A stretch of 64,000 bases of DNA from Spirochaetia bacterium (lineage in GTDB: Bacteria > Spirochaetota > Spirochaetia > DSM-16054 > Sediminispirochaetaceae): the NCBI GenBank assembly GCA_034520965.1, contig JAXHMY010000003.1, positions 256,001 to 320,000 on the forward strand, read 5' to 3'. Made by a program: the position numbers and the translations under genes. Under the pieces are notes generated by a model. That model worked only from the letters and a program-made list of their open reading frames with translations, did no database searches and was not told the DNA's origin. Shown one piece after another: positions 1 to 64,000 of the stretch (position 1 is the first letter of the stretch; every line of letters begins with the position of its first letter).

Positions 1-987
1 ACCGATATTGGAAAGCCCGTCTTTCTTTAGGCTGATGCTAAAACCGTCGGCCAGAGAAAACATCTCTTGTACAATGCTGCGGATAGACCGCTTCTTGTAT
101 CCCTTCTCAAACTGTTTGATAAAAGCTGCATTCTCAGCAAAGCGGCAGGCATCAAAGAACAACGGAATATCGTACTTCTTAGCCAGCTTGTGTACCGCTT
201 TTATGTTCTCAAGGCTCACCGGCTGGCCGGCAACTGTGTTATTGGTGATTGTCAGATAAATCACCGGAATATTCTCACGCCCCTTCTCCTTGAGAAAGGC
301 TTCCAGACGCTCAAGGTCCATATCCCCCTTAAAGGGATTTTCGCTGTCCATTTTTTCCCACGGAAACTCTTCCAATACCCCCGGCTTAAACATGTTCACC
401 GGTTCAATTCCATTCGCGGCGATATTTGCGCCGGTGGTATCAAAATGGCCGTTGTTAGGAATCCAGTAGGCTTTGCCCGGACCGTTCATTTCGTCCAGCA
501 CCTCCCGAATAGTGCTGAACAGCAGGTGTTCGGCTGCTCGACCTTGAGGGGTAATAAAGGCATTCGGTCGGCTCAGTTGGTTCGCCCCGGCGTTGACAAA
601 GCCCCCCTCCTCCTTAGTCAGATACACCTCGTCCATCAGTTTCTCTACATCCTTCTCACCTGACAGGATCAGCTTAAATGCTTCCCGGGGAGAATCACCC
701 CGTTCAAAGGTGTCACGGATGCTGTCCAACAGTACAAAATAGCCCTTGTTTCTTCCGTAAGATTCATCGCCGTGAAACAAAGCCGCCCATTGGAGCTCAC
801 TCATGGCGGTACTGCCGCTGTCGGACAGGTAATCCAACACCAACAAATCCGCGGGAAAAGAGAACATATTGTATTCAGTCTCCCGCAGGGCACGCTCACG
901 CTGCTCAAGAGTGACGTCTTTGATATTGCGAATCACATGGGATTTATGTGCAGGTACTGGCACTCCCAGTTCATTCATCGATTTCAT
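1..987 (-). CDS. Tryptophanase / tyrosine phenol-lyase family PLP-dependent beta-eliminating lyase (runs off window start)
   Basis: Absent from the ORF track; translated by hand from ATG 987 (SD AGGAG): MKSMNELGVP...DYLSDSGSTAMS...GDESY...PQGRAAE...HFDTT...TITNNTVAGQPVS...FDACRFAENA...SLKKDG (PLP lysine motif). TnaA vs Tpl cannot be resolved. Confidence 0.9.
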   Translation of the reverse strand, partial: MKSMNELGVPVPAHKSHVIRNIKDVTLEQRERALRETEYNMFSFPADLLVLDYLSDSGSTAMSELQWAALFHGDESYGRNKGYFVLLDSIRDTFERGDSPREAFKLILSGEKDVEKLMDEVYLTKEEGGFVNAGANQLSRPNAFITPQGRAAEHLLFSTIREVLDEMNGPGKAYWIPNNGHFDTTGANIAANGIEPVNMFKPGVLEEFPWEKMDSENPFKGDMDLERLEAFLKEKGRENIPVIYLTITNNTVAGQPVSLENIKAVHKLAKKYDIPLFFDACRFAENAAFIKQFEKGYKKRSIRSIVQEMFSLADGFSISLKKDGLSNIG

Positions 988-999
988 AGTGTCTGCTCC

Positions 1000-1380
1000 T
1001 TAAATAGCTGCAATGCCGTCAATTTCGATATCTGCACCCAAGGGTAGTTTTGCAACCTGGTAGGCACAACGGGCAGGATAATCACCTGAGAAAAAACTGC
1101 CGTAGGCTTCGTTTACCCGTTTAAAATCGCCCATATCCTGCAGAAAAATAGTCACCTTCAACAGACGGTCAAGAGAACTTCCGGCTTCTTCCAAGATAGA
1201 CTTAAGGTTTTCCATAGCCTGTCGGGTTTGATCTTCAATACTCTCGGCCACAATCTTTCCCTGTGCCGGATCAAGAGGCAGTTGACCCGATACATAGACT
1301 GTATTGCCCCAGGCTACCGCCTGCGAATAAGGACCGACCGCCGCCGGTGCCTTATCTGTGTAAATTACTTTCCGTTCCAT
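1000..1380 (-). CDS. ridA: RidA/YjgF family enamine/imine deaminase
   Basis: APAAVGPYSQAV, VSGQLP, YPARCA, LPLGADIEI motifs; SD GGAGGA. Confidence 0.93.
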   Translation of the reverse strand: MERKVIYTDKAPAAVGPYSQAVAWGNTVYVSGQLPLDPAQGKIVAESIEDQTRQAMENLKSILEEAGSSLDRLLKVTIFLQDMGDFKRVNEAYGSFFSGDYPARCAYQVAKLPLGADIEIDGIAAI

Positions 1381-1620
1381 GTACTCCTCCTAAAAAAATA
1401 TTATTACTGTAATCCAAGCTTCCGGTGTGCTTAGGTATACAGTTTTTCTCTGTCCTTTTCTCCAAGCATAGCTTCTCTGAAACAATGTTAATTCCGTTTT
1501 TAATGTTGAAAGAGGTCTCCATCAACTTCGCAAAACTTTTAATACATTTTAGCACATTTCTATAAGCAGTCAAATAGTTAGCAAAGAAGTATGCAGGAGA
1601 TTAAAAAGCAAAAGAAGGCG

Positions 1621-4326
1621 CTATTTCAGGGTTAAGTTGAACACGCCGTCCCAGCTTTCAGGGGGTGCCTTTTTCTTGAACTTGTTGCATCGACTAAGGT
1701 AAAACTGTGCAGGTCCGTCTTCCGGTTTGACCATTAGCACCTGACTAAAAAGCCCCTGTGCCGTGTCATAGTCACGCTGCTCAAAGGCCTCCAGACCTTC
1801 TTCAAAAATTTCCAAAGCTTCTCCCACATCCGGGTCAAGCTCACTCCTCTCATCTATCAGCTCGTACAAACGCACCGCCTCCTTTATGCCGACAACCCGA
1901 ACTCTGTCCAATTTTCTGCCTACAAACTCTCCGCCGGCTTCGAGAAATGTGGGTTCACTCGCCAGAATCCACGTTCCATACTGCTTGTTCACTCCCTCCA
2001 GCCGGGCAGCCAGATTTACCGAATTTCCCATGATGGTATAATCCATCTTGCGTACCGTTCCCATATTTCCCACTACCATTTCACCGGTATTTATGCCTAT
2101 CCGGGTAAAAACCGGCACCGGAGACAACCTTTCGGAAAGAAAGCGACTGTTCAGCTCCTCTTCCGCTTTTTTCATCCGTATTGCCGACCTGCAGGCTCGC
2201 GCCGCATGATCGGCGTAGTCAAGTGGAGCCCCAAAAAAGGAGATAATTGCATCACCCTCATATTTATCGATGGTTCCCTTCTGCTCTAAAATTACGTCAC
2301 TCATCTCGGATAAATACTGGTTCAGCAAACTCACCAGCTCAGTTGGATCAAGCTGCTCTGAGATAGTCGAAAAGCCCTTTACGTCGGTAAACAGGGCGGT
2401 CATATGCTTTTTGTCTCCACCGAGGGACAGCTTGTCCGGATCAGAGAGTAACTCGTTGATAACATCAGTCGATAAATAGTGACTGAAGGCGTTCTTAATG
2501 TACACCCTGTCCTTCGAAGTCTGAAGAAACTGAATCGCAGTCAGAAGTAAAAAGGTAAAAAATACGGAAGAGATCGGTATCAGAGGCGGTAAATATACCC
2601 CAGTTGTTACAAACGCACCCAGGTCCGCAGCAACAATCACCAATAAAAACAGAACACCAAAGAGCAGGGAATGAACCGGCACCATCCGTCTGATCACCAG
2701 AGTCACCAACAGTGCGGCAAAAAGTCCTATAACCATCGAATACCATTCGGGAAGCTCATCAAGAAAGTTCTCTTGAAGAATAGTATTTGCCAAAGAGGCA
2801 TGGGTACCTACGTTCATGTACTCTTCGTCGAAGGGAGTGACCCCGATATCTGTGGTGGAGGTACCCACAAAACCAATGATAATGAAGGAATCGGGAATAG
2901 CCTCGGATAGGCGCGCCCGTGAGGATGCGAGGTTTTCCTGCACGTCCCTCGCGGCCGAAAAAACTTCGGGAATCTGGCCCCTTATTTCCCGGTACTCCTC
3001 CGCCGTCTGCTCATCCAGTTGACCAGAGGAGAGTATCCTGCCTATCTCAGAATCGATGGAAGACTCCGCCGGACCCTTCAAGAAGGCCTCGACCCCGGGA
3101 AAAAACATACGACGTACTTCAATGTACTCGTCCATCAATTCTGGATCTCCCCCCTCCAGTACCTCCTGTTTGATATCTTCCGCATAATTATAGGCATCCA
3201 TAAGTGGAAAATCCCCTTCGTGGTATGCAAGATAGCCCGCCTCTTCCATTATATTCAAATTTTCAATTAATCGCTGTTCAAGCTCGCGGTTATATACCAG
3301 TTCGTAGTAACTAAGGTGGCGAAAACTCTCTTCATAGCTCTCTTGCGGCCAATTGATCAGCACGTGCTGTGTCTCGGTGAGGGGTATCCTTATATCCTTC
3401 GTTCCTCTATCCGGATGCTCGGCATCCCTCAGAGTAATAGCATGCTTGTCCAACTCTACTTCCGGATTCCCCAGCCACTGCAACAGAGGTGCAAAAGCCA
3501 GTTGCGGAAGATATTTGCCCTCGTATTCTATCAGCAGGTCTATCCGTCGCCGCACCCCGTCCGGGTCGACCTTTACGTTGGGAAAACCCGCACCCCGGGC
3601 CCGGCTCAGAATTGGGTAGATCGCAGGCCGTATCCCTTCTGCTTTGCGCAGTCCGGGATTCTCTCCCGCTACCTGTGTAAGGGCAACATGCTCCTCGGCG
3701 TATTCTATAAGGGTTTCATTCACCGAGGTATCTTCCTCGGAGAGGGCGGATGTGGTAAAAAAGCTTCTCCCGTTCAAGTGAGCCATTTTGCCGAAGTAGG
3801 CATCGTTATCCCGCTCTATATCCCGAACCTTTGCAAGCAGCGTGCTTCGAGAATTTTCGGTAAGCTGCTGCAGATCATCAATATAGCCTTCAGCCTCATC
3901 CAGGGGAATCTGCCCGGCCGCCAGGGCATTGAAAAGTGCGTCGATGTTATTTTGTACCTCTCGAAACTCCTGTTGAAACAGCTCGGGAATCTCCTTGCGT
4001 AAAACCTGTGAGTTGACCCCCAGGGGACTCTCCTCGGTATACTCGATATCAAAGACTATATGCCCGGCATCGAACTCCCGTAAAAGCAGCAGGCCGTTGG
4101 CCATAATGTCCCTGCTCCAGGGCCACACCCCTACCTCGGAAATAGCTAAATCGTCCACATCAAGCAGCAGCAGACGTTCATCCTCCTCAATTTCCGGTCG
4201 AATGGCCAGAAAAAGATCGTACAACCTGTTTTCAAAGGTCTGATAAACCGGCAGATAGCTTATAAGCGAAAACAGTAGAGTAATTAGTACGGGAATAAAA
4301 AAAATATATAAAGTTTTACCGCGCAT
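1621..4326 (-). CDS. CHASE2-domain class III adenylate cyclase with C-terminal TPR-like tail
   Basis: CHASE2 motifs (WPWSRD, DPDGVRRRI), 3 TM helices, cyclase motifs LFTDVKGFS, IDKYEGDA, GINTGEMVVGNMG, DYTIMGNSVNLAARLEG; Lys/Asp specificity residues indicate ATP. Confidence 0.92.
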   Translation of the reverse strand: MRGKTLYIFFIPVLITLLFSLISYLPVYQTFENRLYDLFLAIRPEIEEDERLLLLDVDDLAISEVGVWPWSRDIMANGLLLLREFDAGHIVFDIEYTEESPLGVNSQVLRKEIPELFQQEFREVQNNIDALFNALAAGQIPLDEAEGYIDDLQQLTENSRSTLLAKVRDIERDNDAYFGKMAHLNGRSFFTTSALSEEDTSVNETLIEYAEEHVALTQVAGENPGLRKAEGIRPAIYPILSRARGAGFPNVKVDPDGVRRRIDLLIEYEGKYLPQLAFAPLLQWLGNPEVELDKHAITLRDAEHPDRGTKDIRIPLTETQHVLINWPQESYEESFRHLSYYELVYNRELEQRLIENLNIMEEAGYLAYHEGDFPLMDAYNYAEDIKQEVLEGGDPELMDEYIEVRRMFFPGVEAFLKGPAESSIDSEIGRILSSGQLDEQTAEEYREIRGQIPEVFSAARDVQENLASSRARLSEAIPDSFIIIGFVGTSTTDIGVTPFDEEYMNVGTHASLANTILQENFLDELPEWYSMVIGLFAALLVTLVIRRMVPVHSLLFGVLFLLVIVAADLGAFVTTGVYLPPLIPISSVFFTFLLLTAIQFLQTSKDRVYIKNAFSHYLSTDVINELLSDPDKLSLGGDKKHMTALFTDVKGFSTISEQLDPTELVSLLNQYLSEMSDVILEQKGTIDKYEGDAIISFFGAPLDYADHAARACRSAIRMKKAEEELNSRFLSERLSPVPVFTRIGINTGEMVVGNMGTVRKMDYTIMGNSVNLAARLEGVNKQYGTWILASEPTFLEAGGEFVGRKLDRVRVVGIKEAVRLYELIDERSELDPDVGEALEIFEEGLEAFEQRDYDTAQGLFSQVLMVKPEDGPAQFYLSRCNKFKKKAPPESWDGVFNLTLK

Positions 4327-4508
4327 CCGTGCCCCCTACGTACAGTAGCAATTCGTTAAAAAGTTTATGTTGCGTTTGTTTATAAGCGTAGTATAATTGG
4401 GGTATACCAAATTGTACACATTTTATAGTGAATAAGCATCTAAAAAAGATTGGCTGACCGCAAACTTAGTGCCTTTACTTAATAGCCAACCATGACTATG
4501 GAGGTTCT

Positions 4509-4973
4509 ATGAGAAAAAAGCTCTGTCCGCATCTTTTAGTCGGCTTTCTTTTTGTCCTTTCCGTTTCTCATCTTTGTGCTCAGTCGAACGAAACCCTCGA
4601 CCGCTTTTTAGCGCAGGAAAGGGCCGTGTTCGGATATTCGGCCTATATGGTTCTGACTGCAGCAGGAGAACTGCCGGAGGAGGCTTCCCCGGAGGAGGCG
4701 GCTGCGGCGGTAAGCCGGATGGGATGGAAGAACAGCTTGTCGGCAAGTGACGATCTCATCAACTTAGGAGAGTATTCCTACTTGTTAATGAAGGCCTTCG
4801 ATGTACGCGGTGGCCTAATGTACACGCTGTTTCCCGGCCCCCGGTATGCCGCCCGGGAACTGAAGTACCTGCAGTGTATTCCCGGTAAGTCCACTCCCGG
4901 ACGGTCTATAAGCGGTACCGATGCGGTTCAAATTCTCGGTCGTGTTTTAGAGTGGAAGGAGGAGCGCTCATGA
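4509..4973 (+). CDS. Exported hypothetical protein
   Basis: SD GGAGG, signal peptide ending LCA-Q, ATGA overlap with next gene. Confidence 0.8.
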   Translation: MRKKLCPHLLVGFLFVLSVSHLCAQSNETLDRFLAQERAVFGYSAYMVLTAAGELPEEASPEEAAAAVSRMGWKNSLSASDDLINLGEYSYLLMKAFDVRGGLMYTLFPGPRYAARELKYLQCIPGKSTPGRSISGTDAVQILGRVLEWKEERS

Positions 4974-6268
4974 AAACCCGTGTTTCTGCCATAGGGGGCT
5001 TAATCCTGCTATTCTTCTTTTTAACCCCTCCCTTATTTTCCGAAACTGTAACCGACTGGGGAGGTTTTTTGCAGAGCACCAGCAGGGCTGCCATTCAACC
5101 GGAATACGAGTTTGACCAGGCTGTGCAAACAGGCCTTTGGCTGAGTACCGATTTTTCTGATAATTTCGGTCTCTATGCCCGGGGATCCTACATTTACAAT
5201 GAAGACCGTCCGTATTTTGCAGATATAGAGAACCTGTATGCCCGTGGGAGCTCACTGCTCGGCTCAGAGGGTGAGGAATATCTTGTTCGCTACTCCCTGG
5301 GCAGATTCCGTTTTTCCGAGTTTACCGGCTATGTACTTAACCACAACCTGGACGGTTTTCGGCTGAACTTCGAACTGCCGGCCCTCTCTTTTGAGGCCTC
5401 CGCCGGTTACACCGGCCTTACCTTTGTGCCGAGTTCATCCATATTAGTTACTCAGAGCGATTTCGACCTGCAGGAAAATGTAGCTGATCACGGGTATGAG
5501 CTTAGCTCCCCAAAGCTCATTGAAACCCTGAAAATGACTATTCCCGCAGTTGCCTTTGAGCAGGAGCTGATTCTTAACGTAGTGCTTCAGCAGGATCTGC
5601 AGCCGGAAGAAAACTTTACAAACACGGATGACCGTATACACAGTGAACACATCGGGTTCGGATTACGGGGTGGTCTTGCGCCGTCGCTGTACCAGAACCT
5701 GTTTCTTTACCTGAACCGCGGCCACGGCAAATACGCTACCGCGGCATCGTTGTTTGGCGGCGGCCTTAGCTACTACAATCAGGACTTCCTTTTTACCAGA
5801 GTTCGAGTAAGGGGGCTCTACTCCTCAGGAGATAACGATTACAACTTCTTTTACGGCGGGTACGGGGGAGAGAGAATTTCCAGCCACTTTATTACACTGT
5901 CCTCCTCTCCTCAATTCGGAATTGTTTTTTCCCCTCAAATTGGAAATATGTCCCTTGGTGAGATATCATTTTCTATGAGGCCTTTCTCCAAGACGAATAG
6001 CCGTATCCTTGAAAAGTTCCAAACAACCTTGGCGGCAATTACCTTCTTTAGAAACACCGGAGGAGTTATTTCGGAAGCGGGCATCGACCTTACATCCGAT
6101 AAATCGTATCTGGGAAGCGAAATTGACCTGTCCTTGCAATTCAGGCCCCTTTCCGATGTGGGCATAACCCTTTCCGGAGGCTTATTTTTTCCGAACGAAA
6201 AAGTTTTCATGGAAGCCTATGACAACATGAAGTCGGTGGCCCGCCTTGATGCTTCTTTCAGGTTTTAA
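4970..6268 (+). CDS. Probable outer-membrane beta-barrel protein
   Basis: Signal peptide, alternating aromatic/Gly beta-strand pattern, C-terminal ARLDASFRF (terminal Phe, BAM-signal-like). Confidence 0.7.
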   Translation: MKTRVSAIGGLILLFFFLTPPLFSETVTDWGGFLQSTSRAAIQPEYEFDQAVQTGLWLSTDFSDNFGLYARGSYIYNEDRPYFADIENLYARGSSLLGSEGEEYLVRYSLGRFRFSEFTGYVLNHNLDGFRLNFELPALSFEASAGYTGLTFVPSSSILVTQSDFDLQENVADHGYELSSPKLIETLKMTIPAVAFEQELILNVVLQQDLQPEENFTNTDDRIHSEHIGFGLRGGLAPSLYQNLFLYLNRGHGKYATAASLFGGGLSYYNQDFLFTRVRVRGLYSSGDNDYNFFYGGYGGERISSHFITLSSSPQFGIVFSPQIGNMSLGEISFSMRPFSKTNSRILEKFQTTLAAITFFRNTGGVISEAGIDLTSDKSYLGSEIDLSLQFRPLSDVGITLSGGLFFPNEKVFMEAYDNMKSVARLDASFRF

Positions 6269-6281
6269 AGTGAGGATCAAA

Positions 6282-6971
6282 ATGAGAGAATATAAAACAA
6301 TACCAATTATTTTGCTGCTTATTGCTGTGCTTCTGTTGCTCGCCGCACCGGTCTACTCGGTGAATGCAGTAATAGAGGAAACAAAGGGCAAAGTAGAGCT
6401 CAAAGCCATCGGGGGCAGCTGGCGGAAAGCGGAAGTCGGTATGGAGATTGGGCTCGGAACCACCGTTTCAACGGGTTTTAATGCCAACGCGAAAATTGCT
6501 ATCGGTGACACCGTACTGGAGGTAAAACCGCTTACCCGCATGGAGTTGGAGGAGTTAATAGAGAAAGAGGGGACCATCGACACCGAACTCAACCTAAAAG
6601 TCGGCAAGATAAAGGCAAATGTGCGTTCCTCCGCAGGGCTTCAGAACAACTTCAAGCTGCGCAGCGCCCAATCTACCGCAGCGGTGCGCGGTACGGTTTT
6701 TGTATACGACGGGTACACCTTAAGTGTGGAGCAAGGGCGAGTATCCCTAAGCAACAAGCTCGGGCAGGTACGCTCGGTAGGCAGTGGCGAACAGAGCAGT
6801 ACCGACGGCTATTCCGTACCTTCTCATGTGGAGGATGCTATTTCTTCGGTTTTTAATCTTGATCCCGGCGCGTTGGATGAGGATGCGGTTGTGGAGTTTT
6901 TAGAACAAGAGTATCCCGAATATGCAACCTTAATTCTTAAGCTGTATTGGGATTTTGGAGGAGTGGAATGA
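6282..6971 (+). CDS. Exported FecR-domain protein
   Basis: Signal peptide; STGFNANAKI and FKLRSAQSTAAVRGTVF...VEQGRVSL are typical FecR-domain motifs. Confidence 0.8.
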   Translation: MREYKTIPIILLLIAVLLLLAAPVYSVNAVIEETKGKVELKAIGGSWRKAEVGMEIGLGTTVSTGFNANAKIAIGDTVLEVKPLTRMELEELIEKEGTIDTELNLKVGKIKANVRSSAGLQNNFKLRSAQSTAAVRGTVFVYDGYTLSVEQGRVSLSNKLGQVRSVGSGEQSSTDGYSVPSHVEDAISSVFNLDPGALDEDAVVEFLEQEYPEYATLILKLYWDFGGVE

Positions 6972-8248
6972 ACAAGCAGAATTTCAATTTTGGCCGGAGA
7001 ACTTATGCACGTCCCGCCGCAGTACTTATTATGTTCCTGCTGCTGAGTGTTGTTTCTTGTTATGTAGAACCCCGGGCCGGGGCAACGGTTACTCCCCACC
7101 TTAGCTTCACGACTGCCTCGAGGGGCTTTGGAGATGTGCTCGGCAGCATAAAGCTCGATATTACCGGGCCCGGTATTGACCAGCAGTGGTTCTTCTCTGA
7201 GGAGGAGGACAGTATCGTCATTTCCCTGCCCGAGGCTGATAATGTGCGCTTTGAGGTTGAAGCCCAACTGGATACCCTGGGCGGCACCTACACCGGCCCC
7301 GTACTCTCCTACGGCGGCGTCCTGTATGCCGACCTGGTTGCTGGAAAGTCAATCAACCTAAACTTCAACATGGGCCCCTACGAAACCAAAATACTGGTCC
7401 CGGATTATTCTTTAAGTAAGTTAATACAGTTGAAAAACATGTCTATAAGTGAAAATAATCCGGTTTCTCCTGATTGGGAAGAGTCCGACCTGTCATTTTT
7501 CGAACTAGGCGCTCCATGGGATATAGAGATAGATAACTTGGGACAAATATGGATAGCTAGCGATAATTCGCTAAGTGCAATATACGAAGTACCAATAACT
7601 TATGACGAGTCAGAGTTACCTGAACTTTTGAATATTTACACAACTCCTATTTATTCACTCGCCTTCGACCGCCAAAATAACTACTTGTATTATATTCTTG
7701 ATGAGGGAAATTCCTTTTATAGCATCAATAGGATTACAACTGATTTTGATATATTAGACGTAGCTATTACCGATATTACAGAAATCAGTTCTACTGTCGT
7801 TTCTGCTACTAATACAATTTATCCATTTGGATTAGCAGTAGATGATGAGGGGTTTATCTATTTTACCGTTAATGTTGGGTCTACAACACCTCAATGGAAC
7901 CTCTATAAAATACATCCTGATTCACCGGATACAATAGAAGCATCTACCACAGAAATTACTACCAACCCCGATGCATCTCCTTACGACTATCCCGACCTAC
8001 TCTACAAGGAGGGGCATATATATGTGACGAACCGGGCAGGGCCCGACGGAGAACAAATCCTCAAACTGAACAAAGACCTTGTGCTGGTGGGCAGCTTCGG
8101 AGTTGCTGCAACTGAATTAGGAACCACTGTAGAGGGCGAGTTTTTCGGCCCTTCCCGCTTCCTTGCTTCTACCAACAAGAAAATCTATGTGATTGATGAA
8201 GCTATCGATGCACCTATAGGAGATATTACCTCAAATGAGACAATATGA
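6968..8248 (+). pseudogene. Lipoprotein (beta-propeller/NHL-like) interrupted near its 3' end by the IS110-family element
   Basis: Lipobox VVS-C; PWDIEID, PFGLAVD, FFGPSRF repeats; the TGA stop lies inside the IS left end; probable C-terminal remnant at 9732-9824. Confidence 0.7.
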
Positions 8249-8338
8249 AGTGACCCCCGTGTTTGCAAAATCGTGGATTAGCCTGCAAAATGGTAAAAAC
8301 ACAATGGCAAACACGCCACATACAAACAGGAGGCCACT

Positions 8339-9436
8339 ATGAACAGTGTAATTTATGTAGGAATGGATGTCCACAAGGAGACGGTATTCATCGTCGGGTA
8401 TAAGAATGGCGAACAGGTCCCATCGATAGTCGTTCAGAAGAAAAACAGGGAAAGTGAGCTGCGCAAATATTTTAAGAAGCTCCAGGAAAAGGGTGAGCTT
8501 CTGTGCTGCTATGAAGCAGGGCCAAGCGGTTACAGTACCTATCGGATGCTCGAAGGTATGGGCATTGCCTGTCTTGTTGCAGCCCCGGGACTGATTCCAA
8601 AAAAACCATCAGAGCGAATAAAAACCGACAAACGGGACGCCGACATGCTTGCCCGTAATTTGCGTTCCGGACAGTTGACAGGGGTTCACATTCCCACCAG
8701 AGCCGATGAGGCGGTGCGTGAGTTTCTGCACGTCAGGGATGATTACAAAGACGAGCAGAGACGCTACAAGCAGAAAATTCTCAGTCTTCTGCTTCGTCAT
8801 GGTCTGATCTACCGTGATGGGGATAATTGGACAGGAAAACACCGACTGTGGATTAAGAAAGCCATCGCAGAGCTCAACTCATTGCAGAAAGAGACTGTAA
8901 AGGAGTACCTGGGGCATCTGGACTACATCACTGAAAATATTAAACGAATCGACCAGCGCATTGAAGCCCTTGCCTCTGAAGGGCGCTATAGGGAAAAAGT
9001 GAAAAGGCTGATGGCCATTAAGGGGATTGGAACCTTTACCGCGTTATCAATCATTGCCGAAATAAGTGATTTTCGGCGATTTGCCAAGCCCTCGCAGTTC
9101 ATGAGTTATCTTGGTTTGGTACCGGCTGAACACTCCAGTGGAGAACGTCGTCGTCAGAACGGTATTACAAAATCAGGAAATAAGCGTTTGAGGCGCCTGT
9201 TGGTAGAAAGTGCCTGGCATTGTCGCACCTATGATCCCTCCTCAAAGCGACTGATAAAACGAAGACGAGAAGTAGATCCTCAGGCAAGAGCGTATGCCGA
9301 TAAAGCAGGGAAAAGACTTTCGCGGCGATATCAGCACCTTCTGTTTACAGGAAAACCTTCACAGAAGGTTGCTACGGCAGTTGCACGTGAGCTTTGCGGT
9401 TTTATTTGGGGAATAATGAGAGAACAAACAACGTAG
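8339..9436 (+). CDS. IS110-family DEDD transposase/recombinase
   Basis: VGMDVHK, CYEAGP, KTDKRDA (DEDD); GIG; YLGLVPAEHSSG (catalytic Ser); ITKSGNKRLR; VATAVAREL. Confidence 0.96.
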   Translation: MNSVIYVGMDVHKETVFIVGYKNGEQVPSIVVQKKNRESELRKYFKKLQEKGELLCCYEAGPSGYSTYRMLEGMGIACLVAAPGLIPKKPSERIKTDKRDADMLARNLRSGQLTGVHIPTRADEAVREFLHVRDDYKDEQRRYKQKILSLLLRHGLIYRDGDNWTGKHRLWIKKAIAELNSLQKETVKEYLGHLDYITENIKRIDQRIEALASEGRYREKVKRLMAIKGIGTFTALSIIAEISDFRRFAKPSQFMSYLGLVPAEHSSGERRRQNGITKSGNKRLRRLLVESAWHCRTYDPSSKRLIKRRREVDPQARAYADKAGKRLSRRYQHLLFTGKPSQKVATAVARELCGFIWGIMREQTT

Positions 9437-9456
9437 AGGTTTAACTGAGTTTTGAA

Positions 9457-9667
9457 ACCGAGGGGTAGAATGGATAGAGGAATACGAGAAGAAGCGAAGG
9501 AGAATCCTCGAGCTATTCTGAAGGCCCTCTTTTTGGTAGGAGGAATCCTTGAATTGAGACAGAGGCAAGCTCCCGACGATTACATTGCACTGCAGGTAAC
9601 CAATCCGCGAATATCAGTCTGTACATCGACGGTTGCATGTATTCCTCTATCTTTTTCTCCTCTCGGT
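9457..9667 (+). ncRNA. Predicted bridge RNA / seekRNA of the IS110-family element
   Basis: Long closing helix (ACCGAG 9457-62 with CTCGGT 9662-67; GATAGAGGAATAC 9473-85 with GTATTCCTCTATC 9639-51, perfect 13 bp); an internal loop carries CTATTCTG (9513-20) and TGAGACA (9555-61), matching the insertion flanks. Confidence 0.82.
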
Positions 9668-9731
9668 CTTATAAAGAAGGGGGTACTATAAACTTTTACT
9701 ATAGAATACTTGACAAGGGTCACAACATATC

Positions 9732-9824
9732 AGAATAGTAAGTTTTGATACCGACTTCGGCGGGTGGGATACATATATGCCGCAGGGCGTGGACAATGTC
9801 GACATTTTTAGCTTCTATTATTAA
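9732..9824 (+). pseudogene. Probable 3' remnant of the interrupted lipoprotein gene
   Basis: Reads RIVSFDTDFGGWDTYMPQGVDNVDIFSFYY*, followed by a terminator; one base out of phase with the 5' part in the reconstructed empty site. Confidence 0.55.
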
Positions 9825-9857
9825 ATGAACTAATAGAGTTACCATATAGTCTTTTCC

Positions 9858-9887
9858 ACCGCGGTACCTTAGGGGCCGCGGTTTTTT
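9858..9887 (+). terminator. Rho-independent terminator
   Basis: ACCGCGG...CCGCGGT hairpin plus T-run. Confidence 0.8.
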
Positions 9888-10000
9888 CTTGCCTTTTTCG
9901 GTCGCTTTATTCATTAATAGAAAATTACCTTGACTCACCCCACCTCTGTAAGTACCCTTAAAGAGAGAATCTTTTTAAAGAATCAAACAAAGGAGGACAT

Positions 10001-10984
10001 ATGTCCGAACGTGACGTATCACCACCGGGACTACCTTTTTCGATAAAACCGAAATTTATAGTAACCGTGGTAATTATAGTTGTGGTCATAGCCGTGGTCA
10101 TGTCGAGTTTCTTCGTCGTTGACCAAACTGAGCAAGCAGTAGTGCTTAGGTTCGGTAAGGTGAACAGAATTGTCGGCCCGGGCCTGCAGTTTAAGGTTCC
10201 CCTGGGAATCGAAAAGAACTACAACGTAGCGACCCAGAGAGTTCAAAAAATGGAGTTTGGCTTTCGCACCCAGCAGGCAAGTATCAATACCACCTACTCC
10301 GGCGCCGACTTCCCCGAAGAGTCGATTATGCTGACCGGAGACCTTAATATAATCGATGTCGAATGGATCATTCAGTATCGGATAAGCGAGCCTGTAGATT
10401 GGCTGTTTAATGTGGAGTTTCGAGAACAGACTCTACGCGACATAAGCCAGTCGATTATCAATCAGCTGGTAGGCGACCGGGCGATACTGAATGTAATCGG
10501 TTCAGAACGAGCAAGCATCGAGCAGCAGGGCCAGGACAAAATGCAGGAGCGCTTTGACGATTACGGTCTTGGTGTCACGGTTACCACGGTCAAACTGCGA
10601 AACATCGTACCTCCGCGGGGCGAAGTACAAGACGCATTTGAAGACGTAAACCGTGCTGTTCAGGATATGAACCGTTTTATCAATGAAGGAAAAGAGGCTT
10701 ACAACCAGGAAATACCGAAAGCCCGCGGCCAGGCCCAGCAGCTGATTCAAGAAGCCCAGGGATATGCAGCCGAACGTGTAAATAATTCAGAAGGTGATGT
10801 AGCCCGCTTTGTATCGGTCCTCGACCAGTATGAGTTGAGTCCCGAGGTAACCCGCACCCGTCTCTACATCGAAACCCTTGAAGCGCTCTTCCAGGAAGAA
10901 GAAGGTACCGACCTGATCGACCGGGGACTGGAGAACTTTATTCCCTTTAAAGGCCTGCCGACAGCACAAGGAGGCACACAGTGA
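10001..10984 (+). CDS. hflK: FtsH protease modulator HflK
   Basis: SPFH domain, MLTGDLNII, IPKARGQA, VTRTRLYIET; SD AAGGAGG. Confidence 0.93.
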   Translation: MSERDVSPPGLPFSIKPKFIVTVVIIVVVIAVVMSSFFVVDQTEQAVVLRFGKVNRIVGPGLQFKVPLGIEKNYNVATQRVQKMEFGFRTQQASINTTYSGADFPEESIMLTGDLNIIDVEWIIQYRISEPVDWLFNVEFREQTLRDISQSIINQLVGDRAILNVIGSERASIEQQGQDKMQERFDDYGLGVTVTTVKLRNIVPPRGEVQDAFEDVNRAVQDMNRFINEGKEAYNQEIPKARGQAQQLIQEAQGYAAERVNNSEGDVARFVSVLDQYELSPEVTRTRLYIETLEALFQEEEGTDLIDRGLENFIPFKGLPTAQGGTQ

Positions 10985-11973
10985 AAAAATTAGTAACAAC
11001 TTTAGTAGTGCTGCTTATTATCGTGGTAGTATTCGTGCTCCTAGGCCCGTTTTACATTGTAGAACAGGGTGAACAGGCCGTTGTAACCCGCTTTGGTAAG
11101 ATAGTAACTACAAATGTCAATCCGGGCCTCAAGTTTAAAGTACCGGTTATCGACAACGTAGTAAAATACTCTAAAAAAATACTGAGTTGGGACGGAGATG
11201 CACAACGGGTGCCTACCGCGGAAAACCAGTTTATCTGGGTTGATGCCACGGCCCGCTGGAAAATTGCCGACCCCCAGAAGTTTTACGAGGCGGTTTCTAC
11301 CCTTGAACAGGGCTGGGCCCGGCTTGACGACGTTATAGATTCGACCATCCGTACGGTCATTACCAGCAACAATCTGCGGGAAGCAGTCCGTAACACCAAC
11401 ATCATCAACGAGATGGAGGCCACCACGGAAATTCTGCAGCAGCAGGATGAAGAGGTGGACGAAGAAGAGCTTCGTGAGCTGACCCAAACTGAGAGATCGT
11501 ATGAAACAGTGAATCGGGGTCGTGAAGAACTCTCCCAGGAAATGTTCGAGTTAGCGGCTGAATTAACCCCCGACTACGGCATTGAGCTGGTTGATATCAT
11601 CATGCGTCAAATACGCTACTCCGACGACCTTACCGAAAGTGTCTACAGTCGTATGATTAAAGAGCGAAACCAGATCGCCGAAGCATACCGCTCCTACGGA
11701 CAGGGGAAAAAGGCCGAGTGGCTTGGTAGACTTGAAAACGAACGTAAAACAGTCCTCTCGGAAGCGTACCAGGAGTCTGAGGGTATTCGCGGTGAGGCCG
11801 ATGCCGAGGCAACCCTGATCTACGCTGAGGCTTATGAGCAGGACCCGGAGTTCTTTGAGTTCTGGCGTTCGATCGAATCGTACCGCAAAACCATACCCAA
11901 GTTTAAGAAAACCCTTACCACCGACATGGACTACTTTAAGTATTTGTACAATGAAGACGGAACTGTCGAATAA
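10981..11973 (+). CDS. hflC: FtsH protease modulator HflC
   Basis: SPFH domain, VYSRMIKER, IRGEADAEA, DPEFFEFWRSIESY; GTGA overlap with hflK. Confidence 0.93.
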   Translation: MKKLVTTLVVLLIIVVVFVLLGPFYIVEQGEQAVVTRFGKIVTTNVNPGLKFKVPVIDNVVKYSKKILSWDGDAQRVPTAENQFIWVDATARWKIADPQKFYEAVSTLEQGWARLDDVIDSTIRTVITSNNLREAVRNTNIINEMEATTEILQQQDEEVDEEELRELTQTERSYETVNRGREELSQEMFELAAELTPDYGIELVDIIMRQIRYSDDLTESVYSRMIKERNQIAEAYRSYGQGKKAEWLGRLENERKTVLSEAYQESEGIRGEADAEATLIYAEAYEQDPEFFEFWRSIESYRKTIPKFKKTLTTDMDYFKYLYNEDGTVE

Positions 11974-11997
11974 TCCGGCAAAAATCGCATAAAGTGG

Positions 11998-12035
11998 CCG
12001 CGGGAACCGAGTAATCGGAACCCGCGGTTTTTTTT
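11998..12035 (+). terminator. Rho-independent terminator after hflC
   Basis: CCGCGGG...CCCGCGG stem plus T8. Confidence 0.85.
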
Positions 12036-12041
12036 GGACAC

Positions 12042-13811
12042 TCACCCCTCAAATCGTCGGTGCCCCAGCTCTATTAAGTCCGCCAGCCCCAGTCGCAGTA
12101 TCTCCAGCTGCGATCCATCGCCCTGCAGCAGTTCCTGCAGCTTATTTACCTCTATCTCCCACTGCCGGCGGTACTTTTTGTGGGTGAATTTTTTTAGAAT
12201 GTGGAGTACTTTCTTCTGATACCGGCGTCGCTGGGCCTGGGTGTCGGCGCTGCACATGAGCCGGCGCACCACATCCAGCTCTTCCAGCCGGTCACCGCAG
12301 GCCGCCTCTTCCAGCAAAGCTTCGATCCGTTTCAATTCTGATGCTGAGAGCTTCTGTAATACATCTATCTGCGGAATCTCATGAAAGCGATATAAATTCT
12401 CGGTAGCCAACCACCCCCAGCCTTCGTTGCCCGCAAGCAGAACCTCAGCACCCCGGGTCACAAAGTTTTCGCAGAGCCGCTCCGGTACAAAAGAAGCCTG
12501 CAGCAATGCCTGGATGCGGTGAGCAGGCAGGAACCGGCCAAGATCCGGCTGACAGAAGACAGTTCGGGTGGAACTCAGCTTCTCCCGATTCCTCCCACTT
12601 TCACTGCAGCGCTCCACTACAATTTGAAACTCCGTGTTATAGGTACGGCGGTTCATGCTCTGCCGGCCGCCGCGGTAGGTTATATAATCCAGACTGTGAA
12701 TCTCCACTCGGCCGGCCCCGCTGAGAATCTCCATCAGCTGCTCCATGGGGATAATCCCCTCGCTGTTATAGCTGAGTACCAACCAACGGGCATCCGCAGC
12801 TTCCAGCACATCCCGCAGTGCCTCGGGGGCGCGTGCCCGTGAACAGAAATCCGAGCGGGTTGACTGCCAGTCCGGCCGTATCCCGGCCTTTGATACTAAT
12901 CTTCCGTCCGCCCCGATTCCATCATTTACCGGGGGAAAATCCCACCGCGCAATAGTGTTGAGCAGGTGGTAGTTGCTGCCGTACTGATGGATGTTATAAG
13001 GGGGGTCTAAATAGCAAAGGTCGCCACTGCGACGAGAGAGGAACTCGGCGGCATCCAACTGCTGCACTTCGCATTCGGCGGGGCCCTCTATCAGCACAGG
13101 ATATTCAAGCTGCATCGGTGCCATGATACGCCCCAGGGCATCACGGCTGTGACCGCCAAAGCCCTTGTGGTAGGCTTTGAACACTCCGGAGGTATTCACA
13201 TGAGTGGCCGCCTGATACAGCAGCAGGGCCAGCAGAAGCTCGTGTGCCCTGCCCCCCTCCGGAAACCACCGGTCTATATGCTCCCGTACCAGATCGATAA
13301 ACAGGGCATTCTCCCGTGTGTAGAACAGACGCTCGGTACGATAGTCTGCCTCCGCAGTGGAGGCCGGAGCGTAATGACGGCTGATCAAAGGCCGCTGCGG
13401 CTGTTTTAAGGATCGATTCCCACGCCTGCTCCGTGAATCGGGCTGCAGTGTATTAAGTTCGTCAAGGACATTTTTCAGGCCGCCAAAATCAGAAAACAGC
13501 TCCTCCGCTTGAGCAGGATTCAAGGTAAGGTGAGCGGTGTTAATGACCTTCGAATACTCCTCCCAGTCGTTGGCCGCTACCTGTAAACCCATCTGGCGAA
13601 CCATTCTGGCTACCGCTCCACTGCCGGCAAAGGGGTCGAGAACCCGGGTAATAGGGTGCTGTTCATTGAGCCGGGAGAAGATGCGGTATAAAAACCCGAG
13701 GATGCGCCTTTTGTTGCCAATGTAGGCAATTAGCTGGCGAGTAAGATAATCTGTAGAAACAAAGGCCCCATCACTTGTCGAAAGGCTGAGGGCCTGATAC
13801 CATTCCGGCAT
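12042..13811 (-). CDS. D12-class N6-adenine DNA methyltransferase with long C-terminal extension (start uncertain)
   Basis: YIGNK, LDPFAGSG (motif I), YLDPPYN (motif IV), LSYNSEG; no adjacent endonuclease. Confidence 0.85.
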   Translation of the reverse strand: MPEWYQALSLSTSDGAFVSTDYLTRQLIAYIGNKRRILGFLYRIFSRLNEQHPITRVLDPFAGSGAVARMVRQMGLQVAANDWEEYSKVINTAHLTLNPAQAEELFSDFGGLKNVLDELNTLQPDSRSRRGNRSLKQPQRPLISRHYAPASTAEADYRTERLFYTRENALFIDLVREHIDRWFPEGGRAHELLLALLLYQAATHVNTSGVFKAYHKGFGGHSRDALGRIMAPMQLEYPVLIEGPAECEVQQLDAAEFLSRRSGDLCYLDPPYNIHQYGSNYHLLNTIARWDFPPVNDGIGADGRLVSKAGIRPDWQSTRSDFCSRARAPEALRDVLEAADARWLVLSYNSEGIIPMEQLMEILSGAGRVEIHSLDYITYRGGRQSMNRRTYNTEFQIVVERCSESGRNREKLSSTRTVFCQPDLGRFLPAHRIQALLQASFVPERLCENFVTRGAEVLLAGNEGWGWLATENLYRFHEIPQIDVLQKLSASELKRIEALLEEAACGDRLEELDVVRRLMCSADTQAQRRRYQKKVLHILKKFTHKKYRRQWEIEVNKLQELLQGDGSQLEILRLGLADLIELGHRRFEG

Positions 13812-15372
13812 GACCGGAAAGAGACTAACAGCTTTACTTGCAAAGATCAATATAATTGAACAACACGGACCTTCCGATCCACCGATTACCGACCTTGTCT
13901 ATGACAGCCGCGAGGTACAGCAGGGCAGCCTGTTTTTTGCCTTGAAGGGGCTGCATAGCGACGGCCACGACTACATAGAAAAGGCGCTTGCCCAAGGTGC
14001 TGCAGCAGTGGTCCACAGCGATCCCCTTCCCCGCTACGCCCGGGGTGTGGCTTACCTGCGGGTAGAGAACAGCCGCAGGGCTATGTCTCCAATTGCCTGC
14101 AGCTTTTACGATGATCCCTCTTCAGAAATGACGATTATCGGGGTAACCGGAACCGACGGAAAAAGTACTACCAGCTACTTTATCCAGCAGCTGCTGCAGT
14201 TAAGCGGCAAACCCGCGGGGCTGCTTACTACAGTTCAATTTGATTTAGGCCGGGGAGCAGAGAAAAACTATCTGCGCCAATCAACCCCCGAGGCCACCGA
14301 AATACACCGGCTCCTGCGCGCCATGCGGGAGAATGGTTGCACCCACGCGGTGGTCGAGGCCACCAGCCACGGCCTCTCGCCCCTGAACAACCGCCTTGGG
14401 GATGTAAAGTTTGATGTAGGGGTACTCACCAACATCAGCCACGAACACCTGGAGTTTCATAAAACCCTCGAACGGTATATCGACGACAAGGCAAATCTGT
14501 TTCGGGCTCTTCCGCCGGAGACGGGCATTGCCGTTATCAATGCCGAGGAGCCCCACCGTCAGGCCTTTATCGATGCCGCCGCCTGTCCCGTGTATTTCTA
14601 TGGAATAAGCCCGGGAGCACAAGAGCCCCCGGGAACAGCCGACCTCACCGCCTCGGAGATTGAAGAGAGCCCGGCGGGGCAATCCTTCTTTATCAGCCGT
14701 AAAACAAGTGCTGCAGACACTGCAGAAGAACCGATTCAAACCCGTGTTAAGCTGCCCCAACCGGGCCGTTTTAATGTGGAAAACAGCTTAGCCGCTTTGC
14801 TGGCCCTAGGGCATCTGCCCGGAGAATCCCTGCAGTCCTATTTTCCCCTCATTGCAGAACTCAAACCTATCAAAGGACGCATGGTGCCGGTGGATGAAGG
14901 CCAGCCCTTTCAGGTTATTGTCGATTACGCCCACACTCCCGGCTCATTCCGCAAATTGTTTCCTGCCCTGCGTGCCCAAGTTGATACAGGCAAACTTATT
15001 GCTGTCTTTAGCTCCGCCGGCGAGCGAGATATTGAAAAACGCAGCCAGTTAGGCGAAATTGCCGCTGCCTACTGTGATATCATTGTGCTGGCCGATGAAG
15101 ACCCCCGCGGAGAGGTTCCGCTGGATATTCTGGAAGATGTAGCCGCCGGCTGCGGGTCTATGCAGCGGGAACATGAGCTATTTTTAATAGAGGATCGGCC
15201 TACGGCAATTCGCTACGCATTTACACTGGCGAACAAGGGTGATTTGGTAGTACTATTAGGAAAGGGCCACGAGGGCAGTATTATATATGCGGATGGCCCC
15301 ATCCCCTGGGATGAGGAAACAGTTGCTCGGGAGCAGCTGCGCCGGCTCGGTTACAAGCCCCTTAATCAATAA
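13810..15372 (+). CDS. murE: UDP-MurNAc-tripeptide synthetase MurE
   Basis: DSR, GVTGTDGKSTT, STPE, HEHLEFH, VDYAHTP, DEDPRGE, GKGHE. Confidence 0.95.
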   Translation: MTGKRLTALLAKINIIEQHGPSDPPITDLVYDSREVQQGSLFFALKGLHSDGHDYIEKALAQGAAAVVHSDPLPRYARGVAYLRVENSRRAMSPIACSFYDDPSSEMTIIGVTGTDGKSTTSYFIQQLLQLSGKPAGLLTTVQFDLGRGAEKNYLRQSTPEATEIHRLLRAMRENGCTHAVVEATSHGLSPLNNRLGDVKFDVGVLTNISHEHLEFHKTLERYIDDKANLFRALPPETGIAVINAEEPHRQAFIDAAACPVYFYGISPGAQEPPGTADLTASEIEESPAGQSFFISRKTSAADTAEEPIQTRVKLPQPGRFNVENSLAALLALGHLPGESLQSYFPLIAELKPIKGRMVPVDEGQPFQVIVDYAHTPGSFRKLFPALRAQVDTGKLIAVFSSAGERDIEKRSQLGEIAAAYCDIIVLADEDPRGEVPLDILEDVAAGCGSMQREHELFLIEDRPTAIRYAFTLANKGDLVVLLGKGHEGSIIYADGPIPWDEETVAREQLRRLGYKPLNQ

Positions 15373-15391
15373 ATTATCAGGGAGAGACAGT

Positions 15392-16486
15392 ATGGATACA
15401 TCACGGATTGGTATTTTATTCGGCGGAAAATCAGGTGAGCACGAGGTGTCCCTGAGATCGGCGGCCTCGGTATTTACCCACATCGACAAGGATAAATTTG
15501 AGCCGGTACTAATAGGCATCGATCGTGACGGCCGCTGGTATCTGCAACCTGAACCTCGCGTGTCGGAAGATGGAGCGAGCCTAGAGCTGAACCCCGATCC
15601 GAACTTTCTGGTAAGTGTCCTGCCGGGACAGGGGCTGTGGACCGGCACCGGCCGGCTTGAATTAGCGGCGGTATTTCCGGTACTGCACGGAACTTTCGGC
15701 GAAGACGGCACAGTTCAGGGCTTACTTGAAGTGGCGGGCATTCCCTATGTAGGGGCCGGTGTGTTAGGCAGCAGCCTTGGTATGGACAAGGCTATGGTAA
15801 AACGGGTGTGGCTTGAGGCGGGGTTGGCGACTATCCCCTTTGTGGAGGTTCACAATCGTGAACTTGAAAGCGCTACCACCCTGTCGGCGCTGTTCGACCG
15901 AATTTTAGGGCGCTTCGACTTTCCTCTGTTTGTAAAACCCTCCCGCTCCGGCTCATCAGTCGGAGTTAGCCGCACCACTAACCGGACCGAACTGCAGACC
16001 GCCCTGCATACAGCCTTTCAGTTTGATACGAAAGCCCTGGTTGAACCGGAAGTGACCGGCCGCGAGGTTGAATGTTCGGTCGTGGGTAATCAATACCCGG
16101 ATGCATATGCGGTAGGCGAGATTGTCCCGACCCACGAACACAAGTTCTACGATTACGATGCGAAGTACCTGGACCCCGAAGGAGCACTGCTGAAGGTTCC
16201 TGCACAGCTGCCCTCCGAGACTATCGCTGCAGTCCAGGAACTGGCGGTAGCAGCTTATGTGAGTGCCGATGCTGAAGGCTTTGCGCGGCTGGACTTCTTT
16301 GTAACCGAAGAAAACAGTGTGGTCCTGAACGAAATCAATACCATACCCGGCTTTACCAGCATCAGTATGTTTCCTAAACTCTGTGAGCACACCGGACTGA
16401 GCTATCCGAGCCTAATTACTACCTTGATTGAATTGGGTATTGAGCGGTATCAACAGCGAACTGCCCTTCACTACACCCGCGAGTAA
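15392..16486 (+). CDS. ddl: D-alanine--D-alanine ligase
   Basis: GGKSGEHEVSLRSA, HGTFGEDG, VKPSRSGSSVG, FYDYDAKY, NEINTIPGFT. Confidence 0.96.
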   Translation: MDTSRIGILFGGKSGEHEVSLRSAASVFTHIDKDKFEPVLIGIDRDGRWYLQPEPRVSEDGASLELNPDPNFLVSVLPGQGLWTGTGRLELAAVFPVLHGTFGEDGTVQGLLEVAGIPYVGAGVLGSSLGMDKAMVKRVWLEAGLATIPFVEVHNRELESATTLSALFDRILGRFDFPLFVKPSRSGSSVGVSRTTNRTELQTALHTAFQFDTKALVEPEVTGREVECSVVGNQYPDAYAVGEIVPTHEHKFYDYDAKYLDPEGALLKVPAQLPSETIAAVQELAVAAYVSADAEGFARLDFFVTEENSVVLNEINTIPGFTSISMFPKLCEHTGLSYPSLITTLIELGIERYQQRTALHYTRE

Positions 16487-16487
16487 A

Positions 16488-16519
16488 CCTCTACCAGTGG
16501 TCGCCTCTACCAGTGGTCG
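16488..16519. repeat. 16-bp tandem duplication covering the nitroreductase stop codon
   Basis: CCTCTACCAGTGGTCG x2. Confidence 0.9.
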
Positions 16520-17016
16520 TAAGACAGCAGTTGATCGAGGGGTCGACGCTCGCGCTGCAGGGGTGTTTCCTCGGCATACCCTAACAGCAACAGCGCCACC
16601 ACCCGCATTTGATAGGGAACCGTAAGGATCTGTCGAACCCGTTCCTCATCGTAGGTGGTAATTGTGTGAGCTCCTAAGCCTTCAGCCCGTGCCTGAACCA
16701 TCATGAAGGCCAGGGAAATGCCGATATCAATCGGGTAGGCAAGTTGGCCGTTGGGCATTTTATAATCTACGTTTGTAGTGCACACTGCAATTATTACAGG
16801 AGCTTTCCCAACGTGTTCCTCCATATAGGCGGCAGAATAAATCTTCTCTCGCACATCCGTCTTTCGCACTGCAACCAAGCGCCAGGGCTGGCGGTTTTTG
16901 GCTGAGGGAGCCCTCTGAGCAGCAGAAACAATACGGTCAAGAGATTCCTGGGGAATATTGTCCGGTTTGAAATTGGAGATGGTTACCCAGTCGGATATCT
17001 CTTTTAATACTTCCAT
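16507..17016 (-). CDS. Nitroreductase family protein
   Basis: AQRAPSAKNRQPW, ARAEGLG motifs. Confidence 0.88.
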   Translation of the reverse strand: MEVLKEISDWVTISNFKPDNIPQESLDRIVSAAQRAPSAKNRQPWRLVAVRKTDVREKIYSAAYMEEHVGKAPVIIAVCTTNVDYKMPNGQLAYPIDIGISLAFMMVQARAEGLGAHTITTYDEERVRQILTVPYQMRVVALLLLGYAEETPLQRERRPLDQLLSYDHW

Positions 17017-17091
17017 ACGCCCTCAATTCTATATGTATAATTTCAAATAAAGCTTGACTTGAAAACAGTAATTCTCGTAAGGTGAATTTAG

Positions 17092-19332
17092 ATGTTAATG
17101 AAAAGAATTGCGTTCATCACTGTATTAAGCCTACTCTTACCGCTCACCATTTTGGTGGCGTTACCATTCCCTTCATCTTACCATACATTAGAGGATATGC
17201 ACACCTTTTACAAAAACTATCCCCGTTTTGAAAATAGCCAAAATGAAAAACAGACATTCAACTACATTATCAATGAACTGGATAAAAAAAATATAGATTT
17301 TCGACGCATAGATTTGGGCGGGTTTGAAAACTTTCATTCCTTTTCGTCGATAGTTGAGGCCAACTTTCAAGGAACAACAGATAATGATCTCTATTTTATT
17401 TTTCCCGTAAACCATCCAATGGATGCTGCTCAGGTGAAGAGCGGAGCCGCCGGCCTTACCCTGGCCCTTCAGCTCTGCAGGAGCCTATCTGAAATGAACC
17501 TTACACAGAATGTTCATGTGCTTTTTTTGGGAGCCGAATACGGGCGCTCGGATGAGTACAAACTTGGAACCCGGGCCTTTCTGGAAGAATACCACTCCGA
17601 AACCCCTTCACAGGTACTCTATTTCACCATCCCCACGTCGGACTTTAAAATCGAACTACGGGCAGCCGGCAGCGGGATCGTGTCACCTGCGTGGTTTGTA
17701 GAGTACACAAGCAATTCACTTCTAAGAAATCAAGTAGCTTTCCAATTTTCAACAATCCGCTTCAACCTGTATCAAATGGGTCTTAATGAAACTACCACGC
17801 GGATAGATCCTTATCTGGACTCGAACCTGCCCTCCCTTCACCTATTCGGGGAACCGATATCGGAAGATTCGGCCGCGGCGGAGGAGCACACAAATATCGA
17901 TGAGCTTCACAGCTTCCTGATAAATTATGTAAAATCCTACCCTGAGGAAATCCCGGACCAGTGGGACAGACATTACATTCTATATAAACTGGGTACGTAT
18001 ACACAGCTCATTCCCGAGTTCTCTTATATTATTATTATCTTGGCCTTATTTGCCGCGGTGCTTCTCTACCCCTTTTTTCGCCGAAAACGGTTCTACCGCT
18101 ACCTAGGCTCGATGCGGCGCAATGGCTGGGTGCTCCCGATAATTTTAGCGTTAATGTTTTTTTACCTGCTCCTGGCCACGATAGTGCTGGAAGGCATTGC
18201 CCTTTACCGGCAGTATAACTTGCTGTGGCAGCAACAGCCCTTTTTGCTGCTGCTGTTGAAGATCAGTATTGCCGGTTTTTTGTTTGCCCTTAGCCACAGG
18301 GTTACCACCCCGTTTCACTTTACCCGACTTCGAGGAAGCTTTTATTCCGCTGCGGGTCTATTTTTCTTACTAGTCAATGTGCTGATTCTTACCACATATA
18401 ATCTCTCCCTTACTCTGTACGGCGCAGCAATTTTTATATTGGGATTCCTATTTACAGTCGTTCGGCGTCGGCTTACCAAACTTATATATTTGATACTGTC
18501 AATTGTCTTTATCATTGGTATCCTGCTTACAATCTTTCAAACCGGTACAAGTCGCGCTGTTTACCTTATTTTGCTCTCCCGGGTACAGGGCAACCTGTTG
18601 ATCGCTTTTCACATGCTGCCCTACATGCTGTTTATCCTGCGCTTGAGAGTTCTGTACCATCACCCTGCTCAATCATACACCCGGCGCATAACCTTGGCCT
18701 TTGACTTGCTTTTTGGAACACTGAGTATCGCACTTTTAGTATACCTGCTGTTTTTCTACTCCCTCAGCCCCGGCAGCCGCCGCCCCCTGCAGGTGTACGA
18801 ACAGATCGATGCCATCCGGAACCACCATACTTTGAACTTCGAAAGCAGCGAGCCCTTAGGCTTCTTCACGTACGGCAGCTCCCCACTGGCCACTGCTAAA
18901 GAGAACGGCCAAGCAGTGGAGGTTGAGAGTGATAACCGGGAGACCCGCAAAGAACTGCCCTTTCAAGATCCTCTGTTGGATGTTACTATCGACAGCCGGG
19001 ATTTTTTGGGGCGCACAACCTACCAATTAGGGATTACAGCTCCCTTTCCGATCGAGGATCTGCAGGTAACTCTCTCTTCAGAGGCGTCGATTACCCTATA
19101 CGATTCCGATTTTCCTGTTTCGCCCCTCCGCGACCCCAACACCTTGCAATTTCATATCGGCAGATTCCCAAGCAACCCCTTTAGTTTCACCTTTACAGTA
19201 CCGGAAGAACTGAAGGGGGTACTAAAAATAGCGGCAGAGGTGTATTCCCTGCCTTATACTACTCAGCTCGACCGCAGCCGTTTCGATATTGAGTACCATC
19301 TAAAGGCGATTCAATCTATCCCCCTTAATTGA
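17092..19332 (+). CDS. M28-peptidase-like fold plus multi-pass membrane protein
   Basis: N-terminal M28-like segment (SGAAGL...VLFLGAE), about 8 TM helices, soluble C-terminal domain; metal ligands appear degenerate. Confidence 0.6.
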   Translation: MLMKRIAFITVLSLLLPLTILVALPFPSSYHTLEDMHTFYKNYPRFENSQNEKQTFNYIINELDKKNIDFRRIDLGGFENFHSFSSIVEANFQGTTDNDLYFIFPVNHPMDAAQVKSGAAGLTLALQLCRSLSEMNLTQNVHVLFLGAEYGRSDEYKLGTRAFLEEYHSETPSQVLYFTIPTSDFKIELRAAGSGIVSPAWFVEYTSNSLLRNQVAFQFSTIRFNLYQMGLNETTTRIDPYLDSNLPSLHLFGEPISEDSAAAEEHTNIDELHSFLINYVKSYPEEIPDQWDRHYILYKLGTYTQLIPEFSYIIIILALFAAVLLYPFFRRKRFYRYLGSMRRNGWVLPIILALMFFYLLLATIVLEGIALYRQYNLLWQQQPFLLLLLKISIAGFLFALSHRVTTPFHFTRLRGSFYSAAGLFFLLVNVLILTTYNLSLTLYGAAIFILGFLFTVVRRRLTKLIYLILSIVFIIGILLTIFQTGTSRAVYLILLSRVQGNLLIAFHMLPYMLFILRLRVLYHHPAQSYTRRITLAFDLLFGTLSIALLVYLLFFYSLSPGSRRPLQVYEQIDAIRNHHTLNFESSEPLGFFTYGSSPLATAKENGQAVEVESDNRETRKELPFQDPLLDVTIDSRDFLGRTTYQLGITAPFPIEDLQVTLSSEASITLYDSDFPVSPLRDPNTLQFHIGRFPSNPFSFTFTVPEELKGVLKIAAEVYSLPYTTQLDRSRFDIEYHLKAIQSIPLN

Positions 19333-19357
19333 CACCGCCTGTACCTTAAAGTAGGAT
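19329..19357 (+). promoter_or_regulatory. sigma70-type promoter directly before a probably leaderless ATG
   Basis: TTGACA-17 nt-TAGGAT, 8 nt before ATG 19366, no SD. Confidence 0.7.
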
Positions 19358-19365
19358 TGTAAACT

Positions 19366-21687
19366 ATGAAAAGACACCGATCACTTTTTTTTGCTGTTAT
19401 AGCCATACTCTGTACTGTAGTACCAATATGGTCCATTTCGATTGTTGATACTCCCCTGGGAAATGATTTTTCTCAACTTTTTCCTGAACTCTCCGAGGGA
19501 TACATCGACCTAAACTCAAACGGATCTATGGACCGCCTTGAGGATATGGATGAAAAGGTTTCTGAATCTCTGGTTCAGGATGGGGTTCTGCAAGTGCAGG
19601 AAGTACTGGATTTTATTATTGAACAGTTCCGCTTTTTCCCGGTTGCCAAACTGGAGGAAATTCAAACTGTTTTATCCGAGGCGGAGGGGCAAATTGCCGA
19701 AATAATTGCACTTTCCTACGAAATGCGCATGTCCGAGGTAATTGAACAGAAGCGCGAGTTCGGGGCCGACGACCTATACCTCACCCCCTCTGCCCTGCGC
19801 AGGGCGCACGAGGAAATGTCCGGCTATATCGCAACCATGCTGCATGCATACAAGAAGGAAGAGCAAGAGTATGTGCAGCAGTTCTCCGATGCCCGGGAGA
19901 GCTTGTTTTCAATGATAGAGGCCGGGTATCCCCTGCCTCCAATCGGCACCGAGGACCGCAATTTACTGGTAAGCGCGATGGTTCACACCATTCTTTCCAA
20001 TGGTGAGGAAAACCAGCAGCGAGTCAAGGCGGCTATCAATACCCTCGGACGTATGCAGGCGGAAAGTTCCCTGCCGTATCTGACAAACTTGCTCGACTCC
20101 ACCGCCTATCAGGCCGCAGCGGCCGCGGCGCTTGGCGAGATCGGCAATACCCAGGCCCGGTCTATCCTTATGTCTGCACTCAAAACTTCCGAACCCGGCG
20201 AATACCAGTATTCCCTGATTCGGGCAGTGGGCAAGGTCGGCGGCGAGGAAAGTGCCGAATACCTACTCTCCATACTCCCGGATACTGAGGCCCAAGAGGG
20301 TGAACAAGAGGGCGAAACTGCCGTTCCTGAGAAGAAGGAGGCCACTATCGTAAAATCCCTGGCGGATCTTGCCTCTCAGGGCAGCCGCAACCGTAAAATA
20401 TTCACGGTACTCTCGGACTACCTCTCCCATGAATCTCCGGAAATTCGAGGAGTAGCAGTTGAAGGTATAGCCGGTTTCGGGGCCCGAATGGCTACTAGCG
20501 AACTGCTTCCCCTGCTGAAGGATGAACCGAACGAAAAGGTAAAAATTACCCTGGTTCGCAGCTTAAATGCACTGAACGATGCCTCCACTATCCCCACCTT
20601 CATTAACATATTAGATGAACCCAGCACCTCAAGTACGCTCAAACAAGAGATTATACGGGCGGTGGGGATGAACGATAACGGGTCGCGGGGAGTGCCCTCG
20701 ATTATTACATATCTCAACGATGAAAATCAGGAGGTGCGCACTACAGCCCGGCAGGCCCTGCTTAACCAATACCAACGGGATTCCAAAACCGTTATCTCGA
20801 ACCTAAGCCGCAGTGTGCTGGAGTCGGAGGACAGTCTGTTCCTTGAACAAGCCACCTCGATAATTGCAGAAGTTGCCGATGAGGCGGCGCTTACTACCCT
20901 GCTGAGAATGCTTGAGACCCCGTATCCGGAGGTACTCAAAAACGTAACCTGGGCTTTCTACCGCATACGGCCCCAGGGGAACGCCCGGATTGTAGGTGAA
21001 ATACAGAAACTGGTGACCAGCGAAACTCAACCGGTACAAGTGCGCATCAATGCAGTAAGGGCTCTGGGGGCAATGCGAACCGAGAATGCCCAGCTCGAAG
21101 TTTACAAGACCCTGTTGACCACCCTCAAACTGCGGGCTCCCGAATACTCAATGCTTCGCTACTATGCGATCGATTCTTTGGCCCAGCTCTCCGCAGACCA
21201 GCCGGAAGTGATAGATGCGCTGCTGCAAAGCGCCTCGCCCGGAGAAGAACAGCACCTGCGACTTGCAGCCCTGCAGGCTCTTAGGTCAATTGGCGCCATG
21301 GATGCTGAGGCGGTTAGTACAGTTGCGGGAATGGCAAAACGCAGCAAAAACATCGAAATAATGACCGAGGCGGTACGCCTATTGGGTGATGCCGGATCTG
21401 ACGAAACCGTCGGAATTGCCGGTACTGTTCTTGAAAACACCCAGGACAGTGGAACTTATACTAAAATTGCCTACGCCCTCTCTCGCCTTGAGAATGATGC
21501 AGCGGTGGAGCTGCTGATAGACATGGCCGCCGGATCGGACCAGGAAGGCTTTATCCTGGGACTGCTTAGGGAGGTAAAACCCTCTCTGTTAAGAACTGTC
21601 GTACAACGCCGCCGGCAGACCGAATCGAACCAGGAGGTACAGCAAGTACTGGATAAGCTTGAAACATCGCTAACTACCGGTCTATAA
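19366..21687 (+). CDS. Exported HEAT/PBS-lyase repeat protein
   Basis: Signal peptide; repeated AAxALG / VRxxAxxAL helical repeats; DLNSNGSMD EF-hand-like loop. Confidence 0.8.
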   Translation: MKRHRSLFFAVIAILCTVVPIWSISIVDTPLGNDFSQLFPELSEGYIDLNSNGSMDRLEDMDEKVSESLVQDGVLQVQEVLDFIIEQFRFFPVAKLEEIQTVLSEAEGQIAEIIALSYEMRMSEVIEQKREFGADDLYLTPSALRRAHEEMSGYIATMLHAYKKEEQEYVQQFSDARESLFSMIEAGYPLPPIGTEDRNLLVSAMVHTILSNGEENQQRVKAAINTLGRMQAESSLPYLTNLLDSTAYQAAAAAALGEIGNTQARSILMSALKTSEPGEYQYSLIRAVGKVGGEESAEYLLSILPDTEAQEGEQEGETAVPEKKEATIVKSLADLASQGSRNRKIFTVLSDYLSHESPEIRGVAVEGIAGFGARMATSELLPLLKDEPNEKVKITLVRSLNALNDASTIPTFINILDEPSTSSTLKQEIIRAVGMNDNGSRGVPSIITYLNDENQEVRTTARQALLNQYQRDSKTVISNLSRSVLESEDSLFLEQATSIIAEVADEAALTTLLRMLETPYPEVLKNVTWAFYRIRPQGNARIVGEIQKLVTSETQPVQVRINAVRALGAMRTENAQLEVYKTLLTTLKLRAPEYSMLRYYAIDSLAQLSADQPEVIDALLQSASPGEEQHLRLAALQALRSIGAMDAEAVSTVAGMAKRSKNIEIMTEAVRLLGDAGSDETVGIAGTVLENTQDSGTYTKIAYALSRLENDAAVELLIDMAAGSDQEGFILGLLREVKPSLLRTVVQRRRQTESNQEVQQVLDKLETSLTTGL

Positions 21688-21699
21688 AGTTTTGGTATT

Positions 21700-22926
21700 A
21701 TGGAAAGGGTGATTTTTCATGTAGATATGGATGCCTTCTACGCCGCTGTGGAGCAGCAGGATAATCCTGAACTGCGAGGTACACCGGTTATTATCGGGGC
21801 CCGTCCGGGCACTCGCGGGGTCGTTTCCGCCTGCTCCTACGAGGCCCGTACCTACGGTGTGCGTTCGGCGATGCCCATCTCAGAGGCCTACCGCCGCTGC
21901 CCCCACGGCAATTTTCTTCCCGGCAGGATGGGCCGTTACCAGGAAGTGAGCCGCGGTATAATGTCTATGTTTGAAGAGTTTACACCGGAGATCCAGCAAA
22001 TATCAGTGGATGAGGCATTTTTGAATATGACCGGTACGGAACGGCTGTTCGGCACCCCTGAAGAGGCGGCGGCTCTTATAAAAAGACGGGTCACCCAAAA
22101 CACCGGTCTGATTATTTCTATAGGTATTGCCGCCAACAAGTTCTTAGCCAAACTGGCCTCCGACTATGACAAACCCGACGGTCTTCATAGAGTTCAGGCG
22201 GGACAGGAAGAGCAGTTTATCGACAGCTTGAAACTGGGAGACCTTTGGGGAGTCGGCAAGAAGAGCCTTGAGCGGCTCCACGAATTGAATATCACCACCC
22301 CCCAGGAGCTGCGACAGATAAAAAAGGCATCCCTGTGCCGCTTATTCGGAAAAGCCGGCGGTGAGTATCTTCATCGTGCCGTCCGTGGAATAGATCCGGG
22401 TATTTTACAGCAGGAAACCAAAAGCCAATCAATTTCTGGAGAGGTAACCTTCGAGCAGGATACCCGCGACCCGGAAGTAATAAAACAGGTGATTCTCGAT
22501 CTCTCCCACCAAATCATGTTTCGCCTGTTAAACTCGGAAAAAATCGGTTACACCGTATTTATCAAAGTCCGTTTAAGCGACTTTTCCACCACCACCGCGC
22601 AGAAGCGGCTGCGGCGCCCCCTCTATTCGGCGGAAGAGCTCTTTAGCGTTGCCCACTCACTGCTGCAAAAGCGCTGGAGCCGGCAGCAGGAGATCCGCCT
22701 GATCGGCGTGGGAGTCTCAAGCGTATTCACCGCCGACAAGCAGCCGGAGCAGCAGGAGCTCTTTTCCGACCCCTACGACCGACAAAAAAAAGTGGAAAAA
22801 GTGGTCAACTCTATCCGGTCAAAGGGCAGCCGGATAGAGAAGGCCAGTTTGCTTGATGCGGTACCCGAAATGAAAAAACGCGAAGAGAAGCGGTTCTCCA
22901 GCCGAAGCGACGAAGCTCAAGAATAA
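21700..22926 (+). CDS. dinB: DNA polymerase IV
   Basis: HVDMDAFYAAVEQ, SYEARTYGVRSAM, SVDEAFL, LAKLASDYDKPDG. Confidence 0.96.
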   Translation: MERVIFHVDMDAFYAAVEQQDNPELRGTPVIIGARPGTRGVVSACSYEARTYGVRSAMPISEAYRRCPHGNFLPGRMGRYQEVSRGIMSMFEEFTPEIQQISVDEAFLNMTGTERLFGTPEEAAALIKRRVTQNTGLIISIGIAANKFLAKLASDYDKPDGLHRVQAGQEEQFIDSLKLGDLWGVGKKSLERLHELNITTPQELRQIKKASLCRLFGKAGGEYLHRAVRGIDPGILQQETKSQSISGEVTFEQDTRDPEVIKQVILDLSHQIMFRLLNSEKIGYTVFIKVRLSDFSTTTAQKRLRRPLYSAEELFSVAHSLLQKRWSRQQEIRLIGVGVSSVFTADKQPEQQELFSDPYDRQKKVEKVVNSIRSKGSRIEKASLLDAVPEMKKREEKRFSSRSDEAQE

Positions 22927-22929
22927 ATC

Positions 22930-23841
22930 TTAACCCCACTCAGACAGAAAAGCCTGTGCCTCTTCAAGATTATCTTTTTCGCTGGGCAGTAGTGTATATT
23001 TACCTTTCAGCTCATCCACAATCCATTCCATAATTGCACGTGCCTCTTCCCGGTCGGACATACCCTTCACACCGCTGCGGCTATAGGGTTGAGACTTTGC
23101 AGGATCGAAGGCAGCAGTAAAGTACTTATACCGCTCTACCGGATCACTGGCCTCGGAAAAGTCATCGGCCATTTTACGCGCCTCTTTTTGTCGCTTTCGG
23201 CTGTTCCAATCGCGTTGGTAGAGGTGGTCACCGAGTTTCAGATAGTAGGAGTATTTGGTTTTATCGCCCCGGTAGGCATCTATTGCCCGCCGGCTGTAAG
23301 AAACGGCGTACTCCTTATTTCCAAATGAAATTAGTTTTGGCACCGAAGCATACAGCATGCCCAAGACGTAGAAAGAATCGGCATGGGCGCTGTCGCTGCG
23401 CACGGCCCGTTCAATGTCGTCTCGCATCGGACCGGCTTTCATAAGACTATTTAACACACCCTTGGTCTGGCCCCAGCGCCCAATATTCGAACCCCGCCAA
23501 TAGTAGGCGTGGTGATTATCGTCGTCGTACTCCAGTGCCCGGTTCGCCAGGGCCTCCCCTTTTTCGAACTCTTCAAGCAGTTGGTCTGCGGATGCACCAT
23601 TTCGCTCTGCTTCATCCGCCAAATTAAGGGTAGTGCGTGAGAGACGCCAATACAGTTCCGCCTTTTCAGCATTTGAGCTAACAAGCTGTTCCGCCTTCTT
23701 TAGAACTTCCGCGGCTTCTTGGTGCTGTTCAGCCTTATACAGCTCATCAGCCTGTTCAAATAGTTCGCCGGCACTTGTTTGTGCCCATCCGGCAGCACTG
23801 ATGCACAGCAGCAGCACCATTCCAATACTCAACGTTCGCAT
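22930..23841 (-). CDS. Exported TPR-like helical protein
   Basis: Signal peptide AGWA-Q; helical repeats (AELYWRLSR, HAYYWRG, SFYVLG). Confidence 0.75.
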   Translation of the reverse strand: MRTLSIGMVLLLCISAAGWAQTSAGELFEQADELYKAEQHQEAAEVLKKAEQLVSSNAEKAELYWRLSRTTLNLADEAERNGASADQLLEEFEKGEALANRALEYDDDNHHAYYWRGSNIGRWGQTKGVLNSLMKAGPMRDDIERAVRSDSAHADSFYVLGMLYASVPKLISFGNKEYAVSYSRRAIDAYRGDKTKYSYYLKLGDHLYQRDWNSRKRQKEARKMADDFSEASDPVERYKYFTAAFDPAKSQPYSRSGVKGMSDREEARAIMEWIVDELKGKYTLLPSEKDNLEEAQAFLSEWG

Positions 23842-23852
23842 TCGACGCCTCC

Positions 23853-24383
23853 TTAAATTGTGACAACTTTGTCCGGAGAAATCTCTTCAAGAAAGATTTC
23901 CTGGTAACGGCCTGAATCCTGAGGTACAGGCTGGTCCGGAATATATACCTTTGAAAAAAAATGCAGTACATCCAACATATCGTCCATACTGTTGGTGAGT
24001 GTATAGCGATAGTAGCACTTATACTTGTTTAGAATTTTACGCCAATTCTTATCCATTACCAATTCGGGGTCGGTGTCATGCCTAAGCTTCGACCGTAAAC
24101 CGCCGTACCAGGCCCTGGAAATACACATTCGCCGGATACGTTCGTTCTCGTCCATATAATAAAGCTCAAAAATACCGGCCATCGCCGGCACATGCCTGAC
24201 TATATCAAATTTTTCAGCCTTGCGAAGGGGTGACCAGAAAACCGTGTAGTAGACCTGTCCGGACTCCTCCAGTTTCGCTACATGTGGGGGAACTTTACGC
24301 ATCTTTTCCGGCATATAAACAGCAACTCCTTTGGCCCCATTCTTACCCAGCCGCGCCGATATTGCAAGCCCCTCTGTTTTCAA
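23853..24383 (-). CDS. Hypothetical protein (start uncertain)
   Basis: Co-oriented ORF filling the gap in the zwf operon; SD GGAGG for the next gene follows its stop. Confidence 0.7.
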   Translation of the reverse strand: MKTEGLAISARLGKNGAKGVAVYMPEKMRKVPPHVAKLEESGQVYYTVFWSPLRKAEKFDIVRHVPAMAGIFELYYMDENERIRRMCISRAWYGGLRSKLRHDTDPELVMDKNWRKILNKYKCYYRYTLTNSMDDMLDVLHFFSKVYIPDQPVPQDSGRYQEIFLEEISPDKVVTI

Positions 24384-24410
24384 TTTTCATTTTAGCAATT
24401 CATTCAGTGT

Positions 24411-25928
24411 TCATTCAGTGGTCCAGAAGCGCTCATCCTTTTTAATTAAGGCTTCCGCCCCCTGGGGGCCCCAACTGCCCGGAGGGTAGAACTCAACACA
24501 CTTACACTCCTCCCACCAGGATACAAAGGGGTCGGCAAACTCCCAGGCAGCCTCGACTCCGTCCTGTCGTACAAACAGGGACTGGTCGCCGGCTAGACAA
24601 TCCCGCAGGAGCCTCTCATAGGCCGATACGTAGGTTCTGTCAAAGTAATCGCTGTACTTAAAATCCATATTGACGGGAACAATCAAATTGCTTGATTCCG
24701 GGTATTTTACCCCAAGGAGAAAGCTGATCTTCTCCTCGGGCTGAATAGTCAGCACCAGCCGGGAGGCATCCAGGGGTTTGCAATCGTCCCGGAATAGTTT
24801 AAGCGGAGGCTGGCGAAAGCGAATTACCACCTCGGTCACCCGTCGCGGCAGCCGCTTGCCCGTTCTTACATAAAAGGGAACTCCCGCCCATCGCCAGTTG
24901 TCGATATGCAGCTTAGCTGCAAAGTAGGTGGGCATAGTGCTTTTTGGGTCAACGTTTACCTCTTCCCGATAACTCTTTACCTGTTCGCCGTGCAGCTCCC
25001 CGCCGCGGTACTGACCTGCCACAGAGACATCCCCTACATCCTGGTACGCTGTTGGGCGGAGGGAACGCATTACCTTTACCTTTTCATCGCGAACCTGTTT
25101 GGAGTTAAACTCCGCCGGGGGCTCCATTGCAATTAAGGCAAGTACCTGCAGCATGTGGTTTTGAAAAATATCACGGATGACTCCGGTTTTCTCGTAAAAC
25201 CGACCTCGTCGGCTTACGCCGATATCTTCCGCTACGGTAATCTGAACACTGTCGATGAAATTACTGTTCCAAAGGGGCTCAAACACACTGTTAGAAAAAC
25301 GAAAAAAGATAATATTCTGAACCGTCTCTTTCCCTAGGTAATGATCCATACGAAACACCTGATCTTCACGAAAAGCACGATTCACCGTCCTGTTCAACTC
25401 CAGTGCGGTAGCCAAGTTTTTTCCAAAGGGCTTCTCAATGATAATCCGGCTCCCCTCACCCGCAGTCGGCAGTTTTGAATCGGCTATTTGCGAGATAACC
25501 TGCTGATACAAAGAACTGGGTATCGAAAGATAATACAGCACGTCCATCTGATACTTGTTGCTTTTTACACGCACCAGCTGCTCCAACTGGTTGTAATGCT
25601 CCTCCTGTTCAAAATGGCCGTACGAGAATGAGAGATGAGATAAAAAGTCTTTAATGTGCTGTGTTTCCGGAGTTCCTACCTCGTCGGAGGCTTCTATGCT
25701 CTCCTTCACCAGCTTACGGTAGGTTTCATCCGTCAAATCCTGACGGCCAAAACCGATAATTTCAAAATTGTCCGGCAAGTTACCCCGCTGGTGCATAGAG
25801 AAAAGAGTCGGCAGCAGCTTCCGAAGGGACAAGTCCCCCGCCCCGCCAAATATGACAAACACGAAATCCGTTATGTGTGCGAAATCTGAACTGATATCGC
25901 ACTGCTGCAGTTGTTGCCCCTCACTCAT
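24411..25928 (-). CDS. zwf: Glucose-6-phosphate 1-dehydrogenase
   Basis: [40 protein letters not shown]. Confidence 0.96.
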
Positions 25929-26568
25929 AATATGTCTCTGAAGATTCAATTATTACACGCTTTTCACGTAAGTCGGCCAACCGCTGTTCAGCAAAACCGG
26001 CGGGAACATCCACCGGTCGGCTCAAGTCCTCCATTAGTATAGTCATATATCCTAAGCGCCGGGCATCCAGGGCGGTAAAATACACACACCAGTCCAAGGC
26101 CAGCCCCACTAGATACACCTGTTTTATTTCAAACTCCTGCAAATACCCGTGCAGTCCGGTAGGGGTGGTGCCGTCATTTTCAAAGAAGGCGGAGTATGAA
26201 TCAAGCCCCACTTGCGCGCCCTTATGCAGAATAAGATCCAGAAACCTTTGATCCAGCTCAGGATGCAGAGCCGCGCCTTCACTACCGGCCAAGCAGTGCA
26301 CCGGCCACAGGTTCTGCTGCAGTCCGTCGGCTTCCACCACTTCATACTCTTTGTGACCTTCATGCTCCTGGGCAAAGGATACATGATGCGGAGGATGCCA
26401 GTCGGCGGTTGCCACAACTTTATGAAATAGACTGCGCTGCGGCTCAACCTTGCTCTGAAGCAAGGTATTAATTGGGCTTATTATTTCATCTCCTCTGGCA
26501 ACGGCCATCGAACCGCCGGGGCAAAAATCATTTTGCACATCGACAATAATCAAAGCGCTTTTACTCAT
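25921..26568 (-). CDS. pncA: Nicotinamidase/pyrazinamidase
   Basis: [34 protein letters not shown]. Confidence 0.93.
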
Positions 26569-26586
26569 GTTATTATCCCTCCTCAT

Positions 26587-26973
26587 TCACTCTTGTTTAG
26601 AACCCAGCATGGCGGTAATTTTCCCGATTAGCGCTTTTTCGGTAATCGGCTTATGGATAACCCCATCCATCCCGTGCTGCATTAGTTCATCAATTAGTTT
26701 TTTCTCTGCATAGGCGGTCAACCCTAATATAGCAGTCGGGCTTCGCTCCTGTTTCTGTTCTATGGAGCGTATTTCTGCTGCAGCACGCTTCCCATCCATA
26801 ACCGGCATTTTAACATCTAAAATGATTATATCAAACTCATGTTTCTCCACCAGATCAACGGCTGCCTGCCCGTTGGAAGCCTCGTCGACTATCCATCCGT
26901 TAGTGGTTAAAATAGTTTTTATAAACAACCGGTTAATTCCCTCATCATCAGCTATCAATATCCGTGTACTCAT
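26587..26973 (-). CDS. Stand-alone response regulator receiver
   Basis: IADDE, LDVKMPVMDG, LTA, KP. Confidence 0.9.
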   Translation of the reverse strand: MSTRILIADDEGINRLFIKTILTTNGWIVDEASNGQAAVDLVEKHEFDIIILDVKMPVMDGKRAAAEIRSIEQKQERSPTAILGLTAYAEKKLIDELMQHGMDGVIHKPITEKALIGKITAMLGSKQE

Positions 26974-27145
26974 ACCATAACTATAAGAGATGATTTTTAC
27001 CTACGCTATACTTAAACTCTTATTAATGTGCTCACCTGCACCTTATGACCGCTACATTAATTACTTTTTTTGTAATGTTTACCCAAATTAGCTCTTTGCG
27101 ACAGTCCTCAGATATTGTATAGTGGGAATTGAAAGGATGTACACA

Positions 27146-28384
27146 ATGAATAAGATCAATATACCTGCCGTAAGGGCAGATTTTCCGGTTCTCTCATCCC
27201 AGATGAAGGGTCATCCCCTCGCCTATTTTGATAACGGGGCCACAGGTCTCACACCGCTGCCGGTAATCAACGCAATCGAAAACTATTACCGCAACTCCTC
27301 ATGCAATATCCATCGAGGAATCTACGAGTTGAGCGAGCAGACCACAGAGCAGTTCGAATCAAGTCGTGCCCACATAGCGGCTTTTCTCAATGCAGCCTCG
27401 GAGGAAGAGATTGTCTTTACCCATGGCGCCACCGAATCGATCAACACCGTAGCCTACGGCTGGGGGGATCAACACATTCAAGCGGGTGACGAGATTGTTA
27501 TTACCGAGATGGAGCATCATGCCAACCTGGTTCCCTGGCAGCAGCTGGCCGCAAGAAAATCAGCTCACCTGAAATTTATTCCAATCGACCCAAAAACAGG
27601 GCTCCTGCAGCTGGACAACCTTGAGCAGATTCTTACACCGAAAACAAAACTGTTGGCTGTAAGCGGGATGTCCAATGTAACCGGGGTAGAGAATCCGCTG
27701 CCGCGGCTGATAGAAGCGGCCCGGGCTGTAGATGCACTCGTGCTGATCGATGCCGCACAGTACGTGGTTCATGCAGAGGTGGATGTACAGAAACTCGATG
27801 TCGACTTTTTAGTATTCTCCGGACATAAACTGTATGGACCAACGGGAATTGGTGTACTTTATGGAAAGCGGGAAGTTCTGGAAAGCATGTCTCCGTTCAT
27901 CAGCGGCGGAGATATGATTTTAGATGTCAAAAAGGAACATAGTACTTTTCGTGAGCCCCCGTATCTTCTTGAAGCCGGAACTCCCAATATTGCCGGAGCT
28001 CTGGGGCTCTCGGCGGCAATTACCTATATCAATGGTATAGGCATGTCTGCAATTCAGGATCGAGAGAAAACACTGATGGAGTACGCCCTGCAGCGGGCAG
28101 AAGGGATAGACGGAATGCATGTGTACGGTCCCCTCGATACCTCGCAGCAAGGATCTGTTCTCTCCTTTACCATCGACGAAATACACCCCCACGACCTGGG
28201 TACGGTACTCAACGAACATGGGGTAGCGGTGCGAGCCGGTTTTCACTGCGCCCAGCCCTATGTAGAAGCAATGGGCAGCCATGGAACCGTTCGAGCTACT
28301 TTTTCCTTTTACAATACTGAAGAGGAGATTGACCGGCTTTTTGTAGCAATATCAAAGGGAATTCAACTGTTTAAAAATTTTTAG
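27146..28384 (+). CDS. sufS: SufS-type cysteine desulfurase
   Basis: YFDNGAT, EHHAN, FSGHKLYGPTGIG, EAGTPN, RAGFHCA (group II). Confidence 0.92.
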   Translation: MNKINIPAVRADFPVLSSQMKGHPLAYFDNGATGLTPLPVINAIENYYRNSSCNIHRGIYELSEQTTEQFESSRAHIAAFLNAASEEEIVFTHGATESINTVAYGWGDQHIQAGDEIVITEMEHHANLVPWQQLAARKSAHLKFIPIDPKTGLLQLDNLEQILTPKTKLLAVSGMSNVTGVENPLPRLIEAARAVDALVLIDAAQYVVHAEVDVQKLDVDFLVFSGHKLYGPTGIGVLYGKREVLESMSPFISGGDMILDVKKEHSTFREPPYLLEAGTPNIAGALGLSAAITYINGIGMSAIQDREKTLMEYALQRAEGIDGMHVYGPLDTSQQGSVLSFTIDEIHPHDLGTVLNEHGVAVRAGFHCAQPYVEAMGSHGTVRATFSFYNTEEEIDRLFVAISKGIQLFKNF

Positions 28385-29482
28385 CACAAGCGGCGGGCTG
28401 GGAAGGTTTACCTCCCGGGTGCCCGCCGACTGCTTAGCTGCACATTCAGGAGGAAACAGGTTCTCCATGAAAAACAGCAGCAGAAAACAGAGAGCCCCTG
28501 CAACCAGGGGAGTAGTAGCCCAGCCGGCACCTATTTTAGCCAACAGTTTGTAGCGTATATTCTGCATTCCACGAGCAAAACCGATACCAACCACAGAGCC
28601 AACTACCGCCTGCGAGCTCGATATGGGCACTAACGGCAGGGCCGGCAGTCCCGATTGTACCAGCCAGTCATGCAGCCCCTCTGAGGCAAATAAAAACAGG
28701 ACTATCCCGGAGGAGAGCACCACAATAAAGGCAGTAATGGGAGAAAGCTTAAAAATATCCGACCCTACAGTCTCCATAACCCGCTTAGAATAGGTAAAAA
28801 TTCCGGCTGAAATAGCCATCCCTCCTAATAAAAACAGCATCTGCGCTCCACTAAACTCCAAACCGGCCAAAACAGTTATATCCGGAAACGGACTGATCGG
28901 CACAAAGACTCCCATTACGTTACCGATATTGTTAGCCCCCAGGCTGTACGCTCCAAAGGCCCCACTAATGATAAGAGCTATCCGGGTATACAGGTCTCTT
29001 CGCATAATATGGATACTGAGATGCTTGATAAGAAAACGAATAAAATAAAACAGAATAAAGCCGATCACCGCCGCTATGATCGGGCTAAGCACCCAGCTTG
29101 TAAGAATATCGATAAGGACAGTATAATCCACCGCATGGCCGGCATATATATTCCATCCCAGAATACCACCCACAACAGCCTGACTGGTTGATACCGGCAG
29201 ACTAGCACGGGTCATAAAGAACACACTCAAAGCCGCCGCAAGAGTTACGGTAAACGCACCGGGAAGAGCGGTAATCGCCCCCAAACGTCCCAGAGTTCCC
29301 GCCGCTCCGGCTCCCGCATACACCGCCCCCGCTATCACGGCGATGCTGGAAATAGCTGCGGCAAGGGTAAAGCGCACCATCCTGGTCGCAACGGCGGTAC
29401 CAAAGACATTGGCTGCATCATTGGCCCCGAGCGACCATCCCAGAAACAGGCCGCCGGACAGAAATAACAAGAGCGATCCCAA
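28352..29482 (-). CDS. PiT-family inorganic phosphate transporter (3' end probably frameshifted)
   Basis: GANDAANVFG, PVSTSQ, GANNIGN, PISSSQ. Confidence 0.92.
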   Translation of the reverse strand: MGSLLLFLSGGLFLGWSLGANDAANVFGTAVATRMVRFTLAAAISSIAVIAGAVYAGAGAAGTLGRLGAITALPGAFTVTLAAALSVFFMTRASLPVSTSQAVVGGILGWNIYAGHAVDYTVLIDILTSWVLSPIIAAVIGFILFYFIRFLIKHLSIHIMRRDLYTRIALIISGAFGAYSLGANNIGNVMGVFVPISPFPDITVLAGLEFSGAQMLFLLGGMAISAGIFTYSKRVMETVGSDIFKLSPITAFIVVLSSGIVLFLFASEGLHDWLVQSGLPALPLVPISSSQAVVGSVVGIGFARGMQNIRYKLLAKIGAGWATTPLVAGALCFLLLFFMENLFPPECAAKQSAGTREVNLPSPPLVLKIFKQLNSL

Positions 29483-29530
29483 AGCAGCCTCCCGATAAAA
29501 AAAACGATTAAAGGATTACCGATTAAAAAA

Positions 29531-30181
29531 TCAGAGGCTGCGTTTTACCGCAGCCACAGAAATACGCTCGCACACGGCCTGTGATTCATCCGATAAACTG
29601 GCTACATAAGTGGCAAAATCGCGAATATGCATGCGCTCGGCAAGCGTCGGCAGTTCTTCGGAGGAAAAAACCTTCCGCTTAATCAGCTCTTCTATCTTAT
29701 CCGCCTCATGTTCGTAGAAATACACTTTGTGTACATAATCATTGATAATCTCGCTGTCCCTAAAAAAGGCTCTGGCAGCTTTCACCGTAAAATCGAGGGC
29801 ATTTTGAGAAGTCATTACCAGCTCTTGAAAATCCTTCTTTAGATCCTCCGATATACTGGGCCGCTCAATATCAATCTGAAATACGACTTTTTTGGTTGTA
29901 TCGATTACATTATCGATGTTTTCCAATACGTTCAGCACGTCACCCCTGGATTCAGGAATGAGCATCTTAGAGTACAATTTATGGCGAATCTCACGGCGCA
30001 GCACATCGGAGTCGGATTCCAGTTCGGCAATCTCATCGATACGAGCATGAAATTTCTTTTCTTCACCTTCCAGATATTCCCGCAGTGCTAAGCCGAATAA
30101 CAGCCCAGCCTTCGAAATATTATCGAGAAAGTTGTCGATATCTGCTATCAAATATGCGGTTTGCTTGAATAATTTGCCCAT
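29531..30181 (-). CDS. DUF47 / PhoU-like phosphate transport regulator
   Basis: LESDSDVLRR and YEHEADKIE duplicated motifs; adjacent to PiT. Confidence 0.88.
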   Translation of the reverse strand: MGKLFKQTAYLIADIDNFLDNISKAGLLFGLALREYLEGEEKKFHARIDEIAELESDSDVLRREIRHKLYSKMLIPESRGDVLNVLENIDNVIDTTKKVVFQIDIERPSISEDLKKDFQELVMTSQNALDFTVKAARAFFRDSEIINDYVHKVYFYEHEADKIEELIKRKVFSSEELPTLAERMHIRDFATYVASLSDESQAVCERISVAAVKRSL

Positions 30182-30363
30182 CACACACCCTCCGCCATCT
30201 TTATTCTGAAGGCCAAAATACCAGTTTATCCCAGGTAATACTGGTTTGACAAGAATAGATTGAAGCAAAAGATTGACACACGACACATGAGTAGCGGCGA
30301 TGTTCTTTATTTAAACATTTAAGTATGCTATTATTGGCCTCAATATCCAGAAAGGGAGATATT

Positions 30364-30903
30364 ATGAATATTTGCGTTTTTTGTTCTTCTAGCGACTCGA
30401 CTCCATTCATATACAAAATTGCCGCCGAAGAATTGGGGCAGCAGATAGCCACCCGCGGACACAGCCTTGTATTTGGCGGAGGCAATGTAGGTCTGATGCG
30501 TGAGGTTGCCCAGTCTGCATTGCAGTCCGGTGGAAAGGTTATTGGTGTGATTCCGGAATATTTACGTTCGAAGGAACAGCGGTTTGACAAAGTGGACGAG
30601 CTCATCATTACAGACACCATACACGAGCGGAAGGCATTGATGATAGAAAAAGCCGATGCCTTTATCGTTCTACCCGGCGGATGGGGCACGATGGAAGAAT
30701 TCTTTGAAATCGCCGCCGCAAAATTTCGAGATAACGACCCGCGAACAATTGCCATGCTGAACACTGCCGGCTTTTACAACCAACTGTTCGCTTTCTTTAA
30801 TTTCCTGTCCCATGAAACTTTCCTTAGCCCCCAATGGCGTGACTCTTTTTATATAAGTGAAAAAGTGTGCGATATACTTGATTATATCGAGAACAACAGC
30901 TGA
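30364..30903 (+). CDS. LOG family (TIGR00730-like) nucleotide phosphoribohydrolase
   Basis: ICVFCSS, GGGNVGLM, ERK, PGGWGTMEE. Confidence 0.9.
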   Translation: MNICVFCSSSDSTPFIYKIAAEELGQQIATRGHSLVFGGGNVGLMREVAQSALQSGGKVIGVIPEYLRSKEQRFDKVDELIITDTIHERKALMIEKADAFIVLPGGWGTMEEFFEIAAAKFRDNDPRTIAMLNTAGFYNQLFAFFNFLSHETFLSPQWRDSFYISEKVCDILDYIENNS

Positions 30904-30920
30904 ACATACTGGAGCACAAA

Positions 30921-31283
30921 ATGGCTAGGATCTTAGTAGTAGATGACGAAGTGTATATACGCGAGCTCATAAAGAAAGCTCTCAATTTCCGCGGACATAC
31001 AATCGTAGATTTCGATAACGGTATAGATGGAATCAACTATGTAAAAAATAACCCAGTTGATGTGGCTATTATCGATCTGGTGATGCCCCTAAAGGGAGGA
31101 ATAGAGACACTTATTGAGATAAGAGATACAAATAGAAATATAAAAATTATTGCTATCTCCGGGAAAATAGAGACTAGGGCCGATGCAATCCAAGGTTTAG
31201 CTCAGCAATTTAATGTAGATCGGGTGCTTTCAAAGCCCTTCGATGTCGATGAAATAATTCAGATTGTTGAGGACCTAATATGA
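30921..31283 (+). CDS. Stand-alone response regulator receiver
   Basis: VVDDE, IDLVMP, ISG, KPF. Confidence 0.9.
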   Translation: MARILVVDDEVYIRELIKKALNFRGHTIVDFDNGIDGINYVKNNPVDVAIIDLVMPLKGGIETLIEIRDTNRNIKIIAISGKIETRADAIQGLAQQFNVDRVLSKPFDVDEIIQIVEDLI

Positions 31284-31840
31284 CCAACTTAAGGGAAACC
31301 GTAGCTGCCGCCGGCTTTACCGCTTTAATTGCTATCGGAGCTTATATATCCATACCAATTGGACCGGTACCGATTGTATTGCAAAATTTCTTTGTACTTC
31401 TAAGCGCATTACTGCTTGGAAGCAGAATCGCCCTCTCAAGCGTGTTTGTTTATCTGTTTTTGGGAGCCCTTGGATTGCCGGTATTTGCCGGGGGAACCGG
31501 AGGCATCGGCCATTTTTTCGGTCCAACCGGGGGGTACTTAATAGCGTATCTTCCAACGGTAGTGATTACCGGTCTCATTGCCCGACGACCTGTACACAAG
31601 GCCGTTTCGACATTGAATCCGGCATTCATGCAATTCATTGCACTGATAGCCGGTACATTGTGTATCTATCTAATAGGGGTACCATGGCTTAAATTTGCCA
31701 CTCAAATGAGCTGGAAAGCGGCTATCGGGGCCGGTGCAGTACCCTTTATCCTTGGAGACCTTTTGAAAGTTGTAGTTGCATTTTTAATCGGCCGTACTTT
31801 TTCCGCCAGGGTGGATGAATTTTTACAAGTGGAAAAATAA
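31280..31840 (+). CDS. bioY: Biotin ECF substrate component BioY
   Basis: PVPIVLQ, GLPVFAGG, GPTGGYL, PFILGDLLK. Confidence 0.92.
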   Translation: MTNLRETVAAAGFTALIAIGAYISIPIGPVPIVLQNFFVLLSALLLGSRIALSSVFVYLFLGALGLPVFAGGTGGIGHFFGPTGGYLIAYLPTVVITGLIARRPVHKAVSTLNPAFMQFIALIAGTLCIYLIGVPWLKFATQMSWKAAIGAGAVPFILGDLLKVVVAFLIGRTFSARVDEFLQVEK

Positions 31841-31842
31841 GG

Positions 31843-32600
31843 GTGCCCGACAATTTAATTATTGAAGTACAAGATCTTACCCACTCCTTTCTCGATGGTA
31901 CAGTGGCACTTCGAGGAATTAACCTGACTATAAATCAGGGCGAGTTTATACTCTGCGCAGGACGAAACGGTTCAGGCAAAACGGTATTTTCACGTCACCT
32001 GAATGCTCTCTATCAGCCTTCCTCAGGCTGGGTAAAAATTGATGGACGGAGTACTGCAAAAGACCCCTCTATGCCCGCCGAACGGTAGGGCTGGTCTTTC
32101 AGGATGCCGACAGCCAGATAGTCGGCCAAACGGTCCGTCAGGACATAGCCTTTGGCCCGCAAAACCTGCGTCTGCCGAAGGATGTGGTTGAAGAGCGAGT
32201 CGAATCGGCCCTGCAAACCCTGGATCTATACGAACTTGCAGATCATCGACCACACCAGCTTTCCGGGGGCGAGAAGCGGCGCCTGGCAATAGCTTCGGTG
32301 ATCGCAATGGAACCGGCGGTGGTAGTATTTGACGAGCCCTTTTCAAACCTCGATTATCCCGGTGTGCAGTCGGTACTCCGCCATATAGTAGCTCTTCATC
32401 ACAGCGGTCATACAGTAATCATAGTGACCCACGATATAGAAAAAGCTGCCGCCCACGCCAACCGCATGATCATCTTTGATAAAGGGAAAATTGCCGTCGA
32501 TACCACCCCGCAATCCGCACTAACGGAAGTAGAAAATTTTGGTATACGTCTTCCCCGTTCTTTGGGAGGCGATGTAAAAGAGCTCACATGGCTGAAATAG
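31843..32600 (+). CDS. ECF transporter ATPase (BioM/EcfA-like), frameshift near 32070
   Basis: Walker A GRNGSGKT in 31843 frame; VGLVFQ, LSGGEK, FDEP, THD in the next frame. Confidence 0.85.
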
Positions 32601-33328
32601 CGATACTGCACTATCATCCGGGCACATCTGCCCTGCATCGGCTTGATCCGCGCTTCAAGGTACTGCTGATGCTTGGCTACATCGCCGCACTTTTTGCCGG
32701 AAACTGGATGCACTATTTGGCCGTCACGCTCCTGTTGACCACCGCCTCCATCTCCGCCGATTTACACCCGAACAGTTTTAAACGGGAGCTGAAGGTCTTT
32801 CTATTCTTAGCACTGATTATATTCACATCTCACTTTTTTACATCTCTTCAGAGTGGTTACGAGACGGCCCTGCAGGAGGGGCTGTTTTTTGCTTGGCGCT
32901 TTCTTCTGATAGTGTGGCTGGGCATTCTGTTCACCGCTGTCACTGAACCCTCAGAGCTGCATGCAGTGCTGTATTGGCTGCTGCGGCCTCTTCCCGGTGT
33001 TCCCGCCGGCCGGCTGGCTGCTCACGCATCGCTTAGCATAGTTATAATTCCCCTGCTCCTCGATGGGGCCCATGAAATTAGAGAAGCCAGAAAAGCCCGG
33101 GGCATCGATCGCTGCCGCAATCCTGTGAAACGATTTAGAAGTATTATGAATCCGCTTATGGAAAAACTGCTGATGCAAATGGAAGAGCTGGCTCTGGCCC
33201 TCGAAAGCCGCAGCTTCGATGAAAGCGTGCTGCACAGCAGCCTCCTCTTTAAAGGCCGGGATGCGGTGTGCACAATGCTGTGTCTTTTACCGCTTATTGT
33301 GTTACAGATCGTATATATAAATTTTTGA
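32588..33328 (+). CDS. ECF transmembrane component T (BioN/EcfT-like)
   Basis: LHRLDPRFK, ARKARG, ALESRSF motifs. Confidence 0.88.
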   Translation: MAEIAILHYHPGTSALHRLDPRFKVLLMLGYIAALFAGNWMHYLAVTLLLTTASISADLHPNSFKRELKVFLFLALIIFTSHFFTSLQSGYETALQEGLFFAWRFLLIVWLGILFTAVTEPSELHAVLYWLLRPLPGVPAGRLAAHASLSIVIIPLLLDGAHEIREARKARGIDRCRNPVKRFRSIMNPLMEKLLMQMEELALALESRSFDESVLHSSLLFKGRDAVCTMLCLLPLIVLQIVYINF

Positions 33329-34639
33329 GTTACGTAAATTATTGTAGTAATGCCGTTTTTTGCGGGCGATTTCACTCAAATCTCCCTCTCTAAAGCCCAG
33401 TTTTTCAAACCAGTCGGCCGTCTGTGTGGTAAGGGCAAACACGCGTTTCAAGCCTCGCTCCCTCGCCTTCTCGACAAGATAAAGTACCAGCCGTTTACCG
33501 ATACCCATACCCGCAAACCCGCGATCAACCGCTATACCCGCAATCTCGCCCTGGGTATCCGGATACTCATGCAGGGCGGCACAGCCGTGCACCCGGCCGT
33601 CCATATCGTAGACCACATAATCCTGGTATTCCTCTTCTAAGCTTTGGGTATCCCGGGGAACCAAAACTCCCTGGGTAATATAGGGTTCCATCACGCGCAG
33701 CACCTCCGACACATCGACCCGCTGCATTGGGCGGATCGACTCAAATATACTGGTATGGATCATTGTACCTATACCTATATTCGAAAAAATCTCGCGTAGT
33801 ATAACCCCTTCCTGCAATCCATCGACCAGATGCACCCGTTCTACCCCGCTTTCGCAGGCTTTACGACCGAGGTTCACCCTGCGCAGCATTTCATCACCCT
33901 TCAAACTCCCCTGTTTTTCATCGATTGAATTGATCTTCACCAACTCACGGGCTTCCTGAATCGTCAGACGGCTAATTCTGTCACCCGGCTTAATTCCAAG
34001 CCCCTGGGGAAGTAGCAGATGCTCGGTATGGACCGCACGGCCCTCACCAACAAAGAAGAGTTTTTCTGCAGTCAGCTGTGAGCTCACCGCCACCGAGAGC
34101 TCATCCGCCGCAATATTGTAAGTTTTTCCATTGGCATTCCAGCCAATAGGAGGGAAAATGGGTATGACCTCCTGGTCGATAATGGTAGTAAGGGCCTGCG
34201 TATCAATTCGCTCTACCACTCCTGTATACTTATAGTCCACCCCGTCTATGATACCGCGTCCCTTCGCTCGAACCCAATTACCTATAACCGATCTAACCCC
34301 CTCTCCAGCGAGGGCAGACATAAGGGTATTCGCAATATTGAAAGAAACCATTTCTACAAAGGGCAGCGCTGCCTCGTCGGTAACCCGCAACCCCCGGTAG
34401 GAGTGCTGGGGCACCTTATACTCCTCGAGTATTCGGTTCACTTTTTCTCTTGTACCGGGAACCAGCACTATCCGTATACCCGATTGATGGAGCGTGGCAA
34501 TATCCTTTATAAATACAGGGAAGAACTGATTTTCGATTATCCGCAGGTCGATATACAGAACAAACAGCCGCCCGCGAAAGCGCTGAGCATAGCCGAGGCT
34601 CTCGCGGATAATATCAAGCTCGTGATTTGAAGTGTCCAT
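33302..34639 (-). CDS. argA: Amino-acid N-acetyltransferase (N-acetylglutamate synthase)
   Basis: AA-kinase-like domain (GLRVTD, DGVDYKYTG) plus GNAT domain (HGCAALHEY, FALTTQTADWF, RNSKI). Confidence 0.9.
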   Translation of the reverse strand: MDTSNHELDIIRESLGYAQRFRGRLFVLYIDLRIIENQFFPVFIKDIATLHQSGIRIVLVPGTREKVNRILEEYKVPQHSYRGLRVTDEAALPFVEMVSFNIANTLMSALAGEGVRSVIGNWVRAKGRGIIDGVDYKYTGVVERIDTQALTTIIDQEVIPIFPPIGWNANGKTYNIAADELSVAVSSQLTAEKLFFVGEGRAVHTEHLLLPQGLGIKPGDRISRLTIQEARELVKINSIDEKQGSLKGDEMLRRVNLGRKACESGVERVHLVDGLQEGVILREIFSNIGIGTMIHTSIFESIRPMQRVDVSEVLRVMEPYITQGVLVPRDTQSLEEEYQDYVVYDMDGRVHGCAALHEYPDTQGEIAGIAVDRGFAGMGIGKRLVLYLVEKARERGLKRVFALTTQTADWFEKLGFREGDLSEIARKKRHYYNNLRNSKIYIYDL

Positions 34640-35765
34640 GCCCTTCGCTCCCTTTGCGGTAATCCTGAACCATCTCGGCGGCGATTGCAAGTGCAATTTC
34701 TTCAGGATTTGCAGCCCCAATATCAATGCCAATCGGCCCGTGAATCCTGGATAACTGCTCCTCCGTGTAACCCTCTGCCCTTAATCGTTGTAAACGATTC
34801 TTTAATGTTTTGCGGCTGCCAAGCACTCCTACATAAAAACAGTTACTCCCAAGGGCTTCTCCAACTGCAGCATCATCAATTTGTTCGCTGTGGGTAATGG
34901 CCGCCACTGCGGTATGCCGGGCCGGGGGGTCAGTGCGTGGAGGCGTATGAGCGTTGGTGGGACAGCCGGAAATTCCAAGCTCCTCAAAGGCCTCCTGGGG
35001 CCACTTATGCAGAAGGACATCAGCAGCTGAGAAACGCTCAGGCGCAGCAAAGGTCTCGCGAGGATCCACAACGCTTATGCGCCATCCAAGGGCTTTCAAC
35101 TGATGTACCAGGGCTTCTCCGATGTGAGACCCGCCGACTATCACTGCATGGGGAACAGGCGGATGGTGCTGTATAAAAAAACGTACTTCAGGCTGCGTTT
35201 CCTCAGCAGTTATTTCAATAACCCCATATTCTTGGGAAAACGAGTGGGGAAAGGTGTGGGACAGCAGCTTAGCAAGCAGCTCCCTAAGCGCCGCAGAATC
35301 TGACCGACTGTTCGGCAGGCCGATGTGCAACTCATCCTGACTATCAAGGGCAAAGGACGTACCCAGCCAATCCTCCGGACCGACAGTACATACACCCCAG
35401 AGAATATTCTGCCCCCGGGTGAGGCGCGACGCAACGGCTGCTCCGACAGACGCTGAATATGGATAAATGCATACTTGTACGGTACCGCCACAAGGAGAGG
35501 GCCCACCAAAGGGATCGTCATTTGGGCAAAATCTAATTTGGCGGGCTCCATTCTGGGCACGTAGCCGATTTACCGTTTCAATAACGGTGCTTTCAATACA
35601 GCCGCCGCTCACTGATCCGGTCAGTGAATCATCTGCAGCAACACCCATGGTCGCTCCGGCTCCTCGCACTGCCGAACCTTCTATATCTGTTATTGTCGCA
35701 AGGTAAATCGGGTTCTTCCTAGTATCACCGGTCCACCTCTGCAGCTGGGTATATATGTCGAACAT
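34614..35765 (-). CDS. XdhC/CoxF family molybdoenzyme accessory protein
   Basis: GSAVR, GSVSGGCIE, PCGG, YVGVLGSR, PIGIDIGAANPEEIALAIAAE. Confidence 0.9.
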   Translation of the reverse strand: MFDIYTQLQRWTGDTRKNPIYLATITDIEGSAVRGAGATMGVAADDSLTGSVSGGCIESTVIETVNRLRAQNGARQIRFCPNDDPFGGPSPCGGTVQVCIYPYSASVGAAVASRLTRGQNILWGVCTVGPEDWLGTSFALDSQDELHIGLPNSRSDSAALRELLAKLLSHTFPHSFSQEYGVIEITAEETQPEVRFFIQHHPPVPHAVIVGGSHIGEALVHQLKALGWRISVVDPRETFAAPERFSAADVLLHKWPQEAFEELGISGCPTNAHTPPRTDPPARHTAVAAITHSEQIDDAAVGEALGSNCFYVGVLGSRKTLKNRLQRLRAEGYTEEQLSRIHGPIGIDIGAANPEEIALAIAAEMVQDYRKGSEGHGHFKSRA

Positions 35766-35845
35766 AAACAAACTCCTATAGTATTTCTACTCAAATTATA
35801 CTTAAATGCCGCCCTATTCCAACCCCAACTGCAGAATTACTTCTC

Positions 35846-35869
35846 TGTTATAATTGCTTGTTATAATTG
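35846..35869. promoter_or_regulatory. Direct repeat TGTTATAATTG x2 between xdhC and tetR, possible operator
   Basis: 11-bp repeat at 13-bp period in the divergent intergenic region. Confidence 0.35.
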
Positions 35870-35918
35870 GCTTTTCCACGATAGTAATGCTATATTGAAA
35901 TAAGATGGAGATTTAGAA

Positions 35919-36488
35919 ATGAGAAAAAGCAAGCAAGACTATGTAGGAATAGATAATAGGCAGCGTATCCTAGAAGCCGCAACCGATTTGTTTATCCAGC
36001 AAGGAGCACAGGATACAAGCCTGGCAGAAATTGCCCAGGCCCTCAACATCAGCAAGGGAACTTTATATTATTACTACTCTAGTAAAGCCGAACTCATATT
36101 TGATGTAACCGATGTCTACATGCAGGAACTTACAGAAGGCCTGCTTGACTGGGTGAAAAGCTTAAAGGAAACAACCGCGCCGGAGAATATTTTAGAGGCA
36201 GTGTTCCACACCATCTTCAACGCAAAAACGAGGGGCAAATTGCACATCTACCTGATTCATGAGGCAATTACAACCCAAGGACCATTGCAAGAGAAAATAA
36301 AAGCAGCCTACGGGCGATGGAAATTGATGCTGCAGGAAGGGCTGGATACTGTCTTTGGCGATACCCTGGACACAAAAGTATATGCCGATATCATTTTAAC
36401 AATGTTAACCGGAGGCATAGTTCATACTATCATTGGCGTCGAGATGGCGCCCCTTAAAGAACTTATTCACCCACTTCTATATAAGTAA
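35919..36488 (+). CDS. TetR/AcrR family regulator
   Basis: ILEAATDLF, TSLAEIA, SKGTLYYYYSSKAEL. Confidence 0.92.
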   Translation: MRKSKQDYVGIDNRQRILEAATDLFIQQGAQDTSLAEIAQALNISKGTLYYYYSSKAELIFDVTDVYMQELTEGLLDWVKSLKETTAPENILEAVFHTIFNAKTRGKLHIYLIHEAITTQGPLQEKIKAAYGRWKLMLQEGLDTVFGDTLDTKVYADIILTMLTGGIVHTIIGVEMAPLKELIHPLLYK

Positions 36489-36533
36489 CGAGCTAAGGGA
36501 TAAGCTTTAACTTCGGCTCTTCGCTGAATATAC

Positions 36534-36570
36534 AAAAAAACCGGCTATCCCTTTGGATGCCGGTTTTCTT
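36534..36570. terminator. Bidirectional terminator between tetR and trxA
   Basis: AAAACCGGC...GCCGGTTTT hairpin with A/T runs on both sides. Confidence 0.8.
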
Positions 36571-36593
36571 CTATTTAAGATTCTATAGGTAGT

Positions 36594-36947
36594 TTAAGCG
36601 AGCAGCTCGTCATCGAGAACCTGCTTAAAAGACTCCTTCGGCAGTGCACCGGCTGCCATCTGAGGTTTTCCCTCCAAGGGAATAAACAGGATTGAAGGGA
36701 TACTCTGTATTCCAAATGCTGCGGCCAGCTCCTGCTGGTCTTCCGTATCAATCTTGTAGAAATTGACTTTTCCTTCATACTCTTCCGAGAGTTCTTCTAC
36801 AATCGGGGCAACCATTTTACAAGGACCACACCAGTCCGCATAAAAATCGATTACCGCTGGAAGATCTCCTTGGAACTCCCACTCTTTCTTCTTTTCGAAG
36901 TCAAAAACTTTCTCTAAAAACGTCTCTTTTGTCAAATGTTCGGGCAT
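36594..36947 (-). CDS. trxA: Thioredoxin
   Basis: DFYADWCGPCK, IQSIP. Confidence 0.93.
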   Translation of the reverse strand: MPEHLTKETFLEKVFDFEKKKEWEFQGDLPAVIDFYADWCGPCKMVAPIVEELSEEYEGKVNFYKIDTEDQQELAAAFGIQSIPSILFIPLEGKPQMAAGALPKESFKQVLDDELLA

Positions 36948-37055
36948 ATTATCTCCTTTACCTTATTATATATCTTTTGATATATATATTGTTTCCTGAT
37001 TTATAGTAAAAATACTAATACTTTGCTAAAAAATCAAGTCCCCCAGAGGGAATTT

Positions 37056-37086
37056 AAAACGGCCGGCTTTTTGTCAGCCGGCCGTT
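37056..37086 (-). terminator. Terminator after the PPIase gene
   Basis: AACGGCCGGCT / AGCCGGCCGTT 11-bp stem. Confidence 0.75.
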
Positions 37087-37108
37087 CCTGTCAATCTACA
37101 GAATATAC

Positions 37109-38221
37109 TTAACCGCTAAGACCAAACCGCTCGATATTCGCGCTTTGTTTCTCTTCATCCAGAAATGCTTTTTTAGCTTCTTGAAGTTTTACTCTCTCAA
37201 GGTGAGTCCTGATATTGTCCTCAACTTCACCAAAAGATGCCTTTGAAGCCTCTTTATGGTCGGTAAGTTTGATAAGGTGAAAGCCGAAAGATGTTTCAAC
37301 AATATCACTTACTTCTCCTACTTCCATATTAAAGGCAGCTTTTTCAAACTCGGGTACCATCTGACCGCGGCCAAAGTAATTGAGATCACCGCCCCTCTCG
37401 CTACTGGGACCTTCGGAAACCTCACGAGCAACTTTACTAAACTCTTCTCCATTTTCAATGCGCTTCTTGGCAGCCTGCAGTTTCTCTTTCGCAGCTGCTT
37501 TATCCGCTTCAGTGGCATCTTCCCCTGCTTGAATAAGTATATGGCTGGCTCTTACCTGCTCCGGTTGCTCAAACTGTTCCGGGTTGTCCTCATAGTAAGC
37601 TTTTACCTCAGAGGCTTGCACCTTTACCTGATCACCAAACTTGCTCTCTTCGAACTGTACTTTAGTCATCTGCTTGGCCAATTCCTGCTTGAGCTCCTGC
37701 TCCGACATTCCCTGCTGATTCAAGGCTTGTTGGTAAGCAGCTTTATCTGCAAACTGCTCTTTAGTTTTCTGCAGCTCCTCATCCAATTCTTTATCGGAAG
37801 GACCGTAACCATTTTCCTCCGCAATTTGATACATGAGTTCATTATCAATCAAACTTTCAAGCACCATTGCCTGTAGTTGTTGAAGCTGGGCCCCCTGAAC
37901 CTGCATACCCTGTTGCGAATATTGGTATCTAAAATAGTTGAGTAGTTGTTCAAACTCCTGTCGACCAATCTCTTCTCCATTCACTTTAGCCACAACTCCT
38001 TCTGGTGCTGATCCGGAAGCTTGTGCTGAACCGCCGCCGGCGTTTTCACTCTCCTGGGGGTCCGCCTGCTGACTTGTCTCCTGCTGACTCGTCTCCTGCT
38101 GAGCATCTTTTTGGTCGTCATCCTGTTTTTCCTGCTTACCTCCGGCAAACAGCATCGCGGAACTGATAAACAGCATAATACATAAAGCTGTAAAAAGGCG
38201 AAGCATACGTCTTGCGTGCAT
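37109..38221 (-). CDS. SurA/PrsA-like parvulin peptidyl-prolyl isomerase
   Basis: VAKVNGEEI, VRASHILI, GGDLNYF, MVPEFE, TSFGFHLIK. Confidence 0.92.
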   Translation of the reverse strand: MHARRMLRLFTALCIMLFISSAMLFAGGKQEKQDDDQKDAQQETSQQETSQQADPQESENAGGGSAQASGSAPEGVVAKVNGEEIGRQEFEQLLNYFRYQYSQQGMQVQGAQLQQLQAMVLESLIDNELMYQIAEENGYGPSDKELDEELQKTKEQFADKAAYQQALNQQGMSEQELKQELAKQMTKVQFEESKFGDQVKVQASEVKAYYEDNPEQFEQPEQVRASHILIQAGEDATEADKAAAKEKLQAAKKRIENGEEFSKVAREVSEGPSSERGGDLNYFGRGQMVPEFEKAAFNMEVGEVSDIVETSFGFHLIKLTDHKEASKASFGEVEDNIRTHLERVKLQEAKKAFLDEEKQSANIERFGLSG

Positions 38222-38510
38222 AATATATCTCCTAAAACATAAAATTGTTCTTGAACACTTTATAGGTTCATACACAAGTCAAAGGCATATCCACCCGGGA
38301 TTCCCTTTAACTCCCCTACAAAATAACAGCTTAAAAGGAACACTTTCAAGTGTTATCTAAGGAATATGGATATTTTTAGTATCCTCACATACAATTCTGT
38401 TAACTCTATTACATTTTATATATATTTTAGATAAATTAAACTTTTTTAACGGTAGTCAAATTGGGATTTTCCTGATAAAATCTATGCAGCCTAGAGTTTG
38501 GATGGTTACT

Positions 38511-40415
38511 ATGAAAATAAAAACTCGCATTCTACTTCTTAACCTTCTTTTCCTGCTTGCTTTGGGGGGAACAGGAATCAGTTCGTATATACTCTACAAC
38601 ATACGAGGCAGCCTAAACAGTTTAGTTTTAGAAATGCAGACGATCACCTCGCATATGTACAGAACAAACTCTCTGACAAAAGAGCTATTATTAACTGAAA
38701 AAATTTCTGTGGCTTATTCCCGTTTTCTTGATCAATACAACAACTTCTACAACCGTACGGTTGAACTGATCAACTCCGACTCCTACATTGATCTTATTTC
38801 AGAAAACGAACATGGACTCATGCGAACCGATTATCTGAAGGGTATCCTGCAGGGAGCCGATGATAATGTGAAACAAATCAATCCACGAATGATAAACCTC
38901 ATCCAGAACTATCCCCAGGGGCTGCCGGGCTTGTTATTAGCCGTTCGGGAGTATAATGATCCACAGCTTTCAGAGCTGAAGACAGAAATCGAAAGTCTTA
39001 GCTATTATTTCGGAGAATCACTTAATTCGACCTTGAACGAGCTTTCCGAACGCTTGGAGGATAGTGCCCAAAATCGAGAGAACTCTCTCCAGAACTTAGT
39101 GTACTTTATGATTACGGGTTTTATTCTATTAATCCTGATTATTTCAGGAACGCTTATGTTCAATATAAAAAAACAATTTGACGATCTTCGGCAAAGCCTT
39201 GAAATCATGGGTTCGGGTGACTTTTCTCACCGCCTTAAAGCGCACGGTGCAGATGAACTTTCGGCAGTAGCAAACTCAATAAACACATTTCTCACTGATT
39301 TTTCTGCTGTGATCAACGAGATAAAGGCCATGTCCAAGGAAAGCACCCGTCTTAAAGATGAGCTTACTGGTGCCAGCAATGAATCAGCTGCCGCTATAAA
39401 TCAAATGAGTTCTAATATCCAGAGCATTGGTGATCAGTTTGAGGGTTTAGTCGAAAGAATGCAAACAGCTACCCAGGCTACCGGCGAAATTTTAACCGGA
39501 ATACAATCATTGACAGAAAAAATTAATTCTCAATCATCTGCAGTTACCCAATCTTCAGCCTCGATTGAACAAATGACTGCCGCAGTAGAAAATGTAAGCG
39601 CCATTTCAGAAAAACGCAAAACTGCAAGCGATAGACTGGTCGAAATAACTAGTTCAGGGGGAGAAAAAATTGAGAACACCAACGCTCTGATTGAAGAAAG
39701 TACCCGGGATGTAAGTGAAATACTGGAAGTCATCAACATAATTAATAATGTTGCCAGCCAGACCAATTTGCTTTCCATGAATGCTGCAATCGAGGCGGCC
39801 CACGCCGGTGATGCCGGGCGTGGTTTTGCAGTTGTTGCTGATGAGATTAGAAAGCTTGCAGAAACTACCAACGGGAATGCAAAAAAAATTAAAACCAGTA
39901 TCAATACTATTGCCCAAAAAATTGAGACAATTCACAGCACAAGTAATGAAAGCCGGGATGCCTTTAAAACTATTGAGGCCGAAACCCGCTCCTCAAGCGA
40001 AGCCATGTCCGAAATAAATTCCAGCATGAAAGAGCTTTCTACCGGCAGTAATGAAATTTTAGAGGCAATGAGCTCTCTTTCGAATACTACCCAGGAGATC
40101 CAGGACAACGCTGCTGTGGTAACTTCTAATTCCCGGAACATAAATGAGTCTATTGAAGGCATTTTAGAAATTGGGCACGGGATTAAAGACGGTATGGAGG
40201 AGATTGAAGCAGGAATAATCGACATCAACCACTCAATGACTCAGGTAAATGAATTGAATGAGGAAAGCAGCAACTCAATTGACAGTTTAGTTGATAGAGT
40301 AGCTGTTTTTAAGACTGAAACCCACGATAATGAGAATGAAGTCCAACCACTTTCTTCCGAAGAAGCGGGGACAAGGAAGCCGAATAGAGCTGTAAAGCTG
40401 CTCTCGGTACTTTAG
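38511..40415 (+). CDS. Methyl-accepting chemotaxis protein
   Basis: 2 TM helices, [40 protein letters not shown]. Confidence 0.95.
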
Positions 40416-40465
40416 AATTGCTCTCAGTACTTGGAAGTTTGTGTCTGAATTTGTATATTGTAACC

Positions 40466-41098
40466 ATGATGGATTTTGAACCGCTGCACGTACCGCCACC
40501 TTTAGAATCAGAAAAGATACCCGAGTATTTGCTGGGCTATATGCTCATCTCGGAATCTGATCTGAGAGACCCCAACTTTTTTCAAACAATTGTGTTGATA
40601 TTAACCCATGACCAAAACGGAGCTATGGGATTAGTTATTAATCGCCCCAGTGAGGCCACACTGTCTGAAATTACAGAAGATATGGAGACCTCCGAATTTG
40701 CCGATGCTCCTATTCATATTGGCGGTCCGGTAGATCAGAATTATCTATTCGCGCTGCATTCAGGATTTATTGGTAATGTAAAAAGCGATGGCGCTATTCA
40801 GGTTGCCGATCATATTGTGTTTGAACCTGACTTTACCCTGCTGCACAGCAACTACAGACAACTGAAACAGGAGGACGGGTCAATACCTCCAACGGTAAAG
40901 TTTTTTGCCGGTTATGCAGGCTGGGCTGGGGGGCAGCTGGAAGATGAACTTAAGCGGAATGACTGGATAGTTATACCGGCTGCGGCCGATTTGGTCTTTT
41001 CACAGGATCCAGTAGAAACATGGAGACAAGCACTCTACAAAAAGGGCGGTGTGTACTGGTTGGCCGCTGAAACCGGGCACAAACCTTCAATTAACTGA
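40466..41098 (+). CDS. YqgE/AlgH (DUF179) family protein
   Basis: DPNFFQT, GAMGLVINRP, GGPV, GYAGWAGGQLEDEL. Confidence 0.92.
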   Translation: MMDFEPLHVPPPLESEKIPEYLLGYMLISESDLRDPNFFQTIVLILTHDQNGAMGLVINRPSEATLSEITEDMETSEFADAPIHIGGPVDQNYLFALHSGFIGNVKSDGAIQVADHIVFEPDFTLLHSNYRQLKQEDGSIPPTVKFFAGYAGWAGGQLEDELKRNDWIVIPAAADLVFSQDPVETWRQALYKKGGVYWLAAETGHKPSIN

Positions 41099-41129
41099 AT
41101 TACTAATACATCATAGTAACACCCCTTTA

Positions 41130-42408
41130 TTAATGGTTCAAACCATGGGGGATGCAATTTTTCACACGCCGGCTGCGAGTAAGGGCGATTACATCCACAC
41201 ATATTTGGGCCAGTACATCCCGTCGAACTTATCCAGGGTTCCGGTCATCCGTGCCCATACCATCAGCTGTGACCAGTTGAGCTTTACATGCGTGTAGAAC
41301 TTGCGCATGGTAAAGATACCCCGCAGCCCTCTCGCGATTTTACCCCGGGCACACCGGCCACCTCGGCATGGGAGAAGTTCTGAAGAAATGGATCTCCCGA
41401 TGCGAAAGGGCTTAAAATAATTCTGATACAGCTGGTAGACGGCCATGCGCTCAAGACAGTTATTGACATTCTGGGAGAAGCGGACCGTCTCGCGCACATG
41501 ATTGGCATTATCCTTCCTAAATTGCCTGTCCAGATAGTTGACAGAAAAAAGTGGATTGTCGATGGTGCGCGCCAAAAGGGAGGAGATTCTCACATGCTCA
41601 AACCTCCCCTCGCTTTTTAGGCTCTGGAGCACATCCGAACCCATGACCAATCTTTGATACTCTAACTTCTCATCGCTGTAGAGGCAGGTAAACCGCCGCT
41701 TCTGTGCGTATTGCTCGATCAGATCGACAATCTGCAGGAAGGACTGACTAATGGAGATTCTTTTGCGGATGTAGTGCCTCTCCCGCTGGTCACGTTCGGC
41801 CTTCTGTAGCTCAGTCATCTTTCCCTTGCGCCGCAAATGGGCATAGTCGAAGGTGATAAAGAACTGTGAACTCTTGCCGGCCAGGATGTGAATGTTATTC
41901 GGCTGGAACTGATCGCTGACAAAGCTCTCGAAGCCGTCGGTGACCAGGTCCTCGCAGGGAACATAGTCCTGCAGGACATCCGCCTGCAGGGCAATAGCCT
42001 GGCGGGCGAGACGGCCTAAGCGGTTGATGATCGCCTGGTGGCTGACCTCCATTATACGGGCGGTTTTACGCACTCCTCCGCAGTTGGTCATATGATCGAA
42101 AATCACCTGATAGTCGAGCTTTCGTTTAACATAATAATCGAGGCGGAAGGTTTGCTCACTGAAACCTCCTCCGCAGCTGAGGCATCTGAAGCGGGTGACC
42201 GTCCCATGGGCCAGGGTCTCGTAGCTGCCATTGATGTGGTACCAGCGCCCGTGGTCAGGTGGCTGGGTGTGATATTCACATTCGGGATGGGGACAAAATG
42301 GGGGGATAAGCATTGGCAGGCCTCCTCTAAAATAAAGTGTGGGTACACTCTAATAGAGGGGGTAAGTCGCATCTGTGCTTCAATTCCCCATGGTTTGAAC
42401 CATTAACC
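41130..42408 (-). mobile_element. IS1/IS1595-like insertion sequence
   Basis: Perfect 21-bp IR TTAATGGTTCAAACCATGGGG (41130-50 / 42386-406); direct repeat ACCCCTTTA at 41121-29 and 42409-17. Confidence 0.88.
41189..42313 (-). CDS. Putative transposase (Zn ribbon + HTH + RNase H-like core)
   Basis: CPHPEC...CLSC, GVRKTARIMEVS HTH, TDGFE / SDEK / VNYLDRQFRK; sole ORF between the TIRs. Confidence 0.8.
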   Translation of the reverse strand: MLIPPFCPHPECEYHTQPPDHGRWYHINGSYETLAHGTVTRFRCLSCGGGFSEQTFRLDYYVKRKLDYQVIFDHMTNCGGVRKTARIMEVSHQAIINRLGRLARQAIALQADVLQDYVPCEDLVTDGFESFVSDQFQPNNIHILAGKSSQFFITFDYAHLRRKGKMTELQKAERDQRERHYIRKRISISQSFLQIVDLIEQYAQKRRFTCLYSDEKLEYQRLVMGSDVLQSLKSEGRFEHVRISSLLARTIDNPLFSVNYLDRQFRKDNANHVRETVRFSQNVNNCLERMAVYQLYQNYFKPFRIGRSISSELLPCRGGRCARGKIARGLRGIFTMRKFYTHVKLNWSQLMVWARMTGTLDKFDGMYWPKYVWM

Positions 42409-42448
42409 ACCCCTTTACATACGAAGCGTGACTCCATAGTATTACACT

Positions 42449-42907
42449 ATGATACCTCATAATGTACAAACAGTGTTAGATAATCACAAGCTTTCAGCCA
42501 TAGAATTTGAGCCCGGCAGCACACCTACCTCTCTGATGGCTGCTGAGCAGCTCGGAGTTGAAGTAGGCCAAATTGCAAAATCTATTCTTATGCGTGGAAA
42601 GGATGACACTTATCGCATGTTCGTTTTGGCCGGCGACTGCAAAATATCATCCGGCAAGGTCAAACGCCTGACTGGAGTCAAACACAGCCTAGCCGGCGCG
42701 GAAGAGACTCAGAAGGTAACCGGCTTTTTACCCGGCAGCGTATGCCCCTTTGCGGTGGATACGGTCGAAATATTTCTCGATTCCAGTCTGAAAAAATGGC
42801 CGACCGTGTATCCGGCAGCAGGTACAGATGCATCAGGTGTACCGGTCACCTTTGATCAGCTGCTCACAATCAGCAATGCCGTTGAGGTAGATGTAGCTTC
42901 CGACTGA
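42449..42907 (+). CDS. YbaK/EbsC family aminoacyl-tRNA deacylase-like protein
   Basis: AAEQLG, QIAKSIL, TGFLPGSVCPF, VYPAAG. Confidence 0.9.
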   Translation: MIPHNVQTVLDNHKLSAIEFEPGSTPTSLMAAEQLGVEVGQIAKSILMRGKDDTYRMFVLAGDCKISSGKVKRLTGVKHSLAGAEETQKVTGFLPGSVCPFAVDTVEIFLDSSLKKWPTVYPAAGTDASGVPVTFDQLLTISNAVEVDVASD

Positions 42908-42913
42908 GCATTC

Positions 42914-43321
42914 CTAGGGATCGGTAGAGCTAATACTCCAATTCACTTCAAATTTACCCCGACTGTCTTGTCCGCTTATCAACAGCCTTACTTTTCCTTT
43001 ATGTTCTGCAGTGAAAGAGAGGGTCTGTTCCTGTCTAAAAATAATTGTCTCCTCACTTGAAGGCTTTTTTACTGAAAGCTGCAAACTTCCCTTTTTTATT
43101 TCCGGCAGCCATTCAACGGTTACTTTCTCGTTCTCTTCCACCTTAAAAGCTCGTTCTTTATCACCGGAGAAGAGAAAAAAACTTGCATGGGTGGAATCAG
43201 TACTGTTTCGCTCGAACCATAAAAGACGGGACTCGTTACCCAGCGTCTTAATTCCAATTGCGAGCAGAAGCATCGGGATTCCAATTAATAAGATACGTTT
43301 TATGTCTGCTTTTTTTTGCAT
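42914..43321 (-). CDS. Membrane-anchored hypothetical protein
   Basis: SD GGAGAG, N-terminal TM helix, beta-rich domain. Confidence 0.65.
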   Translation of the reverse strand: MQKKADIKRILLIGIPMLLLAIGIKTLGNESRLLWFERNSTDSTHASFFLFSGDKERAFKVEENEKVTVEWLPEIKKGSLQLSVKKPSSEETIIFRQEQTLSFTAEHKGKVRLLISGQDSRGKFEVNWSISSTDP

Positions 43322-43370
43322 ACTCTCTCCTTGAAAAAATAATAGTCTCCGGTTAAGCCGCCCAGCAATA

Positions 43371-44330
43371 CTAACGAAACAGAAACGTTGCAAGGACTAA
43401 GAAAATAGGCAGGGTAATTACCGCACTCAAATATGTAATTAAGATTCCCGTTCCTATATAATGAATCTGTTTTTCAGTCCCATAGACCTTGGCTACCAGG
43501 AGCAAATTAGTTGCCGGAGGTACCGCTGCCTGCAATATTAAAGATAAGCGTATGCCCCATTGCATAGAGGGTGACAGCGCATTCAACGGTAAGAGTGCCG
43601 CTATTCCAATAAACACCGCCGGGTAAAGTACAAAGCGCAGCAATACTAAACGACCGAATTCAGGACGATATTTTAAGTCTCTCCCCGGAATAGTAGCCAA
43701 TACGGCCCCCAGCATTACAAGCATCAAATCTAAAGCATATTCTCCGGAAAACTCCAATAGGGGACGCACAAAATGGGGAATATAACCTGACAGATTAAAA
43801 GTGGCAAGGATAATTCCTCCGATCAGCCCTATCAGCGGAGGATTTAATTTAAGGGTAAAGCGAGCAGGACCCTCACTTACCAGTGATATCGCTGCCGTCC
43901 ATAAGATAATATTAAATGCCAATACAAACATAAACATATAAATGCTTATCTCGGGAGGTGCCAGAGCTTCTATTATGGGAAGAGGTATAAAACCGGCATT
44001 ATGGATAGTAAACAGGGCTATCATTGAATTGGGCTGATGAGAATAAAGGGGGCGGGTACGAACCAGCGCACGTGCTATTAGAACCTGAGTTCCAATCATC
44101 ACAAAACAGGCGATAAAATATACAAATAACCACTGGGAACCCACGGAAACAGCCGTTTCCCACCCAAGGGGCAGCCTGTGTAAAAAGTAGAGTGGAAATA
44201 GTATATTCATCACAGTAAAAATAGCCGGTTTCAAAACCCGCCGTCCCATCACCGGGATGCGAAAAAGAGCGAAGCCCAGCAAAGCAAGCCCGGCAAGTTT
44301 TAGTACCGCTTCAAATATTGGTTGATACAT
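43371..44330 (-). CDS. AEC (auxin efflux carrier) family transporter
   Basis: NAGFIPLPI, NPPL, AAVPPA; about 10 TM helices. Confidence 0.85.
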   Translation of the reverse strand: MYQPIFEAVLKLAGLALLGFALFRIPVMGRRVLKPAIFTVMNILFPLYFLHRLPLGWETAVSVGSQWLFVYFIACFVMIGTQVLIARALVRTRPLYSHQPNSMIALFTIHNAGFIPLPIIEALAPPEISIYMFMFVLAFNIILWTAAISLVSEGPARFTLKLNPPLIGLIGGIILATFNLSGYIPHFVRPLLEFSGEYALDLMLVMLGAVLATIPGRDLKYRPEFGRLVLLRFVLYPAVFIGIAALLPLNALSPSMQWGIRLSLILQAAVPPATNLLLVAKVYGTEKQIHYIGTGILITYLSAVITLPIFLVLATFLFR

Positions 44331-44341
44331 ACTATGTCATT

Positions 44342-46210
44342 TTAGGATGAGGCAGTATCCTCAAGTTCCTGCAACTCCTCCCAGCGCCGATACGCAGCCT
44401 CCAGTTCCGATTCTACCTTTTTCAGCTGGGCGGTAAGGACAGCCGGTGCTCCCTGGGCAGAGCGGTAAAGCTCCGGATCGGCTAATTCATTATGTATTCG
44501 CTCTAACTCTGCCTCTATATTAATAATTGTATCGGGTAAGTTCTCCAGCTCCTGACGCTCTTTGTACGAGAGGGTCCGCGGTTTTTCTGTTTTAGGCTTT
44601 TTAGCCCGACGCTTTTGAACAGCAGATTTTTCCTCTGTGGAGGCCTGTAGAGTTTTTTGACCAACCTTAACGGGGACATCCTTACTACTCTGCTGCTCTT
44701 CAGTTTTTCGGCGCAGCTCGGAATCCTCCCAATCGGCGTAGCCTCCGGCGTATTCAATCACCCGTCCCCGGCCTGCCAATACAAAACAATCGGTTACCAC
44801 ATTGTCGAGGAAAGTTCTGTCGTGGCTGACCAACAGTATGGTCCCCTGATACTCCTGAAGTAAATCTTCCAGCAGCTCAAGGGTTTCAACATCAAGGTCG
44901 TTGGTCGGTTCATCCAGAATCAGCAGATTCGCCGGCCGGGCAAACAGTTTAGCCAGCAACAAACGATTCCGTTCGCCCCCTGACAAATGGGCAACCGGGC
45001 TTTTAGCCCTGTCCGGGCTGAACAGAAAATCCTGCAGGTACGCCATAATGTGTTTTTTACGGCCGTTCAGTTCAATTGTCTCATATCCATCGCCCAAATC
45101 TTTCGATTACGTTTTTATCCGGGTCCAATTCTGTCTCCGCATTTGGTCAAAATATACGGGTTCAAGGTTTACTCCATGGCGAATAGTGCCATTCTGGGGC
45201 TCAAGTTCCTTCAATAAAAGTTTCAAGAGGGTCGTTTTCCCAGAACCGTTGGGACCGATAATCCTGACCCTATCCCGGCGCATAATTGTAGTAGTAAAGT
45301 TGTCAATAATCGGTTCGCTAATCGATTGACCATCAGACTTTTCGCCGTATCCAAAGCTGATACTTTTGGCCTCAATCACCAAATTTCCCGAACGCCCACC
45401 GTTATGGATTTCCATGCGCGCTTTTCCAGTCTGTTCCCGTCGTTGACGGTACTGGTCGCGCATCTCCTGCAGCGCCCGTACCCGACCTTCGTTCCGCGTT
45501 CGGCGGGCCTTCACCCCGCGCCGTAACCAGGCCTCCTCTCTAGCCAAACGCTTATCAAACTCAGCTCTCTTTTTTGCTTCGGCTTCCAATAGCTCTTCAC
45601 GCCGCTCTAAAAACTGCTCGTAGGAAGTACGAAATGCGTAGACCTTGCCTCGATCAATTTCTGCAACCCGATTCGACAGACGTTTTGCAAAGCTGCGATC
45701 GTGGGTTACAAAAACCACCGTCTTCACCCGCCGCAGCAGATAATCTTCCAGCAAACGGATAGTATCAATATCCAAATGGTTAGTCGGCTCGTCCAGCAGA
45801 AGAACCTCCGCATCAGCTGCAAGTACCCGGGCCAGATAAGCCCGCCGTTGCTCCCCTCCGGACATTGAAGACAATTCCTGTTCAGGATCGAGGCCCAGCA
45901 GAGACAAAGCCTGCTCGGCAGCCAAACTCCGTTCAGGATCGCCGTCGGTGACAAGTTCAATCAACCTGCCTTGAGCGCCGTTTGGAAACTCCTGCCGCAG
46001 GTAGGCAGTCTTCACACCGCCTTCCCACACAACCTCCCCTGAATCCGGTTCAAGCAGACCGGCCATTAACTTAAGCAGTGTCGATTTACCGGTTCCGTTC
46101 TTACCGAGCAAACAGAGTTTATCACCTGATTCAATATGAAGCTCCAGGCCATCCAGCAACGGAGGCCCCCCGAAGCTTAAACTGAGATTTTTTATGCTAA
46201 TTATTGCCAT
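44342..46210 (-). CDS. uup: ABC-F ATPase Uup, frameshift near 45110
   Basis: WLRRGVKARRTRNEGRVRAL linker, two ABC cassettes (LSGGERNRLLLA), C-terminal LSYKERQELENLP; split over two frames. Confidence 0.9.
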
Positions 46211-46275
46211 GCTTAATCATATCTGTTTGGATAGATCTCTACAATAGTTTCGCATCACAGGACAGCCACCTAAGT

Positions 46276-46419
46276 CAGCGATTCTAAATTTGGAAGTCTT
46301 TAGACTTCCAAATTCAGATTTCCGCATCAATCTCTTTGCAACTTTTATATATCTCATATGCTCGCAGGTATTCTCATTTTTGGATAGTATAATTACACTA
46401 TCCAAAATGAGAATAGCTG
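46276..46419. mobile_element. MITE copy 1 (144 bp)
   Basis: Ends CAGCGATTCT / AGAATAGCTG (9/10 IR); 9-bp TSD CACCTAAGT at 46267-75 and 46420-28; internal palindromes. Confidence 0.82.
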
Positions 46420-46429
46420 CACCTAAGTG

Positions 46430-46484
46430 TTGACAGTTACTCAAACATGGATGTAATCTAATAATGACAGCGTTATGCTGTCAT
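46430..46484 (+). promoter_or_regulatory. TA promoter and palindromic operator
   Basis: TTGACA (46430)-18 nt-TAATCT; inverted repeat ATGACAGC-N5-GCTGTCAT (46464-84). Confidence 0.65.
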
Positions 46485-46512
46485 ATTGTGCAGACACATA
46501 AAGGGGGCTGCA

Positions 46513-46773
46513 ATGAAAAACATCACAATACGCGGTGTCGATGAAAAATTAGAGCGAGCACTTAAAGAGAAAGCACAACAAGAACACATGAGCATGAATA
46601 AGCTTGTTATTCGAATACTGCAAAATAATCTTGTCAAAGACAAGAAGTCAGAGATTCTAAAAACATACGATGATCTCGATCATCTTGCCGGTACATGGAG
46701 TGAAGCCGAAGCCCGCGAGTTTGAAGAGTACATTACCCCTTTCGAACAAATCGACGAAGAGATGTGGAAATGA
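46513..46773 (+). CDS. Antitoxin (FitA-like ribbon-helix-helix)
   Basis: MKNITIRGVD...ALKEKA...SMN; DLDHLAGTW; ATGA overlap with PIN toxin. Confidence 0.85.
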   Translation: MKNITIRGVDEKLERALKEKAQQEHMSMNKLVIRILQNNLVKDKKSEILKTYDDLDHLAGTWSEAEAREFEEYITPFEQIDEEMWK

Positions 46774-47159
46774 GAAAAGTATGCATCGACACCAATATCT
46801 ACACTGCATTCAAGAAAAAAAATCCCGATGTGGTAGTAGCCTTCCGCAGTTTTGATCTTATAGGCATCGACAGTGCGGTACTCGCTGAACTATATGCCGG
46901 TTTTGACCTGGGAAGGAAAAGCAAACAAAACCGAGAAGAGCTTACCGATTTCCTCAATTCACAAAGAGTTATTCTATACTCACACGACATGGAGACTGCA
47001 GAGTTCTTTTCTTACATTTTCCGACAACTCAGATCGAAGGGTACTCCCATTCCTACCAACGACATATGGATAGCAGCATCCAGTATGCAGCATGGACTGG
47101 CACTCTACACTTTCGACCGTCATTTCTATTCAATCGACGGTATACTTCTGTACGAATGA
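46770..47159 (+). CDS. vapC: VapC PIN-domain toxin
   Basis: IDTN, LAELYAG, GTPIPTNDIWIAA, TFDRHF. Confidence 0.92.
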   Translation: MRKVCIDTNIYTAFKKKNPDVVVAFRSFDLIGIDSAVLAELYAGFDLGRKSKQNREELTDFLNSQRVILYSHDMETAEFFSYIFRQLRSKGTPIPTNDIWIAASSMQHGLALYTFDRHFYSIDGILLYE

Positions 47160-47286
47160 TAATAAATCCGTTACTTATTTTATTGTACCCGGACGAATCT
47201 GTAATGCATTCTTAGCGGCTGTATCCTGGGCCGGCACAACTGTCGAGGCAAAGTCCTTTGCAGGAGCAAGGGATACCTTTTCTCCA

Positions 47287-47429
47287 GAGCGATATCTACA
47301 TCCGGAAGTCTTTTGACTTCCAAATATAGAATTCGCATCAATTTCTTTGCAAAATTTTATATATCTAAACCTTTGGAGGCATTCTCAGTTTGGATAGTGT
47401 AATTACACTATCCAAACTGAGAATAGCTG
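47287..47429. mobile_element. MITE copy 2 (143 bp)
   Basis: Homologous to 46276-46419; own 9-bp TSD TTTTCTCCA at 47278-86 and 47430-38; perfect 44-bp palindrome 47381-47424. Confidence 0.82.
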
Positions 47430-47529
47430 TTTTCTCCATCAAAAAACAACACCCCTTCCCGGGAGAGTGAACTCAACAGCGTCGGATCCTCGAAGCCTTC
47501 GATATTTTGATCGGTTAAAGAGAACCTCG

Positions 47530-48988
47530 TTATAACTTTATATCACCACCGTTGCCGCCGAATATCGCGTGCGATTTTTTCAGCAGTTCATCGGTGTGGG
47601 GAGCGATATGCTGATAGACCGTCTCGTTGATCCGCTGGTAGAGCTCGGCGTTTTCGGCTACGGGCTGGAAAGTGTCCTTCCTCCGGACCATCTGCTCGAT
47701 GGCCTCCTGCCGGTCGCGGTAGACTCCCAGGGCCAGGGCGGTACAAATGGCGGCTCCCATGCCGGCCGATTCGTTGACCACATTCCGGTGCGCCGGAACT
47801 CCGAATACCTCGGCGAATATCTGCATGAACAGCTCGCCGTTGGAGCCGCCGCCGCTGACAATGAGGTGTGTCAGCTCTACCCCCCGCTCGTCGCACATGG
47901 CCTGGGCGTGGTTTTTCATGGTGAAGGCGATTCCCTCCAGAACGGAGCGGAACATATGCGGGCCCTTGTGGCTGCCGTTGAAGCCGATCATCATTCCCCG
48001 CTCGTGGGGACGGGTAGGTTCTGCCAGCCAGTGGAGGACCGTATACAGCCCGTCACAGCCTACGGGAACCTCGGCGGCCAGCTTGTTGAGGTAGGCTTCC
48101 GGCGACAGGCCGTGTTCCTCCGCTGCCCGGACGATGTCGGATCCGAGCAGATCCTTTATCCAGGTTATGGTGGCCATGCCGTGCCGAATGCCGTTGCTTT
48201 CGTAGAGAACCTCGCCCCGGGTTGCGCCGGGGTTGCTCCAGTAATGGACGCTGTCCGGGTTATATTCATTACCCACCATCATGGAGGTGATGTAGGTTCC
48301 CAGAGAGACAAGCACGGTGCCGTCGTTTACCAGGCCGGCCCCCAGCCCCTCCACCGCCTTGTCGTTGGCGGTAGCCACAACGGGGATGCCCGCCGGTATG
48401 CCGGTGGCCTCGCTGGCCCCCGGGGTGATACGGCCCAGGACGCTGGAGGGGTCTACCAAATCGAAGAGCATTTCCCGCGGGGTGGTGTAGGAGTCGAAGG
48501 TCTCTCCGGCTTCGTACCACTCCAGGGTCTGCGGATTTATGGGCCAGGGGCCAACGTAGTTGGCACGGGTATCCCGGGTTTCTCCAGTCAGCCGGTGAGT
48601 AAGGTAGCCGGTAGAAGTTGTCACGTAGCGCACCGCATCGTCTTCGTGCTGGTAGGGTTTTGACAGGCGAATATCCATCCAGTTCTGCACCGGGGGCGGC
48701 CAGCTGGCCGTCCGCTCGTATGAGGGCCCGGCAGCAGCGGATCGACCCCAGCCCGACTCCGATGATTGCATTTCTGTCACCGGAAAATTTTTCAAACAGG
48801 TTTCCCGGCTGGCCTGTTGCAGGCTATCCCACAGGTCGTCATCGGGATGCTCGGCCCGGCCTTCTCCGTATAGATGGAGGGCCTTGAGTCGCTCGGTTTG
48901 AGCACATCATTTCCGTTCCGGAGGTATCGAAAATTGCCACCTTGGTGCTTTGGGAACCTCCGTCAATGGCCATAATATACTGTTCCAT
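47530..48988 (-). CDS. FGGY-family carbohydrate kinase (YgcE-like), several frameshifts in the 5' third
   Basis: AIDGGSQSTK, NWMDIRL, TANDKAVEGLGAG, SLGTY, SVLEGIA, VSGGGS. Confidence 0.85.
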
Positions 48989-49002
48989 GTTCAACTCCCG
49001 GT

Positions 49003-49782
49003 TTATCGTGTCAGGTACCCGCCGTCCACCGTCAGGACGGCTCCATTCATGTAGTTCGAGGCAGCGCTCGCAAGAAAAACACAGGAGCCCATCAGTTCGC
49101 CGGGCAGACCCCAGCGTTCGGCGGGAATGTGCGAGAGAATTTCCCCGTTGCGCTTTGTATTGTTTCTGGTTTTCTCGGTTAGCTTTGTGGCGAAATAGCC
49201 CGGCGCCAGCGCATTTACCTGGATGTCGAACTGGGCCAGTTCGTCGCACATGGTTTTGGTAAGCCCGACAATACCATGCTTGGTGGCCGCGTAGGCCGGT
49301 GACCACTGCCCGCCGAGAAAGGAGTAGAGCGAGGCAATGTTGATTATTTTCCCGCTCTTCTGCTCGATCATAAACTTGCTGGCTTCCTGGGTCATTTCAA
49401 AGGCAGCGGTCAGATTAACAGAGACCATTTTATCCCATTCCCGGCGGGTATATTTAGTCACATCTTCTATATTAATACTGATTCCCGCACAATTGATAAG
49501 AATATCAATGCCGCCCCAGGTATCGACACAGTCCTTGACCACCCGTTTACATTCGCCCTCGGCGGTAATATCGGCATAGTTATAGGTATACTCCACGCCG
49601 CAGTCTCCGACCATCTGCGCAGTTTCTCCCCCGTCATCCATTATGCTGACGGCCATTACATTAGCCCCGCCCTTTGCGAGGGCGAGGGAGAATACCTGCC
49701 CCAGGCCGGTGTTGCCGCCGGTTACTAGCGCATTTTTTCCTTTGAGCGAGAAATAGTCCATGCTGAAATCTGTCAAGTTCAT
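49003..49782 (-). CDS. SDR oxidoreductase (YgcW/KduD-like)
   Basis: FSMDYFSLKGK, TGGNTGLG, YAATKHG, VDGGYL. Confidence 0.9.
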   Translation of the reverse strand: MNLTDFSMDYFSLKGKNALVTGGNTGLGQVFSLALAKGGANVMAVSIMDDGGETAQMVGDCGVEYTYNYADITAEGECKRVVKDCVDTWGGIDILINCAGISINIEDVTKYTRREWDKMVSVNLTAAFEMTQEASKFMIEQKSGKIINIASLYSFLGGQWSPAYAATKHGIVGLTKTMCDELAQFDIQVNALAPGYFATKLTEKTRNNTKRNGEILSHIPAERWGLPGELMGSCVFLASAASNYMNGAVLTVDGGYLTR

Positions 49783-50780
49783 TGCTGCTCTCCTTGTGCT
49801 TCGCTGCGGAATGCCTCAATTCTATCTGTCAGTTTATCGATAAACTCCATGGCATCGCCTTCGACGACGATGTCCGCTAGACTGCAGATAGGGGCATTCC
49901 GGTTGGTATTGACTGAAATAATCGATTCTATATTTTTCATACCGTCGACATGCTGTATGGCACCGTTGATTCCCAAGGCGATGTACAGCCGCGGACTGAC
50001 GGTGCGGCCCGACTGTCCCACTTGGATGCTGCGGGGAGCGATGCCCCGGTCCACAATTTTCCGGCTGGCTGAAACCCGTCCCTGCAGGGCATCTGCCAGG
50101 CGCTGCAGCCCGGAGAAACTGCGCAGTACTCCGCCGCCGCCGGAGATAAGGACATCACTCTCCCGGATGTCGTAGGATATCTGCTTTTCCTTTACCGCCA
50201 GCGGCTTCAGGCTGCCGCGGGCTTCTACGGGCGCCGTATACTTCCGCACTTCCGTTTTCATCCCGCCTTCTCCCGCATATTTGAAAACCCCGGGACGTAC
50301 ACTCATCATGACCGGTCCGCTTCCGCGGGTGACGATCGCGGCCATTAGTCTTCCGCTGTAGGCGGGGCGGATAATCTCCACTTTTCCGTCCTGCCGGCGG
50401 ATATCCGTTATGTCCGCCACTATCCCGGTGTGCAGACGTTTGGCCAGGCGGGGGGCGATCATGCGGCCGAAGGGGGTAGCCGGAACCAGAATGGAATCGA
50501 ATTGGTATTCCTTCTGCAGCTGTGTAAGAACTGCGCATATTCCGATCTGATCGTGGGGCTCTATAACTTGCCGGCTTAGGTGAATGATTTTATCAAAGAA
50601 ACCGGACAAGGGTTCGCTGGGGCCGTCGGGGCCGTCGGGGCCGGCGGAGCCGTCGATCACCAGCGCGTAGGCCTCAAAGGGCGCTTCTCCGTACATTTTT
50701 TCGGCCGCTGATAGCAGATCGACGGTACGTTCGATCTGTTCGCAGTCCTGGAAAATCAAAGTCCGCTTCACCTGCTTCAT
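49779..50780 (-). CDS. Electron transfer flavoprotein alpha (YgcQ/FixB-like)
   Basis: RPAYSG, QVGQSGRTV, GINGAIQH, NAPI. Confidence 0.9.
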   Translation of the reverse strand: MKQVKRTLIFQDCEQIERTVDLLSAAEKMYGEAPFEAYALVIDGSAGPDGPDGPSEPLSGFFDKIIHLSRQVIEPHDQIGICAVLTQLQKEYQFDSILVPATPFGRMIAPRLAKRLHTGIVADITDIRRQDGKVEIIRPAYSGRLMAAIVTRGSGPVMMSVRPGVFKYAGEGGMKTEVRKYTAPVEARGSLKPLAVKEKQISYDIRESDVLISGGGGVLRSFSGLQRLADALQGRVSASRKIVDRGIAPRSIQVGQSGRTVSPRLYIALGINGAIQHVDGMKNIESIISVNTNRNAPICSLADIVVEGDAMEFIDKLTDRIEAFRSEAQGEQQ

Positions 50781-51579
50781 TTTATAAGAAATCCTTTTTC
50801 CAACAGGAAATTGAACACCGCTTCGATGCCTGCATCGTCGTTCTGCACTATGCTGCGGTCGCGGGTCTCAAAGCTCTGTGTGTAGGTCCGGACCACCTGC
50901 GGTCAGGGAGCCTTCGCTGCCGACCTCCTCGGGGGCAAAGCCGAGCTCGCCGTTGCCGATCACCGTCAATTTGCCGGAGACGTCCTTCTGGAAGTCTTCG
51001 TACTTCACGTAAGGCAGCTTGTAACCGCTCTCCCGGTCCAGGCTCAGGATTGCGGGCATGGCCATTTCCCAGGTAACTACCGAGCTGTTCGTACTCCACC
51101 TCGAAGACAGCCCGCCGCCCATCAAAGCGTTCCAGGTCGACTGCAGTTATCCCGGACATCTGCTCCAGGCCGAGCTCTTCGCCTATCTGCGCCGGGACAT
51201 GGGATGTGTCGCCGTCCAGAGCGTGGCTGCCCGTAAAAAGGACGTCGAACTGCCGGCTGGACAGATAGCGTGCCAGGATTTTGCTGGTCACATAGGTGTC
51301 GCTGCCCCGGTAGGCGGGGTCGCTGATGATGGTGCCCCGGTCGGTATCCAGCCGCAGCAGGTCTTCCACATGGGGGCGCACCGACTGCGGGCCCATGGTC
51401 ACCACTTCGATACTGCAGTCGGGACGGCTGGCCTTCACTTTAAGGGCAAAGGCCAGCGCGCAGGCATCGTCCGGGTTGAGAACCATCCGGATGTGTTCGC
51501 GGATGAGGGTGTTGTTTTCGTAGTCATAGGCAAAGCTGTCCACATCGGGGACAATCTTCACCACGCAGATTATCTTCAA
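50777..51579 (-). CDS. Electron transfer flavoprotein beta (YgcR/FixA-like), frameshifted at about 51090 and 50900
   Basis: CVVKIVPD, NPDD, TMGP, GSDTYVTS, DGDTSHV; C-terminus ...EKGFLIK* overlaps the alpha start. Confidence 0.85.
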
Positions 51580-53048
51580 GTCAGGTACTTCCTGCCTTCC
51601 TCTTGGGGGAAAATGGTGCCGAAGTTCATTATACCATCGGGATCGAAAGCCTCTTTTAGTTTTTCGAGCATATAGTAGGCCGAGCCGTGCTCATCCTTGG
51701 TCCACTCGCTGCGAAACTTGCCTATGCCGTGGTGATGGCACATCGAGCCGCCGAATTTGAGGGTCTCCTCCACGATCAGTTTCTGCAGGGGATGGTGGTA
51801 GACCCGCATCTCGTCCTCCGGTGCACAGTGAATATCGTAGTTGTACACAAAATACATGTTTGTTCCGTTTATGTAACTGTGTGAGGAGTGTCCGCCTAGC
51901 ATGGTCAGCTCGTGGGCCCGGGGGTACTCTTTCCGGACGCTCTTGATTACGCTGTTGTAGATTTTGGGGATGGTCTCCCAGTCGGCGGATATCTCGGTGG
52001 TAAAGCCGGCGTGGGAATCATGTTCTTTCATACCTTCGTATTCATCATCGATATCCTGCTGCGACCAGTTTAGGTTATTGAACCAATCCTCGATATACTT
52101 ACTGTCGACCTGCTCGATAATCCCGTCTTTAAACTTTTCCGCCGCAGCTTCGATGCCCCGGCAGGTGGCCTCGACAATCCCCTGCGGGCCTTCGGCCATA
52201 AAGAGCAGCACGCACTTGTTTTTATGGAAATGGTAAAAGTGCTGGGCCGCGTCCTCATCCGAGTAGGTGCGCGCCACGGAGGGGCGGAAGCCGTTTACCA
52301 TCACCTCGCGCAGAACCTTTATCCCAGCCTCAACATCTTTGACAAGGTAGCCGTAGAAGCGGTTGTTGTCGGGGTAGAATTTGAAGCACTTCACCGTGAC
52401 CTCGGTAATATAGCAGAGGGTTCCCTCGTTGCCAATTGCGATGTGCCGGATGTCCGGACCGCCGGAGCGTCTGGAGACATTCTTGATCCGCGATATATGG
52501 CCGTCCGGGAAGACACACTCCAGCCCCACCACCATGTCCTCGATGCCTCCATACAGGGTGGAGAGCTGTCCGATGCTTCTGGTGGCCACCAGGCCGCCCA
52601 GTTTAGCCACCGGCTTTGACTGTGGCGAGTGGCCGGTGGTGCAGCCCGCTTTGCGCAGCTCCTCTTCCAGATCCTGCAGGGCAACTCCAGCCTGTACGGT
52701 GGCCTGCATATTGTAAGTATCTACCTTGATAATCTTATCCAAGTTGAGCGCGTCGATCACCAGGGTCTGTTCTTTCCAGTTTTCCAAACCGCCCTCGGTG
52801 GCCGTTTTGCCCGCCCGGGGAATCACGTTTATTCTGTGTTCGTTACAGAATTTCAAGAGCTTGCTAACCTCTTCGGTGGAGTTCGGATACACGATAGCCA
52901 GGGGCATCGGTACATCCAGCACCCCGCGGGCCTTAGCATATTTCTTGTACCGGTCCGCCGATGCGTCGTAGAGGGTCTCCCGGTCAGTGTTCACCTGTCC
53001 CGGGCTCAGCAGCTTCCGGACCTCTTCCAATATTGTTTCTGAGTTCAT
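51576..53048 (-). CDS. FAD-binding oxidoreductase (YgcU / alkyl-DHAP-synthase-like)
   Basis: TATEGGLE, GHSPQSKP, ATRSIGQ, GPDIRH, GNEG, HSSHSY, HHHGIGK, FDPDGIMN. Confidence 0.92.
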   Translation of the reverse strand: MNSETILEEVRKLLSPGQVNTDRETLYDASADRYKKYAKARGVLDVPMPLAIVYPNSTEEVSKLLKFCNEHRINVIPRAGKTATEGGLENWKEQTLVIDALNLDKIIKVDTYNMQATVQAGVALQDLEEELRKAGCTTGHSPQSKPVAKLGGLVATRSIGQLSTLYGGIEDMVVGLECVFPDGHISRIKNVSRRSGGPDIRHIAIGNEGTLCYITEVTVKCFKFYPDNNRFYGYLVKDVEAGIKVLREVMVNGFRPSVARTYSDEDAAQHFYHFHKNKCVLLFMAEGPQGIVEATCRGIEAAAEKFKDGIIEQVDSKYIEDWFNNLNWSQQDIDDEYEGMKEHDSHAGFTTEISADWETIPKIYNSVIKSVRKEYPRAHELTMLGGHSSHSYINGTNMYFVYNYDIHCAPEDEMRVYHHPLQKLIVEETLKFGGSMCHHHGIGKFRSEWTKDEHGSAYYMLEKLKEAFDPDGIMNFGTIFPQEEGRKYLT

Positions 53049-53393
53049 ACTCGTCTCCTTCCACAGTTTGATAGCTGGAAAAAGTGTACGGGGCAAACCA
53101 TGAACCGTCAACATCAAAAGAAAAGATCCGGAGGAGTTAACCTACGGAAGTTACCACAAGTTAATATATCGAGTTGTAATATTTAGTTATCACTATTTAT
53201 ATAGGTAACGCACATCAATAAATCCTGATAATTGTTGATAGCACAATAAATAAACAGAAATAAACTGATACGCACTTATATAGTGAAATAAAATAAACAT
53301 CTCTTCATGTAATAAAAGACTTGCGTTTTCCTAGTGTTGTAAATATAATAGAGGGATCAGTATTAAAAATACTATCAAGATAAGGAGAAAAAG

Positions 53394-54895
53394 ATGAAAA
53401 GAAGCATAATGTTATGCACAGTATTCCTGCTGGCAGCCGCAACGGTTTTTGCGGGGGGCGAACAGGAGACTGAAGAGAAAATGATAATTCGGGTGGCCGA
53501 ACAGGTGCCCAACCTGATAACCCCCGGAGTATGGGACGGACAAGCATTCTCCCTGAACGGGTCCATCTATGATTATCTAATTGAAATGGACGCGAATACC
53601 GGCGAATCTGGTCCTCCCTGGCTACAGAATGGAACAGCCCCAATGGTAAGGTCTGGACCTTCAAACTTCGGAAAGGAGTAAAATTCCACGACGGCAGCGA
53701 TTTCACCTCCGCCGATGTAATGTACACTCTTGAAAGGACCCAGGACCCGGATATTGGCCACCTCAAAGCGCAGGATTTTGAAAACCTCGAGAAGATTGCG
53801 ACTCCTGACGATCATACAGTTGTAATCACCCTCAAAGAGGCAGCGCCCACCTTCAATTTCATTTTTACCGACTACAACATGGCGATACTTTCTTCGGACT
53901 ACGATTACGCTTCGAAGGGAGAATCGGCACCCATGGGAACCGGACCCTTCAAACTTGAAAAGCTTGTTCCGAAAGAATCCGCCCTGCTGGTCAAGAACAG
54001 TGATTACTGGGCAGAAGGACTGCCAAAGGCAGATGAACTGAGAATTTACTTTGTTCCCGATATTGATTCCAGTGTTTCCCTGCTCGAAGCGGGAGAGGTG
54101 GATATCGTTCCCCAGATTTCCCCAATTATCAAAAAGCGCCTGGAAAGCATGGACGGATTCAAGGTCGTCTCTCCCTACCAGGAGTCCCGCTTTATCGCTC
54201 TGGCCGACGATCGGGAGCCCTTTTCCGACAACCGGGTAAGGCTTGCCTTCAAATACAGCATGGATCCGGAGATTCTGGCCAAAGCGTGTCAGGGCACCCT
54301 CGGCGAGACCATTTTTTACAACGAGACTCCCATTGTGAACGCCCTCGCGCAGTACAAGAAAATTCCCTTCCGCGGCCGGGATATTGACAAGGCAAAAGAA
54401 CTGCTGGCGGAAGCCGGTTATCCCGACGGACTGTCGGTGGATTTCTTCTATGCCTCCGACCATCCCTACGGTAGCGATATTGCACAGACCCTTAAGGAGC
54501 TGGCTGCACCCGCAGGTATAGAACTCAACCTCAAGGGTTTTCCGCGGGACATCTACCTTTCTCAGCACTGGATGGACGGACCGATGCTGCTTACCGGCTG
54601 GGGAGTGCGGGTAGACCCCTCCATGCTGCTCATGCTCGCGTATCATTCGGAAGGTCCCTGGAACGAATCTCATATAGACAACCCGCGGATCGATGAGCTT
54701 ATCGAAAAAATCCGAGGCGAGGTGGATCCCGAGGTTCGCCAGACCTATTATGACGAACTCCAGCAAATTTTCCATGAAGAGGGTACGGTTATTAACCTCC
54801 AGGTTCCTTACCTGGTCGGCGTAAGCGACGCGGTTACCGATTACCGCCAGCCCCTCACAATGCTGCCCCAGCTCGAATACACCACTATAAAATAG
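53394..54895 (+). CDS. Family 5 ABC substrate-binding protein, frameshift near 53610
   Basis: Signal ...VFAGG; GVKFHDGS, GTGPF, VRLA, AKELLAEAGY. Confidence 0.88.
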
Positions 54896-54904
54896 CGAGG
54901 AGAT

Positions 54905-55870
54905 ATGGATTTTCTGAAACGTTTTGCCAAGCGGTTGGGTTTTACGCTGTTGACCATTCTTGCCATGTCTATCCTGATATTCTTCCTGGTCGAAATAATG
55001 CCGGGAGATGTGGCCCAGACCGTTCTGGGCCAGAGTGCCACCGAGGAATCGGTGGCTGCTCTTCGGGATAGGATGGGGCTTGACGACCCCATGCACGAGA
55101 GGTACATCCGCTGGGCTGGAGGATTTATCCGGGGCGACCTGGGAGAGTCCCTCTATATGCGCGGAGTACAGATAAACACTATTTTCTGGAGAAAGGTCGG
55201 TCATTCGGTTGTACTGGCCTTAACCGCGCTCCTTTTTTACGTACCCCTGTCAATCCTCTTTGGAGTCTTTGCGGGGGTAAAGGAGGGGAAGGCGCCAGAC
55301 GCGATAATCTCTTTTGTGGGGCTGGCAACCATGGCCCTTCCGGAATTCGTTTCAGGAATTATTCTCATAACGGTTTTTGCGGTGGGCTTAGAGATCCTTC
55401 CCATCGCAAGCATTATTCCCATAGGAGAGAACCTCTGGCAGAACCTGGACATTCTGGTTCTGCCGGCCCTCTCCATCACCTTCGTGATGTTCGGGTATGT
55501 TTCGCGTATGCAGCGCTCCTCTATGGTCAGCGTCATGAAAGCGGACTATATCCGAGCGGCCATTCTCAAGGGAATGCCGCGCAAATACGTAATTTTCCGC
55601 CATGCCCTTAAAAATGCACTTCTTCCGACCATAACTATTATCGGAATGAATATGGGATGGCTCTTCGGAGGCCTGATCGTAGTGGAGACCCTTTTCGGCT
55701 TTCCCGGTTTGGGCTCTTTGACCATGTCGGCCATCAAAACGCGGGACATTCCGCTGATTGAGGCCTGCGTACTTTTTATCACTTTCATTTTTGTTTTTTC
55801 TACCTTTATAACCGACATGCTGTACGCCTTTCTCAACCCGCGTATCCGCTATAAACGGGGGGACGTATGA
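54905..55870 (+). CDS. Opp/Dpp ABC permease (B-type)
   Basis: MPGD, GDLGES, DYIRAAILKG, HALKNA, NPRIR. Confidence 0.93.
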   Translation: MDFLKRFAKRLGFTLLTILAMSILIFFLVEIMPGDVAQTVLGQSATEESVAALRDRMGLDDPMHERYIRWAGGFIRGDLGESLYMRGVQINTIFWRKVGHSVVLALTALLFYVPLSILFGVFAGVKEGKAPDAIISFVGLATMALPEFVSGIILITVFAVGLEILPIASIIPIGENLWQNLDILVLPALSITFVMFGYVSRMQRSSMVSVMKADYIRAAILKGMPRKYVIFRHALKNALLPTITIIGMNMGWLFGGLIVVETLFGFPGLGSLTMSAIKTRDIPLIEACVLFITFIFVFSTFITDMLYAFLNPRIRYKRGDV

Positions 55871-56697
55871 ACACATATCTTCTGCAGCTTAAACGCAGCC
55901 CGCGGGCCATCGCCGGCCTAACGATTCTCCTCATCTGGATTATAGCCGCCATTGCCGGCCCCTCCCTGCTGCCCTACACCTATACCGGGATGGATATGGA
56001 TAATCAGATGGTTGCTCCGGGGCAGGCTGGACACCTTCTCGGCACCGACGCCCTGGGACGGGATGTCTTTTCCAGGATTATCTACGGAAGCCGTTCCATT
56101 CTGACCATCGCCCTTTTGACCAGCCTGCTGTCATCCATCGCCGGAATTATCATCGGCTTTACCGCCGGCTACTTCGGAGGAATCGTCGATACGATCTTTC
56201 TCAGGATAATGGATATTCTTATGGCCATTCCACCGCTGGTACTGGCCATGGTGGTACTCGGTATCCTCGGCAACTCGACCATTGCCGGACTTACCATTAT
56301 TGTCTCCATTGCCTTTACCCCGGCCACTGCTCGCGTGGCCCGCGGGGCACTTCTGACCTGTAAAAGTACTGAATATGTCGATGCGGCCCGTATCCGGGGA
56401 GAATCGCACATTTACATTATGTTCGTCGAGATTCTGCCCAACACCATCGGCCCGGTCATAGTTGAGATTACCGCACGCTTTGCCTATTCCATAATGATGA
56501 TAGCTTCCCTCGGTTTTCTGGGGGTAGGCCTTCAGCCGCCCACACCGGACTGGGGAATGATGGTGATCGAGAACAAATCGCTTATCCGGGCGGCACCCTG
56601 GACGGTACTCTATCCGTCCCTGGCGATTGCCTCCCTGGTTATTGCTATTTCTCTCTTTTCGGACTTTGTCAGCAAGGTGATGATCAATGAAGACTGA
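55867..56697 (+). CDS. Opp/Dpp ABC permease (C-type)
   Basis: HLLGTDALGRD, EYVDAARIRG, PPTPDWG. Confidence 0.93.
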   Translation: MNTYLLQLKRSPRAIAGLTILLIWIIAAIAGPSLLPYTYTGMDMDNQMVAPGQAGHLLGTDALGRDVFSRIIYGSRSILTIALLTSLLSSIAGIIIGFTAGYFGGIVDTIFLRIMDILMAIPPLVLAMVVLGILGNSTIAGLTIIVSIAFTPATARVARGALLTCKSTEYVDAARIRGESHIYIMFVEILPNTIGPVIVEITARFAYSIMMIASLGFLGVGLQPPTPDWGMMVIENKSLIRAAPWTVLYPSLAIASLVIAISLFSDFVSKVMINED

Positions 56698-58712
56698 ACC
56701 GGTACTTGAAATAAAAGAACTCGATGTTGCCTACCACACCCTTACAGAGACGGTAGTGGCTTTGCAAGGGGTGTCCCTCGGGGTTGGTAAAAACGAAGCC
56801 CTCGGAATTATCGGCGAGTCGGGATGCGGGAAGACCACTCTTTTTTACGCAATCATGGACTACCTGCCGGTTACCGCCTCACGCTCTGGCGAGATACTGT
56901 TCAAAGGTGAGGACCTCGTAGTTAAAACGCCGAAGCAGATGACGAAGTTCCGCGGCAGCAAAATTGCTATGGTGTACCAAAACCCCTATTCAAGCCTGAA
57001 TCCGTCGCTTACGATCGGCTTTCAGCTTGAAGAGGTTTCCATGTTCCATCACGGAATGAGCAGAAAGGAAGCCCGGCAGGCGGCGGTGGAAACATTGTCG
57101 AATCTGCACCTCGGTGATGCGGCGGGTATAGTCCGCCGCTACCCCCATCAGATAAGCGGCGGCATGCAGCAGCGTATTTGCATTGCCATGGCACTGCTCT
57201 GCAAACCCGACCTAATGATTCTAGACGAACCGACCACCGCTCTGGATGTTACCACCGAAGCGGTTATTCTGGACATAATTCAAGAGCTGAAAGACAAGTA
57301 CAATATGTCCCTCATCTATATTTCCCACGATATTGGCGTTGTAAACAAGGTGTCGGACAGGGTTGCGGTTATGTACCGCGGCGAGGTGGTGGAATTCGGT
57401 AATCAGAACACCATTTATAAAAACCCTCAGCACCCCTATACCAGGGCACTGATAAACTGCATGCCCCGGGCGGGAGTTCTGAAAGAGAATACCCAGCTCA
57501 ACACCATACCGGGATATGTCTCCCGAAGAAGCGCCGCCGAAACCGGCTGCCCCTTTGTCGCACGCTGCGAGAAGAAAAACGCAACCTGTGAGGAAAAGTA
57601 CGGCATGGTGGAACGGCAGCCGGATCATTTTTCAGCCTGTGACCGAGCCTATGCCACGGATATTCCGGATAAGGTTCTGTCAAGGGAAAAAGGGTCCATT
57701 CCGGAGGGCAGTGAGCCCGAGCACAAGACTATTCTTAAAATAGATAATCTCTATAAATATTACGGTCCCCACGGAAAAAGAATCCGGGCTCTGGACGGGG
57801 TGGATCTTACCCTCGAACGTAACAGCGTCCTAGGGGTAGTCGGCGAATCGGGATGCGGTAAAAGCACCATGGGTCATACGGTCAGCGGGCTGATGCGACC
57901 CACCCGCGGAAAGATTATTTTCGACGGTACCGATATTTCGGTGTCCTGGCGGAAACGCAGCCCGGAAACCCTGCGGGATATTCAGCTTATTTTCCAGAAC
58001 CCCGGGCGCAGCCTGAACCCATCGTTTACCATCGAGAACATTATCGGACGGCCTATGCTGAAACTGCTGGGTATAAAATCGCGGCAGGAACGGCGCAAGC
58101 TAATCGTGGATATCCTGAAAAAGGTAGATCTTGGAGAGGAATACCTCTATCGGCGCCCCAAACAGCTGAGCGGCGGAGAGATGCAGCGGGCCGCAGTGGC
58201 CCGGGCCTTTTCCATTGGCCCCAATCTCCTGGTCTGTGACGAACCAACCTCCGCTCTGGATGCGTCCGTGCAGGCATCGGTCCTGAACCTGCTGGTGGAC
58301 CTGCAGAAAGATTCCGGGGCCGCCTACATTTTTATTTCACACGACCTCAACGTTATCAACTACCTGAGCGACTATATTATGGTTATGTACCTGGGCAGGA
58401 TCTGCGAATACGGTACGAAAACCGAGGTGGCAAGTTCTCCGCGCCACCCCTATACCGAGGCGCTGCTCTCGGCGGTCCCCGACGTGGACCCCTCCCTCAA
58501 AAAGGGCGAAATACGGCTGCAAGGTGCGCCTCCCAATCCGACCCGTAAGATCAAGGGCTGCCCCTTTGCCGGACGCTGCCACCGCAAGGTGGGGTCTGTC
58601 TGCGATACAACTCCCCCGCCAAAGGTTAGATTTTTCCGATACGCATTTCGCCTATTGCCACATTTCTCCGGAAATACTGAACTCGGAAATAAGCGTAAAG
58701 GGCATTAATTAA
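56687..58712 (+). CDS. Fused DppD/DppF-type ABC ATPase (probable indel near 58630)
   Basis: Two GESGCGK cassettes, YPHQISGG, HPYT, GCPF..RC Cys motifs. Confidence 0.92.
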
Positions 58713-58717
58713 AAAAA

Positions 58718-58791
58718 TGAACACGGCGGGATTCGAACCCACGACTTCCACCTCCGGAGGGTGGCGCTCTATCCAGCTGAGCTACGTGTCC
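58718..58791 (-). tRNA. tRNA-Arg (anticodon CCG), CCA not encoded
   Basis: GGACACG/CGTGTTC acceptor, TAGCTCAGCTGGATAGAGC D-arm, CCACC-CTCCGGA-GGTGG anticodon arm, GGTTCGAATCC T-arm. Confidence 0.96.
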
Positions 58792-58897
58792 AGTGAAAGA
58801 AAGCATATCTCTTTCAATGCTGCATGTCAATATCCTGCTTTCCTCGGCATTGCTCGGCATTGCGGGAGACCTCAAGCTCGTATATACTTCAGCCATT

Positions 58898-59974
58898 ATG
58901 AAAGAACTTATACACACGCAACAAGAGCTAAGCGAACTGATCGGCTGCCCCGGAAGGGAACAGTCTGTCCGCAGGTATATACACAACAGCATCGATCCCT
59001 ATGTGGATACACTGCAGGAAGATGCTGCGGGGAATTTAATCGCCGTTAAATACGGTCGGAACGAAAAAAGCGATGTAGTTCTATTAGACGCCCACATGGA
59101 TGAGGTTGGCTTTATGGTGAACCACCTTGAAGGGGACGGGCTTTTGCGTGTTTCGGCCCTGGGCGGTATCGATCCCAGTCTACTGCCCGGTGCCACGGTT
59201 CAGTTCAACGTGAATTCTGAAAACGGAAACACTGGCCGCATTACCGGAGTTTTCAGCAGTATCCCTCCCCATGTAAAAAACAGTCTGGGCAGCAACGGAG
59301 GCCCCCTCAAAACTGAAGCCCTGACTATCGATGTGGGCGCCGCCTCTGAGGCTGAGCTGCGAGAGCTCGGTATAGATATCGGCAGTACCGGAACTTTTTT
59401 TACTCCCTTTCAGCGGCTGGGAGAAAACTCCTTGATGGGCAAAGCTTTTGATAACCGCAGCGGCTGCAACCTGCTTTTGCAAACCGCATACAGGATTACT
59501 GAGAATCCAATTGACACCACCGTGGTGTTTCTTTTTTCAACAGCCGAGGAGCATAATCAGCTGGGGGCAGGGAGCATTCAACTGCCCTTGAAGCCTGCTG
59601 CAGCTTTGGTGCTGGAGAATACCACCGCCACCGATACAGCCGGGACCCCAACACACTTCAAGGTTGCCGAGCTTGGTAAAGGGCCGGCACTTACCCTTGC
59701 CGACACAAAGTATGTGGTACCCGAAAGAATTGTCAACTCACTAAAGGCATGTGCAGAGCGTCACGCTATTCCGTGGCAGTATAAAAAACCGGTATACGGC
59801 GGAACCAATGCCGCTACCATCTCCACCGGAGGAGCCGGTATTCCAACCGGAATACTCTCTGTGCCCTGCCGCTACATTCACAGTCCCGCCGGGGTGCTGC
59901 GAATTACTGACATGGAACACACCGCAAACCTGCTGTATTATTATCTGCATGATTTTCCTCAGAATTTTGCTTAG
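58898..59974 (+). CDS. M42 family aminopeptidase
   Basis: PGRE, DAHMDEVG, LGGID, IDVG, KAFDNR, EEH, RYIHSP. Confidence 0.9.
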   Translation: MKELIHTQQELSELIGCPGREQSVRRYIHNSIDPYVDTLQEDAAGNLIAVKYGRNEKSDVVLLDAHMDEVGFMVNHLEGDGLLRVSALGGIDPSLLPGATVQFNVNSENGNTGRITGVFSSIPPHVKNSLGSNGGPLKTEALTIDVGAASEAELRELGIDIGSTGTFFTPFQRLGENSLMGKAFDNRSGCNLLLQTAYRITENPIDTTVVFLFSTAEEHNQLGAGSIQLPLKPAAALVLENTTATDTAGTPTHFKVAELGKGPALTLADTKYVVPERIVNSLKACAERHAIPWQYKKPVYGGTNAATISTGGAGIPTGILSVPCRYIHSPAGVLRITDMEHTANLLYYYLHDFPQNFA

Positions 59975-59983
59975 AGGTTTAGA

Positions 59984-60013
59984 GTCTTTGTACGTCTTTG
60001 TGCGTCTTTGTGC
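59984..60013. repeat. 10-bp tandem repeat x3
   Basis: GTCTTTGT(A/G)C x3. Confidence 0.85.
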
Positions 60014-60064
60014 TTGACTTTTCAGTGCCCGCCGCCTAACCTGCTAAAAAATTAAGGAGAAGAT

Positions 60065-60620
60065 ATGCGAATCCGTTATAATGCACCGATTACACTCACC
60101 TTTGCGCTAGTTGCAGCTCTAGTTTTGGCAATAGATCAACTTACCGGTGCCGGCATTATACCGGCTCTCTGTATGGTTCCCGGAAAAGCGGCGTTCAGTT
60201 TTACTTCTTTTCTTGACTATGTCAGAATTTTCACCCATGTCCTTGGCCATGTAGGATGGGCACATCTTTTGAGTAATTTTGCTATAATTCTCCTGATCGG
60301 TCCTATTTTAGAAGAAAAATACGGTTCAGTTTCACTTTTTATCATGATTCTTATTACCGCGTTGGTCACCGGCCTGTTGAATGCCCTTCTTTTCTACCGC
60401 TTTATTGGGTGCCAGCGGGGTCGCTTTTATGATGATTCTGCTGGTCTCGTTTACCAACATTCGCAATGGAGAGATTCCGCTTACTTTCATTCTGATTCTC
60501 ATTCTGTACCTGGCAAAAGAGATTATTTCATCGGTACAGGCGAATCAGATTTCCGAGTTTGCCCACATTGCAGGGGGCATATGCGGGAGTATGTTCGGCT
60601 TTTTGCGCCCACGCAAATAA
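60065..60620 (+). CDS. Rhomboid intramembrane serine protease, frameshift near 60390
   Basis: HVLGH..WAHLLSN, LEEKYG in frame 1; GASG and AHIAG in frame 2. Confidence 0.85.
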
Positions 60621-60630
60621 GCCCGACCAA

Positions 60631-60654
60631 TACTCCCGTACTCCCGTACTCCCG
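60631..60654. repeat. 8-bp tandem repeat x3
   Basis: TACTCCCG x3. Confidence 0.85.
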
Positions 60655-60671
60655 TAAATAACAAACAAGCC

Positions 60672-61923
60672 CTATTTTAGCTCCGGACGGTTGCCTGTGG
60701 TAATCTCAATTAGCTCGCCCTGCATCCACTCCTCTTCGTTGTTCAGCTCCCAATAGAACTGTACCAAGCTTCCCGGTACATCCTGCGAAGCCCACCACGT
60801 GTAGCTCCACTCGTCACTGTCGGCTGAATAGCTGTGTTCCAGTACATCACATTCATAAGTGTTTCCGGCAATCTTTACACGCTCCGTACCGGTTTTATAC
60901 TCTGCATAGTCTTCAGGAGTAATTGGTTCCACATCGGCCGACTCATACTCAGCTTCATCCGTCTCATTTAAAAACTCGTACTCTCCAACTTTATTTTCCG
61001 CCACATCCTTAAAACGCATTTTTAGGAGCTGGTAATCCGGAGCGATGTGATACTCGTACACTAAGCGGTCCCCTTCCCTAGAAAAGGCAACCCGCCACCA
61101 TTTTGACCCGTCATCCTCTATGCTGAGCAGTGCCCTTTCCAATCGGATTTCCTCATTTTCATCAGAAGAGGTCAACGACCAGACAGTGCCCTGACCGACT
61201 TCATAAGTTGAATCGTCAAAGTAGAACCCTCCAGCCGCAAAGGCGTACCAGTAGATAGCATAAAACTGAGATACATACATTTGGGTCATCATTATTCTAC
61301 CGGAGGCGCGAATATCCGACTCAAATTTGGTGGAATCTACCTTCGGGGTCGGGCCGATTTTCAACTGTAAGACCGAGGAATCCTCCGGATATATCCCCCC
61401 ACCGATTATAACCGGCGGAAATTGCAACAGAGGGATTAAGAAAATAGTTCAAACCGGTCATAGTAACAAAACGAAGTGCCGAATCGTTTTCGTTGTATTT
61501 CATGTTATCGAACCCAAGGCCGAGTTCAGCAAAATATTCCAGTTTACCGAGTATCCCGGAATCTGAAGAATCAAGCCCCCTGAAGCCGAGATGAAAAGTA
61601 GCCACTCCGCCAACCCCAGCTGACATGCTGTTATCCAAGGCGCTGTCGTCTACTAATCCAAAATGCCCCCGAGCGGCCACTCCAATATCAATCGGAGCAA
61701 CGTCCTCGAAACCATACTTATGCAAAATTACTTCAGCACCCGGGTATACCCCCAAGCCACCGGAGTAACCCGCGGGTGTTTCAAATGACCCCCGTGCCGA
61801 AAAAACAACATTCCCTGGAGAATACCAGGACCCCCAAATCACGCTCTCTTCCTGAGAGAACGCACCTGTAGTAGAGCACAGAAGAACAACCACCGTAATT
61901 AAAACAGCTTTTTTACTATACAA
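60672..61923 (-). CDS. Exported hypothetical protein (small beta-barrel-like N-half plus soluble C-half), probably one gene with a frameshift near 61370
   Basis: Signal AFS-Q; removing one base joins GGFLG-LQLKIGPTPK. Confidence 0.6.
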
Positions 61924-62028
61924 TTTGATCCTCCTTCCAATAACTCTAGTATAAATCCGACTTTATAAGCTGTCCAATGTAAAAATGAGTACATTGCATA
62001 TGCGGCGTTTTTTTGGTATCTTTTGTTC

Positions 62029-62196
62029 ATGCAGGTAAAAATAAATAATCGAGGTAATGGAGCATGTCCACTTTGTCATTACGACAAAAAGTGCTCATTC
62101 CAGAAAAAACTTACGAATGCGCTGGAAGCGGTGAAAAGCAAGGAAGATTTTGAACTGGTAGTCTATACATGTCCCTATTTTAAGGAGAAATTTTAA
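62029..62196 (+). CDS. Small Cys4 protein (55 aa), possible Zn/Fe-S binding
   Basis: Below ORF-track cutoff: [22 protein letters not shown]...[10 protein letters not shown]; preceded by TTGCAT-17-TATCTT; its 3' end holds the prfA SD. Confidence 0.75.
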
Positions 62197-62200
62197 TACG

Positions 62201-63268
62201 ATGTTAGATAAGCTAGAGGGCATTGCTGAGCGCTACCACGAAGTGGAACAACTCATCTCTGACCCGGATATTATGAAGGATTTGCAGCGTTACAAAGAGC
62301 TGATGCAGGAGCACTCCCAATTGCGGGAGATGGTCGAGGAGTTTGAGAAATACAAGCAAGTAGCCCAAGAGGTCGAGGAAGCTGAGGCATTGATCGGAGA
62401 AGAAGATGACCCGGAGATGCGGGAAATGGCTAAAGAGGAAATTCAATCTTTGGAAGAAAAGCGAGATGCCCTCACCAATCACCTTAAAACTCTTCTCATT
62501 CCCAAGGATCCCCTGGATGGAAAGAATATCATCATGGAAATCAGGGCCGGCACGGGGGGTGAAGAGGCTGCACTGTTTGCAGCCGACCTCTATCGTATGT
62601 ACAGCCGCTTTGCCGAAGAAAATAATTGGAAAATAGAGCTGCTCTCATCCAGTGAAACCGGAATCGGTGGTTTTAAAGAGATATCCATCTCAATTGCCGG
62701 TAAAAATGTGTATGAAAACCTCCGCTATGAGAGTGGAGTCCATCGTGTGCAGCGAGTACCCTCTACCGAGTCCGGAGGCCGCATCCATACCTCCGCAGTA
62801 ACAGTCGCGGTATTGCCTGAGGCCGAGGAAACTGATATCCAGATTAACCAGGAAGACCTTAAGATCGATGTGTTCCGCTCCTCCGGTCCGGGAGGCCAGA
62901 GTGTAAACACTACAGATTCGGCGGTGCGCATCACCCATATTCCCTCCGGTACGGTAGTCACCTGCCAGGATGAAAAATCACAGCACAAAAATAAGGCCAA
63001 GGCGCTGCGGGTACTTCGAGCCCGAATCTATGAAGAAGAAGAGAGCAAACTCCGGGAAGAAAGAGCCGAGAACCGAAAAAATCAGGTAGGATCAGGAGAT
63101 CGGTCCGAGCGTATCCGCACCTATAATTTTCCGCAGAACCGTGTAACCGACCACCGTATAAATCTTACCATTCATAAACTGGATCAGATTATGCAGGGTA
63201 ATTTGAATGAGATTATCGAAAATCTAAAATACTCAGCCCGTCAGGAGTACCTGAAAGAGGTAGAATGA
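62201..63268 (+). CDS. prfA: Peptide chain release factor 1
   Basis: [21 protein letters not shown] (PxT), GPGGQSVN. Confidence 0.97.
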
Positions 63269-64000
63269 CAACTGTACGAGAAGCTTTAGTAGACGGTACA
63301 AAACGGCTGGCTAATGTAGAAACTCCCTTTCTGGATGCTGCGCTGCTTCTGTCTCATGCGTTAGGAATAAGCAAAGAAAAACTCCTAGCCTCATATCCGG
63401 ATACCATCCCTCTGTCTGCGATACACGAATTTAATAATCATGTAACCAAGCGTCTCTCCGGCTATCCGATAAGTTATATCCGCCGGAAGAAGGAGTTTTT
63501 TGGACTTCCCTTTTACGTGGACGAAAGGGTCCTGGTTCCACGTCCCGACACTGAGACACTGGTTGAGGAGGTGCTGAAACACATCAACGGAAAGTCCACG
63601 CGGCAGAAGGAGCTTAAGGTCCTCGATCTCGGCACCGGCACCGGCTGTATTGCAATCACCTTGAAACACCTGCAGCCCCGGCTTCAGCTTACCGCGGCGG
63701 ATATTTCTAAATCTGCTTTAGCTGTCTGCACACTCAACAGTCGCCACCTGTTGACTGAGTCGCTTACTCTGATCGAAAGCAATCTCTTTTCGCATATTGC
63801 GGACACCTTTGATATTATTGTGTCTAATCCGCCCTACCTTACCAGCAGTGAAATAGCTCAGATGCAGGAGAGGCACTGGCCTGAACCAATGACGGCCCTG
63901 GAAGGCGGTCAGGATGGACTTGACACGATCCGTATTCCTATAATGATGAAGCCTATGATCATCTAATAGAGGGAGGGGCCTTGTTTCTTGAAGCCGGTAT
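63265..64000 (+). CDS. prmC: Release factor glutamine methyltransferase (runs off window; probable indel near 63935)
   Basis: [33 protein letters not shown]. Confidence 0.93.

What the first reader, a model, noticed from the sequence alone, without database searches (positions are those of the whole stretch)
8241..9740. IS110/IS1111-type recombinase with a readable bridge RNA whose guides match its own insertion site
Seen: removing 8243-9730 and one flanking CA gives the empty target TGAGA-CA-GAATAG. The ~290-bp non-coding right end forms a large structure closed by ACCGAG/CTCGGT and a perfect 13-bp helix (9473-85 / 9639-51). Inside is an internal loop bounded by CCTC(9506-09)/GAGG(9562-65) and AAGG(9521-24)/CCTT(9547-50). 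One loop strand, CTATTCTG (9513-20), is the exact reverse complement of CA-GAATAG. The other, TGAGACA (9555-61), is identical to TGAGA-CA, so both include the CA core. A second stem-loop (9577-9628) contains ATATCA (9611-16), matching the predicted circle junction ...ACATAT-CA-ATATG..., and a weaker ATTG (9584-87). Established: IS110-family elements use bridge/seek RNAs, and the IS1111 group carries them downstream of the transposase. Inference: this is an intact, potentially reprogrammable spirochaetal RNA-guided recombinase with a CA core, ~13-bp target, and inverted repeats directly abutting the core.
Basis: partly seen in the sequence, partly recalled or inferred. Interest (0 to 1): 0.88.

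Follow-up and report, generated by a model that had tools for sequence, protein, structure and literature searches.

The report
RNA-guided jumping gene targeting mini-transposon ends
This is an intact copy of a known kind of bacterial jumping gene that uses its own RNA to choose where to land; it normally lands in the ends of small repeated elements, and here it landed in and broke an ordinary gene.

Summary
The element is real: an intact IS110-family, IS1111-type insertion sequence (8240-9731; 365-aa transposase, 44% identical to ISEc45) with a bridge/seek RNA in its right end. The core is AG, not CA. Both CAs belong to the element, and the true target is AAAATG-AG-AATAGCT, 8 nt inside the end of a ~142-bp MITE with 9-bp target duplications, where the other two copies sit. 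In relatives, the 5' guide matches its own target at 4.8 of 6 positions against 2.1 for other targets (33 elements), and the 3' guide at 2.9 of 4 against 1.3 (30 elements); 0 of 100,000 permutations reach either value. The donor guide follows the donor in 34 of 34. Read on the opposite strand, the layout is that of IS621: CT core, long and short guide, handshake dinucleotide. The window copy interrupts a host gene, and a 5-nt unit appears to be missing at the site. RNA expression and activity are not shown. Earlier scan notes hold no look-alike of this protein, only related relics elsewhere. New member of a known kind.

The parts
6947..8239 (+). 5' part of the interrupted host gene (no Pfam or NCBIfam hit); its frame runs into the element and stops at 8248
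   Evidence: uninterrupted homologues in 9 of 16 other genomes of the family continue into the piece at 9732
8238..8239 (+). Left copy of the core dinucleotide AG (CT on the other strand); supplied by the donor
   Evidence: AG at 52 of 53 left junctions; empty versus filled sites
8240..8338 (+). Left non-coding end; its first two bases (AC) match the predicted handshake dinucleotide of the RNA
8245..8256 (+). Left subterminal inverted repeat (12 bp, 10 of 12 pair; extends 2 bp outward to 8243 in this element)
   Evidence: I9; first three positions pair in 26 of 26 usable relatives, the two outer ones in 17 of 26
8339..9436 (+). IS110-family DEDD transposase/recombinase, 365 aa, open frame, D10/E59/D97/D100 and S267-G268 present
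   Evidence: PF01548 + PF02371 over cut-off, NF033542 252.6 bits vs cut-off 140, alignment
9457..9667 (+). Predicted bridge/seek RNA, closed by a long outer helix (9457-9485 with 9639-9667)
9499..9573 (+). Target-binding arm: helices GGAG/CTCC, CCTC/GAGG, AGG/CCT around an internal loop
   Evidence: 87-89% of cells paired, two-sided changes in each helix, 22 sequences
9511..9519 (+). 5' target guide AGCTATT-CT: pairs with the top strand of core + right target (AG-AATAGCT); equivalent of the IS621 left target guide on the opposite strand
   Evidence: 4.79/6 own vs 2.12 other, 33 elements; thinned 4.66 vs 2.23, 19 elements
9553..9560 (+). 3' target guide ATTG-AG plus handshake dinucleotide AC (9559-60) that matches the first two bases of the element's left end
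   Evidence: 2.85/4 own vs 1.30 other, 30 elements; handshake base 1 equals donor base in 31 of 31 including 3 T/T cases, base 2 in 23 of 31
9574..9631 (+). Donor-binding arm with inner hairpin 9591-9609; ATTG 9584-87 is a possible but unproven second donor guide
   Evidence: inner hairpin 93-97% paired, closing helix 74%; alignment A1
9611..9617 (+). Donor guide ATATC-AG, identical to the last five bases of the right end plus core
   Evidence: base next to the core equals the donor base in 34 of 34 elements, 6 of them not C; core AA in guide and DNA in L059
9710..9715 (+). TTGACA -35 box; with the left end joined it lies 17 nt before GACAAT (4 of 6 of -10 consensus): predicted junction promoter
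   Evidence: at least 5 of 6 at this spacing in 21 of 34 elements
9717..9728 (+). Right subterminal inverted repeat, followed by the 3-nt extension ATC (9729-31)
9732..9733 (+). Right copy of the core AG; supplied by the target
   Evidence: right junctions AG 48, AA 7, AT 1 of 56; G335 empty sites carry AA as do its right junctions
9732..9824 (+). 3' part of the interrupted host gene (30 codons and stop)

Best explanation
An autonomous IS1111-type member of the IS110 family. Inferred cycle: the ends are joined across an AG core to give CATATC-AG-ACAATATG, which completes a promoter for the transposase and the downstream RNA. The RNA's first loop pairs with both strands of the target (5' guide with core + 5-7 nt of right target on the top strand, 3' guide with 2-4 nt of left target + core on the bottom strand). 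The second loop pairs with ATATC-AG of the donor. The DEDD/serine enzyme exchanges strands at the core. The geometry is that of IS621 read on the opposite strand (core CT; long guide first, short guide plus handshake second), so the strand kept is cut such that the right junction retains the target's core and the left junction the donor's. Its usual target is the terminal repeat of a ~142-bp MITE family. The window copy went into a look-alike site in a host gene. Shown from sequence: boundaries, core, target, guide-target and guide-donor co-variation, which junction keeps which core. Inferred from IS621 and other characterised members: RNA expression and binding, circle, promoter, chemistry.
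For: Three full copies in the genome, two 8 nt inside a MITE end. A 9-bp duplication flanks MITE plus element, and the length gain is 1492 + 2; short-read contigs give the third copy's right junction and duplication. Guides co-vary with targets. A 97%-identical element (L032) changes one guide base together with its target base. Donor guide and handshake base follow the donor. In G335 two empty sites in the same repeat read TT-AA-ACCGC while five filled sites have AG left and AA right, as expected if IS621's cut 3' of the core (PMC11208158 passages) acts on the opposite strand. RNA helices co-vary (19 of 32 pairs with two-sided changes, 0 of 500 shuffles, slid controls 38-57% vs 85% paired). 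G234 relatives also sit in MITE-like ends with 9-bp duplications, 5 of 5.
Against: No expression or activity data. The guide loop is not in the minimum-energy fold, and RNAalifold recovered only the inner hairpin. The elements are related, so the permutation tests overstate. The 3' guide fits poorly in some relatives (0-1 of 4 in L086, L089, L090) and has one mismatch to all three sites here. The 5' donor segment shows no clear co-variation, and no donor-loop handshake with the target was seen (by eye). The core-segregation argument has observed empty sites in one genome only (G335); L052 and L089 show the same pattern without empty sites. The window site does not fit a clean insertion into an intact gene.
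Confidence: 0.85

Rival explanations
1. One reading: CA core, element 8243-9730, 13-bp target TGAGACAGAATAG, repeats abutting the core.
For: CA lies at both ends of all three copies and of most relatives (left 30 of 31, right 28 of 34). At the window site the pre-insertion allele probably did hold CAGAATAG.
Against: The target is absent from the genome. Empty MITE ends lack CA. The length gain is 1494, not 1490. The C varies with the donor guide in 6 elements.
Confidence: 0.03
2. seekRNA-type action: only the target loop matters in vivo (a processed ~75-nt RNA from 9499-9573), and the donor is recognised mainly by protein binding to the subterminal repeats.
For: Short target-only RNAs dominate and support movement in ISEc11, ISPa11 and ISKpn4 (PMC11187229) and are 90% of bound RNA in CazIS110-1. 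Only one donor guide is supported here, and the repeats are long and conserved.
Against: The donor guide tracks the donor base in 34 of 34 elements, including 6 changes and a core change, so the donor loop is under selection. CazIS110-1 needs the full RNA for complete transposition.
Confidence: 0.25
3. For the window site only: the missing 5-nt unit was lost by replication slippage in the short tandem AGAAC/AGAAT, before or after an ordinary insertion, not by the recombinase joining the two ends at two different AG cores.
For: The inferred empty allele holds a near-tandem 5-nt repeat; losing one unit gives either a perfect canonical target or the observed junctions (inference).
Against: It needs two events at the same few bases. 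Half-match and sequential end-transfer routes are reported for IS621 and CazIS110-1, although those passages do not describe such a deletion.
Confidence: 0.5
4. MITE-end preference comes partly from DNA structure (the 40-bp palindrome beside the site), not from base pairing alone.
For: Both MITE insertions are next to a perfect hairpin. A target stem-loop adds specificity for ISPpu10 (abstract only).
Against: The window site has no such palindrome in the 60 bases read upstream. 9 of the 12 TGAGAATAGCT sites lie in MITE-like ends by my reading of the flanks, so sequence alone enriches for them.
Confidence: 0.3

Closest known systems
ISEc45 / ISSso6 / ISCARN28 / ISSfr2 clade (IS110 family; labelled IS1111 in the source data of PMC11187229)
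   Same: Transposase 44% identical to ISEc45 and 37% to ISSso6 over 98-99% of its length. ISCARN28 is 43.5% identical to ISEc45 and is one of six elements whose bridge RNA was drawn by Durrant et al. (legend).
   Different: Different host group, guides and target. I could not see the ISCARN28 figure, so whether core, guide order and handshake were assigned there as here is unknown. No experimental study of ISEc45 appeared in 12 papers naming it (listing only).
ISEc11, ISPa11, ISKpn4, ISPst6 (IS1111 seekRNA elements, Siddiquee et al. 2024)
   Same: Downstream non-coding region, top-strand match before bottom-strand match, 11-13 bp subterminal repeats with 7 + 3 extensions, junction promoter, natural reprogramming between relatives.
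   Different: The transposase is longer (365 vs 330-350 aa) and distant (ISEc45-clade proteins are about 20-25% identical to these). A donor guide and a handshake dinucleotide are evident here; the parts of that paper I read describe target matches only.
IS621 and ISCro4 bridge recombinases
   Same: DEDD + serine enzyme, two-loop RNA, dinucleotide core that reads CT on one strand, long guide + short extendable guide + 2-nt handshake, repeat-element targets.
   Different: RNA upstream in IS621, downstream here. Target and donor are read in the opposite polarity relative to the gene. Sequence similarity is limited to the C-terminal domain (E 2e-8).
IS4321 / IS5075
   Same: [quoted passage not shown]
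   Different: Their target is Tn21-family transposon ends; here it is a non-autonomous ~142-bp MITE. Only 27% identity over residues 14-292.
IS1533 of Leptospira
   Same: Same transposase motifs by eye in the supplement rows; spirochaete host.
   Different: Identity was not computed; ends and RNA were not compared.

Membership tests
IS110 family | N-terminal DEDD RuvC domain (PF01548) and C-terminal PF02371 domain with conserved serine | tested here: met
IS110 family | Short core shared by target and donor; site- and orientation-specific insertion | tested here: met
   AG core, empty versus filled sites
IS110 family | Circular intermediate with junction promoter | not testable with these tools
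   Promoter predicted only; no circle joint in the contigs of the 4 runs laid, which cannot show absence
Bridge/seek RNA systems | Internal loop with two guides pairing with opposite strands of the target and co-varying with it | tested here: met
Bridge/seek RNA systems | Donor-binding loop with two guides | tested here: inconclusive
   3' guide co-varies in 34 of 34; the ATTG segment is conserved but does not follow left-end variants
Bridge/seek RNA systems | Handshake dinucleotide pairing with the non-cognate DNA | tested here: met
   Target loop: base 1 in 31 of 31 (3 T/T cases, all in one subclade), base 2 in 23 of 31. None seen for the donor loop
Bridge/seek RNA systems | RNA is made, binds the protein and is required for recombination | not testable with these tools
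   No reads for this; needs small-RNA-seq or pull-down
IS1111 group | Long non-coding region downstream of the transposase gene | tested here: met
   left end 99 nt, right end 295 nt
IS1111 group | Subterminal inverted repeats of 11-13 bp with 7-nt left and 3-nt right extensions | tested here: met
   12 bp, 10 of 12 paired; extensions AGACAAT (core counted left) and ATC; the repeat starts there in 26 of 26 usable relatives, though 17 of them extend 2 bp further out (definition)
IS1111 group | Top-strand match lies 5' of the bottom-strand match in the RNA | tested here: met
   9511-19 precedes 9553-58 (definition)
IS1111 group | Transposase related over its full length to the core IS1111 cluster (typically 330-350 aa) | tested here: inconclusive
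   365 aa; 27% to IS4321 over 14-292; its clade is labelled IS1111 by Siddiquee et al. but is about 20-25% identical to the core cluster; no tree was built

The most novel reading that the evidence does not exclude
The 'reversed' guide order of IS1111-type elements is the IS621 mechanism acting in opposite polarity, with the same CT core and the same handshake. This clade shows it in natural sequences: mismatched cores segregate to the predicted junction. In addition, the window copy would be a natural record of the two ends being joined at two different cores 5 nt apart, and the lineage tracks variants of a MITE terminal repeat by single-base guide changes.
Probability: 0.3. Interest if true: 0.6.

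Novelty: new member of a known kind. Interest (0 to 1): 0.4.

Why it matters
It gives correct design rules (AG core, guide positions, handshake, donor) for an uncharacterised, apparently active bridge recombinase from a clade without published experiments that I could find. It also gives a direct test of a question left open by Siddiquee et al., whether IS1111 and IS110 elements select targets by different mechanics: the data here predict the same mechanics on opposite strands. As biology it is one more case of an IS1111 element sheltering in the ends of another mobile element. The class itself is well known, and about 32,000 bridge RNAs have been mined.

Tried and rejected
Single-protein scans of genome contigs and metagenome contigs gave only 1 and 2 loci; relatives came from the genome search instead. 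Rfam: 3 matches at E 0.76-2.2, all far below gathering scores. RNAalifold on 22 sequences found only the inner hairpin; the helices were then named by hand from the window sequence and counted, which favours them over slid controls. Two hand registers for the donor-arm helix were wrong before the majority register was used. No autonomous partner of the MITE was found in this 86%-complete genome or at 12 ends examined in 3 other genomes. A metatranscriptome run (X19, share 0.06) has a 241-nt contig over 9439-9681 from a variant element, but also contigs over the coding region, and DNA may be present: not counted as expression. The G335 pattern count alone (3 vs controls 3 and 6) was not above chance; only the repeat context of 2 of the 3 sites was used. 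Earlier scan notes: nothing by sequence or place. No structure or complex prediction was run.

Full report
Observation. The ORF 8339-9436 encodes a 365-aa IS110-family transposase: PF01548 and PF02371 over cut-off, NF033542 at 252.6 bits, with D10, E59, D97, D100 and S267 in place. The right end folds at z -2.58. The proposed guide loop is not in the minimum-energy fold; enforcing it costs about 7 kcal/mol. Rfam has no family for it.

Other copies overturn the junction. The genome holds two more full copies (C2, C9) and one fragment. Both full copies follow the same 135-bp left flank, a repeat with 37 hits of 85 bp or more. Pairing its ends gave 51 pairs, 40 with a flanking duplication, 37 of them 9 bp: a ~142-bp MITE (the term is my label from terminal repeats plus duplications). 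Empty copies end in AAAATGAGAATAGCTG and variants, whereas TGAGACAGAATAG has no exact match in the genome. The filled C2 copy spans 1636 bp between its 9-bp duplications, 1494 more than an empty one: a 1492-bp element (8240-9731) plus 2 bp. So both CAs are element sequence.

The core is AG. From 105 loci held at that point I took 35 distinct elements with an alignable RNA, 34-100% identical in the best protein segment. Left out: L002 (target loop deleted), the L004 group (RNA region absent), L037 (RNA rearranged), and loci without a usable right end (L007, L009, L019/L101, L057, L060, L091, L094). Left junctions read AG in 52 of 53 and AA in 1; right junctions AG in 48, AA in 7, AT in 1 of 56; the next base on the right is variable. 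With the core counted in the left end, the extensions outside the 12-bp repeats are 7 and 3 nt, the IS1111 rule given in PMC11187229. The repeat starts at that point in 26 of 26 usable elements (8 of 34 rows dropped: 4 without a left end, 4 mis-located by my script).

Guides co-vary with targets. Guide positions were taken from alignment columns without looking at targets; two registers were allowed for the 5' guide, for own and shuffled pairs alike. The 5' guide matched its own right target at 4.79 of 6 against 2.12 (33 elements), and the 3' guide its left target at 2.85 of 4 against 1.30 (30 elements); none of 100,000 permutations reached either. Thinned to 19 elements with distinct targets the first result held (4.66 vs 2.23). 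Kinship inflates these tests, and the 3' guide fails in L086, L089 and L090. L032, 97% identical in protein, has one guide base changed along with its target base. The donor guide ATATC-AG follows the donor's last base in 34 of 34, 6 of them not C, and in L059 the core is AA in DNA and in the guides. The ATTG segment does not follow left-end variants and stays unproven. The named helices pair in 85% of cells with 19 of 32 pairs changing on both sides.

Same geometry as IS621, opposite strand. In IS621 the core is CT, the target has 9 programmable positions, the right guide pairs 4 bp (extendable to 7), a handshake dinucleotide next to it pairs with the donor after exchange, and top strands are cut 3' of the core (passages of PMC11208160; PMC11208158). 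Reversed, this element reads: core CT; first guide AGCTATT-CT, with match rates 0.96, 0.97, 0.93, 0.83, 0.68, 0.41, 0.26 outward; second guide strong at two positions (0.87, 0.89) and weaker beyond (0.61, 0.48); then AC, equal to the donor's first base in 31 of 31 (T in both in 3 related elements) and second in 23 of 31. The model predicts that the right junction keeps the target's core. In G335, five filled sites have AG left and AA right, and two empty sites of the same repeat have AA. Siddiquee et al. noted the reversed order and left open whether the mechanics differ. I did not find this reading stated in searches or in the passages read, but their 7 + 3 convention already puts the core in the left end, and I could not see the figure in which Durrant et al. 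draw ISCARN28.

The window site. The element splits a gene: 6947-8239 continues at 9732 with 30 codons that align with the C-termini of homologues. Homologues read S-N-G-N-R-I-V or similar, and a close relative's contig bridges the site as N-E-N-R-I-V (X19, 2 differences in 66 bases). The pre-insertion allele was therefore probably AAATG-AG-AAC-AG-AATAG, and 5 nt are missing relative to a clean insertion. Short-read contigs of run X1 carry both window junctions without differences (possibly the source sample, so a check on assembly only). Either the ends were joined at two cores, or slippage removed one 5-nt unit before or after. Half-match and sequential-transfer routes are reported (10.64898/2026.08.31.748434; 10.1101/2025.10.25.684509), but the passages read do not describe this deletion. 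The frameshifts in the C2 and C9 copies are not seen in X1's contigs over 8354-9738 and may be assembly errors; contigs drop rare variants, so this is not settled.

Placement. The nearest named relatives are ISEc45 (44%) and ISSso6 (37%), labelled IS1111 with ISCARN28 in the source data of PMC11187229. IS4321 matches at 27% over part of the protein, IS621 and ISCro4 only in the C-terminal domain. At least 5432 proteins match at E 1e-60. This is a new member of a known kind.

What I saw of each paper. PMC11208160: passages, a supplement search and the file list (one file unreadable, Table 5 not reached). PMC11187229: parts 1-3 of 9, passages, supplement searches and part 1 of supplement 1. PMC11208158, PMC13604230, PMC13626964, 10.1101/2024.01.24.577089: passages. 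10.1101/2025.10.25.684509: parts 1-3 of 5. 10.64898/2026.08.31.748434: part 1 of 6 and passages. 10.64898/2026.10.21.760802: passages and section 8. 10.64898/2026.03.19.712850: abstract. Partridge and Hall 2003: title only. bioRxiv supplements were closed and figures are not held; both may bear on the novelty of the polarity reading.

Noticed in passing
G000, e.g. C1:52575-52715, C2:217479-217620: A ~142-bp MITE family (about 40 copies with 8-10 bp duplications, mostly 9; CAG...CTG ends; two internal palindromes). No autonomous partner found. The end pattern also occurs in 3 of 150 other genomes of the class.
   Followed up: partly
window 9514 and 9554; runs X3, X19; L032: Variant elements change the guide at 9514 (T to G or A), which matches other MITE end variants (AATCGCTG, AATTGCTG); X3 also changes 9554 to a perfect match and sits after a MITE-like flank.
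   Followed up: partly
G000:C2:545716-545869: A 154-bp fragment of the element (gene end plus 5' half of the RNA, with the 5' guide only) fused to a piece of another transposase gene that also occurs near C3:63702 (IS21-like by recall).
   Followed up: partly
L079-L083, L107, L108 (G335:C1:725-848 kb): Relatives insert into a clustered repeat that looks like integron cassette recombination sites (recalled resemblance, not tested).
   Followed up: no
L002, L004/L020/L026 (G002, G036, G026): Defective relatives: one lacks the target-binding arm, others lack the whole RNA region yet keep both ends and sit at AG-AATTGCT sites, which suggests mobilisation in trans or later decay.
   Followed up: no
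L086, L087, L088, L102: A distant subgroup has hairpin insertions of varying length between the two target guides and a CA rather than CT core guide.
   Followed up: no
L131, L132 (G000:C1:858622, C1:49067): Two further, unrelated and broken IS110-family transposase genes in the genome (PF02371 over cut-off, internal stop).
   Followed up: no
window 4952-8248, 10001-11973, 12042-13850: Neighbours: an unannotated ORF, a FecR/LipL45-like ORF and the interrupted gene form a likely operon; hflK-hflC follow; a D12-class adenine methyltransferase lies on the minus strand.
   Followed up: no
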